Below are positions 1 to 64,000 of a DNA stretch of 64,000 nt, piece after piece. Within the stretch, counting starts at the first letter, position 1; the number at the start of each line of letters is the position of its first letter. This stretch comes from a virus (Duplodnaviria > Caudoviricetes): positions 352,001 to 416,000 of IMG/VR virus record IMGVR_UViG_3300037247_001786; one strand, written 5' to 3'. A model generated the notes under the pieces. The model saw only the letters and a program-made list of their open reading frames with translations, was not told the origin of the DNA and did not search any database. The position numbers were made by a program, and so were the translations under genes.

Positions 1-26
1 TTACTTCTAGCAATAAGGATTACCAG

Positions 27-2567
27 TTGCCAGGTGGAGAGATGACAAATAGTTTGGCAATACATTACCTCGCCTATCATAGAAATGAAATAAGTGAAGA
101 ACAATTGAAAAGAGTTGAAGCTCTTACCGAGGATACAGATTTGCCCACTGATGAAGAATTAAAAGTCCCGAAAGGATCAGAAGGCTATAGTACAAAAGCT
201 GTAATAGACTCGATATACCCTCCACCTGATGAAGACTATTCAGTTGGTTTTAAAAATAGAGGAATGGGTAGGGGCGATTTTTGTGTCATGTCTAGAAATG
301 GAGAGGTCATAGCAGAAATAATTACAAACGAAAAGGCGGAAGAGAATGCTAATTTTATAGCTAAGGCTTGTAACGCATATGCAAAAAAGGAAGAAAAATA
401 AGATGGATAAAAAAGAGCTAAAAGAAGAGTTAAATAGAAGCCAAAAGATAGTTGAAGGTTTTAGGAAACAAGACAGCGATGCCCTCAGATACGGTAAGCA
501 GATAGCAAAAAGAATGATCGAAAGATATCGAGCGGTGCCTTTCGAGGCACATGGGAAAAAATATCATGATAAAGGAGGACTGCAAACTGATCATGTTTCA
601 AATGTTCTGTCTGAAATACTTTATCAGTGTTATAGTGAAGACAGAAAATGCGGGTGCCAAGAACTTCTTATGGAATGGATAATGGATAAATTCTGGGGCA
701 AAATAGTAATGGAATATATCCCTACATTTAGAGAGGTATGGCAATATTTACATGATAATAAATTTAATAAAAGAAGTAATGCTCTTTCCTACGGAGATGC
801 CGATGCAAGTATTTGGGTAGAATACCCGAAACAATTAAATGCATGGGAAGATAAAAGAAAAGTTGTTATACATAAATCTCATTGTAGCTGTTCGAAAAAC
901 AATACTCATATATTTATTTATGATGAAGATGGTCTTCCAGTTTGCAGGGGAAAGTTTAATGTCAGGACGGTTTGGAATAGAGAAGTTAATAGGGGAAACC
1001 ATTGGGGCGATGATAGGGATATTGAAGTCCCCTCTCTTAGTACCTATAGAAAAAGAAATTTTGAGTATAGCTATGGGGACGGTAGAGATAAAGGATATGC
1101 ATTAAGGCTCGACGATACATCTACACCAAGAGTAGAGTGGTCGATGCTTTATCAAAAAGAGATAGAACATGCCTTATATTTGATTAGTGCGATGAAAAGA
1201 GCGAAGGAAGAAAATGAATCCATTTAAATGTCCCAAATGCGGAAGTCAAAAACTTACAGTTAGTGAAAAATACCGATATAGTAGATATTTTCGATTAGAA
1301 GATAATATGTTATTTGGATTAACTGAACCAAAATGCGAAACTGCTCTTGAGACTTGGATTGATTGTAGCGACTGTAGGGAATTATCAGGTTACAGAGATG
1401 GACCCGGCCCAACAGAATGGATTGCAAACGAAGAAGAGAAAAAAATAATTTGGGATATGCTAGATAAGGCAAGTGAACCAGTTGATGTTTCTGAATTTTT
1501 AGAAAAGGAAGAAGAATGAAAATTATACCAAAAGAAGAGATTAAAAATGACGATTACTATGGAGAGATAGTCGAAACTCTTGACCTATGCGGTTTGAATC
1601 CCATATATATAGAAGATGAAAATGGCACATATAGATTTCAATCTAATTCTATTGTTAGATATCTTGTAGGTAGTAGCAGCCTTAATCTTATATGGGGCGA
1701 GGCTGGTGAAAAAGAATATTCTTTGAGAGAGTTTTTAGAACTATATATTCATATGGGGTATTCACTTGGAGGCTATCTCGAAATTTTTGGAGAGGCAATA
1801 GATAAGATATTAAGGATCAGTTATGACTACCATACGGGAGATCGTACTTCAAAACTGGGATATGATGAGGAGTCTATTAAGTTTTTTGATAAACCAGTAT
1901 ACGAGAGTAAGTAATGATATATCTACCAGAATTACCAATCAGTGTTAAGCATATGGTACAGAACTATAATGCTTGGATAGTAGGCAGTGCCGCTGATCCA
2001 AGTTCTACAATAAAACAAGTTAAAGACATAGACGTTATAATTTCTTTCAGTCTATGGAATAAAGTTGTAGGATTGATACCGGAAAATGCTACTAAGAATA
2101 ACTATGGAGGTTGGAAGTACGGTGATAACGGAAAGATAATAGATGTATGGCCAGATGAATTAAATCATTTTATGAGTTCTGATATGCCAAAATATTTATG
2201 GCAACCAAGATATAATATAAGATATGTAAAAAATAATTATTAAGGAGAAAATATGACACCAAAAGAAACAAGAAAAGAATTCGATATGCAAATAAAAGGG
2301 ATGCAAGTAATGATAATAGACAAGATAGAAGCATCTCTCACAGACGATATATTGATACTAGAAGAAGAGAAAAAAGTAGAAATAAATATAGATAGTATGG
2401 TAAGATGTAGTTTCAGTTCGAATATAAGAAACCTGTACAATAAGCGAAGAGCTGATACCATTGAATTTCTTAAAGAAACATATCAGAATCAAGAATGGGA
2501 AGTTGAGCAAAAGTTAACATCCCAAACTGGAGATGAGATAGCTCTTATTTTCAGTATCAAAAAATAA
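27..2567 (+). other. Run of closely packed hypothetical phage-type CDSs (27-401, 379-1227, 1214-1519, 1516-1914, 2253-2567)
   Basis: Abutting or overlapping + strand ORFs, several with upstream GGAG/GAGG sites; no recognisable family. Confidence 0.7.
1914..2243 (+). CDS. Small nucleotidyltransferase-fold (pol beta superfamily) protein
   Basis: AWIVGSAADP...KDIDVII and IDVWPD match the GS-x(n)-DxD plus third Asp signature. Confidence 0.55.
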   Translation: MIYLPELPISVKHMVQNYNAWIVGSAADPSSTIKQVKDIDVIISFSLWNKVVGLIPENATKNNYGGWKYGDNGKIIDVWPDELNHFMSSDMPKYLWQPRYNIRYVKNNY

Positions 2568-2570
2568 TGC

Positions 2571-2599
2571 TTGAAAGTGATTCCATAATATGTGATAAT
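2571..2599 (+). promoter_or_regulatory. sigma70-type promoter
   Basis: TTGAAA-17-GATAAT with upstream TG, ahead of a GGAG site and the 331-aa ORF. Confidence 0.65.
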
Positions 2600-2638
2600 A
2601 GCGTCAGTTAATATTATTCAATATGTAAGGAGAGTACA

Positions 2639-3634
2639 ATGTTTGATTTTTTAGGTTTAAAAAAGACCGGAACAACAGAAACAAAACAAGAGAGTAAACC
2701 TGTCGAAGTTTTAGATTCGATTGTAGATACATATGTCTCGGAGATACCAGAAATATCTGTTGACGTAGACGCAGAAAGACAAAGGCAAATAGAGGGTAGT
2801 GCTAAGGTATTAGACTTCTTTAGCAAAGAGTTATCCTCCACAACTTTTAATAATGAGAGAGAGGCTTTGTTGCAGAAAAAAAAGGAATATGAAGAAAAAA
2901 TTTGGGATCTCAAAATGACAGTATCTCAAAATGAGATTAACAAGTTGTATCCCAAAATAGATCTATCTTTTCTTTCTATGAAACAACCTAATAAAAATGG
3001 AGAAGAAGAGACAGACATATTTTCAAGCGATAAGATGAAAATAAAAAATATCATTTCTTTTACTCCCAAATTCTCTATTCATCAACTGGAAAAAAGAGGA
3101 AGCTCCTTCAATTTCCGGGCTTGTGAAATTGTTTTTGATATCGTCGGAAATGTGTCTAAAAAATATGCGATAAATGGAGTAAGCTTGCGAGCAGGATCAG
3201 TACATATTTTTGAACATCTTGTAAAAGTATATCATGATAAACAAGTAAAAATGATTAATGACACTGAGTTTCCTCGTTTTGGAGAGTCCTTACTGGGGGG
3301 AGCCAGATCAGTTAATCGTGTTCGTTGTGACTTTAATGTTCCAAGAGCAGGCGGTCGTAAATGGTTTCATCAAGATATATTATTCTCAAGCGAATTTAAG
3401 GGAATGATACCCTCAACCACCAAAAAGAAAATTGAAAAAGCGACAGATGAATTTGCTCGTCCAGATGGAACAGGATATGATGTCTACCTTATAAAAGAAT
3501 GTACCGACTGGGAAAGTAAAGCCATCACTAAAGACCCTCTTATAGTCGGAGTGTCTGGAGATCAAGCTTACCTTATCGATCATTTTGATTGTACCGATCT
3601 CGAAAAATATGTAAAACTAGAATTCGGAATATAA
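2639..3634 (+). CDS. Hypothetical protein, 331 aa
   Basis: Long ORF with own promoter and AGGAG RBS. Confidence 0.8.
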   Translation: MFDFLGLKKTGTTETKQESKPVEVLDSIVDTYVSEIPEISVDVDAERQRQIEGSAKVLDFFSKELSSTTFNNEREALLQKKKEYEEKIWDLKMTVSQNEINKLYPKIDLSFLSMKQPNKNGEEETDIFSSDKMKIKNIISFTPKFSIHQLEKRGSSFNFRACEIVFDIVGNVSKKYAINGVSLRAGSVHIFEHLVKVYHDKQVKMINDTEFPRFGESLLGGARSVNRVRCDFNVPRAGGRKWFHQDILFSSEFKGMIPSTTKKKIEKATDEFARPDGTGYDVYLIKECTDWESKAITKDPLIVGVSGDQAYLIDHFDCTDLEKYVKLEFGI

Positions 3635-3660
3635 CTGCCCCAACTTGAAAGGCAAGTAGG

Positions 3661-4438
3661 ATGAATACTTATGGTACGGTATATAGAGTAGAGAACGATG
3701 ACACCGGAAATGGTCCTTATCATTCCACTTCAACTGGGAAGTACAATTGGATAGTCTACGACAGAGTTCATAGAAAATCTTATCAAAAAAATCATCCTAT
3801 TCCATGGATGGATGTAGGTTTTAATCCCAGAGGAGAAGAGGTTTGTGGCTTTTCTTCAATCAAACAATTAAAGAAATGGTTTTGTAAGACCGATTTAGAT
3901 TTTATTTTAAGACATAACTTTTCCGTTTTAAAATATGAAAATGTTGTTATAGAGGGAACGAGTTCTCGTCAAGTTATTTTTTCGAGAAAAGGTAGAAGAG
4001 TAAAAATAACAAATATAACGAAAAGTTTTTTATAATAAGGCAATAATGAAATACGGAACCGTTTATAGATTAGAGAATAGCAGTAATGGCGGCGGACCAT
4101 ATTGCTCAAGCGTACCAGGTGGCTATAATTATGAAGTATATTGTCTCGTACATAAGAAAGGGATGCAGAAAAATCATCCAACACCAGAAAGAGATATTGG
4201 ACGAGAGACGGTAAAAGGGGAATTCTGTGGATTTATTTCTATTTCTCAATTAAAGAGATGGTTCTGTAAAACTGATCTTGAGTTTATATTAAGTCATAAT
4301 TTTTCAATTATGAGATATGAAAATGTCTCTATAGAGGCTGTTGGTAAAAGTCAATGTATCTTTAAAAAAGTAGATTATAAAACAAAAAAAACAAATATAA
4401 CAGATAGATTTCGGATAAAGGAAAAACATGAAAGCTAA
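3661..4438 (+). other. Two tandem paralogous CDSs (3661-4035, 4046-4438), hypothetical phage proteins
   Basis: Both share YGTVYR.EN..G.GPY, HP.P..D.G and CGF.SI.QLK.WFCKTDL.FIL.HNFS. Confidence 0.8.
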
Positions 4439-4832
4439 AGGTTTTACACTAATCGAGTTAATGGTAGTTATGTTGATTGTGTCTCTTCTGGTAGCGGTGG
4501 CTATCCCAGTTATAAGTGGGAAAGTACAGTCGAAAGTACAGTCGAAAGAACAAGTACCGCAAAAACAAAGTATTGCGATTGTTGAACTGAAAAACGATTC
4601 GTTACTGATCCATCAAAATATTAATTACAAGATAATATTAAAACCAGCATTTCAAGGTCCTAATGTAGATCTCTATTTAACAGAGATACCAGATAATGCA
4701 GAGGTAATTATCGAGAACGGTAGGTATTATTTGCTATGGACTCCGATGACAGGGAGTACTCTAAGGACTACTATTATTACGTCTGCACCAAATCTTATGA
4801 AAGAACAAGATGTAACTATATTTGTAAAATAA
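4428..4832 (+). CDS. Type IV pilin-like protein (prepilin N-terminal cleavage/methylation motif)
   Basis: KG/FTLIELMVVMLIVSLLVAVAIP is a canonical class III signal peptide with E5; contains a 12-bp tandem repeat AAAGTACAGTCG. Confidence 0.85.
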   Translation: MKAKGFTLIELMVVMLIVSLLVAVAIPVISGKVQSKVQSKEQVPQKQSIAIVELKNDSLLIHQNINYKIILKPAFQGPNVDLYLTEIPDNAEVIIENGRYYLLWTPMTGSTLRTTIITSAPNLMKEQDVTIFVK

Positions 4833-4990
4833 TTTTGCGAGAAAAATATGCTAAAAGTTAATTTAGAAAATGTAATAATATTATACGCCTATGACAAAGA
4901 TGGTGTATGCGATAAAGTTAAGATAACACAGCGAGACGGAAGTTGCCAATTGTTTCAAGTTGATGCGAATAATGAGATGGTACTAATAAT

Positions 4991-5527
4991 ATGAAGATAG
5001 ATATTAAACCTAATTTTATAGTAAATTCGCTTGAAGATATAATGGACTTATCAAAAGTCTACCGTTGTAAGAAACTACCAGATGCTATTAAACAAAATGT
5101 CATAGCTTGGCATAATAGCAGTAAGTATAAAGATAAACATTTGGTAAGGTTCGGCGATTGCACTAATGTATATGGAGCAACTTGTATTAAGTGCGACTGT
5201 AGTATGTGGGACTGGGGAGGATATGCAGGAGACACACAAACTATGTCTGACGAGTACTTCGAGCCATGTAAAAGGTATTCTCGTCATGGACTTATAATGC
5301 AACTATTGAAGGTAGTAGAAACATACGACTGGCAGTCTGATGCAGAATGGCTAAATGATGTCTTTGAAGAGTTTAAACTTACTACAGAAGAAGGTCGTAA
5401 ATTTTTCAACTTTTATAGTAAAAATAGGCAGTTAATAGAAAAAGATGAGAACGGTAAAATCATAGGATTTGAGAACCGTCCAGAAGAATATATAGATAAA
5501 AATAAGGAAAAGAAAAATGAAAATTAG
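4991..5527 (+). CDS. Hypothetical protein
   Basis: 178-aa ORF in + strand gene run. Confidence 0.7.
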   Translation: MKIDIKPNFIVNSLEDIMDLSKVYRCKKLPDAIKQNVIAWHNSSKYKDKHLVRFGDCTNVYGATCIKCDCSMWDWGGYAGDTQTMSDEYFEPCKRYSRHGLIMQLLKVVETYDWQSDAEWLNDVFEEFKLTTEEGRKFFNFYSKNRQLIEKDENGKIIGFENRPEEYIDKNKEKKNEN

Positions 5528-5993
5528 AGAAGGATTCGTATCAAACTCAAGCTCAAGTAGCTTCATCATCGGCATCGCTGTAGTCAAAGATATTGAAAAG
5601 TGTAAAAAATATATCGAAGATAATAAGATAGATCAAGATGTTATTATCAAAACATACAAAGAAATTAAAGAACAGAGACCTTACTATCTTGATACGATTA
5701 CAGATACAACTTTGGAGATAGAATCATTTGCATGTTCAACCGTATCAATAAATCCAGAAGATCTCAAGGATGAAGACAATGTCCTAATCTATTATTTCTG
5801 CGGAAATGAAGGAGGCTGCTGTTTTATGGAAGATTACGATGATGGAGAATATTCAGATATAGATTATGACATAGGCTATGACTTCTTCTATCAGGCACAA
5901 AAAAATGTAATTGATATGTTAGGAAGTGCAGAAGATGCAGGACTTAATAAAGAGCAATGTAACTATAGCTACGGTGCAGCAAGGAACGGATAA
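5517..5993 (+). CDS. Acidic protein with N-terminal MKIRxGFVSNSSSSSF motif
   Basis: Begins MKIREGFVSNSSSSSFIIG, a motif I recognise from many phage and bacterial hypothetical proteins. Confidence 0.75.
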   Translation: MKIREGFVSNSSSSSFIIGIAVVKDIEKCKKYIEDNKIDQDVIIKTYKEIKEQRPYYLDTITDTTLEIESFACSTVSINPEDLKDEDNVLIYYFCGNEGGCCFMEDYDDGEYSDIDYDIGYDFFYQAQKNVIDMLGSAEDAGLNKEQCNYSYGAARNG

Positions 5994-6434
5994 TGAGAGT
6001 AATTTTACAAGCCAAAGAAATACCAGAGGGGTCGATAGTTACCCTTCCAGGAATGGATCAGCAATATGTACTTCTAGATGAAGTTGAGGTGTTTTCTGGC
6101 GAAACTACATATGAGAATATGGTACAACCAGATTGCCTATTTATGATAGTGCCAGGAGATCTAGGTTCCTTAAAGGCTGTCCCTCGAAAAACCATGTTGG
6201 AATGGATAGTCTTAACAAAAGAAGACTATATAAAACTTAGAAATATAATCGTAAAACATTGTTAATTTTTGGGATTAGAAGAGGTTTCTCATGAAAAAAG
6301 TATGTATTACTCTTATTTTTATTTTTGTTATTGGTAGCCTAATAGTTCTACCGATAAGCTTACTCGTTTCTCTTAGCTTTTTTGCAGCTGGTTGCATATT
6401 CTCTATAATTTGTCCTAGATAATAAAAATAACAC

Positions 6435-6462
6435 TTGAAAGTGATTTACTGGTAGGTATAAT
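6435..6462 (+). promoter_or_regulatory. sigma70-type promoter for the radical SAM pair
   Basis: TTGAAA-16-TATAAT. Confidence 0.65.
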
Positions 6463-6469
6463 AAATACT

Positions 6470-7636
6470 ATGAAAGTAAATAATCAAGAAAAAAATATTA
6501 TGGATATACATAAATACTTGAGAAATAATTTGGGGCAAAGAAAAATGAACTATGCTGTAAGAGTAACTGACTTTTGTAATTTGGACTGCGAATACTGTTA
6601 TGCAAAAACAGATGTCCCTCATAATATGGACTTTAGGACACTACATAAAGTCATGGACAGAATATGCGAATACGCAGAAAAGGATGATGACAAGAATATC
6701 ACTATCAACTGGACAGGAGGAGAACCTTTCCTCCAAGGCGTAGATTTCTTTCAAGAGATAGTCAATATACAAAATGAATTAACAGATTACACTTTTGAGA
6801 ATGTCATACAAACAAATCTTACACTGTTGGATATGCATTTCTTAATCTTTTTTGATAATAATAATTTCAAGTTAAGAACAAGTCTTGATTTGCCAGCAGA
6901 GATTCATAATGAACGTAGAATTCGCGACCGGAAGTTTGATGGTTTTAAAAATACACTCGCTAAAATTCGTATACTTCAAACAAATGGTATTTCAATTAAT
7001 GTAAATACCGTCATCACAAGTCAGAATGTTCACAAAGCACAAGAGATATACGCATTCCTTAAAGAGAATAAGATAACAAGTTTTTCTGTTTCTAGGTTTG
7101 TCCTACAAGGCAATGCTTGCGACCACGAAGGACTGCTTATCGCGGAGCCTGGTCAATTCGGTAGATTTCTTATCGAACTATACGACCTTTGGAAAGCTGA
7201 TGTAGATGGTTGTCTTGAAAGAATTACCCCACTAGATAACCTCGAAAATGCTTGTAAATTCTATCTCGAAAAGATAGACTATGCCAAGGCTTGCTTCCAT
7301 TGTCAAGACCAGATATTTGCTATCGACCCGTATGGTAAGGTCTTTTCATCTTGTAATAAATTCTTGGCTCATAAGGATACTTGCTTCGGCGACATCAAAA
7401 CCGATACGCTCGAAAATATAATGAACTCGGAGAAGCGACAAGCCTTTCTAAAGAAGGTTACGAGTTCTACTGGTAAAGTATGCCCAACTTGTAAATATGC
7501 TCCTATATGTAAAGGTGGTTGTTTCTTCTTGGCATATACGGCGAAGTTAGATGGGAACTTGGATAGAGAAGATTTCTGCAAAGGTTACTACTTTGTATTT
7601 GAACATATCATTAAATATTTGGAAGGACAAGAGTAA
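6470..7636 (+). CDS. Radical SAM/SPASM protein (anaerobic sulfatase maturase-like)
   Basis: CNLDCEYC CxxxCxxC motif, WTGGEPFL, IVNIQTN-type motif, C-terminal CPTCKYAPICKGGC SPASM cysteines. Confidence 0.92.
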   Translation: MKVNNQEKNIMDIHKYLRNNLGQRKMNYAVRVTDFCNLDCEYCYAKTDVPHNMDFRTLHKVMDRICEYAEKDDDKNITINWTGGEPFLQGVDFFQEIVNIQNELTDYTFENVIQTNLTLLDMHFLIFFDNNNFKLRTSLDLPAEIHNERRIRDRKFDGFKNTLAKIRILQTNGISINVNTVITSQNVHKAQEIYAFLKENKITSFSVSRFVLQGNACDHEGLLIAEPGQFGRFLIELYDLWKADVDGCLERITPLDNLENACKFYLEKIDYAKACFHCQDQIFAIDPYGKVFSSCNKFLAHKDTCFGDIKTDTLENIMNSEKRQAFLKKVTSSTGKVCPTCKYAPICKGGCFFLAYTAKLDGNLDREDFCKGYYFVFEHIIKYLEGQE

Positions 7637-8706
7637 TGGACAAGCCCGTATTAGGCTCACTTAAATTAGCGTTAGGTTATGATTGTAATTTAAAATGCGG
7701 ATTCTGCCTGCAACAAAATGCCGACAAATCTCCGAAATTAGATTTTGCGGATGTACAGAAAATCATGCAAGAAGATATGGTCAAAAGTGATGTAAAACGC
7801 ATTACCATTACCGGAGGAGAGCCTACTCATGAACCGTATATAGATACAGCCGCTACAATTGTAGAATTGGCTAGTCGAATGGGAAAAGAAACTTGTATCT
7901 TTACCAATGGTGTTCTTCTTGATGACGATATGCTAGGCATGTTTAAGTATATGGGGCTTACTCGCTTCAGAGTTAGCTTGTACGACCCGATCGATTGGAA
8001 ATGGGTCAGAGACCTCATGAAGAGACTTAAAGCTCACGATTTCCCACGCATGGCTAAATATACAGTTACCAAAGAGACCATCGGAAACATCGATGAAGTA
8101 CTTCATAATGTAGCTAATAAAACTGGCATTGAGTGGTTCCAAGTAAAACCATATAACAGAATTGAAGTTCCAGAAGTTGATGCTCAATATGAACTTGAGC
8201 CTGATCAAGTATTTGAACTTTCAGCGAAACTTCTTAAGTTTAAAATGGAAGAGCCTCAAATCAAAGTTGACTTGCTCCCTCTCTGTTATGAGTTCCTCGT
8301 AGATAATACTATCAAGGCAGAGGATATTAGCCCTTGTAATTGTGGTCAAGGCAAAGAGGGTTATCTTGTGGTTACTCCAACTGGCGATGTAAAGATATGC
8401 GGTGCGTATCCTGTAGCTTTGGGTAACATCAAAACAGATACCATTACAGACATTTGGGAAAACCACCATCTTCTGAAAGAGGTAAGAACAAGAACTCAGC
8501 CAGAACAATGTAAAGATTGTGATCATTGGGAAAAATGTAAGAAGAATGATTGCCACTCAGCGACTTATGCGATGCATGGCGATTTCAAACATGGAAACCC
8601 CCAATGTCCTATCATCAAGAAAAAATATGCGAAATACGCAGGAAAAATAACTAATTTAACGCATGACGAATGGGATGATAAACTAGAGAGAATGGGAAAA
8701 ACATAA
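7636..8706 (+). CDS. Radical SAM/SPASM protein
   Basis: CNLKCGFC, ITGGEP, FTNG, GDVKIC...LGNI, CKDCDHWEKCKKNDC...PQC. Confidence 0.92.
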   Translation: MDKPVLGSLKLALGYDCNLKCGFCLQQNADKSPKLDFADVQKIMQEDMVKSDVKRITITGGEPTHEPYIDTAATIVELASRMGKETCIFTNGVLLDDDMLGMFKYMGLTRFRVSLYDPIDWKWVRDLMKRLKAHDFPRMAKYTVTKETIGNIDEVLHNVANKTGIEWFQVKPYNRIEVPEVDAQYELEPDQVFELSAKLLKFKMEEPQIKVDLLPLCYEFLVDNTIKAEDISPCNCGQGKEGYLVVTPTGDVKICGAYPVALGNIKTDTITDIWENHHLLKEVRTRTQPEQCKDCDHWEKCKKNDCHSATYAMHGDFKHGNPQCPIIKKKYAKYAGKITNLTHDEWDDKLERMGKT

Positions 8707-8959
8707 CATGAAGCCGGAACAAGTAGCTAAAAATCCTTTCTCTAAAGATGAACAAACAGCGTTAACTAAAAAAATGTATCATATTATAACAGATTGTGTT
8801 GTAGATGAGGTTATCGAAAAAGCTGGTTCTTGGGAAAATGTTAATGAAGTAGATTTACATAGCGGTATTGTCAATGGTTTCCGAGATATCTTGGGAAGAA
8901 TGACAGGTAAAAAACTTCGTCAAAGTATTCAAGAACTTAATATGGGAAAAGAATAAAAT

Positions 8960-9436
8960 ATGTGTCTAAGAACTAAACATACAGGAAAAGAAAAAAAAGA
9001 GTTAATGGAATCTCTCACTTTCCCATTAACAGCGTATAAAGTTGTCAGGAAGCCATACGGAGATGATATAATGTCATCAGGCGTATATTCAGAAACTAAA
9101 GGCACTAAATACGGACATGATAAAAACGAAAATAGACATAAAGTACAATTATGTGTAGACTATAATTTTCTGTTCTTTGACGGACCGAAAGAGTACTACA
9201 CATCTGGGTATCACTGCTTTTTAAATAAACAAGCTGCCATAGATATGCATAATTCTTTATATTGGAAGGATGAGTTAGAGATTTTCGAAATAGTTATTAA
9301 GTGTAAAAGTCATATAACAACTGTAGGGATGGAAATGGTGGAAGACCCCCGACACCCATATGATTATAACGACGTATATAGTAGTAAAGAAATAGTTTTG
9401 GTTACGCAACAATTTACTTTCGCGGAGAAAATATGA
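8960..9436 (+). CDS. Hypothetical protein, member of local four-copy family
   Basis: MC start, AYKVV, SGYHCF, IVIK..HITTVG shared with 12418, 12858 and 13696 ORFs. Confidence 0.75.
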   Translation: MCLRTKHTGKEKKELMESLTFPLTAYKVVRKPYGDDIMSSGVYSETKGTKYGHDKNENRHKVQLCVDYNFLFFDGPKEYYTSGYHCFLNKQAAIDMHNSLYWKDELEIFEIVIKCKSHITTVGMEMVEDPRHPYDYNDVYSSKEIVLVTQQFTFAEKI

Positions 9437-12414
9437 AAACAAGAATCATTGAAAGAACTGGTCCAAGCGGTAGAGTATCATATGTTATACAACAACCTCA
9501 TTTTCTATTTAGATGGTGGTGGGTAGATGCTTGGATCAACAGTATGTGCGGAGCAAACTGCCAAGATTCGTTTGACACAATGGAAGAAGCAAAAGCTAAT
9601 CTATGCTACTTCGATGGGACTCCGACAGTAGAAGTTATTGTAACTGCATAAGAGAAAATAATTATGATATTAACGTATATAACATTGGTATTGTGTCTGA
9701 TATGGATAGCTATCATTCTTATAGGACATGATGGGTACTCTATCAAAGGACCTCTTAAATGGTGGTCGTGCGGAATAGGGATAAGCATCTTCGGATTGCA
9801 AGCCTCTAGTGCTCAAATATGCTTTGGTTTCCCAGAGATATTTACTATCATACTCTTTATCGTGATGACGATTATGCTTGTTACTGTTGCAATTAAAACT
9901 CCTAAAAAGCCTTTACATGAGAGATTGGGCGAATGATAAACCACCATATACCAGAACGATGTAAAACATGTTCGTATCATAGAACATGGTACTGGCCTTC
10001 AAAGCTAGAACATAGGCATTGCTACCATCAGGATAGTTATAGATGTATAGAAAGACCAGGGAACAGTACGTCAATAAAAGACCACTATAGTCCTCGATGG
10101 CGTTGGTTGCTTTGGTGGGGATTAACATTTCAATGGAACAAGTTAGATAAAAAGGAAATAATATGAACAGTATTATAGAAGAAAATAAAGATGTACTAAA
10201 AATACGGTTTAATACATATTATAGGGATGAAGGACAAGATGTAGGAACCGTTAAATTAAAATCATGTGATGAAAATGGGAAATTATTTGAAACACTGTTC
10301 GCCTGCTCAACAATAACAAAAAATTATGTACAGCGAAAAATATATAATTTGATGTTAAAAGAAAGTTGCGAAGTGGAATTAACTATCTCGATAGAACCGA
10401 TTGATCATACATTCATAGCACGATTAATTAATAATGGATTTCGATTAGAAGATGATAATGGAAAAGAGATATGGGGGCAGTACCATGGAGGAATTATTAA
10501 TTGGATGAAAAAATATGAATATCAAGGAAAAGAAGCGTACTTCTTTTTCGAAGTGTTATAAGGAAATATAAAATAGTAGATTCAAAAGGATAATGATATG
10601 GTAACAATACCACAAATAATAAATCAAACTAACCAGATAGCTGATGGGATAATGGCTAATAAAGAAATGAGAGGTTTCTCTGTCGCACAAGAACTAGAGC
10701 TTCAGATAGCTTCCATAGAAGCTGCATCTAAAATTATGCAAGCTATACTTATAGGTAAAGAGATAGATAATATGAGAAGATTTTAAAAGGAACGCTGTGA
10801 CACCTGAACAAGCAATACAATTAAATAAAGAAAGAATATCACTCAAAATTAAAATGGTAGCAGAGCTACTCATATCATTCATGGACGATGTGCTTATCGA
10901 GGAGATAAAGTCTCTGGAAAAAGGAACACCTCAGAAATTTTGTATGAGATATTTCGCAACTACCCACCTTACGAATAAGGATAAAAATCTATTTGTTGAG
11001 CATAAATTTGCAATAGCAAAAAATATAGTGAATCATTATAATGAACACAGATGGGAAGCATATATAATAGAAAATAGTAATCTTGTTATATCCATAGAAA
11101 TACCAGGAGAATAAAATATGATCATAATAATAGTAGCAGCGTACATCTTACTGACAGCCATATGCCTACCTTTTATGATAAACAGCGGAAACTTTGATTT
11201 TAAGTATGATTCTAAATGGACAACTACAAAACAAATAGCAGGACTGTTTCTTGCAGGATGGTTGTTGACAGTGATGGGCATTATATTCGTTATACTCGCT
11301 GCAATGTTCTGGATAGTTATGACTATCTTTGAAATAGAAGGTTAAACTTCGAGTGAAAAGAATATGAATAAAAAAATATGGATAACAAGAAGTCGCAGCC
11401 ATCGATCAGATGGACCAAAATATGTTGTCTCAATATGGTGGATACAAAAACCATTTTGGCACAGTGATGAGAATAATAAATTTTGGTGGTCAACCTGTCT
11501 AGGAGAAAGTGAACTTATATCAACAAAATTAAGTAAACAGTTATTTGGATTAGCACCAAAAGAACATGAAATATATACAGCCGAAGAAACAGATGATGGA
11601 TATAAAATAACACAAAGACAAACAGCAAGAGATTGCTATCGTACTGATGTAGATAGAAAATTAGGTTTGGAATGGTAAAATTTAATACTTGAAAGTGTTT
11701 CCTAAATAAGATATAGTAGTGACATGAACATATGTGAAATAATTGGAATTGGATGTTTACTAGCAGTTGGAGCAGGAATATTAGCTGGTTTTATAATAAT
11801 GATGGCAGGAATAATGGAAGAAAATAAAAGAGACTGGAATGAATAGACGCAACGAAATAATAATTGGAGCATCTATAATAACTCTTATTGCGATAATCCT
11901 TATGCTGTTAATAAGTTCTGTAAGATCAATGACCCCAAGGTGCCTCGAATGTAAAACTGTATCATATAGTACTGAATACTGCGGTAGTTGCGGAGAGTGG
12001 ATGAACCCTCCATATTGTAAAAAATGCGACAGAAGATATTTTAGCGGTTGTAAAAAAGATAAATACTGTGAGGACTGCGGAGAAGAACTTGTAACCTTGA
12101 CAGAGAAAGAATAAAATAATATGAACATATATAAACAAAGATGGAACAAGGCTAAACAACTAGCTAACGAGATAAATGATAGGTACGAAAAAGCCATTAA
12201 AGAATATGGCAATAAATGTATCCTCATGTATAGAGAAATACTCGAAGATGCGAATATCGTTATATATGATGATCAAATTATATTACATGTACCTGGAGCT
12301 AATTTTATATTGTTCATAGATGATCCAGAACAAGATATGGGGTCACTCTCAACGATAAAAGAAATAGAAGAACTATTCGATGAAATTAATATACTCGTAC
12401 CATATAAGGGATAG
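9433..12414 (+). other. Run of small hypothetical CDSs, several predicted membrane proteins
   Basis: Abutting + strand ORFs of 60-130 aa; hydrophobic segments in 9664-9936, 11118-11345 and 11839-12114 (the last with CxxC pairs). Confidence 0.65.
11689..11717 (+). promoter_or_regulatory. sigma70-type promoter
   Basis: TTGAAA-17-TATAGT. Confidence 0.6.
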
Positions 12415-12417
12415 AAG

Positions 12418-12867
12418 ATGTGCATAGAATATAAATTAACAACAGATAAAAAAAAGAAAATACTTGATAAGATAGGCAGAGAAGGAATAAAAGTCTATAA
12501 GATAGTAAGACATGGAGATTGGGGACACTATCCTATATATCGAAATAAACAAACTCCATATGAAGAAGGAGTAAATACCGCCCAAAGAATACAAATAGTA
12601 TCGTGGGACGCAGTATCGTATATGTCAGGCTTCCATTTCTATATGAACAAATATGCCGCGAAAATGACACTAAAGTATGAATGGGAAGATATGGATGATG
12701 GTTATCAATATAAAATTATAGAGTGTATTGTCAAAAAATCATGGGTGACAACGATAGGAGAAGAATACATTTTTAACGACGATGGAAGATATCAAGATCT
12801 CACCCAAGTTATTATCACTAAAAAAGCTATCTTCCCTGTTTTCGCGGAGAATAAAACATGTGTATAA
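12418..12867 (+). CDS. Hypothetical protein, four-copy family
   Basis: GIKVYKIV...SGFHFYMN...IIECIVKKSWVTTIG. Confidence 0.8.
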   Translation: MCIEYKLTTDKKKKILDKIGREGIKVYKIVRHGDWGHYPIYRNKQTPYEEGVNTAQRIQIVSWDAVSYMSGFHFYMNKYAAKMTLKYEWEDMDDGYQYKIIECIVKKSWVTTIGEEYIFNDDGRYQDLTQVIITKKAIFPVFAENKTCV

Positions 12868-13271
12868 ATAGAATAGCAAATAAAGAAAAATGGCTGAAAG
12901 ATAAACCAAAAGTCATAACAGCATATAAAGTAGCAATAGCATGTTATAGTAAAGAACTAGACGTAAGACTATATCCAGTCTTTAATAACGATAAATACTT
13001 TAAAAGAAATAACCTACTCAGAAAAGTTAAATCTGAAAGAAGTGAAAAATACCAACATGTCGATGGATCGAAAAACTCGACATATATAGCATATTACCAC
13101 CTGTTCGCAAAGAGAAAAGACGCAGAGAGACACAGAAACTGGATGGGAGGATCTGTTATAGAATGCACAGTACCAAAAAAATACATAACAGAGATAGGAT
13201 ACCAATACGGACATACAGTAATCGTAACAAGAAAATTCTCCATAGTAGGAGAAGATGAATTCCTAGACTAA
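12858..13271 (+). CDS. Hypothetical protein, four-copy family
   Basis: AYKVA...AYYHLF...VIECTVPKKYITEIG. Confidence 0.75.
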   Translation: MCINRIANKEKWLKDKPKVITAYKVAIACYSKELDVRLYPVFNNDKYFKRNNLLRKVKSERSEKYQHVDGSKNSTYIAYYHLFAKRKDAERHRNWMGGSVIECTVPKKYITEIGYQYGHTVIVTRKFSIVGEDEFLD

Positions 13272-13695
13272 TTACAGAGAAAGAATACATATAAGGAGAA
13301 TTATAATGATATATATTAAAGAAAAAACAGAAGAATTACTGACAATGACACCAGAACAAGCCAGAGAACTTGCAAAAGAACTTAACTATATGGCTGACGA
13401 AACAGAAGATCATGAATACTCATTTTCAACAGAATTATGGATGGAAGGAAGTTTAACGACGGTTAAACCAATGAAGATTATTATAAAAAATATAGATAAA
13501 AATCCAGAAACACTCTTTCCAAGATAAATAGAAAATATGAAACCTATAAAAATAACAAACCCCAAATATAAAGAAATAATAAGAGAACAAACAAAAGAAC
13601 CACTAATACAAAATATAGCAATAGGGTTCGCAGAAGCTCTAAAAGAACTCGGACACAATAACTTCGAAATTATTATAAAAGAATAAGGAAACAGT

Positions 13696-14145
13696 ATGTG
13701 CCTAGAACATAGATTGCCAAAAAATAAAGCAAATAAAATCATAGATAAGATACCACCAGAAGGAATCAAAGTTTATAAAATAGTAAAATGCGGAAGCGTA
13801 CATTACCACCCAATACATAGATATGAATTCGGACCATATAATGAAGGAGTAAATAAAGCACAAACAAAACAAATATCGGCATGGGAAGGGGAAAAATATA
13901 TGGCAGGCTTCCATTTCTATATGAACGAAAAAAACGCTAAATATATACTCAATAAGGAATGGGGAGATTCAGTATATACCTTCAAACTTATAGAGTGCAT
14001 AGTTAAAAAATCGTGGATAACAGCAATAGGACATGAAGTCGTATTTAAAACCGTTCATGGAGATTTCGACGATGTGTATCTTACAACAACAGTCATCGTA
14101 GCAAAAAAAGCCATATTCCCTAAATTTTGCGGAGAAAATAAATAA
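13696..14145 (+). CDS. Hypothetical protein, four-copy family
   Basis: GIKVYKIV...AGFHFYMN...LIECIVKKSWITAIG, close paralogue of 12418. Confidence 0.8.
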   Translation: MCLEHRLPKNKANKIIDKIPPEGIKVYKIVKCGSVHYHPIHRYEFGPYNEGVNKAQTKQISAWEGEKYMAGFHFYMNEKNAKYILNKEWGDSVYTFKLIECIVKKSWITAIGHEVVFKTVHGDFDDVYLTTTVIVAKKAIFPKFCGENK

Positions 14146-14493
14146 TGCTATTTAAAGTATGTATGAGTATAGCCACTATACTATTCTTAATAGTTATAGT
14201 AGTTAATATAGTCTCGTCAATCAAAGAAAAAAAGAAATATGAATATCTCAATGAGAGAGATGATGGATTCACAGGAACAGCGAAAAGATATAGAAAAAAA
14301 CACCCTATTAAAAAATAAGGATAAATATGATAGAAGTAATTAATGAACCAGATGATTGCCCATTCCAGAGAACAGATTATGACGGATTCCCAGATGGATG
14401 TAAGTATGATGAAACTAAATGCTATAATCATAACGAATTCCCAGAGGATTGCCCACTGAATGATGGCGATATTACAGTTACAAAAGGATAAAT

Positions 14494-14613
14494 ATGAAAT
14501 GTAAAAAACATCCAAGATATAAAGGGAAAAATAAAGAACAAGCAAAAAATTGCCCAGCCTGTATCTGTATATATATGAATAGACTATTTAAAGAAAAAAG
14601 GGAAAGACAATGA
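14494..14613 (+). CDS. 39-aa Cys/His microprotein (not in ORF track)
   Basis: Manual translation MKCKKHPRYKGKNKEQAKNCPACICIYMNRLFKEKRERQ; tandem paralogue follows with ATGA overlap. Confidence 0.65.
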   Translation: MKCKKHPRYKGKNKEQAKNCPACICIYMNRLFKEKRERQ

Positions 14614-14726
14614 AATGCAAAAAACACCCAAACTATAAAGGAAATGGAAAACCAAGAAATTGTGCAACCTGTCTATGCATACACCTGGAAAAACAACTTA
14701 AAAAAAGTAGAGAAAATAGAGAATAG
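14610..14726 (+). CDS. 38-aa Cys/His microprotein (not in ORF track)
   Basis: Manual translation MKCKKHPNYKGNGKPRNCATCLCIHLEKQLKKSRENRE. Confidence 0.65.
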   Translation: MKCKKHPNYKGNGKPRNCATCLCIHLEKQLKKSRENRE

Positions 14727-14769
14727 CTCTTTTTCCCGCGAAAAATAATAAATATAAGGATCAATACAA

Positions 14770-14934
14770 ATGACAATAAACAATATAAACAGAGAAACAG
14801 AAATGGTATATGATAACCTAAAAAGAATAACCAGCAATATACCATCAAAAGATACACTAATAGAAGCAACTGCTAAAATAATGCAAGCTAAAATTATAGC
14901 TGAAGCAATAAGTAACATAAGGAACATAACATGA
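14770..14934 (+). CDS. 54-aa protein, paralogue of 10598-10786 (not in ORF track)
   Basis: IEATAKIMQAKIIA versus IEAASKIMQAILIG. Confidence 0.55.
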   Translation: MTINNINRETEMVYDNLKRITSNIPSKDTLIEATAKIMQAKIIAEAISNIRNIT

Positions 14935-15627
14935 GGAAAACAAAAGTTATTAAAGCCTCTCCAGCAGCACTCGAACAAAGGATAGATACTTGGATAAAAT
15001 GTAACCCAAGAGCAGAAATAATTAGAACAAGTGCTGCAGCCATAAATGAATACAATGTTCTATATGTGATAATATATGAAGAAAAACCAATATAACACCG
15101 ATACCTCAAATAATTTGCCAGAGTGGTAAAAAATGGAATTTATAAGAATATGAAATATAATACTTGTCAAAATCATAAAACTCCTGACCAAATAGAAAAA
15201 GAAGATCATCGCTCTATATATCAAAAAAGATGCCTACTGTCTATAGGAGATAAAATAAAGGCTACTACCGAATTTAGAAAAGTAATGATTGGCTCATATA
15301 GACCAAAAGAACCTGTATTCGAGGGTGGCAAAATCATAGAGTTTAAAGATCCATACGACTCAGATGGAAAAACAGCACACTCATTGGCAAATGTAGAAAT
15401 GCCTTGCGGTTGTACACATCGTATCAATACAGCTTGGCTTGTCAAAATCTAACCCTTTTTCGCGAGAAATAAAAATCCCCATTAATAACCCAAAAATCCA
15501 TATAAACTACAATATACACAAGATTAATATATAATGACTACAATACTTAATATAATAGCAACTATAATATATGGACTAATCATATTTAGCGAACACATAT
15601 ATATAAAGATAACACAAAGATAACAAT

Positions 15628-15858
15628 ATGAAGAATAAATTCACATGAGGACACGCTAACGACGAATCCAACATAAGACTAAATGGAGAACACTATCTCG
15701 AAATATCTAACTATGGACATACAAAAGAAGTAATAGATAGAGTAGAACATATCACCGAACTACTAAACCAAACAACAACTGCTGATGTAATACCAGAGCC
15801 TCCACAACCTCCACCAAAGAGAGTAATCATAGAGGGAGTAAAGATAATACAAGAATAA
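15628..15858 (+). pseudogene. ORF interrupted by in-frame TGA at codon 7
   Basis: ATG AAG AAT AAA TTC ACA TGA GGA CAC..., then the frame stays open 69 more codons to TAA. Confidence 0.4.
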
Positions 15859-16242
15859 CAAACAAAGCACAGATCAAACCACAGGGCTTATACCCCCTTA
15901 TCAGAATACCAGTTAATAGCTCAAAAATCAACTATGGCAATCAATAGGGAAAATAATGGAACTAAGTGGTACAGAGTGGTGTAAAAGGGTGAAAAACCCC
16001 ATTATTACCCAAAAACCCAATTAGAGGTCAAAAACCCAATAAATATTGCTCACAAACCTATAACCCAAATATAATAAGAAAAATGCTTATTATTGATACA
16101 CAAGCACCAAATAGGAATATCTTTAAATAATTCTCATCGACCGATCTCGATAAACCGACTCTATTTACCCTTAATATAATAATAAGAATTATTTTTATTC
16201 CTTATATAAAAGTAATGATACACCTTATATCAAGTACTATGG

Positions 16243-16470
16243 CACTCTTTGTCATATTTGCCAGAGTGACAAAAAAACTGTTGTCTGGTATAAGTTGTTT
16301 TCAGTTGCACCAAGTTATTACCACTCTGGCAGTTATTTGATACAATTATTTGCCAGAGTGTGAAAAAACACTTCTTATATATGTAGCAGTCATATATTTT
16401 GTTAAAAACTGTCACTCTGGCACTGTATGGGTCATATTTATTTGCCAGAGTGGTAAAAAGTGCTTTTTAT
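16243..16470. repeat. Three units of inverted box pairs with 92-bp period; candidate replication origin
   Basis: Forward boxes at 16258/16350/16442, reverse CACTCTGGCA at 16322/16413, partial reverse CACTCT at 16243; coincides with compositional skew flip. Confidence 0.7.
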
Positions 16471-16482
16471 AAGAAATAATAC

Positions 16483-16511
16483 TTGAAAGTGATTTATCAT
16501 TATGATATAAT
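16483..16511 (+). promoter_or_regulatory. sigma70-type promoter
   Basis: TTGAAA-17-TATAAT with TG upstream of the -10. Confidence 0.8.
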
Positions 16512-16551
16512 CACGTTCTGTATTTGAGTTTATTTTTTGGAGAGAAAAGTT

Positions 16552-17232
16552 ATGAGTGACGTAGTAAGAGATTATTCAGATGTCAAGGACACAGTAGAGT
16601 TATCTATTGGTGATCGCACCAAGATAACTAATCGCAGAGGAAACGTTATCACTCCTCGCAAATACCATATGGCAGATGATCAGATAGAGGAAGCACGTAA
16701 TCGCTGGAGAGAGTTGATAAAAGATGTTCCTGCTTCTATTCGCCATAAGGCCAGGCGATCGTTCTTTAATCCATTTAGGGTTAATGGTTCTTATTTTGGT
16801 CAAGTTCAAGCACTGTATCTACTTGGTGCTAATGAGTGGCATACTTACTCATCTGTTCGTGGTAAGATGCAGGAGGACATGAGTACCCGTAAGAGTCCTC
16901 TCAACACTTTGAATAGTTGGGAGAAATTTGCTACTAGGAGTGCTCGTGAGGGAGCTACTTCTACTAAAGATTTAATGGGTAGAATAGTTAGTAACTTCCG
17001 TACTCTTCAGCGTTTAGGTGGCACTAACCCTTATGGTTATAAGCTTAAGCAGTTGTTATCGAGTGTTGATGCTCGTCGTAGAGTGGATAGTATTTGGGAG
17101 TTTAGGTTAGATACTACTTGGACTGATATGGACTTGGTTAAGCCTTTTTATGATATATCTGCTTATGTTGTTCCTAAAGGTAAGAAGGTTGATACTGTAG
17201 TAGTTTCTACAGATGTTCCAGTTGTTGACTGA
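16552..17232 (+). CDS. Hypothetical protein, possible winged-helix DNA-binding protein
   Basis: GGAG RBS favours ATG 16552; Arg/Lys-rich, helical core followed by a beta-hairpin-like SVDARRRVDSIWEFRL; fold call is inference. Confidence 0.6.
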   Translation: MSDVVRDYSDVKDTVELSIGDRTKITNRRGNVITPRKYHMADDQIEEARNRWRELIKDVPASIRHKARRSFFNPFRVNGSYFGQVQALYLLGANEWHTYSSVRGKMQEDMSTRKSPLNTLNSWEKFATRSAREGATSTKDLMGRIVSNFRTLQRLGGTNPYGYKLKQLLSSVDARRRVDSIWEFRLDTTWTDMDLVKPFYDISAYVVPKGKKVDTVVVSTDVPVVD

Positions 17233-17306
17233 TTGGGAGAGTATGCACTGAATTGGGTATACCCTTTTTCTTTTCCGCGAAAAAATGGGTTTTAAGGGTA
17301 AAAACA

Positions 17307-18513
17307 ATGATTAAGTACTATTTAAAAAGATATGGTTATGCGGCATGGTTAGGTCTTGCACTGGGTATGTTCGCCAATATAGGTATATTTGATATTGATT
17401 TCTGGCTTATTCTTGTGCCTTTTTACTTCTTACTAGGTTGGAGAGATCAATGATTGAAGCACTGATTAAGATATTATGTATATGGTGTATCCTTGGTTTT
17501 ATAGCCCCTATGCTCACTCCTGACCCTGAAACAAAGAAGGGGGCTATTATCCAGTTAATAACTTTTGGTCCCATTATGTGGGCTTGTGTAGGCGTAAGTA
17601 CGTTAATTGATATTTTTTCGCGGATAAAAAAATGGCTAAATGGTTAAAAATTCCCAAGACATATGGTGGACTTCAGGATAATATTGCCTATGAGAAGGCA
17701 TTATCTACTCCCACTAAAGAAGAGAAGATGATAAGTCTATTTAATTTTAGCACCAAAATCTTTAAGTTCTTATCTTGCCTATGGTTAGCACTGATTATCT
17801 TAGGTTTTAGTTTAATGTCTCTTGCACCGAAAGTAGCTGGAGTTATAGGAGCTACAGGTAGTTTCCTCTTTGTAGTTAATTTTATTAGTTATATTTGTTT
17901 AATAATGATGATATTGTATATGAAAGGTCTAAGTAATGAGTAACATAATTGAATGGATTAAAGACAAAGATAATGAGTTAGTGGCTACTATTGTCCTCTT
18001 TGTAGTTGGGATATTAATAGTACTGTTTGGAGTTATATCTATTGCACTGACAAGTTCAGGGATATTTATTGTCTTTGGATCCTTGTTAATGCTAATGGGT
18101 GTTATAATTGTAATATTCGGGTTCGTTACTCTGATGGAGTTCCTAGGCGGTCTATAGCACTGAATAGGAAACCACTATATGTAGCGGTGCAGACTACCCC
18201 CAATACCCACTACATATAGTACATACAACATATGGTGGGTATGCAATGGGTAATACCCACTACATATAGTATATTGAAAGGTAAAAAGATGCAAAAAATT
18301 GCAAAATGGTTAAGAGATGAAGTTATCTATAAGTTAGTAGCTAGTGTTTTCATGTTTTTGGGTGGAATTTCTACTCTATTTATAGCTATTCACTTTTGTA
18401 ATAATTCTAAAATTGGTATGGGAGTAGTTCTCCTTATATTAGGTTTAGTTTTTAGTGTTCTTGGGATTATTCCTTTGATATCTAAGTGGTGTAATTGGCA
18501 GGATATAGAATAA
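17307..18513 (+). other. Cluster of five small predicted membrane proteins
   Basis: ORFs ending 17453, 17647, 17943, 18157 and 18513 each have about two long hydrophobic segments. Confidence 0.65.
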
Positions 18514-18882
18514 ATGAGTGATTCTATTCAGGATAGTTATCAAGATGGTCATGAATCTTATTATGACGATATATTAAGATATAAGAATCCTTATAGTGGA
18601 TTGGAGTCTGAGTCTTGGTTTCGTGGTTGGGATGAAGCTGAAGAGTATCATCGGTTATTCACTGATAATCAGACCTTCAGGGATCAGATTAAAGAGTTAA
18701 AAGAAGAGATAAAAGAGTTAGAAGATAGTGTTAGTGGGTTCAAGAAAAGTATGATCCAGATTAATACAAATATATTATCTTCTATAGATCACATAAGAAA
18801 GAGTAAGTTTCTTTATTTTCACCGCGAAAAATTGGTATCTAAGCTTAAAAATATAAATTTGCCAGAGTGTGAAAAAAGCTAA
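18514..18882 (+). CDS. Protein with RMF-like N-terminal motif and a coiled coil
   Basis: YQDG...NPY.....SWFRGWDEA resembles the ribosome modulation factor motif; IKELKEEIKELE heptads. Confidence 0.45.
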   Translation: MSDSIQDSYQDGHESYYDDILRYKNPYSGLESESWFRGWDEAEEYHRLFTDNQTFRDQIKELKEEIKELEDSVSGFKKSMIQINTNILSSIDHIRKSKFLYFHREKLVSKLKNINLPECEKS

Positions 18883-18891
18883 TTTATAGAG

Positions 18892-19731
18892 TTGTATAAT
18901 AAATATGCGGAGAGAGAAATGTACCAATCGTTAAATAGTATAAAATATGTAGAAGTATCCCGTTTATCGACTGGTATACCTGAATTAGATTGGATATATG
19001 GAGGAGATGGTACTAATGTAGGTCTCCCTCAAGGTAAGATAAGTTTATGGAGTGGTCCATCAGGTTGTGGTAAGAGTAGGTCATTAATTACTCTTTCTAA
19101 GAAAATGAGTTCCGCTGGTCATAACGTTCTTTACTTTCAGAATGAAGTTAATTTGAGTGATTTTCGTTCTTGGGCAGGCAATGAACCCTTGGCTCCGAAT
19201 CTTTATGCATCGGATACAACTACTTTGGCTGGACAAGTAGATGAGATAACGAAGAGCAAAGCAAGAGTTGCTATCATTGATAGTATCGGATTGATTAAGG
19301 AATTCAAGACAGGACATGAGACTAATGTAAGAAACATTTATGCTCATTACCGTGCATTAACTAAAAAGACTGGTGTTCATGTTATCTTTGTTTGTCAGTT
19401 GAATAGTAATTATAAGATAAAAGGTTCATCTGAAATCCTGTATTTAGCTGATATTTCAGTTGATTTAGACAGGCATGTAGTTAATAAGAAGATAATTAAG
19501 AACCACTTTGTGATAGGCATCAATGGTCGTAATGGTGGTAAACATCGTTATGGCGAGATGGGCGATGACATAACTACTCTTTGGAGGTATTCTCCTGGTG
19601 GAGCTATATGTATCTCTAATAATAGGGGATCCTCTGATATAGTTCCTTATGGTCATATTGATAAAAAGGTAGTTGATACTGTTTCTGGATCTACTTTCTT
19701 TGTGCCGAAACTAAATTTTAAATTTGCTTGA
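18892..19731 (+). CDS. radA: RadA/Sms-like RecA-family ATPase (no Zn finger or Lon-like domain)
   Basis: STGIPELDWIYGG, Walker A SGPSGCGKS, Walker B AIIDSI, VIFVCQL...IKGSSEILYLAD. Confidence 0.8.
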   Translation: MYNKYAEREMYQSLNSIKYVEVSRLSTGIPELDWIYGGDGTNVGLPQGKISLWSGPSGCGKSRSLITLSKKMSSAGHNVLYFQNEVNLSDFRSWAGNEPLAPNLYASDTTTLAGQVDEITKSKARVAIIDSIGLIKEFKTGHETNVRNIYAHYRALTKKTGVHVIFVCQLNSNYKIKGSSEILYLADISVDLDRHVVNKKIIKNHFVIGINGRNGGKHRYGEMGDDITTLWRYSPGGAICISNNRGSSDIVPYGHIDKKVVDTVSGSTFFVPKLNFKFA

Positions 19732-19756
19732 AAAGTGAAATTAGATATATTATAGT
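19728..19756 (+). promoter_or_regulatory. sigma70-type promoter
   Basis: TTGAAA-17-TATAGT. Confidence 0.65.
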
Positions 19757-19764
19757 GTTGTTAT

Positions 19765-19879
19765 GTTACGAAGGGGTGGTACCCTAGAGAGATGTAAAAA
19801 CTAATTTGTGATGAACCCATCCCTTAGCGGGGAATGGCTGAAAGTCACCGTTAAACTCGCATGACCAAATGCTCGTAAT
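19765..19879 (+). ncRNA. Candidate structured small RNA
   Basis: Starts just after the promoter; ends pair (GTTACGA/TCGTAAT); internal CCATCCC-ttagc-GGGGAATGG hairpin; no ORF. Confidence 0.4.
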
Positions 19880-19894
19880 ATTTTAAAAAAAGCT

Positions 19895-19922
19895 TTGAAA
19901 GTGATTTATATTATGCTATAAT
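19895..19922 (+). promoter_or_regulatory. sigma70-type promoter heading the tRNA cluster
   Basis: TTGAAA-16-TATAAT with extended TG. Confidence 0.7.
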
Positions 19923-27508: not shown

Positions 27509-28643
27509 ATGGCTAATATGGGATATTGTAGGTTCCAGAATACGGATGGAGACCTTGAGGATTGTCAGGACGCTTTATCAGATGGCGAAGAACTATCTGA
27601 TGAGGAAGAATCGGCAAGAAATCGTCTTATAGATAGATGTATTGAGATAGCTATTGATCATGGTCACCTGATTGATAGGGAAGTTACGGAGATATAATGT
27701 ATATTTGCAAAATAATTAAGACAGACGTAGAAACTGGTAAAGAAACATTAGTCAAGGAAGAGTTATCCAGGTCAGGTATCACTTTAAAACAGAGATCTAA
27801 GAAATGGGCAAAGGATACTTGTCATAAAAAGCTTCTTAAATCTGACCCTGATAGTCCTGGATATGAGAAAAAGGTGACACCGTTTGTAGAGGTTACAGGA
27901 TTTAAGACTAATAGTAAGTCTTATTGTCCTGAACATAATTTCTATCATGGGTGTGCAACTGTTTTCAATTGTTACGGTAAACCTATTTGGATATTAACCA
28001 TACAAATTTATAGTATCGATTTAATTAGGGATTAATTTATGAATAAACCAGCATATATATATAACACTAAGTGTTTAAAATGCAGTTGTTTAAATCATGA
28101 GATGATCAAGATAGGACCAATGGTCTTTTGCATATCATGCTTTAATGAAGAATTCTCTGGTGTTTGGGATGTAGATTCTAATGAGATAGATACAAAGAGT
28201 CAAGAGTATCAGGATTGGTTAGAAGCCTATAAAAAGTATATTGATGAAACTTATAAAGGGACATAATTGTGAATATAACAAAAGATGAAAGAACGTTATT
28301 TAAGGGTAAGCCTAATGGTTCTCCTACTATCAAAGATGGTAAGATAGTAGCACCTAATCTTTTTAAGATGTCTGCAAAGGACTTGCAAAAGTGGCAGAGG
28401 AAAGTAGGAAGAGAGTTACGCTCTTATTGTCTTAGTGTGGATAGGTCTCCTGTTCATAGCGAATATAGTCGAATTAATCATTTTATTTGCTCGACGCGAA
28501 GAGAAATCTATTTAACGGATAAAGATTTCATTGAATATATAAAGACAAAGAGAGGGATAGGTAAGGATATTGTTATCGATAGCGTAGCTCTTTGTTGTGG
28601 GGAACCAGGTCCAGGACATAAAATACATGTAGAATATTATTAA
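27509..28643 (+). other. Four small hypothetical CDSs inside the tRNA cluster
   Basis: 27509-27697, 27697-28035 (paralogue of 34234-34557), 28039-28266, 28269-28643; downstream of the box at 27446. Confidence 0.65.
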
Positions 28644-28650
28644 GGGATAA

Positions 28651-28723
28651 GGGTCTGTAGCTCAATGGCTAGAGCAATGCCCTTTTAAGGCATAGGTTCT
28701 GGGTTCGAGTCCCAGTGGACCCA
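28651..28723 (+). tRNA. tRNA-Lys(TTT), second copy
   Basis: ATGCC-CTTTTAA-GGCAT. Confidence 0.92.
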
Positions 28724-29497
28724 TAATTTTTGAAAGGATGTAGTAATGAAGATATTAAAACAATTAAAGATATTTATTCATATAATAGTTTTAGCAATAA
28801 TGGTAGTTTTAGCTCTAGCTATGTCTTCTATGGATCCTCATCCAGGTTTTGATTTCAAATTTGCTGCGGGTATGGTAGGTATTAGTGCTATGGTTCATCT
28901 TGTATCTCTTTATGACCATTTAAGATAATTTGCCAGAGTGGTAAAAAATATAATTTAAAGAAATGGAAGTTGATTGTCAGTTTAACCAATTGACGATTGC
29001 CCCTATGGGTGAACAGGAGAGGATTCTTTCGTTGTGTGGTGCAATGATGTGGCCACTCCCAAGTAACCCATGAATTTTTTAAAAGAAAGATATAAAGATG
29101 TGGAAAGCAATTAAATGTATATTAGCCCTATTGTTAGGGTGTCCTCTTCTCGCTGGTTTCTCAATATTTTTATTTGGTAAAGTCTGGTATGGGGAGATCC
29201 TTTATTATATATCTGTCTTTATTTGGGTAAGATATGTAGTACGTTATTATTTTCCTTCGCGAAAAGAGGAACCTATTCAGCGTAAAGAAGATGACGACGA
29301 TGATAATGAAGTCGAATTTAAAGACTTATAATATATGAATCTTGATACTACAATGAAAGATAGGCAAGGGCTACAGTTAGGAGCAAAGCCCCTCTACTCA
29401 GGGGAAGAGTCACCTTCGGGTGCGGTTTGGCTGTAAGAGTTGTCCCCAGGGGATTCTCAGGGGTATAGTCGGAATAAAGTCCGATCAGGATTTATTT

Positions 29498-29571
29498 GGG
29501 AATGAAGATTATTAGGTAAATCGCCAGGTTCTTACCCTGGAGTCTTCTCGGTCCGAATCCGAGTATTCCCA
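29498..29571 (+). tRNA. tRNA-Lys(CTT)
   Basis: CCAGG-TTCTTAC-CCTGG; T loop TCCGAAT. Confidence 0.8.
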
Positions 29572-29765
29572 GTTAACTTGTATTGGTAGGTGCAACCGAG
29601 CACCAGTGTCTTCCCTGGCTGGGAGTATTCAGTTCGTTCGATCCGAGATTGTAGGGCATATCGGGAACCCGATACAAGTTATTTATTATTTTCGAACTCT
29701 CTTAAAGGATTTTTCTATTTTATGTCGAATTAGTTATATAGGTTCGATATTTAGGAGAAATCGTT

Positions 29766-30353
29766 ATGAAAAGAGATGAAAAAGAAAAAGCTATAACACT
29801 GAGGAAACAAGGTTTATCAGTTAATAAGATAGCAAAAGAAGTTGGAGTTTCAAAGAGCACAGTCAGTTTATGGGTGAAAAGTGTCAAGATATCCGATAAG
29901 CAGAAAAAACAGTTAAGGAAAAGAACTTTTCTTGTTTCTTCGCGAAAAAAAGGACAATTCTCAAAAAAAAGATTAGAGATGGGAGAGGAAAAATGGACTG
30001 AACACTGCACACAGAGGAAGAGGAAGAACACTTTTAATTGGAGAAAAAACAATCCTGAGAAATATGTTAATAGAGATGTAGAATTGAAAATACGTCTTCT
30101 TGAAGAAAGAGGGGGGGAGTGTTTAAAATGTAATTATAATAAAAGTTTAGGAGCTTTAGATTTTCATCATAGGGATCCAAATAAAAAAGAATTTGGTATA
30201 GGTCAAATTCATAGAAGTTATAATAAAATGAAAAAAGAAGCGGATAAATGTGATGTTTTATGTAGTAATTGCCATAGAGAGTTACATTGGAAAGAAGGGG
30301 CGAAAAAGCGGAAAGATAGAATAGATAAAATAAAAAATGCCCGGTTGGTCTAA
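29766..30353 (+). CDS. HTH plus HNH homing endonuclease-like protein
   Basis: N-terminal LSVNKIAKEVGVSKSTVSLW HTH; GGECLKCNY...LDFHHRDP.KKEFGIG...KCDVLCSNCHRELH; paralogue of 22537; 3' end overlaps tRNA-Cys. Confidence 0.85.
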   Translation: MKRDEKEKAITLRKQGLSVNKIAKEVGVSKSTVSLWVKSVKISDKQKKQLRKRTFLVSSRKKGQFSKKRLEMGEEKWTEHCTQRKRKNTFNWRKNNPEKYVNRDVELKIRLLEERGGECLKCNYNKSLGALDFHHRDPNKKEFGIGQIHRSYNKMKKEADKCDVLCSNCHRELHWKEGAKKRKDRIDKIKNARLV

Positions 30354-30409
30354 TGGAAAGACGAGACACTGCAAATGTCTAGGCGAGGGTTCGATTCCCT
30401 CACCGGGCT
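30339..30409 (+). tRNA. tRNA-Cys(GCA)
   Basis: AGACA-CTGCAAA-TGTCT; U73. Confidence 0.9.
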
Positions 30410-30449
30410 TTTTTGCCAGAGTGTATATTTTTTGTTTTTAAGTAATTAT

Positions 30450-30554
30450 GGTGAGGTACGACTCAAGTGGTTAGAGCGACATCTGCCAAATCACCCACTT
30501 TGATGTGGGGTAGATTAGCGGCTGGGGCTGGTAGGTTCGAATCCTATCCCTCTT
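30450..30554 (+). ncRNA. Enlarged tRNA-like RNA, Gly(GCC)-like
   Basis: D arm CTCAAGTGGTTAGAG, CTGCCAA loop followed by extra sequence, T arm GTAGG-TTCGAAT-CCTAT; weak acceptor. Confidence 0.45.
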
Positions 30555-30571
30555 TTTTATTTGGAGATATA

Positions 30572-30844
30572 ATGATATGTTTAAGATGTGGATATTGTTG
30601 TAAGAATTATTGTGTTGTTATAATTGATGACCCTAAAAAGGGTATAAGTCAAGATAACATGATAGTTCTTAATGGAGACGGCACTCCATGCAAGCACCTA
30701 ATAGAAGATAATGAAGGTTGTTCATGTGCGTTGCACGATTATCCTTGGTATAAGGATACTCCTTGTTTTGCTCATGGGCAGATAGAGCGAGGTAACACCA
30801 ATTGTAGATTAGGCGAATTTATATTGGAGAATAAAGATGTGTGA
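30572..30844 (+). CDS. YkgJ-like Cys-cluster (CxxCxxCC) metal-binding protein
   Basis: MICLRCGYCC...TPCKHL...CSCALHDYP..KDTPC; true start is likely ATG 30572 after GGAG. Confidence 0.7.
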   Translation: MICLRCGYCCKNYCVVIIDDPKKGISQDNMIVLNGDGTPCKHLIEDNEGCSCALHDYPWYKDTPCFAHGQIERGNTNCRLGEFILENKDV

Positions 30845-31196
30845 ATGCGGAAATAATGATCTATTAAAAGAATCAGAAAAAAAGAGATTAGAATTTGAGG
30901 CAAATGCAAGACAAGGTATCTTTCCTAAAGATTACAATGTTATGGATTTGTTCAAAATATTTGATAAGCAACTTGGAGTATAAAGAGTGATTATCTTACC
31001 ATGTGTAAAATTAGGTACTATGCCTTTTGGTCCTGCAAGGGTTAAAAGTAAGAGAAGTATGCCTGAAGTGGGGGATATTATTTTTATTCGCGAACATAAT
31101 TCTCGAAAAAATAAATATGGTAATCCTTGGAAACAAGTCATAGTAGATATGATAAGAGATGGTGATATCTATTTTGTGCACGGTTATCCATAACAA

Positions 31197-31281
31197 GCTC
31201 AAGTGGCGGAATTGGCGTCAGCGGCAGACTAAGAATCTGTTTCTCATTAAGGGAGTGGAGGTTCGAATCCTCTTTTGAGTA
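31197..31281 (+). tRNA. tRNA-Leu(AAG)
   Basis: GCAGA-CTAAGAA-TCTGT; long variable arm; A73. Confidence 0.85.
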
Positions 31282-31395
31282 TTGGGTCGGGTTTTTGTGG
31301 AATTAGTCGTCCAAACTTCTTGCGAGAAGAAGTGGTTCCCGACGTTGTCAAGGCTTACATCAGGTAAGACAAACCAACCACAAGACTATTTTTTT

Positions 31396-31477
31396 GCTCT
31401 CATGGCGGAACGCAGACGCATGAGGTTTAAGCCCTCATTCCCCTCGGGGAGTCCCGGTTCGAATCCGGGTGGGAGTA
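31396..31477 (+). tRNA. tRNA-Leu(TAA)
   Basis: TGAGG-TTTAAGC-CCTCA; long variable arm. Confidence 0.88.
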
Positions 31478-31498
31478 TATTTTCATTTCTTAACATTA

Positions 31499-31572
31499 AG
31501 CCCCGGTAGACCAACGGCAGAGTCAGCACTTTCAAACAGTGTTCAGTGAAAGTTCAAATCTTTCTCGGGGTA
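31499..31572 (+). tRNA. tRNA-Leu(CAA), short variable loop
   Basis: GCACT-TTCAAAC-AGTGT. Confidence 0.8.
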
Positions 31573-31582
31573 TTTAGAATAA

Positions 31583-31659
31583 GCCCTCGTATCCCAATCT
31601 TGGCAGAGGAGGCGGTTTTAGAAACCGTTAATGTGTCGGTTCGAGCCCGACCGAGGGTA
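31583..31659 (+). tRNA. tRNA-Leu(TAG), short variable loop
   Basis: GCGGT-TTTAGAA-ACCGT. Confidence 0.85.
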
Positions 31660-31957
31660 TTTATTTTTGCCAGAGTGTGTTTTTCTATAGTTTAGAGAGA
31701 TATGATGTTAAACGAACAAAATAAGATAAATGTTGTAGCTGCTGAAAATAGGATCAAGTCCATGAGTATGCAGGATAAGTTAAAGACTCTAAAGCAGTTA
31801 GAGGATCTCGGATATGAATATAATCCATATTTAGATACTTTATTGGAGACAACTGATACAGGCATACCCTATGATTTTATTTTTCTTTGTCTACTTACGG
31901 ATAATTTAATCGCAAGTGATTGAATAATAGGTTATAATAGTTTTTTAGTTTCAACAC

Positions 31958-31998
31958 GGGAAGCAGGGAAGGTATATCTTTCCCTGTTTCTTTCTTTT
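31958..31998 (+). terminator. Rho-independent terminator
   Basis: GGGAAGCAGGGAAGG-TATAT-CTTTCCCTGTTTCTTT followed by T run, abutting a box. Confidence 0.7.
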
Positions 31999-32056
31999 GC
32001 CAGAGTGTAAATTTTTGATTATTATAGTAGTGGTTAATAATTAAAGGGAAGAGAAC

Positions 32057-32638
32057 ATGGACCTATTTATACAAAATATGGATAAGATAGAAAAGATAGC
32101 TGAAAAGATGGTAAATTATTGGCATGGGAAATTTGAAGTCGAAGAATTGATAGATACTGCTTATATTAAGTATCGTACAGCTATCGAGAATAATCCCTCA
32201 TTAGTGGATAGTGTTTTTTCTAATCTAACAACTTTTTTATGGCGTGTAAAAAATGATATGAAGGATTATATAAAAAAACAAACTGGGATAAGAACAAAAG
32301 AAAAGAAAAAAATGCTTGCTAACACTATTACTCATTCTTTTCAACGTCCAGATGACGATAACGGCAATCACGGTTGCATATCTTTCTTTGAACCTCAAAG
32401 TATTGACAAAGGTCAGGAAAGTGTGGACAATTGTGAACTTCTTAATGAAATTTTTAAAAAAGTAGAATTAACTGATAGAGAGTGGAAAGTTATACAGGGC
32501 TATTTTTGGGAAGGAAAAACAACTAAAGAAGTGGGTATAGAACTTGGGTCTGCCGATAAAAATGCTTCTGGAACAACTTGTAATATAAAAAATAAGATAG
32601 TAAAAAAACTTCAAAAACAAGCGTTATTATTGGTGTAA
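32057..32638 (+). CDS. sigma70-family sigma factor-like protein 1
   Basis: Region-2-like IEKIAEKM...EELIDTAY...FLWRVKNDMKDYIKK; region-4-like LTDREWKVIQGYFWEGKTTKEVGIELG. Confidence 0.75.
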   Translation: MDLFIQNMDKIEKIAEKMVNYWHGKFEVEELIDTAYIKYRTAIENNPSLVDSVFSNLTTFLWRVKNDMKDYIKKQTGIRTKEKKKMLANTITHSFQRPDDDNGNHGCISFFEPQSIDKGQESVDNCELLNEIFKKVELTDREWKVIQGYFWEGKTTKEVGIELGSADKNASGTTCNIKNKIVKKLQKQALLLV

Positions 32639-32640
32639 AT

Positions 32641-33204
32641 ATGGATTTCTTTTTTGAACATTTAAAAGGCATACAACAGATGGCTCGTAAGATTTGCAGG
32701 TCTTATCATGGCAAGTACGAGGTAGATGAATTGATAAATGTAGCCTGGATGGATTATCAAGTAATGATAGAAAAGTATCCTTTTTGGACAAGGAGTTACC
32801 GTTATCCCGAATTAATTCTTTATAAAAGAGTCAGATATGATATGTTAAATTATATCAGATATGATCTAAAATTAAAGAAAAAAAAGATATTAGAGAAAAA
32901 TGGTTCTCACGTTCCACTGTTTATTAGTTATAATGCAGAGGATAAAGATGGGGAAAAGTTATCTTCTTTCACAGGTTCGTATTCTGATAAAGGTTTTGAC
33001 AAAGTCGATAATCTTGAGTTATTAGAATATCTTAGAACTCGCATGGGATTAACTGATAGAGAGTGGAAGATACTTAAATATTATTTTTATAATGGGTACA
33101 CAGACAGATTAATTGCCGAAAAAATAAATATATCAAAATCAAGGGTATCGCAGTTAAGAAATCAAGCTCTCAAAAAATGTAAGGAACACTTAATAGGAGT
33201 ATAA
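32641..33204 (+). CDS. sigma70-family sigma factor-like protein 2
   Basis: DELINVAW...YKRVRYDMLNYIR; LTDREWKILKYYFYNGYTDRLIAEKINISKSRVSQLRNQALKK region 4 HTH. Confidence 0.85.
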   Translation: MDFFFEHLKGIQQMARKICRSYHGKYEVDELINVAWMDYQVMIEKYPFWTRSYRYPELILYKRVRYDMLNYIRYDLKLKKKKILEKNGSHVPLFISYNAEDKDGEKLSSFTGSYSDKGFDKVDNLELLEYLRTRMGLTDREWKILKYYFYNGYTDRLIAEKINISKSRVSQLRNQALKKCKEHLIGV

Positions 33205-33417
33205 GAAATGCAGATGAAGAAAGTAACATTAACTGAAGAATATGTTCAGGGTATTTTGCATCCTTACATACATTCGGATATGGGGGATGGGGACATCTTT
33301 GCTTTTACGAGAAAGATTCAAAATGATGCAATACGTCAGGAGACTAAATTGGAAAATCTGACAGAAATATATTTTATGTTAATAGAATATAGAGATAGTT
33401 TAAAGAAATAAATATAA

Positions 33418-33489
33418 GCTCTCATCGTCTAGTGGTCAGGATTGCTGGTTCTCAGCCAGTTGACGAGGGTTCGATCCCCTCTGAGAGTA
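33418..33489 (+). tRNA. tRNA-Glu(CTC)
   Basis: GCTGG-TTCTCAG-CCAGT. Confidence 0.9.
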
Positions 33490-33614
33490 TTTTGTACCAT
33501 TAATATCGATAACTTGTGGTATAAGAGACAACGCTACTTCCGGGTGACGGTAGTGAGACTAGTTACTAAATATAAGGTATCAGGTTGGGGTAAAAGCCCC
33601 AAGACATCCACCAA

Positions 33615-33689
33615 GCATCCGTAGTCTAGTCCGGATAGGCATTCGCCTTCTAAGCGAAATACACGCGGGTTCGAATCCTGCCGGGTGCG
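33615..33689 (+). tRNA. tRNA-Arg(TCT)
   Basis: TTCGC-CTTCTAA-GCGAA. Confidence 0.9.
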
Positions 33690-33695
33690 TTTAAT

Positions 33696-33775
33696 GTCCC
33701 AGAAGCTTAATCTGGATAAGCACTGGTTTCCTAAACCAGAGTTAGAAAGTGTAGGTTCGAATCCTATCTGGGATA
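33696..33775 (+). tRNA. tRNA-Arg(CCT)
   Basis: CTGGT-TTCCTAA-ACCAG; 11-nt variable region. Confidence 0.85.
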
Positions 33776-33795
33776 TAAGGATATACTCATGATCT

Positions 33796-33869
33796 GTCCC
33801 CGTAGTCTAATTGGAGAGGCACTTCGCTACGAACGAAGATATATGCGAGTTCGAGTCTTGCCGGGGATG
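33796..33869 (+). tRNA. tRNA-Arg(ACG)
   Basis: CTTCG-CTACGAA-CGAAG. Confidence 0.9.
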
Positions 33870-33871
33870 TT

Positions 33872-33903
33872 AAAGAGAGAGGCACTATGTCTCTCTTTTT
33901 TTT
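33872..33903 (+). terminator. Terminator closing the tRNA cluster
   Basis: AAAGAGAGAGGCA-CTATG-TCTCTCTTTT followed by T run. Confidence 0.75.
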
Positions 33904-34977
33904 CGCGAAAAATAATTGCCAGAGTGTGAAAAAATAGGATTTATGATATTATGAAAAAGATATTAAGTAAAGTAGAATTGAAATTTGGTAGCGACTCTAT
34001 CATAGATGGGAACCATCTATCTATAGATATCAACTTATTCGAAATTACATTAACTGACGATTCTATAGTATATAACGTTGGAATAAATTTTCTTAGTAGT
34101 CAAACTATTAAGAGTTTGTTAAAATTAGAAGATTATAGTTGTACAGATATGAAAGAAGCATTTAAGAGATTCCGACAACTACATACTTCTTTAAAAGTAC
34201 TATTCGAAAATATGGAGATAGAAAGGTAGAATAATGTATTTATGTAAAATATCAAAAAGAGAAGTATGTAGGAATGGTAATTGCAAGGACACGGTAGTAC
34301 ATGAGCTTGTGTCTTGTAGTAGCTCTCTTCTTCCAGGAAATGCAAAAAAGTGGGTTAAGAAACATTTCTCATCAGCATATAAGAACCATGTAATGAGTAC
34401 TTTCCATGCGGTTCCTGGATTTAAAGCATTGAATATATCTAACGATGATGGTAGTCCTCATAATACATATAATGGGAGAGCTACTATGTTTGATGAGTAT
34501 GGTCGTCCAGTATATATAATTGCTATTGATGTATATGCAGTTGAAGTAGTCAATTAATTTATAACGGGAAATATTATGAATGAACAAGATGATCTAGTAT
34601 TAGAAGAGATGTTAACATGAAAGTCTTTATTACAAGAGATGAAGATAGCGACGAAATATGGTTGTGGCTTAAGCCCCGCAAGGGTTCATTTAAACCAGTA
34701 ACTCTCGAAGGTTGTGATATGATCAATTTTCAACGAAGAGACAATATGAATGAAATAGATAAGTATTGTGGCTATACTAAATCTGATTTTAAAAAGAAAT
34801 TTGGAGTTCCTCTTATTAATAAGAAAACTTGCAAAAGTATCGACTTGCCAGATGATTTAGTTCTAGACAATAAATTAACATTAAGTCCTCTGATTTTTGA
34901 CTAATTTGCCAGAGTGTGATTTTTTTGATATTATGATATTGTTGAAACGAATATTATTATTATAAAAGGAATTAAGC

Positions 34978-36756
34978 ATGACAAGTCAAACAACGCAAAA
35001 ACGTCAACTCAAAATGGACCCTAACCTATTATTAGATGTTATAGGTCGGCAAGCTGGCACCCTTGATAAAGCTGTATTAGAGGGTGGGATGAACGGTATA
35101 GAGGCTATAAATGCAGTTATACAAGATAAGGGAAGTTGCGAAGATGAGGGTATCTACATTACCTTTAAAAAGGGTAGGAAAGATGTTCTTACTATACAAG
35201 ATTATGGTAAGGGTATAACTACTAAAAAAGAGATAGAAGAATTCTTTGAAACCTTTGGCACCCCTCACGCGGAAAACGAACATAAAATCTATGCTCAATT
35301 TAGAATGGGTAGAGGTCAAATGTTCAATTTCGGTCGTAATGTATGGCGTACAGGCACCTTCAAGTTAATCGTCGATATTATGCGTAATGGCTTGGAATGG
35401 GAATTAGAAGAAAACCTACCCTTTGTATCTGGTTGTCATATCGAGATAGAATTGTATGACAAGTATAAGAATAGCTGGCCCGCAAATACGGTCGATTGCC
35501 TCAAAGATGCAGTCAAGAAACAGATGGAATTTGTTTCCTCTCCTGTATACTTTAATGGGGAACAGATTAGTACCCCACCTAAAGATTTGACATGGGACGA
35601 AGAAGATGATTTCGCTTATTACAGTTTTGGCGTAGGGGATAGTCTAAAGATTTATAATCTTGGAGTCTATGTTAGAGATAACCACAGAACGAGTGGTATC
35701 ATCGTAAGTAAGCAACAGTTGAGAGTTAATTTTCCGCGTAATGACGTTATGGCTGATTGCGTAATATGGTATCATATCGAAAAAGTAGTAAAGAAAAATG
35801 TTGTTAATAGGTCGAAGAAAAAATATATCGCACTAACGAAACATGAACGTAGGGCGATACTGAAAGATATTAGAAATGGAATACAGGAGTATCAAGATGT
35901 AAAAACTTCTCGTATTTTGCAAACTGCCCAAAACAAATATATCAGTTTTAGTATGTTCTTAAAGAATAATCAGCCTTGGACTTTCGCTCATATAGGTAGT
36001 AGACAAGCCGATACCCTAATAGAGCAAGGTAGTCATGTTGTCTTTGCTAAAGAAATGATAGAGGCACTGAATTATTCTGGCGAAGAAAAAGATTTCTTTA
36101 GTTGGTTAATAAAGACCTTATTAGATGGCAATGAGAAATATGGAGAACAAAGCTGGCAACAGTATAATGATTATCCTCTCCAGTATGACTACAAAAAGAT
36201 ATTGGCAAAAGAAAAATTCTATGATAACTTCTGTCATGCTGTATCAAATATGTCAAGTAGTTGTATTACTCTCGCTCAAAACAAGCTAACAAAAGTAGAG
36301 AAAAGGGTTATACAGTCATTGACATACTATAGTTGTTGGGATGCAAGGGTTTTGCGTATGGGAGTATCTGACTCCGCTTCTGCTTGGACAGATGGACACT
36401 CTCATATAACTCTTGATAGAAAGTTTCTAAAGAGACTAAATCTAACGGTAGATAGCGATATTGTTCAACTGTTTACCGTATTAGTCCATGAATTAGCCCA
36501 CAACGACGATACCTCTAATACAGATATTCATGGAGAGGATTTCTATGAATCTTTTCACGCAATTTGTCTTAAAAACTGTTGGGGAAACCCTCTCAATAAT
36601 ATCTTGAAATTCAAGAAGTCTATGGATAGTTTGATGTCAGCAGAACGTAGAGATAAAAGGAAGAAACAAGAGGAAGATAATCTACAAAAGCAAGCTGAAA
36701 AGTTGGGCTTAACAAAAAAGACCAACATACACGATAAAGTCGCAGCCGTAGTATAA
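34978..36756 (+). CDS. GHKL (HSP90/MutL-like) ATPase fused to C-terminal HEXXH zincin-like domain
   Basis: LEGGMNGIEA (N box), IQDYGKGIT (G1), QFRMGRGQ (G2); VLVHELAH...HGEDFY. Confidence 0.75.
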   Translation: MTSQTTQKRQLKMDPNLLLDVIGRQAGTLDKAVLEGGMNGIEAINAVIQDKGSCEDEGIYITFKKGRKDVLTIQDYGKGITTKKEIEEFFETFGTPHAENEHKIYAQFRMGRGQMFNFGRNVWRTGTFKLIVDIMRNGLEWELEENLPFVSGCHIEIELYDKYKNSWPANTVDCLKDAVKKQMEFVSSPVYFNGEQISTPPKDLTWDEEDDFAYYSFGVGDSLKIYNLGVYVRDNHRTSGIIVSKQQLRVNFPRNDVMADCVIWYHIEKVVKKNVVNRSKKKYIALTKHERRAILKDIRNGIQEYQDVKTSRILQTAQNKYISFSMFLKNNQPWTFAHIGSRQADTLIEQGSHVVFAKEMIEALNYSGEEKDFFSWLIKTLLDGNEKYGEQSWQQYNDYPLQYDYKKILAKEKFYDNFCHAVSNMSSSCITLAQNKLTKVEKRVIQSLTYYSCWDARVLRMGVSDSASAWTDGHSHITLDRKFLKRLNLTVDSDIVQLFTVLVHELAHNDDTSNTDIHGEDFYESFHAICLKNCWGNPLNNILKFKKSMDSLMSAERRDKRKKQEEDNLQKQAEKLGLTKKTNIHDKVAAVV

Positions 36757-36767
36757 AAATTTTATAC

Positions 36768-36795
36768 TTGCAAGTGATTTATTATCTGTTATAAT
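36768..36795 (+). promoter_or_regulatory. sigma70-type promoter directly abutting a box
   Basis: TTGCAA-16-TATAAT, then TTGCCAGAGTG at 36796. Confidence 0.65.
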
Positions 36796-37297
36796 TTGCC
36801 AGAGTGTAGAAAATCTAAATTTATAGTATTGTAAAATAAAGTTTAATTAAAAGGATATAGCCATGTTTTCAATTTTAGCGTTTGTGCCATTTGTGCCAAC
36901 TCCATTAAGTTTTATATCGTTTCTCGTATTTGTTGCGGTAGTCATATTTTTTGTCTACCCGAAAATCAAAAACAGTAGAAAGTTAGATGACCTTACTAAA
37001 GATATTTCGTCAGATGGGTCACAAGACAAGAGTACTACTGATAGTATCATAACTGGTATCAGTAATGGAGTTGATAAGCTGAAACAGAGACAAAAGGATG
37101 TCGCCGAAACAATTAAAGACGCAAAGAAAGAGGGCGACAAGATTAAAGATGTCCTTAAAAAATAATAACTATAACCGTAACTATAAATAAAAGGAGTAAT
37201 TGCCTATGAAGTAAAAAGTGGATTTATATTTTGTAGTATTGAAGTAAAATGTATGTAGTTTAAACAAATAAAAATTTTAAAGTAAAAGGAAAAAGTC

Positions 37298-38680
37298 ATG
37301 AACACTAAATTAACACTAACACTTATTGCAGTAGTTGTTATTATCGGTATTTTAGCATCGTTTTCAAGCGGTCTTGTCGGTAAGAACGAAGCTACCAACT
37401 GGCAGATCAAGCAGTCTATTGGCGGTAAAGTAACAATTCAGGATAAACCTGGGTATTATGTCAAGGCATTCGCTACTGTAACCACTTATCCTCGTTATGT
37501 CTCACAGCGTTGGAATGATGTGGTTGGCGATGGCGTCAATAATATCGAATCTATTCGCACCACTTTTAATGATGGCGGCACTGCTCAGATTTCGACTGAT
37601 ATTAGGTTCGCAACACCGAGTAACGAAGAAACTCGTAAAGTTTTCCATCAACAGTTTGGCGGAAATATCGAGAATGCTGTTATCGCTGTTAAGTCTCACT
37701 TGACAAACTGTATCAAAGCAAGTGGACCACTTATGTCGGCATCAGAGAATCAAGCGGCTCGTAAGGCTGAATTTACTCAGCTTGTTGAAAACCAGACAGC
37801 AGAAGGCTTGTATGGTATGGAACGTATCGAAAAGTATATCGAACTTCCTCAATCAGCCGATCAGATCGAAGCTGGCATACCACCTCGCACCGAAGCAGTT
37901 ACAGCAACAAGATTGATTTTTGACAACAACGGAATGCCAGTAGTTGCTAAAGTTTCTCCTTTGAAGACTTATGGTATCACAATTCTCCAGTTCTCAATTA
38001 CAAGTACCGTCTATGACGACGAGACTTTGGAACAGTTTGCTGCTAAGAAAGAATCTTTCCTCGCTGCCGAGAAGTCAAAGGCTGATAAGATTAAGTTTGC
38101 TCAAGCCGAAATGTCAACTGTTGCCGAGTATGCTCAAAAGATTGCCGTCGAAAAAGGTTTGGCTGATATGGAAAAGATGAAGCAGACTACTGACGCCGCG
38201 AGAGACAAAGAACTTGCCGAGATCGACGCTGCTAAAAAAGTAGCTGTTGCAGAATTTGCAAAGACCGAAGCCGAGACAGTTGCTAATATGGCATTGGCTG
38301 TTGCGGCTATCAAAAAAGAAGAGGCTTTAACTGTCGCTAATATGGGTCTTGAAGTAGCCACTATCGACGCTGACGCTGCGGAACAGAAAAAGATTGCTGT
38401 TATCGCCGAAGCCGAAGGTAAGGAAAAGGCTATTGAACTTTCTGGAGCAATTACCGAGAGAGAAGAAGTATTGGCAAGAATCCTCGCCGATAAGGATGTT
38501 CAAGTCGCATTGGCTTTGAAAGACATCAAGGCTCCATCTTTCGTTGTAACTGGCGGAAGCGGTAACGGCGGAGGTTTGCAAGGCACGATGGTTGGCATTG
38601 CTATTATGAAGGCTGCAGGAGTACTTCCAGCAAACTTTAGCATTGACAATCCGATGACATCTGTTCCAGTAGTAAAGTAA
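37298..38680 (+). CDS. SPFH/prohibitin/flotillin-like membrane protein with long Ala/Glu/Lys coiled coil
   Basis: N-terminal TM helix, SPFH-like core ending GITILQFSITS, then AE-rich heptads. Confidence 0.75.
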   Translation: MNTKLTLTLIAVVVIIGILASFSSGLVGKNEATNWQIKQSIGGKVTIQDKPGYYVKAFATVTTYPRYVSQRWNDVVGDGVNNIESIRTTFNDGGTAQISTDIRFATPSNEETRKVFHQQFGGNIENAVIAVKSHLTNCIKASGPLMSASENQAARKAEFTQLVENQTAEGLYGMERIEKYIELPQSADQIEAGIPPRTEAVTATRLIFDNNGMPVVAKVSPLKTYGITILQFSITSTVYDDETLEQFAAKKESFLAAEKSKADKIKFAQAEMSTVAEYAQKIAVEKGLADMEKMKQTTDAARDKELAEIDAAKKVAVAEFAKTEAETVANMALAVAAIKKEEALTVANMGLEVATIDADAAEQKKIAVIAEAEGKEKAIELSGAITEREEVLARILADKDVQVALALKDIKAPSFVVTGGSGNGGGLQGTMVGIAIMKAAGVLPANFSIDNPMTSVPVVK

Positions 38681-38700
38681 TAATTATTACTTCATAGAAA

Positions 38701-38745
38701 AAGACCCCAATAGGTTATCCACTTTTCCTATTGGGGTTTTTCTTT
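38701..38745 (+). terminator. Rho-independent terminator
   Basis: AAGACCCCAATAGG/CCTATTGGGGTTTT stem followed by T run. Confidence 0.8.
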
Positions 38746-38814
38746 GTCTACAGGATTTGCCAGAGTGGTAAAAAATATAATTTATGGTATTATAAACGAT
38801 AACAAAATTATTTT

Positions 38815-39654
38815 TTGAGGATAGTTATTATGAAAAAGCCACTTGGAATCATACTCTATAAGGGTAAATCTGTTATAGATGGTAAACTTATTGTAGTTGT
38901 TGCTACAGGTTTTGCCGGTAAATCAAGCAATGAGAAAACTGGAGATATGATTCAAACATGGATTTTAAGACCCGATGTACCTCCTATTATGGCAATCAAA
39001 ACAGGACATGATTTCTCTGTTTGTGGGGATTGTAAACACAAACATATCGGCTCTTGTTATGTCAACGTCGCTCACGGACCCCACAATGTTTTCTATGCCT
39101 ATCAAAACGATAGGTATGTACGGTTCGATATAGACAAGCATTCTAAACTGTTTGAAGGTCGATCAATTAGATTAGGCTCATACGGTGACCCCGCAGCAGT
39201 ACCCACTCATATATGGGAAACGGTTTGCGGTCTTACAATCGCACACACGGGTTACACGCACCAATGGAATACAAGGTTTGTAAAACCCGAATTAAAGAAT
39301 TTCTGTATGGCAAGTTGCGACAATGAAAAAGAGCAAGTAAAAGCCAAAAGTTTAGGTTGGCGTACTTTTAGAGTTAGAACAGATGTAGACCAGCCTTTAC
39401 TTGAAAACGAATTTGTATGTCCTGCAAGTATGGAATATGGACAGAAAACCTCTTGTATCAAATGCAAGGCTTGTATGGGTTTAGGAGCTAACACCAAAAA
39501 AGACCCTGTTATAGTTGTTCACGGATTAGATCATAAGATAAAGAAGTTCAACAAAGGCATGAAACTTATAGCATGGAAAGAAAAATATAGAAAAGAGTTT
39601 GATTATCCGCTTAAAAAGAAAAAAAAGCGGAAAAGAGTAATTGCCAGAGTGTAA
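38815..39654 (+). CDS. Cys-rich conserved phage protein, possibly Fe-S/radical-SAM-like
   Basis: NEKTGDMIQTWIL, VCGDC...CYV, IRLGSYGDPAAVP, GYTHQW, CPAS...CIKCKAC. Confidence 0.5.
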   Translation: MRIVIMKKPLGIILYKGKSVIDGKLIVVVATGFAGKSSNEKTGDMIQTWILRPDVPPIMAIKTGHDFSVCGDCKHKHIGSCYVNVAHGPHNVFYAYQNDRYVRFDIDKHSKLFEGRSIRLGSYGDPAAVPTHIWETVCGLTIAHTGYTHQWNTRFVKPELKNFCMASCDNEKEQVKAKSLGWRTFRVRTDVDQPLLENEFVCPASMEYGQKTSCIKCKACMGLGANTKKDPVIVVHGLDHKIKKFNKGMKLIAWKEKYRKEFDYPLKKKKKRKRVIARV

Positions 39655-39704
39655 AAAATATAAATTTATATAGTTGTTAATGATAATTTATAAGGAAAGA
39701 TATT

Positions 39705-41834
39705 ATGCATAGCTTTATTGGTATTATTACCTATGGACAGAACATAGGAGAAGCAAGAGACAAGGCAAAGAAACTATCAGACGCTATGATAGGTGAAGTA
39801 GCATACCCTTTTGACTATGGTGGGACTAGTGGCGAAACAATGTTGTTCTCTTCTCAAAAAGGAGTTAAACTTGTCGGTCAAGCTATGGAAGCGACAAAGA
39901 AACATTTCCTATATGCTATAAATATGGTGAGAGAACATCTTGAAAAATTCACAAATGAAGATATAGCCAAGAGTGAAAATATAGTATATGACGAAAAAGA
40001 TACTACATATAATACTGGTATGGCTAGACATTGGATGTTTAAAGCTGGACAGTATAAAGGAGGAGAAATCTGCTTATACGATAACGACGGAGAAGGTATT
40101 AGAACTCCAGAACATTTAGACAGAGTCTTGAAGCAATGGGATAAGCCGGTATCTGGAGAAAAGATATATGTCACTCCATTTAATATGCATTTCTAATTTG
40201 CCAGAGTGACAAAAATATAAACTTATAGAAGTGTTAATACTAACACTGAATAGGAGTTGTAAAATGCCATTGGGTAAAGTAATATATTTTCAGAAAAATC
40301 TTGATACGGAAGTAAAAGTCGCTATCATTATTAAAGAGGAATATGATCATGAGGGGGTATGGGGTCATATCGCTTGCGAACTTGATCATAGTCCAGATGA
40401 GGAAGAGATTAGAGTAGCAAGTGTTGACAGGAATGTTATTATTCCTTTTCCGAAAAATGAGGAAATAGATAAAAATCTAAAATACTATAAAGAAGCTAAA
40501 CATTTTCTTGATAGATTGGTGGATTTTGACACTATGTCAAAGGACGAGATAATAGCTGTATGCGATATGACAGCGATAATTGCAAGACAAGAACTTTAAT
40601 GGAGATAGAATTATGAGTTATGAAACGAGTGCTAGTTACGCTGACACGGTAGAAATCGATTTTGTTAAGGCTCAATGTCCTGAAGAGTGGGAAAAATTTA
40701 ATCTTGCTTTGTTAGCTGGGGAAATTGATTTTGATGCTTTTTGTCAATGCACTTCTATTGAGGATGAATTAGATGCAGATGAGCCAGAAGCCAAAGCGAT
40801 TGATGAAGCATATGAAGCTCTTCAAGATGCTTTTAGGATAAAAGTGGCTCTTACTCTTAATATAGTCTATAACGAAAAAGACGACAGAGGTGATGAATTA
40901 GAGGGAGGCTCCTTTGCCGTCGATGGGGTTTGGGTTCTTTCCGAGGGTGGAAGAAATCATAAAGATAGTATTGAAAGACTATTTTGGACTAATGGCGGAT
41001 AATATGATATATCATATAAAACAATATGGTAGGATAACTGTTACTCATATAGATAGGGAGATGATCTCAGAAGAAGATATAAAAGAGATTACTCTTAAAC
41101 TAGTAAAAAAAGCTAAAGAAGCTATTAAAAAGAGTAAAATGGTTAGTGGTGCTTTTGATGTAGAAGTATGTCAAACTAACGGAGAAGTAGTTGATAGTTT
41201 TTTAAGCGGAACTTACTAATTTGCCAGAGTGGTAAAAAAAGAAAGTTATAGTAATATGAAAGCATACGATAAAAAAGAAAAGTTTCCCGAACATTGGAAG
41301 AGCGTAAGAATATTAGGAGAGATGTGTGTTGATATTGCTACTCATAGTATTTTAGGGGTAGAGTATAAATCCGATAAGAGGGCTGGTAGATATGGTTTAA
41401 GACTATCAGATAAAGATATTTTCGAGTTCTATAATCCTCATAATGACGGAGTTATGAGTCATGGGGGTACAAAGTTGGATGCTGTAATAGGAGCCGAATG
41501 TGTCTATCTAAACCACTTCATCTTTGAAAATGAAAACGAATTGTGGGCATGGGTAGCAGAGTGGGGGGGACTTACTCATTTGCAAGATATACTTGAATTA
41601 GAGGAAAAGAAAACCAAAAACAAAGAGATTCTATTCCATAATATATCCTATACTCTTAAAGATACAGATTTAGATATAGACTTTATGGAAGTAGAACAGA
41701 TTGAATATATGATAGGGCAAGGTTTCAGCGAGGGAGAACTGTCTATGACAGACCCAGATAATCCAGAAGAGACTTTTATGGGTTATTGGAAAATAGATAA
41801 CATTTGCCAGAGTTGTAAAAAAAGTATTTTATAG
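39705..41834 (+). other. Box-headed units of small hypothetical CDSs
   Basis: ORFs ending 40196, 40599, 41002, 41219 and 41834, delimited by boxes at 39641, 40198, 41221 and 41804. Confidence 0.7.
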
Positions 41835-41853
41835 TAGTACAGGAGATTTTATT

Positions 41854-43164
41854 ATGGCTAATGTATTAGAACACAAGAAATTTATTTGCGTATGTTTTGG
41901 CGATACGAATAATAACAAGGTATGGCAATATACTTTATACGATGATGGTACCGCTCTAACAGAATGGGGGAGAGTCGGGAAAAAACTACAAAGTAAGATG
42001 ACAACCGAATCTAAAGCCCTTGCCAAAATGAGGGAAAAGACAAGAGTAAATAACAAACCAGATAAACTCTATACAGAAGTTATGGTAGCTGAGGGAGTAT
42101 CTTCGTCAAGCACTGCTGTTGTAGCGTCCTCTAATTTAAAATCTATTGCTAACAAGCAAATAGATATTAAAGACCCTACTTTGAAAGAGTTAGTAGAATT
42201 TCTTGTAAAAGAGAATATCCATAATATTATGGAAACGTCCAAAGGCTCTATCCAGTACGATACTGCATCTGCTCAATTCAAGACACCATTAGGCGTTATT
42301 CTACCTGATCAAGTTTCTGACGCGAGAGATTTATTAGACGATATGGCTGACTATGTAGTTACAGGAGATTTCAATAATAGGAAATTCGCCAGATTATTAA
42401 ATGAATATCTGCGTTTAATCCCACATGATATTGGTATGTCTAAAATCAGTCCGAAACTTATACTTCCAGATGATGACGCATTACAGACCGAGAATAACTT
42501 GTTAGATGGGCTTGACGTTTCTTTTAATGATATACAAACTGGAGCTACAAAAACTAAAACTACGAAAAAGAAAAAAGATAATACTCCTAAACTTTTCGAT
42601 GTTACTCTTGATATTGTTCGCGATAGGAAAGAGATTAGTCGTATAAAAAAGTATTTCAATGACACAAAGTTAAATATGCATGTAACGAGTGGGTATCGAG
42701 TTAAAAAGATATATGAAGTAAAGATAGGGGCAATGCACTCATCTTATGAAAAATCGGGTTTACCGATAGGTAATATTATGGAATTATGGCATGGCACTCG
42801 CTGTTCTAATTTACTTTCGATTCTCAAAAAAGGGCTAATAATACCTCCATCGCAGTCAAGCCATGTGACCGGACGGATGTTTGGTGCCGGACTTTATTTT
42901 TCTGACCAATCGACTAAGGCTCTGAATTATGCCACTAATTTTTGGAATTCTTCTGGTTCTTCAAAGCGTATTTTTATGTTCTTGTGTGACGTTGCTATGG
43001 GCAAATATCATGTTCCGTCTGGAGGTTGGGGTAGCGGTTATCCTAAAAGAGGTTTTGACTCTACTTTTGCCAAAGCAAATGTATCTTCGGTTAGGAATAA
43101 CGAAATGATAGTTTATAAGTTACCACAAGCCAATTTAAAATATCTTTTAGAATTTGAAGAATAA
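41854..43164 (+). CDS. PARP-family ADP-ribosyltransferase (WGR + helical + catalytic domains)
   Basis: TEWGRVG WGR motif; LWHGTR.SN..SIL..GL, GRMFGAGLYF, KALNYA, FLCDVAMG, NNEMIVY..Q.NLKYLLEF give an intact H-Y-E triad. Confidence 0.93.
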   Translation: MANVLEHKKFICVCFGDTNNNKVWQYTLYDDGTALTEWGRVGKKLQSKMTTESKALAKMREKTRVNNKPDKLYTEVMVAEGVSSSSTAVVASSNLKSIANKQIDIKDPTLKELVEFLVKENIHNIMETSKGSIQYDTASAQFKTPLGVILPDQVSDARDLLDDMADYVVTGDFNNRKFARLLNEYLRLIPHDIGMSKISPKLILPDDDALQTENNLLDGLDVSFNDIQTGATKTKTTKKKKDNTPKLFDVTLDIVRDRKEISRIKKYFNDTKLNMHVTSGYRVKKIYEVKIGAMHSSYEKSGLPIGNIMELWHGTRCSNLLSILKKGLIIPPSQSSHVTGRMFGAGLYFSDQSTKALNYATNFWNSSGSSKRIFMFLCDVAMGKYHVPSGGWGSGYPKRGFDSTFAKANVSSVRNNEMIVYKLPQANLKYLLEFEE

Positions 43165-43234
43165 AAAAGGTCTATTCCCGAAACTCCATAATTATATAAT
43201 ATTAAGTTAATATTAAATTATATGGAGTTTTAAA

Positions 43235-43876
43235 ATGGCAAAGAAGAGAAAAAAATATGGACCAAAAAACGATTTAACAGGGCAAAGATTCGGACATCTT
43301 GAAGTTTTAAGAATGGCTCATAAGCCAGACGATAACAGAAAAGAGTATAAAGCTGTTTGTAAGTGCCACAATTGTGGAAAAACAGAACATTGGGTTTTTC
43401 CTTATCATCTAAGAAAAAAATTGACGACCAGTTGTGGCTGTTTAATGGGCAATAGGAAAAAAGGAAAAGATAGAAGCTGCTACAGCGGTTATGGAGAGAT
43501 TACGGGCTCGGTATGGGGAAAAATAAAACAAGGAGCACGAAGAAGAGAAAAAGAGTTTACAATAACCATTCGAGAAGGATGGGAATTGTTTATCAAACAA
43601 GATAGAAAATGTTCTTTAACACTACTTCCAATCGAAATGGGAACAGGTAGAAACTTGGGAACTGCCTCTTTAGACAGAATAGACAGTTCAAAAGGCTACA
43701 TAATAGATAACATACAATGGGTACATAGGAATGTAAATATTATCAAACATACCTGTTCTCAAGAGTATTTCCTCACTCTTTGTCGTAAAATAGTTAATAA
43801 TGAAGCATTAAAGAATGTGCCTAATTTATCGGACGAAGAGATATTAGCTAATCCTATATTTGCTAGAGGTTTTTGA
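43235..43876 (+). CDS. HNH-type homing endonuclease-like protein
   Basis: DLTGQRFGHLEVL, CKCHNCG...TSCGC, SLDRIDSSKGYIIDNIQWVHRNVN. Confidence 0.8.
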   Translation: MAKKRKKYGPKNDLTGQRFGHLEVLRMAHKPDDNRKEYKAVCKCHNCGKTEHWVFPYHLRKKLTTSCGCLMGNRKKGKDRSCYSGYGEITGSVWGKIKQGARRREKEFTITIREGWELFIKQDRKCSLTLLPIEMGTGRNLGTASLDRIDSSKGYIIDNIQWVHRNVNIIKHTCSQEYFLTLCRKIVNNEALKNVPNLSDEEILANPIFARGF

Positions 43877-44753
43877 ATTTGCCAGAGTGTGGAAAAACAT
43901 AATTTATATGGGTGTTAATAACTTATTTATATAGGAGTAAAAAATGGAACTTGAAAAATTTGGAAAAGATTTTAGGGAGTTTTTTTTAAAACTGCACCAA
44001 GCTGTCGATATAATTGAAGATGGATTTTTCCCTCATTGCGATAAAAAAGAGTTTGATTTTGATTGTTACAGTAATTCAAATCCTATAATAGAGATTACAT
44101 TCACTACATACTCTCCTGGAGAGGGTTATAGTGACGATGATTATTATCTTTCCGTTCCTGATACTATCATCACAGAAAAAGGTTTAAATGAGTTTCTCGA
44201 TGAGTTAAGACGTAAAAAAGCAGAAAGAATAGAAGAAGAACAGAAGCAGCAAAGACAAATAGAAGAGAAAGAGAAAAAAGTACAAGAGGAAAAAGAACGT
44301 AAAGAGCTTAAAAGATTACAAAATAAATATGAGGTTCTAGGGAGTTAATAACTTAATTTTTGCGGAGTAAAAAATGAAAGATGTATTTACTGTATATAAA
44401 GACGGAACAAAATTAATGACTTCAAGAGTAAGAAATTTTGAAGATGAATACAATATGATTGGGAGATTTTTAAAATGGTTAGGAGATAAATAATGAACTC
44501 ATTAAATATAAATTTAGAAGAGGGTGACAAGGTCGTACTAGAGGGAGATTGTCACGAATCCATAAGAACCGTTACTGTAACTGGAGGCTTTGGCATGAGT
44601 AAGAATACTGCTGGCACTGGTTTATTCGTCGAGTTGCCAAACGGGACTACTGGCAAAGCTAATAGTATGGAGATCGAGCGAAGACTTCCATTATTGCCAG
44701 AGTGTGAAAAAAAGTAATTTATAAGGTTGTTAATAATATTTTGTAAGGGAAAG

Positions 44754-45278
44754 ATTATGGGTCAATACTATAAAGTTGTAAATACCGAACTTATGCAGTG
44801 GTACCATCCAGATTGGCTCAAACTTATGGAGCACTCATGGTTAGGTAACGAATGCGTGGGTAAGATAATGCGGCTCTTGTCGCCTGGCGGAGATTGGTAT
44901 AAGGCTCCTATCGTTTGGTGCGGCGATTATTATAGCGAATATGGCGAAATCCCATATTATGATTTGGTAAAAAGTGCTGATAGAGTCCGCCCCGAAAAGA
45001 CTATGACACGGGACGAACAACTTCAAGCTATTTTAGTTAATCATACTAAATTGGAATATACTACTTACCAGAATCTTCCAAAAAACAAAGATGGTTGGGT
45101 AATCAACCCATTACCTCTTTTAACTGCTTGCGGTAACAATAGGGGCGGCGGAGATTATTACGATAGTCACCCCGATTTTGATAAGGTCGGTATTTGGGCT
45201 AATGATCGACTGTCTGTCGAGACAGAGATACCTTATGGGTATTGGCACTTGAAGGTCAATTTTATAGAAATAAGATAA
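44754..45278 (+). CDS. Conserved hypothetical phage protein
   Basis: MGQYYKVVN...LKLMEHSW...VWCGDY...PLPLLTACGN.RGGGDY...VGIWAND; start probably the ATG about 9 codons into the track ORF. Confidence 0.65.
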   Translation: MMGQYYKVVNTELMQWYHPDWLKLMEHSWLGNECVGKIMRLLSPGGDWYKAPIVWCGDYYSEYGEIPYYDLVKSADRVRPEKTMTRDEQLQAILVNHTKLEYTTYQNLPKNKDGWVINPLPLLTACGNNRGGGDYYDSHPDFDKVGIWANDRLSVETEIPYGYWHLKVNFIEIR

Positions 45279-45358
45279 ATTGCCAGAGTGGTAAAAAATA
45301 GAATTTATGTAGTTGTAAGTAATAACTAAAACATTTTTTATTAAACAGGAGAAAGACA

Positions 45359-46015
45359 ATGGATTCTAACAATCCAAATAGTGTAGCCATCGTTGGTACA
45401 CCGGACATGGGGGTAGCCGTTAAAGTCACGGATACTCTGAAAGATAAGACTATCGACCTTATCATAATTATGACAGGAAAAGAGTCTCTTTTCACTGCTT
45501 ATGACCTAACGCAGCGATTGAGAGTGGAAAATGTCGGTATGAATGTTCCCCATGTAGAGATAAGGGATATGGTTCATCAAGAGTTTAACGATACTTTCTG
45601 CGATGAGTACGAAAGAACTTTGACAGAGTTGCTTACTGGCGATAATTCTTTTGTCTATCACCCCGAGAATATCGCTGCAACCGATTATCATTTGGCAGTA
45701 AAGCCAGCAGTTGACGATACGGTTGACGACGGAGTCGGTTTTGGTCTGACAGACAGTAATAGGCTCAATATCCCACTGTCCATGTTGAACGATATGGAAC
45801 TAAAGAAAAGCGATAAGGTTCATATTGAAACAGAGAATGGGGTAATGTCCCTCACAACCGTCCCAGCGACGCCAGATAATGAGTTACAGGTCAATGCCGA
45901 TGGTCGGCTACGTCTTAACTCTACCACGCTTACAAGGGCATTTGGTAGCCTTAGTAAGAAGTACAACATTGAGGTATCTTCGGATAAAACAGCTATCACT
46001 GTTCGTCCGATATAA
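45359..46015 (+). CDS. Protein with two C-terminal AbrB/SpoVT-like segments
   Basis: TDSNRLNIPLSMLNDMELKKSDKVHI and VNADGRLRLNSTTL. Confidence 0.5.
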   Translation: MDSNNPNSVAIVGTPDMGVAVKVTDTLKDKTIDLIIIMTGKESLFTAYDLTQRLRVENVGMNVPHVEIRDMVHQEFNDTFCDEYERTLTELLTGDNSFVYHPENIAATDYHLAVKPAVDDTVDDGVGFGLTDSNRLNIPLSMLNDMELKKSDKVHIETENGVMSLTTVPATPDNELQVNADGRLRLNSTTLTRAFGSLSKKYNIEVSSDKTAITVRPI

Positions 46016-46041
46016 AGAACTATCAGCACTTCCTCACAATT

Positions 46042-46078
46042 AGAGAGGGGTAACTACGGTTACTCTTCTCTTTTTTTT
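46042..46078 (+). terminator. Rho-independent terminator
   Basis: AGAGAGGGGTAAC-TACG-GTTACTCTTCTCT followed by T run. Confidence 0.8.
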
Positions 46079-46128
46079 GCCAGAGTGTATAAAAATCACT
46101 TTTATAGTAGTATGAAAGGAATACTATT

Positions 46129-49100
46129 ATGCGAAAAAAAATAACAATAAATGATTATGAGTTTGAGTTAGTCTATTCAGTAGACGAACCTAACAAAATC
46201 GTTTCCTCTACCTTTAAACTCCGAAATGCTGGACCTCCTACCCAAGAGTTTAGTATGTCTAAAGAAGAATATAGAATAGGGCAAAAAATTCAAGCAGATA
46301 TTTTCGATGGAGATTGGGATTGGCTTATCGCAAAAACGACAAAGACTATATCTTTAGATATATGTGGTATAACTATTGAGTTAGTTGATGTAGAATGGAT
46401 AGGAGATACTCGTCTCCGCTATACCGATGGTAGTATCAGATATGGTGGAGGTTCTATAACTGATAATCTCAAAGACGTATGCGAGGCTTGCGGTGACGTT
46501 CGTTGCGACTTGCTTTGTCCTGACGCTTTGGAGAAAGCAAGCGATAGGGATATAGATATTCAATGTAGTAATAATGAAGAATTAGAGAGTAGTAGAAACC
46601 ACAACTATGCTTGCGATGGGGTACTATCTATGGTTTTGGGTCATGCTGTCGCTGGACTGGATATCGAATCAGCTGCTTATAGAGAGGGGCTTGACGCTGC
46701 AATAGAGGGAATTGCCAATAATATCTAATTTGCCAGAGTGATTATTTTTAAAGGTTATACAAGTGTTAATGTTAATTTTTGCGGAGTAAATACTATGGGT
46801 TATTGTATTGAGTTAAGAGAAGAAAACTTTAAAGTCACCGTTGCTAAAAGTTTAGAGGCTTTTCCTATAGTCATGAAATCTATTATTAACGAGAGAAACA
46901 CAAGTACAATGAGTTTCTCTTGGGTAGATGATGAAGATATTGAAAAAGCTAAATCCTTAACTGACCTTATGACCTCTTTCCGTTGGGAACCTGATATTGA
47001 CTCGGAAGGAAATATTATTAGTATTGATTTTTGTGGGGAGAAATTAGGGGATGATAAGATATTATTCGATATAATTGCTCCTTTTGTAGAAGATGACAGT
47101 TATATAGAAATGAGTGGGGAAGATGGTTCGATATGGAGATGGATTTTTAAAGATGGAGAATGTACTGAAAAAGATGCAACTATTGTCTTTTAATAATTTG
47201 CCAGAGTGATTATTTTTAAAGGTTATATGATTATGGAATTAAAAGAATTAAAAAATGAAACTATATGTTCTGATTGTGGGGCTGTAATAACCTCTGAATC
47301 AAGGAGCAATTTTCACACTAATGGTCACTGGAACGAATATCGAGAGTTTAAGTGCGGTAGAAAAATCCATTTTAGTCCTAACTTTATGAAGATTATCGTT
47401 GAGGTAGAATGTCCTAAAAACCCAACACAGAAACGTAAAATCGCGAAACAAAAAAGACTTGTAAAAGCTATCACTGAAATGGTAAACAAGTCAAGAGTTA
47501 CTAAAGAGTATAAAGAAAGACTCTTACGAGATATAAAATGGTGGTAAAATTTTTAATAAAATCAAATGTTTTTTATCAAGGACACGGTTCTAGTTCTTGT
47601 GGAACTTGCGAAGTAGAGTCAGAGCATAATAAAGAGTTATTAACTCTTTTTTTTCAGGCTCTTAAATCTGCTAAAATGATAGAAGACTGGGTGACTATTT
47701 CTCAGATATGGTTATCGCAGGGTAAAGTTAATTTTGTATCTAAAACGAGTTTACAAGAAAATGGAGTTATCGCTTACTATCATATTTGCCAGAGTGATAA
47801 AAATATAAACTTATAGAATTGTTAATTGAAACTTATTGGAGTTTAAGACGATGGGAACAAGAAAAAAAAGAAATAAGGATATTTGGGATACCTCTAATTC
47901 GGATTGTCATGTTCCCTATACTGACGAAGACATAGAATTAATTCTTCATCAATTACCTATTCCTAGTAATTGTGAATTACTGGGAAAAGCTTTAAAAAGG
48001 TCATCAGGAGCCATCCGACAAGTTTTTGAAAAAGCTTATATGCCTCATTCGGAAGCAAAAAATCTTACTGTTGGTAAAAATAGAGTTGAGAGTTCATATA
48101 ATATACAGATACAAAAAATATCTAAAAAGCTGAGGCTTATTAGAGGGTATAACGTTTTTAAATACCAGGGCAAGAAAGACTCTTACGAGATATAAAATGG
48201 TGGTAATGAATTAGGTAATATCAATTTTAATTAGGTAAAGGAATTAGGTAATGTCCAATTCAGCTTATATAGAAACATTCAAAAAGACCAGTTTATGCTC
48301 TGGAGAAACTCATTTCATAATTGACGTACAAGACAATCATGGTTCGGTTTCTCTCGTCACTCCAGAAAAAGACATATCAGAAGAAGATATGGAACTTCTT
48401 CAATATGTCAGAAAACAAGTTGAGAATAGAGACGAACACGGTTCAGATTGTGATATTATATTTGATATATTTGAATATATTGATAGCGGCGAAATAGGGA
48501 TTAACATAAACAATACCTATTATGACTGGGACGATATAAAAGAGTTTATGACTGGGGAAGAAGTAGAAATTTCTGAAATAGATAGAATCAATCCTTTCTC
48601 GTTATTTTTTATTGGTGATACCATTTATACCAACGAGAATTATGACCTTAAAAAGGTGGAAAAAGCCGTAGGTATATCTAATGATATAATGCAAATCCTC
48701 AATAAATTGGCAAAAGATATTCTCGAAGTCGCCACATCGGTTCAACACCTATTAGTGTACGCTGCTAAAAAGATAGAAGCATTTGGCAACGAGGGGGTAG
48801 GAGTTGGAGACACCGCCACAGATGAATTGATAGCCGAATACTTGGAGAACAAGTTAAAAGGAAAATTCTCTAAGAAAGATAGGTCGGAGATAGGGCAAGA
48901 CTTCTATTATATGTATCATAGGTAATTTGCCAGAGTGAAGAAAAATAAGGTTTATAGTATTATGAACGCACAATTAGCGAATTTGTTTAGTTATATTAAG
49001 AACCTGACTGTTGTTGTTTTTTGGATAGATTCAACAGTTAAAGGAGATATATATCATCGTTTATCCGAAGTTAGAGGAGAAGATGATGAACTGAAAGCAT

Positions 49101-49192
49101 TTTTTGACGATAATACAGATAGGTATGTTGACTTGTATAGTGTTGATTTTAATGATATAAGAGTTTATCAGAAAGTAGATTGGTTAATATGA
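46129..49192 (+). other. Box-headed units of hypothetical CDSs
   Basis: ORFs ending 46728, 47193, 47547, 47816, 48195, 48925 and 49192. Confidence 0.7.
47513..48206 (+). repeat. 35-bp direct repeat flanking a two-gene segment
   Basis: AAGAAAGACTCTTACGAGATATAAAATGGTGGTAA at 47513-47547 and 48172-48206. Confidence 0.85.
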
Positions 49193-49680
49193 AAAAAGGT
49201 ACACTAACAACAGTATTTGGCAATGTAACTAAACCTCAATTTAGCAATATGAGCGAAGTCGCTATTATCCCTCATTGTTGCAACACTCTCGGAGTTATGG
49301 GGGCTGGCGTTGCACTCGCACTCAAAAACAAATGGCCCGAAGTATATGAAACATATAAAAGACATCTTATGGGTCTCGGAAATGCTTCTTTTGTCGTTAC
49401 AGAAGAACTTGACGAAAATGTAAGAGTTATGGTTGCCAATATGATAGGTCAAGATGGCACCGTCTCTGCTGACAATCCTAAACCTGTCAAGTATTGGGCT
49501 TTAGCCTCTGCAATGAAAATAGTCTTGGCAGAGTGTCAAGCATTCCCTAATTCGGTTATACATACTCCTAAATTCGGTTCGGATTTGGCTGGAGGGGACT
49601 GGAATTTCATCTTGGAATTGATAAGAGAAATCTGGCTCGAAAATGGTATTGATGTTATTGTCTATGAATTTAGAGGGTAA
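49188..49680 (+). CDS. Macrodomain protein (ADP-ribose binding/hydrolase)
   Basis: IPHCCNTLGVMGAGVALALKNKWP, VANMIGQ, TPKFGSDLAGGDWNFI. Confidence 0.9.
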
Positions 49681-50933
49681 TTATGGTACCGTTAATCGAA
49701 TTATGTACATGGCAAGGTTGTCAAGGCTGGCAAGGCGTTACTTGTTCTTGCGGAGCTACTCATAATATTATGGTTAATAACCCCTGTTTTCATTGCGAAA
49801 GATGTGGGGGGTTTAATACTCTTTCTTGGTCTCATCACCAATTCTGTCACCGCAAACCAGATTATGGATGGAACAGGTCTGTTATAGGTTGGGCTATGAG
49901 AAATTACTCTTGGTATAGAGACTCTTTTAAAGAGACATCTATAATGTTAGAGAAGCTGAATAAGAGACTTGCATCATAATTTGCCAGAGTGACAAAAATT
50001 TAATCTTATGTGAGTGTTGATAATACTTATATTGAGGAACAAAAATGAAAGAATTTCATAAAATTACAATAGGTTTTGTAGTACAAAAGTATACAACACT
50101 TGATAATGATACAATGATATGCACCGAACAAACTTTTGTAGCTGGCGATCAAGTTACCTATGAGGATTTAGAGGGTAAAGTTATTGAAGTTGACCCCAAT
50201 AAAGAGGTTTGTTGTCCTTTCGGAATGCGAACACCGAGACCTATACCTAACACCGAGTTTGAACGATGGTATGCCTCTATGAAAAGAGATAGTGGACTTC
50301 ATCTACATTTTAGGGATGTTCTTGATATGAATCCCGACTATGAACTGACTTTCAGAGAATGGGCTAAAAAGTATTATAAAGAGGCAGTTGATATTTAATT
50401 ATCGCGGAAAAATATAATGGCTAAAAAGAAGATAAATAAATGTAGACACTTTAATGATGATGGTAAAGAGATTACTACTCCCTGCGAACATAAAGACGAT
50501 GATGGTTGCTGCGGCTTGCCTAGTTCAGAGGGATGGATGGTTAAATGTCCTGGCAATGAAAATTATACGAGATAACTATGAAAGTAGATATAGAAATTAC
50601 AAAAGATTGCTATCTCATTCTCTGTTTAGGTATGGGTAATGTAGATATACTTCCTGATTTAAATAAAAAGGGTAAAATCTATAAAGATGTTGAGTATGAT
50701 GAGAGTATTAAAAAAATAACATCTTTAGACCTTAAAAAAGAATTAGAGAAACATGGAGTAGGAATAGCTTTTATGGCTGATACCAATTATGAATATGAGA
50801 GTATAATTTTACAATGCCCTCAAAGTGCATTAGTTCCTGTTGGATGTTTCAAGATAATATAATTTGCCAGAGTGTTAAAAAATAACTCTTATATAGGTAG
50901 TTAGTTAATAATTACTTATATAGGAGTTTTCTT

Positions 50934-51698
50934 ATGGGCTGGATGTTCACATTTGATCATACAAGTCGATCACGTTGTATCGACGATAGGATTAAGGATT
51001 GGGATACAAGACCTTTTCTAAAAGAAGAAGATAAGGTATATCATCTATCTACCTGTTTAAAGCAATGTTATAGGGGCAATGCCTATTCTGGTGTACTTTG
51101 GAGTGTTCGAGAGACAAAGGAATATGACAGGTATACCGACCAGTTGGTACGTTCTGAATTGTGGATAGCTTGTGACCTGTTAAGATATGATAATAAGGAC
51201 AAATGTTGGGGATATAAGGATATGTCGGAGAGTGTTGGTCCGAATAGTTATTCTTGTCCTCTTTCTTATCTTGACATGGTACCTATCCCCAAAAGCGAAT
51301 ATGCCGCTGGATGGAGAGAAGAAGTAAAAAAGTACCACGCAAGTAGAATACCCTCTTTTAAGGTTAAAAAAGATAGTTTTGTACTTTTAAAAGAAAACTA
51401 TGGGATTAGAATTTTTAAAATAACCTCATTAAGACCTTTAAAGGGGATAGTTGGTAGTAAAAGAGAATATAGTATCCCTAGAAAGTCTCTTCTTCGCGAA
51501 ATAACAAAAGAGGAAATAGATCAAGCGAAGAAAGAATATCAAGAACACCAAGACGGTGGAGAGTGGGGCGAGTGTGCGGAACAAGGAAGTAGAAGTAAGA
51601 ATAAAGAGGATGCAATTCTTTATTATAATGATTTCTTATTTGCCAGAGTGAAGAAAAATATAACTTATACGAGTGTTGATAATACTGATAATTCATAA
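50934..51698 (+). CDS. DUF6927-like protein
   Basis: MGW start, WGYKDMSESVGP...CPLSYLD...WREEV. Confidence 0.65.
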   Translation: MGWMFTFDHTSRSRCIDDRIKDWDTRPFLKEEDKVYHLSTCLKQCYRGNAYSGVLWSVRETKEYDRYTDQLVRSELWIACDLLRYDNKDKCWGYKDMSESVGPNSYSCPLSYLDMVPIPKSEYAAGWREEVKKYHASRIPSFKVKKDSFVLLKENYGIRIFKITSLRPLKGIVGSKREYSIPRKSLLREITKEEIDQAKKEYQEHQDGGEWGECAEQGSRSKNKEDAILYYNDFLFARVKKNITYTSVDNTDNS

Positions 51699-53022
51699 AG
51701 GATAAAATTATGGGTGCAAATTTTGATTATCAAGTACTAAAAGACCAGAAACTCGAATTGACAGATGAAGAAATCGAGAAACATGCAGAAGAACTGTTTG
51801 AGCATTCTGCTTATCTTTATGGGCACGCTGGATATTCTGGTACGTTAGCTGAAAAGACTGGTGAAGGGGTTACTATCCATAGAGATAAGACTTTTGAAAC
51901 GGATGAGGAAGCGAGTAAATATGTTCTTGATACTCTTGATAACGACAAATGGGGTCCAGCGGATGTAGTCCCTATTGAGGGTAGAGGTTGGTTTATTGGT
52001 GGATGGTGTTCATCTTAATTCTTATTGGAGATATATTATGATGGCTATGGCTTTTATAAAATTTATGTTTGTAGTATTCTTGTTAGTAGGTTTCCTATCA
52101 CTGATACTCTCTATATTGGAGTATTTTGGAGAACATATTACTCCTTTCCATAAGAAATATACTTTTGGAGCATGTGCGGTATCATGGCTTATGGTTATTT
52201 CTCTTGCATTGGCATCAGGGGCATAACTTGCCAGAGTGGTAAAAAAACAGTCTTATAGAAGTGTTAATAATAACACTGAATAGGAGTATAAAATGGGAAA
52301 AGTAAAACCTACAAAAGAAGTAAAATGTCGTTGCGGTAAAAACTCTATTGTCGAGTTAATTCCAGCAGAAGGATATGTAAGGGTCACTCCTTTCATGTGC
52401 GATTGCGGTAGAACATTCCTTATCAGCGATTACGTTAATGCCATGACTACATATGGAGAGGTAGAACATAAACAATATGATGAATTTCTTGAAATGCAAA
52501 AAAAAGATGCGACAAGGAAAAAAGTAAGAGATACATCGGATGAAGGACGTAGAAAATATCAATTAGTAGACAAGTGGTTAAATAGCCTATCAATAGATGC
52601 TATAAGTAGAATTGAGGCTCAAAGAGTCTTTACCCAAACTATTGATAAAGAGTTTGTTATCGAAACTATTCTTGAACATTGTCGATATGAAGATGATTTA
52701 TTGGAGAGATTATATGGACAATATCTGGCATGTAATGCTATCTCTATGATGACTACGGATAAAAGAGAGTGGTTTATACTAAAAATGGTAGGTTGCGTAG
52801 AACCAGTATTAGTAGGTCCAATTTCTACAGAAATAGAAATGAAAGAGCGTTTGGAGAAGTATGCAGATGACCCTAAAGAGAGTCAGAACTCTCATACTTA
52901 TTTTTCCGCAAAAAAAGATGCAGATATAAGATTTTAGTATTTGCCAGAGTGGTAAAAAAATAGTCTTATAGAGTTGTAAAGTTAATGTTATAAATTCGAT
53001 TGGAGAAACAAATGGACGGTTT

Positions 53023-53812
53023 AATGATTGACACAAAAGACAGCGGTATCGTAACAATAGAAAGAGCATTTTCTATTCCTGTTCCCGAAGAAACAAAGAC
53101 GTACAAGCCTGTCGGTAATGAGGCTCTTTGGAAAATGCTCCAGAGAACTGCCAATGTAAGAGGGCTGGAGTTAGGTACTCCTGAAATGGGACTCGCTCAA
53201 AAGGGACAGCGACTTTTTGGTCAAGTCGAGATTGTCAATCAAGACCATCTTGATAACGAAGTTCGTTTGATGCTTGGTTTCCGTAACAGCTATAACCGAT
53301 CGATGTCAGTCGGAATCTGTTTCGGAAGTAAAGTTTTTGTATGTTCTAATATGTGTTTTACGGGATATACTTCTGAAGATGAGGATGCGGTAGGTCAAGT
53401 TCATCATCGTCATCAAGCAAATGTATGGGAAGGGCTGCAAGAACGACTTAATGAGGCTTTGGATAAGTTCGAGGTATTCAAGAGCTATCAGAACGACTTT
53501 TACAGTAAGCTGAAAGAAAACGAGTTAACGGATGCGGAAGCCCATGATTTGATTATCAATTCAGTTCGGCATGAAGCAATTACGGCTAAAGATTGTTTCA
53601 CAGTTGCCGAAGAATGGGCGTTCCAGAATAGAGGCCCGCAAGATGATAGCGAAGAAGATAGATGGCATAAAGAATTCCTGCCCAGAAACGCTTGGAGCCT
53701 CTTCAATGCTTATACCGAGATACATAAGGGATTTCAGATAAAGAACCCCCTTGAAGCGAATTTGAGGTCTATCAAGATGAATAAGTTCTTTCATAACCAG
53801 TTTATGAGTTAA
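53023..53812 (+). CDS. DUF932-like protein
   Basis: LMLGFRNSYNRSMS...GSKVFVCSN...HRH...NAWSLFNAYTE; start taken at the first ATG. Confidence 0.75.
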
Positions 53813-53816
53813 GACA

Positions 53817-53853
53817 AAGAAGGGGAAGGACATCGAAAGTTCTTCCCCTTTTT
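53817..53853 (+). terminator. Rho-independent terminator
   Basis: AAAGAAGGGGAAGGAC-ATCGAAA-GTTCTTCCCCTTTTT. Confidence 0.8.
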
Positions 53854-53889
53854 GCCAGAGTGGTAAAAATTTAATCTTATAGTAGTATG

Positions 53890-54007
53890 ATGAGGCAGTC
53901 GGCGGAAAGAGAGTTGCCGTCAGAGCAAAGTTGCGGTCGAACCTACTCAAATATCGTAAAGTGCCTTGCAAGGAAACATGATATTCTTTGCCTGCCTCGT
54001 TTTTTTT
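53890..54007 (+). ncRNA. Box-driven structured small RNA
   Basis: ATGAGGCAG/CTGCCTCGT closing stem followed by T8; internal CGGCGG/TTGCCG and AATATC/GATATT helices; no ORF. Confidence 0.6.
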
Positions 54008-54116
54008 GTAATAGTATTTTGCCAGAGTGGTAAAAATTTAATCTTATAGTATTGTAGGATGTTCGAGAATTAACGCATTCGTGGTGAAAGCCCATTTGAA
54101 TATCCTGCATATTTTT

Positions 54117-54280
54117 GAAGTAATGAGGTAGTGGCGGTAAATGGTCAAGCTAGCCAATGTCCGATTGCATACGATTTACGCATTATGCCTCCTCATTTTT
54201 TTTGAAGTAATGAAGTAGTGGCGGTAAGCGACGAACTGCTATCCGATTGCATACGACTCTATGCCTACTTCATTATTTTT
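54117..54280 (+). ncRNA. Two tandem homologous structured small RNAs
   Basis: Shared GTAGTGGCGGTAA, TCCGATTGCATACGA and TATGCCT blocks; compensatory G:C to A:T change in the closing stem; each followed by a T run. Confidence 0.7.
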
Positions 54281-54687
54281 TACACTGAAAAAAGATATTG
54301 TATAACCAGTATGTAATTTATTATCGGACGTTAAAATAGCATAAGCTGTTTTCGTATATATTGTTAAGTTGGAGTAGTATTATGTGTAAGTTAGAATTTT
54401 TGGACAAGCATTTAGTATCACTGATAACGATTGTTATCTTGGCAGCAGTACTATTTGCGACAAGTGGTTGTGGGGTAGTCGATGGGGCTTTGCAAGATAT
54501 AGCTGGGACAGCTACTGCTTTAAGAGAAATCTCTAAGCCATTAGAAGAGAGAGCAAGAGCTAAAGATGCAGAAAGAAATGCAAAGTGGCTTACTATCTGG
54601 ACTATGCAACAGGAAGATTATAAAGAGATAGGGCATGAACCTAAAAAATTGCCTAAATTTCTTAAATTTGGTAAGAAATAGACATTA

Positions 54688-54738
54688 ACAAAAGAGGGTA
54701 GTCATATTCTTTTGAGTATTACTATCCTCTTTGTTTTT
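54688..54738 (+). terminator. Long hairpin/terminator
   Basis: ACAAAAGAGGGTAGT...ACTATCCTCTTTGT followed by T run. Confidence 0.65.
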
Positions 54739-55405
54739 AATATTAAATTAATTTTAGGAGATTTATAATGTTTAGTTCCATAGATGGTGGTTTTCAAATA
54801 GTTTTAGAAGGTTTATTTACAATGGATTTCTCTTGGTTTTTTATGTTCTGCTTAATAGCGGTACTTAATGTAATTAAAGTCCCAATAATGATAATAAAGA
54901 AGTTGAAAAAATAAGGGGTATACGATGGAGATTTACTTTTATTTTCCCTTAACAGTTTTATTTTTTATGAATGTCGTGAAGAAAATTTTCTAATTGCCAG
55001 AGTGGTAAAAAAATAGGTTTATAGTAATATGAAAATGATTAAAAAATGGCTTATACCTATTATTATAACATTGTTAATCGCTCTGTTTGCAGTTTGTTGT
55101 GCAAAAAAACAAGTGGAAAAAACAGTGCAACAAGATAGAATCTTAATGGAGAAATAAAATGATTTGCCCATATTGTATAAAAGAAATTAGTATGTTCGCG
55201 ACAAAATGTCCTTATTGTCACAGTGCAGTTCAGTATGATGCTGGCTCCGAGCTTAAAGATTGTTTTAAGGCACTTGTTATTATGGTAATAGTAGGTATAA
55301 TTTTATGGGCGATATTGTCGGCGGTATAAGTTGCCAGAGTGGTAAAAAAATAGTCTTATAGTATTATAAAGTTAATATCTTGAATTTTGATTAGGAGCTG
55401 AAAAA

Positions 55406-56140
55406 ATGAGAAAAATAATGAGCGATGATAACACTGTTTGGGATGAACGGAAAACAGATTTTACTGAACCATTGAGGAAAAAATCGGATGGTAAGCGATC
55501 AGCAGTTGCGGGGATTATTGTCCTATTAGGGATTATCTTGATATTTGGTATATGCTTTGTAGTGTCACGGATTACGACGGTTCAAGATGATCAATGGGCT
55601 GTTCGGCAACATATGAATGGGGATATAGAGGTTATAGAAGGTCCAGGAGTTTATCTTCCCTTGTTTAGCAAAATATGGATATATCCTCTTAAAATAACAG
55701 TTGAATATAAAACAACCGCTTATTTTAACGATACTGAGGCAAGAGAGGTGAAAACGCTCTGCCGAGTAGAATTACCCGAAGATAATACTGATAGAGTATC
55801 TCTTCATAAAGGACTTTCAGGAGACATATTTAATGTATATCCAATAGTTAGGGCTGCTGTTGGCAATTCGATTAAATCAATTGCCCCTATTATGAGTACA
55901 AATGAGATTGTCTATCACCGCAGAGCGGAATTTTGCGAATTAGTATATCGTCAATTAAAAGAAGGTCTTTTTCTCCAACATAGTTCTAGTAAAATCATTG
56001 ACGGTAAAAACGTCCTTATGTCTACAATCCAAAAGGATGAAAACGGAGACTATATCCCTATGAGCGACGCTATATTAGAGAGAATGGGATTGAATGTATC
56101 GCTTTTTAGCATCACCTCAATAGGCGATTTGCCAGAGTGA
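55406..56140 (+). CDS. Second SPFH-domain protein, lacking the coiled coil
   Basis: Aligns by eye with 37298-38680 (WAVRQHMNGDIEVIEGPGVY vs WQIKQSIGGKVTIQDKPGYY; RRAEF..LV..Q..EGL); ends in box-encoded LPE-stop. Confidence 0.7.
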   Translation: MRKIMSDDNTVWDERKTDFTEPLRKKSDGKRSAVAGIIVLLGIILIFGICFVVSRITTVQDDQWAVRQHMNGDIEVIEGPGVYLPLFSKIWIYPLKITVEYKTTAYFNDTEAREVKTLCRVELPEDNTDRVSLHKGLSGDIFNVYPIVRAAVGNSIKSIAPIMSTNEIVYHRRAEFCELVYRQLKEGLFLQHSSSKIIDGKNVLMSTIQKDENGDYIPMSDAILERMGLNVSLFSITSIGDLPE

Positions 56141-58284
56141 CAAAAAAATAGTCTTATAGTATTATGAAGCCGAAAAAAGAAAAACATATTACTTCGAGAG
56201 TTAGGAAAGAGAACAAGACAGATAGAGGCGATCTACATACAAAGGTCATACCTGATAAAAAGAAAAAAGTGAATAAAGAAAAATGTCGAGGAAAGATAGA
56301 AGAAAATGAATGAAAAACTTTTCCCATTCCAGGTGAGCGAACCCCGCAAAATGACTATATTAGAACAAGTTTTTTGTATGGTTTATCTTGCGACCAGTAA
56401 AACTCTAAAAGAATTGAGACGATACCAGTCTTTAGTTGAAAAACAATTTATTTTAGCTACTCAAAATAATTGTGGGGAAAAATCATTCAAAAATTTAGAG
56501 GCGATGCAACACTGTTATGATGCTGCCGTAGCTTATCAACAATTCGATGATGATTTCTGGTTAGCTTTTATAGATACATCTGATAGAACCTAAAATGGTT
56601 TGGATTATTTGCCAGAGTAGTAAAAATTTAATTTTATAGAAGTGTTAATAATACTTTTAAGGAAAAGAAAATGATTGAAGTTACTACTAATGAACCGATG
56701 GTTATAGAAGTAAGACATATAATGCACAAACATTTCGAGATTGAAGTTAAAATTGACAATCAGCCTCATGATCTCAGCATTTCGATTATATCGGAAGAAG
56801 ATGAAGAAGGGGAAGATACGGAGTTGGTTCGTATCAGAGTTGACGATAGGACTTTCACCGTTGGAGAAAAAGAAGATGTTGCAGAGAAACTTAACGGACA
56901 TCTTGGAGTCTGGTTCGATAGTAAATATCCTTTGTATCAGGTAGAAAAAACTAAAGAAACTCTTGACGATGTTTTTGATACTATTTGGGAATATCTCGAA
57001 GAAAAAGACCTATGCTAATTTGCCAGAGTGAAGAAAAACTAAGGTTATATCATTATGAAACATGCAAACATAGACAATAGACTAATGAGTAATGGGGCGG
57101 TAGCGTTCAAAGAGGGATTAGGTTGGTTCGGACTGCACCACATAGGAGACCCTACTCCGTCAATATTGGGGGCACAGGTATGGAGACATCTACAAGAAGA
57201 TATACATTATCTGAAAAGTATCAGAAAGAGGTTACTCGCTTATAAATCTTGGGATGAATATATTAACGATGGACTTTGTCCCTATTGCGGTAAATATGAT
57301 AAGGGGATGCCGGTCGCAATTCATCCCGAATTATATAGCAAGACAAACCAGATAGGGCTATATCTACCTGACCCAGAAGCAACAGACTCAAAGACAACGC
57401 TCGCTACTGACCCAGAAGCGAAACAGCATAAACATATTAAACACAGGAATCTTATATCTGCTGATAATGCTAAAGAAGATGGAGTTTTCATAGAATGGGT
57501 ATATGTTATAGACCCTTTAAGTTATGAATTAAATATACTGAAATCTGTTAGAGGAGAAGGCACCCACGTTCAATCTGTATTCGGAGGAATGAAACTATAT
57601 AACTATCAATATATTTCAGTAAGAAAATGTGAACTTCTTCGGAAAGAACAATCTTGGGAGCCTGATTGGGAAGAAATAGAAGAAAAAGGTAAAAAATTGG
57701 CGACAGGATTTTACCATAAATATACGAGGCAGGCAAAATGAAAGGCAAAACATATAATAGTATAATATTGGGTATTGGAATAACAACTGTGATTTTCGCT
57801 CTTCTAACTATCCTTAATCATTTTTTTCTTATACCTGCTGTTGTAGGACTATTATGTATGTTGGGTTTCGGTTTTACGTTTCAATATGATATAGATGATG
57901 AAGACTATCTTTAAGGAGAATTAAAATAATGTTTATTGAGATAATAAGAGAAGCAAAAGATAGGCTATATAGTAATTATTGGAGATTTATGATATCCACA
58001 GATACTCCAAAAATAAAAGTAACTTTATGGGAATTTCGTAAAAGAAGTAGAAGAACTACTAGATGCCAGTGGGTATCAGAACATACTTACACTTCGTTAG
58101 ATAGGAGACATAATAACCTCAAAAAGGGAGATTTTATAATTCCAGAAGATGTGGATAAAGAATTGAAAGAGAAGTTAAATAAGATGGTATCAGAGATTGA
58201 AGTAGAAATAAGATAATTTGCCAGAGTGGGTAAAAATCTAATTTATAGTATTGTAAAGAATAATATAATACTGGAGTTAAAACG

Positions 58285-58980
58285 ATGTATAGAGAAGGCC
58301 AGAAAATAATTACTAAAAGTAACGAACACGATGAAAACTATCGAGTTGGTATTTTCGTTGCATATAATGACGCACTGAAAAGTCCTGATAATATTCCTAT
58401 GATAGAAATAGAGGGTATCACTTATACTTGTTTCGGTATAACTATGCCTTTCACAACCAGTCTTACTGCAAGACTCGATAAACTTACTCCAAAACATCAA
58501 TGGGAATTTCTTTGTGCTATTAAGAGTTGGGATAGCGGCAATCAGTTTATCATTATGAGAGGGTTGCCGGGAAGTGGAAAATCCACTCTTGCCAGAAAGT
58601 TAGCTGGTCTAACTGGTCAAGTTTTTAGTACAGATGATTTCTTTTCTATGACGGGAGAGTATATCTTTAATCCTACACGACTTGGCAAGGCTCATAAATG
58701 GAATCAGAATAGGTCAAAGGCTGCTTTCTCTGCTAATATACCTATTATTGTAATTGATAACACTAACACTACGATTAGCGAAATGAGAAATTATCTGCCT
58801 CATATCGAATTGGCTCGACTTTATGGTTATCAAGTTTTTATTGCAGAACCAGATACAGATTGGCGTTTTAACGTCGATGAATTGGTACTTAAAAATTCTC
58901 ATGGCGTACCTAAAGAAGCAATACAAAGGATGGCTGATAGGTATGCTCACGATGTTAGGTTGGAAGATATTTTGTTTTAA
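58285..58980 (+). CDS. P-loop kinase (AAA_33 / N4BP2-like polynucleotide kinase family) with N-terminal extension
   Basis: IIMRGLPGSGKSTLAR, STDDFF, IVIDNTN, HGVP...IQRM. Confidence 0.85.
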   Translation: MYREGQKIITKSNEHDENYRVGIFVAYNDALKSPDNIPMIEIEGITYTCFGITMPFTTSLTARLDKLTPKHQWEFLCAIKSWDSGNQFIIMRGLPGSGKSTLARKLAGLTGQVFSTDDFFSMTGEYIFNPTRLGKAHKWNQNRSKAAFSANIPIIVIDNTNTTISEMRNYLPHIELARLYGYQVFIAEPDTDWRFNVDELVLKNSHGVPKEAIQRMADRYAHDVRLEDILF

Positions 58981-59005
58981 GGTTTTCATTTTTAACTCCT
59001 CTAGG

Positions 59006-59040
59006 AAAGCTCTTGCGGACTCAACGCAAGGGCTTTTTAT
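59006..59040 (+). terminator. Rho-independent terminator
   Basis: AAAGCTCTTGCG-GACTCAA-CGCAAGGGCTTT followed by T run, abutting a box. Confidence 0.75.
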
Positions 59041-59105
59041 TTGCCAGAGTAGTAAAAAATTAGTATTATAGAAGTGTTAATACTAACACTGAATAGGAGT
59101 ATATA

Positions 59106-64000: not shown

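What the first reader, a model, noticed from the sequence alone, without database searches (positions are those of the whole stretch)
16243..16520. The same box forms an iteron-like origin: three inverted pairs with an exact 92-bp period
Seen: forward boxes at 16258, 16350 and 16442 (92 bp apart) are each preceded by a reverse copy (CACTCT at 16243, partial; CACTCTGGCA at 16322 and 16413), giving back-to-back pairs with 19-20 nt between full copies. These are the only reverse copies I found in 64 kb. The reverse copy at 16322 and the forward copy at 16258 lack the TTAT element at the fixed distance, so the box can occur without its promoter half. An AT-rich stretch (about 16020-16240) lies immediately upstream. 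Inference: a protein-binding array at a replication origin (or genome end/packaging site), so one factor could couple early transcription to replication initiation.
Basis: partly seen in the sequence, partly recalled or inferred. Interest (0 to 1): 0.85.

Follow-up and report, generated by a model that had tools for sequence, protein, structure and literature searches.

The report
Phased promoter-box operator array
Upstream of the first early gene of a 461-kb marine-sediment phage lies a conserved, helically phased array of forward and reverse copies of the phage's own promoter box; it is most likely the control region where the orphan winged-helix protein encoded next door binds, and the strongest strand-composition flip in the genome lies at the same spot, so an origin role stays open but unproven.

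Summary
TGCCAGAGTG lies forward at 16259, 16351 and 16443 (exact 92-bp period) and reverse at 16322-16331 and 16413-16422. No other back-to-back pair exists in the 461-kb genome. The "partial" third reverse copy at 16243 is probably chance.

The box is the upstream half of about 80 phage-specific promoters, confined to one 73-kb block. In the array only F2, and weakly F3, keep the -10 half. F1, R2 and R3 are box-only sites.

The array is conserved in 19 related metagenomic lineages. The box sequence differs between lineages, but reverse and forward arms co-vary and the spacings are fixed: 29-31, 62-63 and 91-94 bp.

It always sits upstream of one orphan 226-aa gene. That gene has a near-consensus host-type promoter and a winged-helix-like core.

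Best reading: a phased operator/promoter array through which this early factor controls its own gene. It is not a classical iteron set.

An origin role is neither shown nor excluded. The strongest keto-skew flip in the genome (7 sd, also at third codon positions, conserved in relatives) is centred on the array, with the polarity expected of diverging forks. There is no replichore-scale skew signal, and no read data were available.

The scan had already noted this stretch and the flip in this same genome.

The parts
16258..16268 (+). F1: forward box (TTGCCAGAGTG) followed by an A-tract but with no -10 half; a box-only site
   Evidence: -10 score -4.1; conserved as the lone forward box in the near clade
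16322..16331 (-). R2: reverse box with no -10 half
   Evidence: -14.6; tracks the lineage-specific box in relatives
16350..16380 (+). F2: complete box promoter (box, A-tract, TTATAT at 16375-16380); inferred transcription start near 16387, reading into the 226-aa gene
   Evidence: +7.7; the TTATATATA -10 is conserved in relatives
16413..16422 (-). R3: reverse box with no -10 half
   Evidence: -23.7
16442..16472 (+). F3: box plus a weak -10 (TTATAA at 16467-16472). Its CAGA core lies about 70 bp upstream of the inferred start of the host-type promoter.
   Evidence: (+2.4)
16483..16511 (+). Host-type promoter TTGAAA-17-TATAAT with TG extension (11 of 12); conserved in all eight aligned relatives (TTGaAAGTG ... 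TGcTATAATCAC)
16552..17232 (+). Orphan 226-aa protein and candidate box-binding factor. Confident model (pLDDT 91). Residues about 75-190 resemble winged-helix DNA-binding domains. No Pfam or PHROG family.
15935..16257 (.). Conserved non-coding region left of the array. It holds 3-4 phased AGAGTGG-type repeats (about 15955-15990) and CCCATTATTACCCAAAAACCC. Two AT-rich direct repeats of about 21 bp (16061-16094, 16166-16199) flank a conserved ATCGACCGATCTCGATAAACCG block. The TCCACTTTCTC-type partner of the AGAGTGG repeats is clear in the relatives but weak in the window itself.
   Evidence: no Rfam match; no covariation for an RNA fold
12100..16200 (.). A/C-rich island on the + strand, immediately left of the array. 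Its right edge is the strongest keto-skew flip in the genome.

Best explanation
The array is a phased set of binding sites for one phage-encoded DNA-binding factor, placed in the control region of that factor's own gene.

Shown. The box is the upstream (-38 to -28) element of about 80 phage-specific promoters that lie in one 73-kb block. These have the form box, A-tract, then TTATAG 14 nt after the box. The distance from TTGCCA to the -10 is 19-20 nt, too long for an ordinary sigma-70 promoter. In the array, three of the five boxes (F1, R2, R3) have no -10 half. The CAGA cores lie 29-31 bp apart (reverse to forward), 62-63 bp apart (forward to the next reverse) and 91-94 bp apart (period). That is about 3, 6 and 9 helical turns, so all sites face one side of the helix. 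The layout, the spacings and the match between the inverted arms are kept in 19 lineages while the box sequence itself changes.

Inferred. The 226-aa winged-helix-like protein encoded just downstream is made first by host RNA polymerase from the conserved host-type promoter. It then binds the boxes. At promoters it would act as a -35-region activator, in the manner of T4 MotA or PhoB. At its own gene, several copies bound on one DNA face would form a cooperative, looped or wrapped complex. That complex would switch expression from the host-type promoter to the box promoters F2 and F3 and/or limit it. In distant relatives the two inverted pairs bracket the host-type promoter, with one site at about +10. 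That is the classic layout of a looped auto-repressor.

This reading does not exclude that the same complex also marks a replication start (see the first rival).
For: - Box statistics and promoter consensus.
- Box-only status of F1, R2 and R3.
- No other reverse-forward pair in 461 kb.
- Conserved layout with lineage-specific boxes.
- Fixed spacings in 25 pairs from 19 lineages.
- Arm covariation: 7.44 of 10 variable positions match within a pair, against 4.19 (sd 1.5) between lineages.
- In each relative, its own box recurs on the + strand at downstream gene heads.
- Conserved host-type promoter.
- Gene-array linkage across a family of more than 100 proteins.
- Confident model whose best structural matches are mostly winged-helix DNA-binding domains (Z 5-6): Polycomblike, ORC/Cdc6, TubR, Fur, OmpR/PhoB types.
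- In the distant clade the pairs sit at about -80/-51 and +10/+39 around TTGACA-17-TAnAAT.
Against: - No direct evidence that the 226-aa protein binds the box.
- The structural matches are modest (Z up to 6, below the level the tool calls distinctive), and Foldseek found nothing significant.
- The genome also encodes three sigma-70 region-4 proteins that could read the box instead.
- The homodimer prediction gave no answer.
- The protein's most conserved segments barely change between lineages with different boxes, so no specificity-determining residues could be identified.
- Half-site centres 29-31 bp apart are far for a simple dimer.
- This model alone does not explain the strong strand-composition flip centred on the array.
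Confidence: 0.5

Rival explanations
1. The array and its conserved left flank are, or include, a replication origin. One form would be promoter-coupled, like T4 oriF/oriG (activator-dependent promoter plus unwinding element, R-loop primer) or the T7 primary origin. The other would be initiator-bound, with the winged-helix protein acting as initiator. This can coexist with the regulatory reading.
For: - The strongest keto-skew flip in the 461-kb genome lies at genome 368,200 (window 16,200). Its size is D = +0.363, 7 sd, against 0.211 for the next largest.
- The flip holds at third codon positions: keto3 is -0.30 in the left genes and +0.29 in the right genes, against a genome baseline of +0.09.
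- The left-flank genes truly lie on the + strand.
- Paralogs of one family are more skewed the closer they lie to the array.
- The polarity (A+C-rich on the left, G+T-rich on the right) is the one expected of diverging forks.
- The cumulative minimum falls within 70 bp of F1 in five near-clade lineages.
- The flip is present in relatives that have the array or the long conserved non-coding region, and absent where the gene has only a short promoter region.
- The non-coding flank is conserved and holds phased short repeats and two AT-rich direct repeats.
- ORC/Cdc6 winged-helix domains are among the structural matches.
- T4 gives a precedent for origins built on an activator-dependent promoter (PMC3016281).
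Against: - There is no replichore-scale signal. Cumulative GC skew rises straight through the site and turns only at the gene-strand switches near 8 and 47 kb.
- Third-position keto skew per 20-kb bin is higher to the left (140-340 kb, +0.10 to +0.16) than to the right (380-440 kb, +0.03 to +0.06), the opposite of what an origin here predicts.
- The flip is an island about 4 kb wide on the left, not a step.
- The 92-bp spacing and the use of the box in 80 promoters do not fit iterons.
- The AT-rich flank is only at the 96th percentile, and it lies upstream of the rightward promoters, not downstream as in T4.
- The nearby ATPase is RadA/KaiC-like with weak scores.
- The flip could instead come from divergent or antisense transcription, or from selection on RNA composition.
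Confidence: 0.3
2. The inverted pairs act as RNA hairpins in the long leaders made from F1 or F2, for example as processing, stability or attenuation signals for the 226-aa gene. They would not act as DNA sites.
For: - R3/F3 lies inside the transcript predicted from F2, and R2/F2 inside any transcript from F1.
- In distant relatives R2/F2 lies in the 5' leader of the host-type promoter.
- The arms keep complementarity through sequence change, which an RNA stem would also require.
Against: - The arms are always the lineage's own promoter box, which is explained by one DNA-binding specificity and not by pairing alone.
- In the distant clade the upstream pair lies before the only recognisable promoter, so it is not obviously transcribed.
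- F1 has no partner.
- The stem would be 10-12 bp with a 19-21-nt loop.
- The conserved 62-63 and 91-94 bp spacings mean nothing for separate hairpins.
Confidence: 0.07
3. The region is a physical genome end or packaging (pac) site, with tandem early promoters just inside the left end as in T7. The phased short repeats would be terminase or end-processing signals.
For: - The site lies at the head of the whole early block.
- The non-coding region is long and conserved and holds phased repeats.
- Three to four tandem promoters before the first gene recall T7 A1-A3 (own knowledge).
- The true ends of this genome are unknown. The record's 'terminal repeat' is a 110-bp overlap inside a Ser-rich coding tandem repeat, which looks like an assembly artefact of a circular or permuted map.
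Against: - Contigs of the window and of several relatives run straight through the site, though a collapsed terminal repeat could do the same.
- End resection would expose the opposite strands, so it predicts the opposite skew polarity (inference).
- No terminase gene lies nearby.
- No read-end data are available.
Confidence: 0.06

Closest known systems
T4 middle promoters with MotA (and AsiA): activator box at -30 plus a sigma-70-type -10
   Same: - A phage-specific box replaces the -35 element and is combined with a host-like -10.
- The box heads many early or middle genes.
- The candidate factor is small (226 aa; MotA is 211 aa by my own knowledge) and would be made from a host-type early promoter.
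- In T4 such promoters also serve as origins, oriF and oriG (PMC3016281).
   Different: - No sequence similarity to MotA.
- No significant structural match to any solved chain or viral model; MotA is not among the listed matches.
- No AsiA-like partner was identified.
- As far as I know, T4 has no phased array of inverted MotA boxes at motA.
- Binding was not tested here.
Looped auto-regulated operators: lac O1-O3 (92 bp apart), gal OE-OI, lambda CI
   Same: - Two or more symmetric sites lie in helical phase about 9 turns apart.
- They flank or precede the promoter of the regulator's own gene.
- In the distant clade one site overlaps +10 of the host-type promoter.
   Different: - Half-sites are 29-31 bp apart, far wider than in these operators.
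- The same site also works as an activator element at about 80 promoters.
- The protein fold is not LacI, GalR or CI.
- Looping is an inference only.
Iteron origins with a winged-helix Rep initiator (F RepE, pSC101 RepA, R6K pi; lambda O)
   Same: - Repeated sites for one protein lie next to its gene.
- Inverted copies sit at the gene's promoter and would serve for auto-repression.
- The protein has a winged-helix-type core.
- An A+T-richer flank is present.
   Different: - Iterons are direct repeats spaced about 22 bp apart; these boxes are 92 bp apart and occur as inverted pairs.
- The box is spread over 73 kb as a promoter element.
- No Rep family match was found by sequence or fold.
- No DnaA boxes were seen by eye.
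- Origin activity is untested.
T7 left end: tandem strong early promoters A1-A3 ahead of the first gene
   Same: Several tandem promoters about 90-125 bp apart stand at the head of a one-strand early region, after a long non-coding stretch with short repeats.
   Different: - The T7 promoters are pure host promoters with no inverted copies.
- Here only one host-type promoter is present. The others depend on the phage box, and two boxes are reversed.

Membership tests
Iteron-type replication origin | Three or more direct repeats of 17-22 bp, spaced about two helical turns apart, bound by a Rep initiator | tested here: not met
   Forward boxes are 92 bp apart and alternate with reverse copies. 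The conserved core is about 10 bp.
Iteron-type replication origin | Adjacent gene encodes a Rep-family initiator (two winged-helix domains; Pfam Rep_3 and relatives) | tested here: not met
   No Pfam or PHROG hit. Structural search gives only generic winged-helix similarity at Z 5-6, and no Rep protein appears among the listed matches.
Iteron-type replication origin | Adjacent DNA unwinding element that is markedly A+T-rich | tested here: inconclusive
   16020-16240 is 73.8% A+T (96th percentile). A 60-bp core is 86.7% (99.8th percentile). Many places in the genome are less stable.
Replication origin (any type) | Strand-composition switch at the site | tested here: inconclusive
   The strongest local keto-skew flip in the genome lies here, with the right polarity and conserved in relatives. 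There is no replichore-scale switch.
Replication origin (any type) | Replication starts here (coverage peak, 2D gels, plasmid assay) | not testable with these tools
   Only assembled contigs of public runs are available, with no raw reads.
Activator-dependent phage promoter class (T4 MotA-type) | Conserved box in the -30/-35 region at a fixed distance from a sigma-70-like -10, heading many genes of one temporal block | tested here: met
   80 matches on the + strand within 367-440 kb. The consensus is ATTTGCCAGAGTGG-AAAAA-N-CTTATAG. The spacing from box to -10 is fixed at 14 nt.
Activator-dependent phage promoter class (T4 MotA-type) | Factor homologous to MotA (double-wing DNA-binding domain), with an AsiA-like co-factor | tested here: not met
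   No sequence match, and no significant structural match in the solved or viral libraries; MotA is not among the listed matches. AsiA was not searched for.
Auto-regulatory operator of a DNA-binding protein | Symmetric sites at the regulator's own promoter that co-evolve with the regulator's other sites | tested here: met
   Reverse and forward arms match the lineage's own promoter box in 19 lineages. The array is always upstream of the same gene.
Auto-regulatory operator of a DNA-binding protein | The protein binds these sites | not testable with these tools
   Needs EMSA or footprinting. The homodimer prediction gave no answer.

The most novel reading that the evidence does not exclude
A new family of winged-helix proteins in huge phages acts both as the master activator of the early promoter class and as the organiser of a replication start. 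Its phased array of inverted boxes would nucleate a wrapped complex at the head of the early block. DNA synthesis would diverge from that complex, leaving the local strand-composition flip of about 4-10 kb as its mutational footprint. That would be a promoter-coupled origin with an architecture unlike T4, T7, lambda or iteron plasmids.
Probability: 0.2. Interest if true: 0.85.

Novelty: new variant of a known kind. Interest (0 to 1): 0.62.

Why it matters
How uncultivated huge phages (over 400 kb) time their gene expression and start replication is almost unknown. This locus offers three things that can be tested directly.

- A defined promoter class of about 80 copies with a lineage-specific box.
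- A candidate master factor from a protein family with no annotation, more than 100 members and a confident fold model.
- A conserved control region whose geometry (3, 6 and 9 helical turns) predicts a specific nucleoprotein complex.

The array coincides with the sharpest strand-composition flip in the genome. That gives a rare sequence-only handle on a possible origin, or on a strongly asymmetric DNA process, in a phage that cannot be grown. Lineage-specific box and protein pairs could also serve as orthogonal expression parts.

Tried and rejected
- **Similarity to known phages.** A DNA search against 50,697 phage records found nothing. A viral-contig scan with the protein found nothing.
- **Annotation of the 226-aa protein.** Pfam and PHROGs gave nothing. 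Foldseek against PDB, AlphaFold clusters and BFVD gave nothing significant. ESM Atlas gave no usable lead.
- **Homodimer prediction.** No answer, so it counts neither for nor against binding.
- **RNA gene in the region.** Rfam found no match on 14900-17400. RNAalifold on the conserved flank found only invariant long-range complementarity, with no covariation.
- **Reverse boxes as leftward promoters.** Rejected: they have no -10 half and no consensus host-type promoter on the minus strand there.
- **Real genes of the A/C-rich island on the minus strand.** Rejected: only + strand ORFs have homologs in relatives.
- **Flip explained by protein composition alone.** Rejected: it is as strong at third codon positions and in the non-coding part.
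- **Scarcity of host-type promoters as a sign of an immediate-early gene.** Not usable: near-consensus matches are as frequent as in shuffled sequence.
- **Residues that track box specificity.** The conserved core hardly varies between lineages, so no conclusion was possible.
- **Read coverage and termini.** Only Logan contigs from one marine-sediment run hold the sequence.
- **The record's 'direct terminal repeat'.** It is a 110-bp overlap inside a coding tandem repeat, not a real end.

Full report
**Context.** The window is bases 352,001-416,000 of a single 460,978-bp virus contig with 34% G+C. The window carries 33 tRNA genes. Almost all genes lie on the + strand, except a minus-strand block at about 8-47 kb. 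The only public run that holds the sequence fully is a marine-sediment metagenome. The record's "direct terminal repeat" is a 110-bp overlap inside a Ser-rich coding tandem repeat, so the true ends are unknown.

**The observation.** TGCCAGAGTG occurs 56 times in the window (up to 1 mismatch), against 1.4 expected.
- All copies are on the + strand except two, at 16322-16331 and 16413-16422.
- Forward copies lie at 16259, 16351 and 16443, exactly 92 bp apart. Each of the last two is preceded by a reverse copy, with 19 and 20 nt between.
- The claimed third reverse copy at 16243 is only CACTCT and has no counterpart in any relative, so I treat it as chance.
- Genome-wide there are 80 forward matches, all but two between 367 and 440 kb, and five reverse matches.
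- Of the three reverse matches outside the array, one is a normal box promoter for the minus-strand block, one is a terminator-like hairpin and one carries a mismatch. None forms a back-to-back pair.

**What the box is.** Aligning all copies gives ATTTGCCAGAGTGG-AAAAA-N-CTTATAG-N-TGT, usually followed by a short leader, GGAG and ATG. TTGCCA resembles a -35 element, but the distance to the -10-like TTATAG/TATAGT is 19-20 nt. This is therefore a phage-specific promoter class rather than an ordinary sigma-70 promoter.

A weight matrix built from 75 copies outside the array scored the -10 half of each array box:

| Site | -10 score |
|---|---|
| F2 | +7.7 |
| F3 | +2.4 |
| F1 | -4.1 |
| R2 | -14.6 |
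| R3 | -23.7 |
| Real promoters | 10.4 +/- 5.8 |
| Random sequence | -14.3 +/- 6.8 |

So F2 is a promoter, F3 a weak one, and F1, R2 and R3 are box-only sites.

**Surroundings.** Right after F3 comes a near-consensus host-type promoter, TTGAAA-17-TATAAT with a TG extension, at 16483-16511. It is followed by a 226-aa gene at 16552-17232.
- The gene has no Pfam or PHROG family.
- It has more than 100 homologs in metagenomes.
- A model built with 64 homologs is confident: pLDDT 91, pTM 0.85.
- Foldseek finds nothing significant.
- An exhaustive structural alignment places residues about 75-190 mostly with winged-helix DNA-binding domains at Z 5-6: Polycomblike, ORC/Cdc6, TubR, Fur, OmpR/PhoB and histone H1. 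That is a fold-class call, not a family assignment.

Downstream come small membrane proteins and a RadA/KaiC-like ATPase with weak scores, then the tRNA cluster.

**Comparative evidence (the key result).** I fetched the gene's neighbourhood from long contigs and from 80 metagenome loci. There are two layouts.
- **Near clade (55-80% protein identity; ten lineages).** The layout matches the window: F1, then R2-F2, then R3-F3, then the host-type promoter, then the gene.
- **Distant clade (35-45% identity).** Two reverse-forward pairs bracket a host-type promoter (TTGACA-17-TAnAAT). The sites lie at roughly -80, -51, +10 and +39.

The box differs between lineages: TGCCAGAGTG, TTCCAGAGGTG, CACCAGACA, CCAGAGGGTG, CTCAGACGGTG, TTCCAGACA, ATCCAGACA and TCCAGATGA. 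Only CAGA is invariant.

The reverse copies always match the lineage's own forward box. Outside the invariant core, 7.44 of 10 positions agree within a pair, against 4.19 (sd 1.5) between lineages. In each relative, its own box recurs on the + strand at downstream gene heads.

Measured between CAGA cores in 25 pairs from 19 lineages, the spacings are fixed:

| Interval | Distance | Helical turns |
|---|---|---|
| Reverse to forward | 29-31 bp | about 3 |
| Forward to next reverse | 62-63 bp | about 6 |
| Period | 91-94 bp | about 9 |

All sites therefore face one side of the helix. This pattern is what one expects of sites for a single DNA-binding specificity that drifts over time, arranged for a cooperative, looped or wrapped complex. 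It is hard to explain by chance, by simple tandem duplication, or by RNA pairing alone.

**Mechanism proposed (inferred).**
1. Host RNA polymerase transcribes the 226-aa gene from the host-type promoter.
2. The protein binds the boxes.
3. At about 80 promoters it substitutes for a -35 contact, as T4 MotA or PhoB do.
4. At its own gene, the phased box-only sites together with F2 and F3 build a higher-order complex. This complex shifts expression to the box promoters and/or limits it. In the distant clade, a site at +10 of the host-type promoter argues for auto-repression.

The weak points:
- Binding is untested.
- The phage also encodes three sigma-70 region-4 proteins, two of them inside the box block at 32057-33204.
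- The dimer prediction gave no answer.
- I could not find residues that track box specificity.

**Is it an origin?**

*Against, or not supporting:*
- The boxes are not spaced or oriented like iterons.
- No Rep-like protein is present.
- The A+T-rich flank is only moderately unusual, at the 96th percentile.
- Cumulative GC skew rises straight through the site and turns only where gene orientation changes, near 8 and 47 kb.
- Third-position keto skew per 20-kb bin is higher on the left side of the genome than on the right, the opposite of what an origin at 368 kb predicts.

*For:*
- The strongest keto-skew (G+T minus A+C) flip in the whole genome is at genome 368,200, which is window 16,200. Its size is D = +0.363 (7 sd), against 0.211 for the next largest.
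- Protein composition alone does not explain it. At third codon positions the left genes have keto3 -0.30 and the right genes +0.29, against a genome baseline of +0.09. The non-coding stretch shows the same bias.
- The left-flank genes are truly on the + strand.
- Members of one paralog family are more skewed the closer they lie to the array.
- The flip recurs in relatives that carry the array or the long conserved non-coding region (+0.15 to +0.36). It is absent where the gene has only a short promoter region.
- In five near-clade lineages the cumulative minimum falls within 70 bp of F1.
- The polarity is the one expected of forks, or of transcription, diverging from the array. It is the opposite of what I would expect from end resection at a genome terminus (inference).
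- T4 gives a precedent for origins made of an activator-dependent promoter plus an unwinding element (PMC3016281).

*Limits of the "for" evidence.* The signal is local: an island of about 4 kb on the left and about 10-15 kb of raised skew on the right. It could also come from antisense or divergent transcription, or from selection on RNA composition. I therefore keep the origin as a serious rival at about 0.3. It is compatible with the regulatory reading, but it is not the best-supported statement.

**The conserved left flank (15935-16257).** This stretch is aligned across eight lineages.
- It holds three to four phased AGAGTGG-type repeats, with an inverted partner (TCCACTTTCTC in the relatives; weak in the window) about 270 bp downstream.
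- It holds a CCCATTTTAACCCAAAAAC block.
- It holds two AT-rich direct repeats of about 21 bp that flank ATCGACC..TCTCGATAAACCG.
- These elements stay the same in lineages whose promoter box differs, so a different and conserved factor or function is involved.
- No Rfam family matches, and there is no covariation for an RNA fold.
- This stretch, more than the box array, is where an origin, a packaging signal or another DNA-level element would be sought.

**Verdict.** In detail: two inverted pairs plus one lone box. The protein-binding array is strongly supported by comparison. The link between the array and the early promoter class is supported. The "iteron-like origin" is not demonstrated. Genome-scale skew speaks against it, while a striking, conserved local skew flip speaks for a strand-asymmetric DNA process centred exactly here.

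Earlier first-stage notes of this scan on the same genome had already described the promoter boxes, this same stretch, the flip and the downstream gene. I tested those claims here.

Noticed in passing
window 12100-16200 (genome 364,100-368,200): A/C-rich island on the + strand with a sharp left edge. The negative flip at genome 364,100 is about 3 sd. Third-position keto skew falls to -0.48 in bona fide + strand genes. The cause is unknown: replication, antisense transcription or selection on RNA composition.
   Followed up: partly
window 15458-15468, 17272-17282, 14733-14743, 24426-24437, 33900-33911: The palindromic motif TTTCGCG(A/G)(A/G)AA occurs 7 times against 0.16 expected. It sits just after genes and just before box promoters, often after a T-run. 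It may be a phage-specific terminator or a protein site.
   Followed up: partly
window 17245, 18157, 27476, 36064, 40243, 52273, 59086, 60177, 61142; also L001, L007, L083, L005, L034: The motif (A/G)CAC(C/T)GAAT occurs 9 times, all on the + strand, against 1.3 expected. In leaders it runs into the ribosome-binding site (ACACTGAATAGGAG). In relatives, TAGCACCGAATTGG follows F1 and F2 in the array and recurs in the upstream non-coding region. It is conserved in lineages whose promoter box differs. It may be an RNA processing or regulatory signal.
   Followed up: partly
window 32057-32638 and 32641-33204; genome 47,889 region (L089): Three ORFs carry sigma-70 region 4. Two adjacent ones lie inside the box-promoter block and may be sigma factors for the next temporal class. 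The third (284 aa) lies beside divergent near-perfect host-type promoters at genome 46,873 (-) and 47,192 (+), at the point where gene strand switches.
   Followed up: no
genome 42,796 (minus strand): A single complete box promoter (box, then TTATAA 14 nt later) lies on the minus strand, inside the minus-strand gene block and far from the 73-kb box block.
   Followed up: no
genome 441,160-441,200: The hairpin AACACTCTG-N-CAGAGTGTT followed by TTTTT has arms that resemble the box. It lies at the right end of the box-promoter block and looks like an intrinsic terminator.
   Followed up: no
genome 1-110 and 460,869-460,978: The record's 'direct terminal repeat' is a 110-bp overlap within a Ser-rich tandem repeat of a coding region. 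The contig is therefore probably a circularly closed assembly, and the virion ends are unknown.
   Followed up: yes
window 15935-16257: The non-coding region is conserved across eight lineages. It holds phased AGAGTGG-type repeats, with an inverted partner about 270 bp away that is clear in the relatives but weak in the window. It also holds two AT-rich 21-bp direct repeats around ATCGACC..TCTCGAT. These elements do not change with the lineage-specific box.
   Followed up: partly

What the first reader, a model, noticed from the sequence alone, without database searches (positions are those of the whole stretch)
54117..54280. Tandem pair of homologous structured small RNAs with a compensatory base change
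Seen: two roughly 75-80-nt units downstream of the box at 54019. Closing stems are AATGAGGTAG/CTCCTCATT and AATGAAGTAG/CTACTTCATT (G:C to A:T swap). Invariant blocks GTAGTGGCGGTAA and TCCGATTGCATACGA flank a hairpin of variable sequence, and GCATA/TATGC closes a loop of variable length; each unit is followed by a T tract. Inference: a multi-way-junction RNA with conserved single-stranded core nucleotides, the pattern expected of a ribozyme, protein-binding decoy or antitoxin mimic. I cannot match it to hammerhead, twister, pistol or a riboswitch I know.
Basis: partly seen in the sequence, partly recalled or inferred. Interest (0 to 1): 0.75.

Follow-up and report, generated by a model that had tools for sequence, protein, structure and literature searches.

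The report
Paired three-way-junction small RNAs, megaphage
Two neighbouring copies of a previously uncatalogued ~70-base folded RNA sit behind an early promoter of a 461-kb marine-sediment phage; natural variants keep the fold through compensating mutations, so the RNA is real, but what it does is still unknown.

Summary
Two units lie on the + strand at 54118-54203 (type A) and 54205-54281 (type B). Each has a ~10-bp closing helix P1, a P2 arm with a variable tip, a 5-bp P3 hairpin and identical junction blocks. Each is followed by a T tract.

The window lies in a 460,978-bp phage with terminal repeats. The 'box' at 54019 is one of 42 copies of the phage's promoter in the window.

No Rfam family matches, even at E<=10. 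ARAGORN calls no tRNA here.

I found homologues only in very close relatives:
- a type A unit in L067;
- a type B unit in L070;
- a one-unit and a two-unit variant in contigs of two sequencing runs.

All nine substitutions in stems keep pairing: three double compensatory changes, one per helix, and three changes to or from G:U. No junction nucleotide changes among the four full sequences. The G:U pairs place the RNA on the + strand.

The units always sit between a box promoter and the conserved leader of a small lipoprotein gene. In other relatives that slot holds a plain hairpin or a tiny ORF.

Best reading (about 45%): terminator-clamped early small RNAs that act in trans by binding a factor at the conserved junction. 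Main rival (about 25%): cis-acting attenuators of the lipoprotein operon. Function is inferred and expression is untested. Other first-stage readers of this scan noted the same stretch in overlapping windows.

The parts
54019..54053 (+). Box promoter (TTGCCAGAGTG...TTATAGTAT) that heads the cassette. The inferred transcript start is about 35 nt after the first base of the box.
   Evidence: There are 42 copies in the window and 78 in the genome, 74 of them on the + strand. Several cassettes have an ATG at +35. This is the only box upstream of the units and of the lipoprotein gene.
54054..54116 (+). 5' hairpin RNA ('H5'), which starts at the inferred transcript start and ends in T5.
   Evidence: The fold has z = -3.95. 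It is 96% identical in relative L070 and present in the X6 contig.
54118..54203 (+). Unit 1 (type A). P1 is 54122-54131 with 54189-54197, with one bulged base. P2 is 54135-54163 with a 7-nt loop. P3 is 54167-54188 with a 12-nt loop. T8 is 54196-54203.
   Evidence: Covariance-model match of 48.9 bits with R1 and 105.9 bits with R2. The homologue L067:4747-4831 differs at 4 of 76 positions, all in stems and all keeping the pair. The three-way junction is 1.3 kcal/mol above this unit's own minimum-energy fold.
54205..54281 (+). Unit 2 (type B). P1 is 54209-54218 with 54265-54274. P2 is 54222-54245 with a 6-nt loop. P3 is 54249-54264 with a 6-nt loop. T6 is 54276-54281.
   Evidence: The three-way junction is the minimum-energy fold, z = -4.0. 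The homologue L070:2004-2077 scores 84.7 bits and carries compensatory changes in P1 and P3 and a G:C to G:U change in P2.
53852..54010 (+). Neighbouring stand-alone RNA cassette. It consists of a box (53852), a ~115-nt multi-stem RNA 'U0' (53887-54007) and T8. The 5' 20 nt and closing stem of U0 resemble those of the units.
   Evidence: The fold has z = -1.95. The closing arm ATGAGGCAG/CTGCCTCGT plus a T tract is one of only three such arms in the genome. Its similarity to unit 1 is weak: score 28 against 12 +/- 4.5 for shuffles. The covariance models do not find it.
54288..54381 (+). Conserved leader module of the lipoprotein gene. It holds a covarying hairpin at about 54328-54360, followed by a Shine-Dalgarno sequence.
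   Evidence: It is 83-86% identical in L067, L068 and L070, and also present in L069 and L089, with or without units upstream. The motif is unique in the genome, so it is not a recurring promoter class.
54382..54681 (+). 99-aa predicted lipoprotein gene (signal peptide ending ...ATSGC), downstream of every unit found.
   Evidence: ORF list, alignment A6, no Pfam family. Seven homologues were found.

Best explanation
The two units are paralogous genes, types A and B, for ~66-76-nt three-way-junction RNAs made on the + strand from the box promoter at 54019.

Proposed mechanism:
1. P2 and P3 fold first.
2. The purine-rich 5' arm and pyrimidine-rich 3' arm then close P1.
3. P1 together with the following U tract ends the transcript. 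The RNA is released with both ends clamped in a helix.
4. The locus therefore yields a nested set of short stable RNAs (H5, H5+A, H5+A+B). Only read-through transcripts reach the lipoprotein gene.
5. The invariant junction and internal-loop nucleotides (J1/2 UGG, the U.U/A.R internal loop of P2, J2/3 AUU, and the CG that opens the P3 loop) form a specific binding surface.
6. I commit to the reading that the RNAs act in trans, early in infection, by binding a protein as a decoy or RNP scaffold. The variable hairpin tips are tolerated decoration.

What is shown: the fold, the strand, the conservation pattern, and the position in the cassette.

What is inferred: transcription, termination at the U tracts, stability, action in trans, and the nature of the partner.
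For: Fold and selection:
- Type B folds as the three-way junction at minimum energy in both genomes.
- RNAalifold on the four sequences returns P1, P2 and P3.
- 95.1% of cells pair, against 35-53% in slid controls, and 0 of 500 shuffles reach the covariation score.
- Within type A (window against L067) there are 4 differences in 76 nt. All four are in stems and all keep the pair: G:C to A:U, U:G to C:G, G:C to G:U.
- Within type B (window against L070) there are 5 stem substitutions and all keep the pair: A:U to G:C in P1, C:G to U:A in P3, G:C to G:U in P2. The only other differences are in the P3 loop.
- No junction base changes among these four sequences. Over the same comparisons the lipoprotein CDS is 88-89% identical and its leader 83-86%.

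Strand:
- G:U pairs occur in several columns.
- Minus-strand model scores are 22 bits, against 108 bits on the plus strand.
- The promoters and T tracts all point the same way.

Promoter link:
- In L067 a diverged version of the box lies directly upstream of type A, so that the inferred start (by analogy with the +35 rule) falls 2-3 nt before P1.

Indications of action in trans:
- Unit content varies among close relatives while the lipoprotein and its leader stay. The combinations are A+B (window and X2), B alone (L070, X6), A plus a diverged long hairpin (L067), a plain hairpin (L068), and a tiny ORF (L069, L089).
- Type A in L067 keeps its core although it lacks a clean U tract.
- The neighbouring RNA U0 has a similar closing arm and is a stand-alone box-to-terminator gene with no ORF behind it.
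Against: - No expression data exist for these units.
- Only four full sequences, plus two partial variants, are available. All come from near relatives, so the statistical power is low.
- Type A's three-way junction is 1.3 kcal/mol (window) and 3.5 kcal/mol (L067) above its minimum-energy fold.
- A stem with a 46-56-nt multi-branched interior is an atypical intrinsic terminator. The simple terminator scan did not call it.
- Every unit found sits upstream of the same lipoprotein gene. That gene has no box of its own, and its upstream module is not a recurring promoter. This pattern fits a cis role equally well.
- No candidate partner protein co-occurs with the units in the short contigs available.
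- One junction base (54132) varies in the X6 variant.
Confidence: 0.45

Rival explanations
1. Cis-acting attenuators, riboswitch-like or protein-dependent. The three-way junction would be a sensor whose closing helix P1 is itself the terminator stem. Binding of a ligand or phage/host factor at the conserved junction would favour P1 and stop transcription before the lipoprotein operon. Two sensors in tandem would sharpen the response.
For: - All units found lie between a box promoter and the conserved leader of the same lipoprotein gene.
- The lipoprotein gene and the following 48-aa ORF have no box of their own.
- The leader module is unique in the genome, so it is not a recurring promoter class.
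- Every variant of the slot holds at least one hairpin plus a U tract.
- The anatomy is that of a small aptamer: conserved junction, variable tips, P1 with covariation, tandem copies.
Against: - The number and type of units change among near relatives with the same gene. Some relatives have none (L068, L069, L089).
- Type A in L067 has no clean U tract, yet its core is unchanged.
- U0 has a similar P1 arm but has no gene to regulate.
- The distribution is very narrow for a ligand sensor.
- No Rfam riboswitch matches.
Confidence: 0.25
2. Base-pairing antisense RNAs on the plan of P1/P7 C4 or P4 CI RNA. The clamped three-way junction would present the P2 and P3 loops as seeds for mRNA targets. 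Types A and B would then have different targets.
For: - The hairpin tips are the parts that differ between types A and B, and also among natural variants.
- Size and overall shape resemble C4. This resemblance is from my own knowledge, not from a tool.
- The 3' U tail would suit Hfq-type chaperones. This is inference.
Against: - Perfect complement runs of at least 10 nt to the rest of the phage genome number 64 for unit 1 and 68 for unit 2. The longest are 13 nt and 12 nt. By my own back-of-envelope estimate this is about what chance gives; no shuffled control was run.
- By eye, no convincing match to the downstream leader was found, only 6-mers.
- The most conserved parts are the junctions, not the loops.
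- The Rfam C4 family does not match.
- The host genome is unknown, so host targets could not be tested.
Confidence: 0.1
3. Only tandem intrinsic terminators, or a DNA-level repeat (for example a miniature inverted-repeat element or a protein-binding site). The interior would have no RNA function of its own.
For: - P1 plus a T tract looks like a terminator with A-rich and T-rich flanks.
- The covariance models cross-hit ordinary terminators through P1.
- L068 carries a plain hairpin with a similar arm in the same slot.
- Copy number varies between relatives.
Against: - The interior is under structure-preserving selection. There are compensatory changes in P2 and P3 and no junction substitutions among the four full sequences.
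- G:U pairs would be C.A mismatches in DNA or on the other strand.
- There are only two copies in 461 kb, both local.
- The phage's ordinary terminators are short GC hairpins, for example 53817-53853.
Confidence: 0.1
4. A new self-cleaving ribozyme that releases the units from the common transcript.
For: The units are in tandem on one transcript, with a three-way junction and conserved unpaired nucleotides. No tool result speaks for cleavage.
Against: - No match to any Rfam ribozyme at E<=10.
- The junction strands are only 3, 3 and 0 nt long, shorter than the hammerhead core.
- U tracts already provide the 3' ends.
Confidence: 0.04
5. Mimic of a type III antitoxin RNA (pseudo-ToxI), neutralising a host abortive-infection endoribonuclease.
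For: Tandem direct repeats of a structured RNA in an early phage region. This is a resemblance only.
Against: - The units are 82-87 nt apart and are three-way junctions. They are not ~36-45-nt pseudoknot repeats.
- No toxin gene is adjacent.
- No Rfam match.
- Single-unit relatives exist.
Confidence: 0.03

Closest known systems
C4 antisense RNA of phages P1/P7 and CI RNA of P4 (Rfam C4 family). Comparison from my own knowledge.
   Same: A phage-encoded RNA of about 70-77 nt. Both ends are held in one closing helix and two hairpin arms emerge from a junction. It is encoded in the leader of the operon it precedes.
   Different: There is no sequence or structure match in Rfam. C4 and CI are cut out by RNase P and act through loops complementary to sites downstream in the same operon. 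Here the 3' ends are U tracts, the loops show no clear complement, and the conserved parts are the junctions.
Small three-way-junction riboswitch aptamers such as the purine riboswitch, and tandem riboswitch arrangements. Comparison from my own knowledge.
   Same: About 70 nt. P1 closes a junction with conserved unpaired bases and the two arms have variable tips. It lies in a 5' leader, copies are in tandem, and P1 is linked to a terminator.
   Different: No Rfam riboswitch matches. P1 itself, rather than a separate hairpin, is followed by the U tract. The distribution is confined to a few near-identical phages, and unit number varies with the same downstream gene.
HK022 put RNAs (putL/putR). 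Comparison from my own knowledge.
   Same: Two homologous ~70-nt folded RNAs just downstream of early phage promoters. They were recognised through compensatory differences between the two copies and they affect termination in cis.
   Different: put is two stacked stem-loops that suppress downstream terminators. These units are three-way junctions that themselves look like terminators. No test was possible.
phi29 packaging RNA (pRNA, Rfam).
   Same: A phage RNA built on a three-way junction, with variable loops and a conserved fold.
   Different: There is no Rfam match. pRNA is 120-174 nt and its loops pair between molecules. The loops here are not conserved complements of each other. The locus lies among early cassettes, not packaging genes.
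Ordinary rho-independent terminators.
   Same: A GC-containing stem flanked by A-rich and T-rich runs. The covariance models cross-hit real terminators through P1.
   Different: A structured interior of 46-56 nt, under selection, replaces the usual 3-8-nt loop. The consensus terminator scan does not call them.

Membership tests
Any Rfam 15 family (4227 models, including hammerhead, twister, pistol, hatchet, HDV, C4, pRNA, ToxI, riboswitches, 5S, tRNA) | Covariance-model match at or near the family's gathering score | tested here: not met
   At gathering thresholds the window gives only tRNAs at 21.4-33.9 kb. Positions 53800-54400 give 0 matches even at E<=10 with lax filters. L067 and L070 also give none.
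tRNA / tRNA-like | Cloverleaf with a 7-bp acceptor stem, a T arm with a 7-nt T loop, and an anticodon arm | tested here: not met
   ARAGORN finds 33 tRNAs in the window, none at this locus. P3 loops are 5, 6 or 12 nt, P1 is 10 bp or more, and there is no D arm.
Hammerhead ribozyme | Three-way junction with a CUGANGA...GAA...UH core in the junction strands | tested here: not met
   The junction strands are UGG, AUU and 0 nt. No Rfam match.
Intrinsic (rho-independent) terminator | Stable stem immediately followed by a U tract | tested here: inconclusive
   P1 plus T8 or T6 is present in both window units and in L070. Against this, the interior is 46-56 nt, the consensus scan does not call them, and type A in L067 has only an interrupted U-rich tail. 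Termination itself was not measured.
Riboswitch (generic) | Leader location, conserved ligand-binding core, and an expression platform coupled to P1 | tested here: inconclusive
   Leader location and a conserved junction are met. Ligand binding is not testable here. Unit number varies with the same gene.
C4 / CI-type antisense RNA | Loops complementary to target sites in the downstream transcript | tested here: not met
   In the phage genome the longest perfect complement runs are 12-13 nt, about chance level by my own estimate, with no shuffled control. By eye, only 6-nt matches to the leader were seen. Host targets are not testable.
Type III toxin-antitoxin antitoxin array (ToxI-like) | Tandem ~36-45-nt repeats directly upstream of a ToxN/AbiQ-type endoribonuclease gene | tested here: not met
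   The repeat period is 87 nt. The downstream gene is a 99-aa lipoprotein without a Pfam family. Single-unit relatives exist.

The most novel reading that the evidence does not exclude
The unit is a new class of sensor-terminator: an aptamer whose own closing helix is the terminator stem. A small molecule or protein binding at the three-way junction would directly decide whether RNA polymerase stops. Two different versions (A and B) in series would gate an early phage lipoprotein, possibly a superinfection-exclusion factor.
Probability: 0.15. Interest if true: 0.75.

Novelty: new variant of a known kind. Interest (0 to 1): 0.5.

Why it matters
Huge phages carry many RNA genes, but few of their small RNAs beyond tRNAs and tmRNA are described.

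This locus is a compact 'RNA island' of four promoter-driven folded RNAs within 430 nt of an early region. One motif, in two subtypes, is supported by natural compensatory mutations and is absent from Rfam.

It shows a simple design: a terminator stem used as a clamp around a selectable structured insert. This may be a general way in which phages evolve new stable RNAs.

If the conserved junction binds a host protein, it would add to the few known RNA-based host-takeover or anti-defence tools. If it senses a ligand, it would be a new regulatory RNA class.

The practical limit is that the family is so far confined to a handful of near relatives of one uncultivated phage.

Tried and rejected
Catalogued RNA families:
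- Rfam at gathering thresholds and at E<=10 gave no match at the locus.
- ARAGORN found no tRNA or tmRNA here.

Motif scans for the two conserved blocks:
- IMG/VR gave 0, 5 and 0 hits.
- JGI metagenomes gave 4 hits.
- GTDB genomes gave 10 hits.
- Every hit lacks P1 or lies in GC-rich or probably coding sequence, and the models do not score them. I treat them as chance.

Covariance-model searches:
- R1 and R2 find only the two units in the 461-kb genome.
- They find nothing in four related huge phages at 57-65% portal identity.
- They find nothing next to DUF932 homologues in relatives.
- They find nothing in the other fetched loci.

Searches for relatives through proteins:
- The flanking DUF932 protein and the lipoprotein have no homologue in those four phages.
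- Protein-guided scans of IMG/VR found no close relatives of the early region.

Expression:
- No RNA holder was listed for the stretch. This says nothing about expression.

Targets:
- A complement k-mer scan of the phage genome gave hits of a size that chance would give, by my own estimate.

Ideas considered and dropped:
- Anti-Shine-Dalgarno mimicry. CCUCCU in the P1 3' strand is not conserved in type B.
- A mini-ORF AUG-NNN-UAG inside P1. The codon change is tied to the compensatory partner, so it reflects RNA structure.
- A palindromic kissing loop GCUAGC in type A. My reconstruction from the indels suggests it is lost in the X2 variant.
- Resemblance of UGGCGG and GGUAGUG to 5S rRNA. The Rfam 5S model does not match.
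- The alternative pairing of GCGGUAAAU with AUUUACGC in type A. It is the minimum-energy fold in the window but not in L067, and there is no covariation for it.
- A link to the Y-RNA-like array noted elsewhere in this genome. The models do not find it, and I could not place it from the offsets given.

Full report
**Where the window lies.** The window is bases 352001-416000 of a 460,978-bp virus record with direct terminal repeats. The genome is 34% G+C. The window holds 33 tRNA genes at 21.4-33.9 kb. Portal, DNA polymerase, helicase and a CCA-adding enzyme are encoded elsewhere in the genome. Earlier notes of this scan call it a marine-sediment megaphage. The runs that hold the stretch are marine sediment or marine metagenomes.

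**Check of the observation.** The sequence shows the two units exactly as described.
- The exact blocks GTAGTGGCGGTAA and TCCGATTGCATACGA each occur twice in the window, and nowhere else in the genome.
- The closing arms, the GCATA/TATGC hairpin and the T8 and T6 tracts are at the stated places.
- Unit 1 lacks one base in the 3' arm, so one base of P1 is bulged.
- The two units align far above shuffled controls.
- The 'box' at 54019 is one of 42 copies in the window and 78 in the genome, 74 of them on the + strand. Its layout is TTGCCAGAGTG-N14-TTATAG, and several genes have an ATG at +35. I read it as the phage's cassette promoter.

**Fold.**
- Unit 2 folds by itself into a three-way junction with z = -4.0. 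P1 has 10-14 bp. J1/2 is UGG. P2 is CGG/CCG, then a 2x2 internal loop, then a 4-bp tip. J2/3 is AUU. P3 is 5 bp and stacks directly on P1.
- Unit 1's own minimum-energy fold is different. The homologous junction lies 1.3 kcal/mol higher.
- No Rfam family matches at E<=10.

**Search for homologues.**
- Motif scans of IMG/VR, JGI metagenomes and GTDB genomes gave only chance hits.
- Four related huge phages at 57-65% portal identity lack the units and also lack the flanking genes.
- Relatives of the upstream DUF932 gene at 62-81% identity have no unit beside it.
- The downstream lipoprotein gave the way in.
  - L067 (lipoprotein 90% identical) has a type A unit at 4747-4831.
  - L070 (88%) has a single type B unit at 2004-2077, preceded by the same 5' hairpin.
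  - L068 (67-70% by the two alignments), L069 (58-59%) and L089 (58%) have none.
- Contigs of other runs laid on the window add two partial variants.
  - X2 has two units, with indels in the P2 tip of unit 1.
  - X6 has one unit, joined directly to the lipoprotein leader. Its P1 3' arm is CCTACCTCATT, and it has a T>C change at 54132 in J1/2.

**Covariation.** The model-based alignment of the four full units (A4) gives these results.
- 95.1% of cells pair, against 35-53% when the 3' partners are slid by 1-3 columns.
- No shuffle of 500 reaches the observed covariation score.
- There is a double change in each helix: P1 G:C/A:U, P2 C:G/U:A, P3 C:G/U:A.
- RNAalifold independently predicts the same three helices.

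Read pair by pair within a type:
- Window type A against L067 differs at 4 of 76 positions. All are in stems and all preserve the pair.
- Window type B against L070 has 5 stem substitutions, all preserving the pair, plus changes confined to the P3 loop.
- No junction or internal-loop base differs among the four sequences.
- Over the same comparisons the lipoprotein CDS is 88-89% identical and its leader 83-86%.
- The several G:U pairs, and the weak minus-strand scores (22 against 108 bits), place the RNA on the + strand.

Four sequences from near relatives give little statistical power. The tool's own caveat about related sequences applies here.

**Context.** The alignment of the four loci shows a modular slot between a box-type promoter and a conserved ~95-nt leader of the lipoprotein gene. 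The slot holds:
- H5 + A + B in the window;
- H5 + B in L070 and X6;
- A plus a long hairpin in L067, whose arms resemble type B's P1 (z about 4 over shuffles);
- a plain hairpin with a P1-like arm in L068;
- a 24-codon ORF in L069 and L089.

The lipoprotein gene and the next small ORF have no box of their own. The leader motif is unique in the genome. Read-through from the box at 54019 is therefore the simplest source of their mRNA. That is inference.

In L067 the promoter sits immediately before P1.

The neighbouring cassette (box at 53852) encodes a ~115-nt multi-stem RNA, U0, with a similar closing arm and T8 and no gene behind it. It is a stand-alone RNA gene. A 48-codon frame starts at its +35 ATG, but it runs through the terminator and into the next box. 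Its similarity to the units is weak and the models do not find it.

**Mechanism.** The shown facts fit RNAs whose two ends are clamped by a helix that, together with the U tract, also ends the transcript. Their junction is under sequence selection.

I weigh a trans-acting, factor-binding small RNA at about 45%. Three facts favour it.
- Unit content varies freely among near relatives while the gene and its leader stay.
- Type A keeps its core in L067 without a clean U tract.
- U0 is a stand-alone gene.

A cis-acting attenuator or sensor of the lipoprotein operon is at about 25%. It explains the constant downstream neighbour and the missing promoter.

Lower-weight readings:
- Antisense action, about 10%. 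It has no target support in the phage genome.
- Terminator-only or DNA repeat, about 10%. It does not explain the selection on P2, P3 and the junction.
- Ribozyme, about 4%. No evidence.
- Antitoxin mimic, about 3%. No evidence.

**Novelty.** No catalogued family matches, and my literature searches returned nothing on such an RNA. The kind of thing, a small structured phage RNA in an early leader, is known. This motif and its terminator-clamp layout are new variants. The narrow distribution and the lack of any functional data keep the interest moderate.

Noticed in passing
window 53852-54010: This is a stand-alone RNA cassette: a box, then a ~115-nt multi-stem RNA (U0) closed by GAGGCAG/CTGCCTC plus T8, then the next box. 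Its first 20 nt resemble the 5' end of the units. A 48-codon frame starts exactly at the +35 ATG, but it runs through the terminator and into the next box.
   Followed up: partly
window 54054-54116: A 55-nt hairpin RNA (z = -3.95) starts at the inferred transcript start and ends in T5. It is 96% identical in L070 and present in the X6 contig. One substitution keeps a pair (G:U to A:U) and one breaks a pair (C:G to C.A).
   Followed up: partly
window 54288-54381, with L067, L068, L069, L070 and L089: The lipoprotein gene has a conserved leader: GATATTGTA...GATATTATCGGACG, then a hairpin AAAAnnnn/nnnnUUUU whose stem covaries (UAGC/GCUG, CAAC/GUUG, AUGAC/GUCAU), then a Shine-Dalgarno sequence. 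The motif is unique in the genome. It could be a gene-specific regulatory hairpin or a promoter.
   Followed up: partly
L067:4715-4750, L068:2930-2965 and 3160-3200, L070:1905-1940, L069:4790-4815: Relatives carry diverged versions of the box (TTTCCAGGCGTT...TGGTA, CTCCAGAGGTG...TTATAGTAT, ATCCAGACAG...) at the same cassette positions. The promoter family therefore appears to evolve together with each phage lineage.
   Followed up: no
L067:4831-4903: A long perfect hairpin (z = -7.3) plus T5 sits in the place of the type B unit. Its arms are homologous to type B's P1, with one A:U to U:A flip, but the interior is different. It may be a third, degenerate or remodelled unit type.
   Followed up: partly
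L069:4815-4888 and L089:495-568: In more distant relatives the slot between the box and the lipoprotein leader holds a 24-codon hydrophobic ORF (MKDF...IALC) starting at the +35 ATG, instead of RNAs.
   Followed up: no
genome 459104 and 459236 (outside the window): The 11-nt tip of unit 2's P2 (GACGAACTGCT) has a perfect complement twice, 132 nt apart, on the + strand inside a repeat of the 971-aa ORF at 458066-460981. It is about chance level by count, but it is the only doubled hit.
   Followed up: no
genome 268125-270491 (outside the window): A 788-aa protein matches phage tRNA nucleotidyltransferase (CCA-adding enzyme) families. This fits the phage's large RNA repertoire.
   Followed up: no

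What the first reader, a model, noticed from the sequence alone, without database searches (positions are those of the whole stretch)
55406..56140. Genes run into the next box and borrow their stop codon from it; an SPFH paralogue is cut exactly there
Seen: TTG CCA GAG TGA/TAG supplies an LPE-stop terminus for ORFs ending 56140, 59799, 60143, 62103 and 63996 (TPE-stop at 61710). Others read through the box in the same or other frames (LPECEK at 18882 and 44717; ARV at 39654 and 51698; CQS at 41834, 47816 and 59411). The 55406 SPFH protein aligns with the 460-aa SPFH at 37298 up to FSITS, then ends GDLPE-stop, missing the whole coiled coil. Inference: recombination or insertion at the box trims gene 3' ends, a footprint of cassette shuffling. 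Selection for genome compaction is the alternative.
Basis: partly seen in the sequence, partly recalled or inferred. Interest (0 to 1): 0.7.

Follow-up and report, generated by a model that had tools for sequence, protein, structure and literature searches.

The report
Genes overlapping repeated megaphage promoter boxes
In a 461-kb marine-sediment phage, about 70 near-identical promoter-like boxes sit directly against the ends of the genes before them, so some proteins end in box-encoded residues (LPE-stop). This is mostly tight packing. Relatives also show gene cassettes swapped between boxes and, now and then, a protein tail lost at a box, much as in T4-type phages.

Summary
TTGCCAGAGTG occurs 55 times in the window (0.54 expected) and about 73 times in a 60-kb one-directional block of a 461-kb phage.

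The box is the -35-like part of a roughly 45-nt phage-specific promoter-like element with sigma-70 geometry and a non-canonical -10. ATG sits exactly at element position 36 in 15 copies. Genes are packed against it: of 55 scorable upstream genes, 29 stop within 8 nt of the box, 16-20 read into it, and 6 stop further upstream. Reading frames are used evenly (p=0.70) and the in-box stop is not enriched (p=0.27), so "borrowing" a stop is a by-product of packing.

Related phages carry their own box variants, and orthologues end at the same junction with variant tails (LPEK*, FPEE*, FPEVKKRNPM*). The overlap is therefore old, not a fresh scar. Two LPE proteins are full length.

The short SPFH, however, lacks the 32-115-aa tail that all its orthologues have. 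A relative's gene is cut inside a zinc ribbon exactly at a CCAGA box-core match. Cassettes between boxes are inserted, lost and permuted among relatives.

The parts
55406..56140 (+). Short SPFH-fold gene (244 aa, P0001): N-terminal helix 28-54, SPFH domain 57-240, then IGD-LPE-stop; the last 3 codons and the stop lie in the next box
56127..56170 (+). Promoter-like element after the SPFH gene: box 56129-56139, A-run, TTATAG at +26, and ATG of a 49-codon ORF exactly at element position 36 (56164)
37298..38680 (+). Long SPFH paralogue (460 aa) with coiled-coil tail; its orthologue (474 aa) sits in the same gene order in relative L113
53852..55341 (+). Inserted block with boxes at 53852, 54019, 54994 and 55331 plus small ORFs/RNAs. 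It separates the 266-aa gene 53012-53812 from the SPFH gene; these two are adjacent in relatives L110, L113 and L112
   Evidence: earlier notes e1-5376726 and e1-5376694 read part of it as small RNAs (not tested here)
59446..59799 (+). LPE-ending gene (117 aa). Full length by homologues; a 96%-identical strain ends FPEVKKRNPM because its box variant lacks the +9 stop
59853..60143 (+). LPE-ending gene (96 aa, stop TAG in box variant GAGTAG). The same junction is kept in strain L124 (ends DFPEE-stop)
61507..61710 (+). TPE-ending gene (67 aa) reading into the degenerate box ACGCCAGAGTGA at 61699
61765..62103 (+). LPE-ending gene (112 aa). Its homologue P0141 ends within one residue of the same point, with TAG abutting its own box, so this protein is full length
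63706..63996 (+). LPE-ending gene (96 aa). The family has a variable C-terminus: a 45-aa Cys-rich extension in 2 of 6 homologues, and a cut inside that extension at a box in relative L114
15115..63995 (+). In-window part of the array of about 73 promoter-like boxes (53 + strand copies here), one before nearly every gene or small operon and before some tRNA genes
32057..33204 (+). Two paralogous genes (193 and 187 aa) with a sigma-70 region 4 domain, behind box 31997. They are candidate readers of a phage promoter class (inference)

Best explanation
The box is the upstream (-35-like) half of a roughly 45-nt phage-specific promoter-like element. The element is repeated before almost every gene of a 60-kb one-directional, cassette-rich block of a 461-kb phage. 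No spacer is kept between a gene and the next element, so the upstream stop codon either abuts the box or falls inside it. In the second case the last residues of the protein are simply what the box spells in that frame: LPE-stop, CQS..., or ARV....

These tails follow the promoter, not the protein. They change with each relative's box variant. The overlap is old and stable for several genes.

On top of this packing, the identical boxes are the places where cassettes are inserted, lost and reordered between related phages, as with the PeSLs of T4-type phages. Occasionally a gene loses a C-terminal module so that its new end is the box. The short SPFH protein lost its coiled-coil tail, and a relative's gene lost its zinc ribbon. 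The likely route is recombination between a real box and a box-like CCAGA inside the coding sequence.

Shown: the repeat, its geometry, the packing, the conserved junctions, the cassette differences and the shorter proteins. Inferred: promoter activity, the start site at position 36, and the recombination mechanism.
For: Repeat and geometry:
- 55 copies against 0.54 expected; about 73 copies, + strand only, in one 60-kb block.
- The conserved element runs from -2 to about +40: TTGCCAGAGTG, an A-run, then TTATAG.
- ATG sits at element position 36 in 15 of 72 copies, against 0-2 at any neighbouring position. SD-led starts cluster at positions 61-78.
- Boxes also precede tRNA genes.
- The phage encodes a sigma-70-family protein and two region-4 proteins.

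Packing:
- 29 of 55 upstream genes stop at -8..-1, and 16-20 read in.
- The same pattern holds in relatives L113 and L110. In L113, all three kinds of stop codon occur at -4.

Tails follow the box:
- The SPFH orthologue ends ALPEK-stop in boxes of L084 and L085.
- L113 keeps the same frame open to LPEK-stop behind a TAG.
- Strain L124 ends FPEVKKRNPM-stop and DFPEE-stop for genes 59446 and 59853.

Cassette turnover.

Loss of tails:
- All 131 homologues extend beyond the end of P0001. Orthologue tails are 32-115 aa.
- The L114 allele ends KTPE-stop where a full-length allele reads KTVPEN, encoded ...GTT CCA GAA....

Other:
- Neighbouring boxes are more alike than distant ones (0.532 vs 0.478, permutation p<0.0005).
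- The PeSL precedent is described in PMC2839356 and PMC4122927.
Against: - There is no transcript evidence. No RNA run holds this DNA, so promoter activity and the start site are inferred.
- The -10-like hexamer T(C/T)TTAT lacks the A at position 2 that sigma-70 promoters need. A consensus scan picks up only one box in 8 kb.
- No stem-loop or terminator part was found, unlike PeSLs.
- The microhomology route rests on one clear junction (L114) and one loose one. In SPFH orthologues the Pro codon lies one residue off and reads CCT, not CCA.
- Loss of the SPFH tail could equally be an ordinary in-frame deletion in a low-complexity coiled coil.
- Relatives are known only from 1-21-kb pieces, so no breakpoint was mapped at base resolution between close genomes.
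Confidence: 0.7

Rival explanations
1. Pure compaction. The boxes are promoters, genes have simply been squeezed against them, and the boxes play no part in recombination. Cassette differences and shortened proteins arose by ordinary, box-independent indels.
For: Stops abut or overlap the box in about 49 of 55 genes, and likewise in relatives. Frames are used evenly and the +9 stop is not enriched. Two LPE proteins are full length. Gene/box junctions are conserved over about 30% protein identity.
Against: Every variable cassette seen between conserved anchors carries its own box. The L114 truncation junction falls exactly on a CCAGA match. Adjacent boxes are more alike than distant ones. A 461-kb genome with 1.5-kb insertions of tiny ORFs and RNAs is not obviously short of space.
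Confidence: 0.2
2. The box is a mobile element (MITE-like, or a promoter-carrying insertion) that lands in the 3' ends of genes and truncates them.
For: The copies are near-identical and numerous. Some proteins end in the box with a missing C-terminal part.
Against: All copies point the same way as the genes and lie at a fixed distance from start codons. Conservation stops at -4 and about +45, with no inverted ends or target duplications visible in the profile. Self-BLAST finds only the 75-105-nt box-plus-leader unit. Each related phage has its own uniform variant at orthologous junctions, which fits co-evolution with a reader protein rather than transposition. An IS605-type TnpB gene was seen only in relative L114, and none was noted in the parts of the window scanned.
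Confidence: 0.05
3. The boxes are not promoters but binding sites or RNA signals of another kind, such as operators, processing sites or packaging-related repeats. The gene overlaps would then have nothing to do with transcription starts.
For: The 11-nt block is invariant, far more so than usual -35 elements. The -10-like part is non-canonical.
Against: The strict orientation, one copy per gene or operon, ATG at position 36 in 15 copies, SD-led starts 25-42 nt later and a position directly before tRNA genes are what a promoter predicts.
Confidence: 0.05

Closest known systems
PeSLs (promoter-early stem-loops) of T4-type phages (Arbiol et al. 2010, PMC2839356; Comeau et al. 2014, PMC4122927)
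   Same: A repeated promoter motif is concentrated in plastic regions, mostly before small genes of unknown function. [quoted passage not shown] Insertions, deletions and replacements between related phages are bounded by the motifs (for the papers; here).
   Different: PeSLs match the host sigma-70 consensus and include a terminator stem-loop. Here the -10-like part is non-canonical, the 11-nt upstream block is invariant and differs between related phages, and no stem-loop or terminator was found. The host phage is a 461-kb marine-sediment phage, not a T4-type one. Mini-circles could not be tested.
   Same: A phage-specific box replaces the -35 element at about -30 and is read with a phage-encoded factor.
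   Different: No MotA or AsiA homologue was sought or shown here. The -10 part is not sigma-70-like. This is a resemblance only.
SPFH/Band 7 proteins (HflK/C, prohibitin, flotillin, stomatin, erlin)
   Same: P0001 has an N-terminal helix and the SPFH fold. Its homologues hit Pfam Band_7.
   Different: In the solved SPFH assemblies the C-terminal coiled coil builds the ring or cage wall (titles; the role is from my own knowledge). P0001 ends five residues after the SPFH domain.

Membership tests
PeSL-type mobile regulatory cassettes (T4-type phages) | Repeated promoter motif concentrated in a plastic region, upstream of small ORFan genes | tested here: met
   About 73 copies in one 60-kb block, one per gene or operon; most genes have no Pfam or PHROG family
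PeSL-type mobile regulatory cassettes (T4-type phages) | Motif matches the host sigma-70 consensus (-35 and -10) | tested here: not met
   TTGCCA with a 17-bp spacer fits, but the hexamer T(C/T)TTAT lacks A at position 2. The consensus scan finds one box in 8 kb, no more than in shuffles
PeSL-type mobile regulatory cassettes (T4-type phages) | Stem-loop acting as terminator or attenuator within the motif | tested here: not met
   Leaders fold no better than shuffles; terminator-like sites number 3 against 3.4 expected
PeSL-type mobile regulatory cassettes (T4-type phages) | Indels, replacements and reordering between related phages bounded by the motifs | tested here: met
   A 1.5-kb four-box insertion between conserved neighbours; interleaved and permuted cassettes in L114 and L124. 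Breakpoints are resolved to the cassette, not to the base
PeSL-type mobile regulatory cassettes (T4-type phages) | Motif-to-motif recombination products (mini-circles) | not testable with these tools
   Only assembled contigs of other samples could be laid; the joints seen there are short-sided and ambiguous
SPFH / Band 7 proteins | SPFH fold | tested here: met
   AF2 model pLDDT 85.9; the top 29 Foldseek hits are SPFH proteins at probability 1.00. Band_7 hit in 11 of 15 aligned homologues, but not in P0001 itself
SPFH / Band 7 proteins | C-terminal coiled coil that builds the oligomeric ring or cage | tested here: not met
   The protein ends at residue 244, five residues after the last SPFH strand. 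Orthologues carry 32-115 further residues and distant homologues about 200
Sigma-70-type promoter | Transcription starts about 7 nt after the -10 hexamer | not testable with these tools
   No RNA run holds the DNA. Indirect support comes from ATG at position 36 in 15 copies and a purine there in 71 of 72
MITE / insertion element | Terminal inverted repeats and target-site duplications; either orientation | tested here: not met
   The conservation profile shows no repeated ends or duplications. All but the 16.3-kb array copies share the genes' orientation

The most novel reading that the evidence does not exclude
The promoter boxes are recombination substrates as well as promoters. Because their core (CCAGA) can pair with chance matches inside coding sequence, they would repeatedly clip C-terminal modules off proteins and fuse what remains to a ready-made stop and the next promoter. 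This would be a systematic way of editing protein tails and swapping cassettes in the early block of a clade of huge marine-sediment phages.
Probability: 0.3. Interest if true: 0.5.

Novelty: new variant of a known kind. Interest (0 to 1): 0.38.

Why it matters
Huge phages carry long blocks of small unknown genes, and how those blocks are built and rebuilt is poorly understood. This window is a clean natural example. One phage-specific promoter-like element is repeated about 70 times, each related phage has its own version, and the genes are packed so tightly that promoter sequence is also coding sequence. Where the two conflict, the promoter wins: the protein tails change with the box variant.

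The case extends the PeSL idea from T4-type phages to an unrelated group with a different kind of promoter. It also gives two concrete cases of domain loss at a box. One is an SPFH protein without the coiled coil that known SPFH cages need, which is a simple target for asking what a tail-less SPFH does beside its full-length paralogue.

For annotation there is a practical lesson. The C-terminal LPE, CQS and ARV tails in this phage group are promoter-encoded and should not be read as protein motifs.

Tried and rejected
- Megablast of 14 kb against GenBank phages gave no match.
- IMG/VR scans found no related contig. The scan for relatives of P0001 found none. The scans for the box and for the relatives' box variant gave only single, chance-like matches. 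Relatives were reached only through protein look-ups.
- Records behind L110 and L113 are not held, so their full contigs could not be scanned.
- No RNA holder is listed for this DNA, so expression and start sites could not be examined.
- I laid contigs of four marine metagenomes on 20 kb. There were many joints, and some had ends in boxes (55155 to 52941; 62109 to 60156). They come from 200-400-nt contigs at 80% likeness with short sides, and the boxes are repeats, so I do not count them.
- I asked whether the 49-codon Lys-rich ORF after box 56129 is a displaced remnant of the SPFH tail. It is not: the same ORF follows a box in strain L124 as a cassette of its own.
- I asked whether LPE is a functional C-terminal tag. 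I rejected this because the tail changes with the box variant in orthologues.
- I asked whether the element carries stops in all three frames by design. It does not: frame 1 has one in 38 of 72 copies, frame 2 in about 61 of 72, and frame 3 only in some.
- Rfam finds nothing in 34-64 kb.
- Pfam and PHROGs give nothing for most of the read-in genes.

Full report
WHAT IS THERE

The window is bases 352,001-416,000 of a complete 460,978-bp virus record with direct terminal repeats. The only run holding all of the sampled stretch is a marine-sediment metagenome, which may be the source of this DNA. TTGCCAGAGTG with up to 1 mismatch occurs 55 times in the window against 0.54 expected. In the whole genome about 73 copies lie on the + strand between 367 and 427.5 kb and almost nowhere else. 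Genes there all run the same way, and the block holds 33 tRNA genes.

A position profile of 72 copies shows that the conserved unit runs from about -2 to +40. It reads AT, then TTGCCAGAGTG (positions 3-10 invariant), an A-run at 14-19, TTAT at 26-29 (near-invariant), then AG, A33, T35, a purine at 36, T37 and AA.

TTGCCA, a 17-bp spacer and T(C/T)TTAT give sigma-70 geometry with a start at position 36. In line with that, ATG stands exactly at position 36 in 15 of 72 copies, 13 of them opening 42 to 228 codons. Any neighbouring position has 0-2 ATGs. The other genes have GGAG-led starts clustered at positions 61-78. One box ends 27 nt before tRNA-Phe, so the tRNA begins at element position 38.

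The hexamer lacks the A at position 2 that sigma-70 promoters need, and a consensus scan does not pick the boxes up. The phage encodes a 281-aa sigma-70-family protein elsewhere in the genome, and two sigma region-4 proteins at window 32057-33204. I read the element as a phage-specific promoter. That is inference, because no RNA data exist.

THE OBSERVATION

They follow from the frame in which a gene meets the box:
- TTG CCA GAG gives LPE, then TGA or TAG in 38 of 72 copies.
- T TGC CAG AGT gives CQS, running on to the TAG of TTATAG.
- TT GCC AGA GTG gives ARV.

Of 55 boxes with an upstream open frame of at least 60 codons, 29 have the stop at -8 to -1 (16 at exactly -4, 6 at -3), 16-20 are read into, and only 6 have a stop more than 8 nt upstream. 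Read-in frames are 8:5:7 (p=0.70). The +9 stop is present in 6 of 8 frame-1 read-ins against 32 of 64 other boxes (p=0.27). So nothing selects for borrowing a stop. What is unusual is that there is no spacer between gene and next promoter.

RELATIVES

No relative is in GenBank phages or IMG/VR. Protein look-ups did reach contigs of related phages, and each has its own uniform box variant:
- YTACCAGAGAAATGA...TTCTATGGGTA in L113, 22 copies in 21 kb.
- TTTCCAGACAAAGAAAAAAATACTTCTATGG in L110, 23-25 copies in 21 kb.
- TTACCAGAA(A/G)A(A/G)TGA in L084 and L085.
- nnTCCAGAG(T/G) in the closer relative L114.
- nnTCCAGAGGT in strain L124.

The core CCAGA and the TAT(A/G)G part are shared. In L113 and L110 stops again pile up at -4 or -3. 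In L113 they are TAA, TAG and TGA alike, so it is the stop as such, not a DNA motif, that sits there. Three L113 genes end LPEK-stop. In L110, whose box has no early frame-1 stop, genes that run in read through for 63-78 nt.

THE SPFH PAIR

The 244-aa protein and the 460-aa protein are 26% identical up to FSITS. Both match PHROG 11908, the short one over profile positions 7-242 of 430. The fold is SPFH.

The duplication is old. L113 has both a 474-aa orthologue of the long gene, in the same gene order, and a 359-aa orthologue of the short one.

An exhaustive search found 131 homologues, and all of them run past the end of P0001. The nearest ones (29-34% identity) are 255-359 aa long, and most others are 400-520 aa. 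In the alignment, the orthologues carry a charged tail of 32-115 aa after the SPFH domain, and several end in xPEK.

The DNA explains this ending. In L084 and L085 the gene ends GCT TTA CCA GAA AA(G/A) TGA inside the next box. In L112 it ends ATT CCA GAG AAA TAA. In L113 an in-frame TAG lies 18 codons before an open LPEK-stop in the box. In L110 a TAA abuts the box in the same frame. The gene has therefore ended in the box, in this frame, since before these phages diverged.

What is special here is that the tail between the domain and the box is gone. Two further differences go with it. The downstream neighbour differs: L113 and L085 share an 83-aa gene there (60% identity), and none of the relatives' neighbours occurs in this phage. 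And 1.5 kb with four boxes has been inserted upstream.

Orthologues have I-x-x-P-(A/D)-(E/D)-E at the domain/tail border, one residue off the LPE of P0001. A deletion between such a site and the terminal box is possible but not shown.

OTHER LPE GENES

- Gene 61765-62103: its only homologue ends within one residue of the same point, with TAG abutting its own box. It is full length.
- Gene 59446-59799: three homologues show the same body. A 96%-identical strain ends FPEVKKRNPM because its box reads TTT CCA GAG GTG AAA.... It is full length.
- Gene 59853-60143: strain L124 keeps the junction and ends DFPEE-stop.
- Gene 63706-63996: the family has a variable end. Two homologues carry a 45-aa Cys-rich extension and three end in short tails (two of them acidic). 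The L114 allele stops after the first CxxC as KTPE-stop in a box, where a full-length allele reads ...AAG ACC GTT CCA GAA AAT.... That junction on a CCAGA match is the clearest sign of box-mediated clipping.

CASSETTE TURNOVER

L114 shares genes with 54.4-64.9 kb of this block in the same order but with different cassettes between them. It then has homologues of 71604, 65629, 70349, 68040, 66170 and 75032 in that permuted order. L124 has the homologues of 56306 and 56671 in swapped order, a different gene in place of 57055, and no 59106 cassette.

Within this genome the only repeated DNA is the 75-105-nt box-plus-leader unit. Paralogues are few, and neighbouring boxes are more alike than distant ones.

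COMPARISON AND VERDICT

This is the pattern described for the PeSLs of T4-type phages (PMC2839356, PMC4122927). There are differences: the promoter is non-canonical and differs between related phages, no terminator stem-loop is present, and the phage group is different.

Its inference is partly right. Cassette shuffling at boxes is supported, and occasional trimming is real. Most LPE ends, however, reflect packing with an old, stable overlap.

Noticed in passing
window 62092-62370: After box 62092 comes a non-coding stretch of about 230 nt ending in a GC stem plus T-run. It is 82% conserved per column with contigs L123 and L114 and has no Rfam match, so it is a candidate small RNA cassette.
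   Followed up: partly
window 32057-33204: Two tandem paralogues (193 and 187 aa, 29% identical) each carry a sigma-70 region 4 domain, behind box 31997. A full 281-aa sigma-70-family gene lies at genome 47.3-48.1 kb.
   Followed up: partly
window 15115-16452: The box array begins with four forward and two reverse copies within 1.3 kb, about 92 nt apart at 16258-16452.
   Followed up: no
window positions 36-38 of 13 elements (e.g. 41256, 57055, 60682): Thirteen ORFs of 42-228 codons start with ATG exactly at the inferred transcription start and have no Shine-Dalgarno sequence. They are probably leaderless mRNAs.
   Followed up: partly
L113 11054-11150: The short SPFH orthologue of this relative has an in-frame TAG. 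Behind it the frame stays open for 18 codons (similar to the ends of P0007 and P0008) down to LPEK-stop in the box. This is either a recent nonsense mutation or read-through.
   Followed up: no
L114 2212-3357: An IS605-type OrfB/TnpB gene sits among the cassettes of the closer relative, at a place where this phage has other genes.
   Followed up: no
window 33890-33915, 62785-62808 and after 24372: A short palindrome TTTTCGCGAAAA recurs just upstream of some boxes. Its role is unknown.
   Followed up: no
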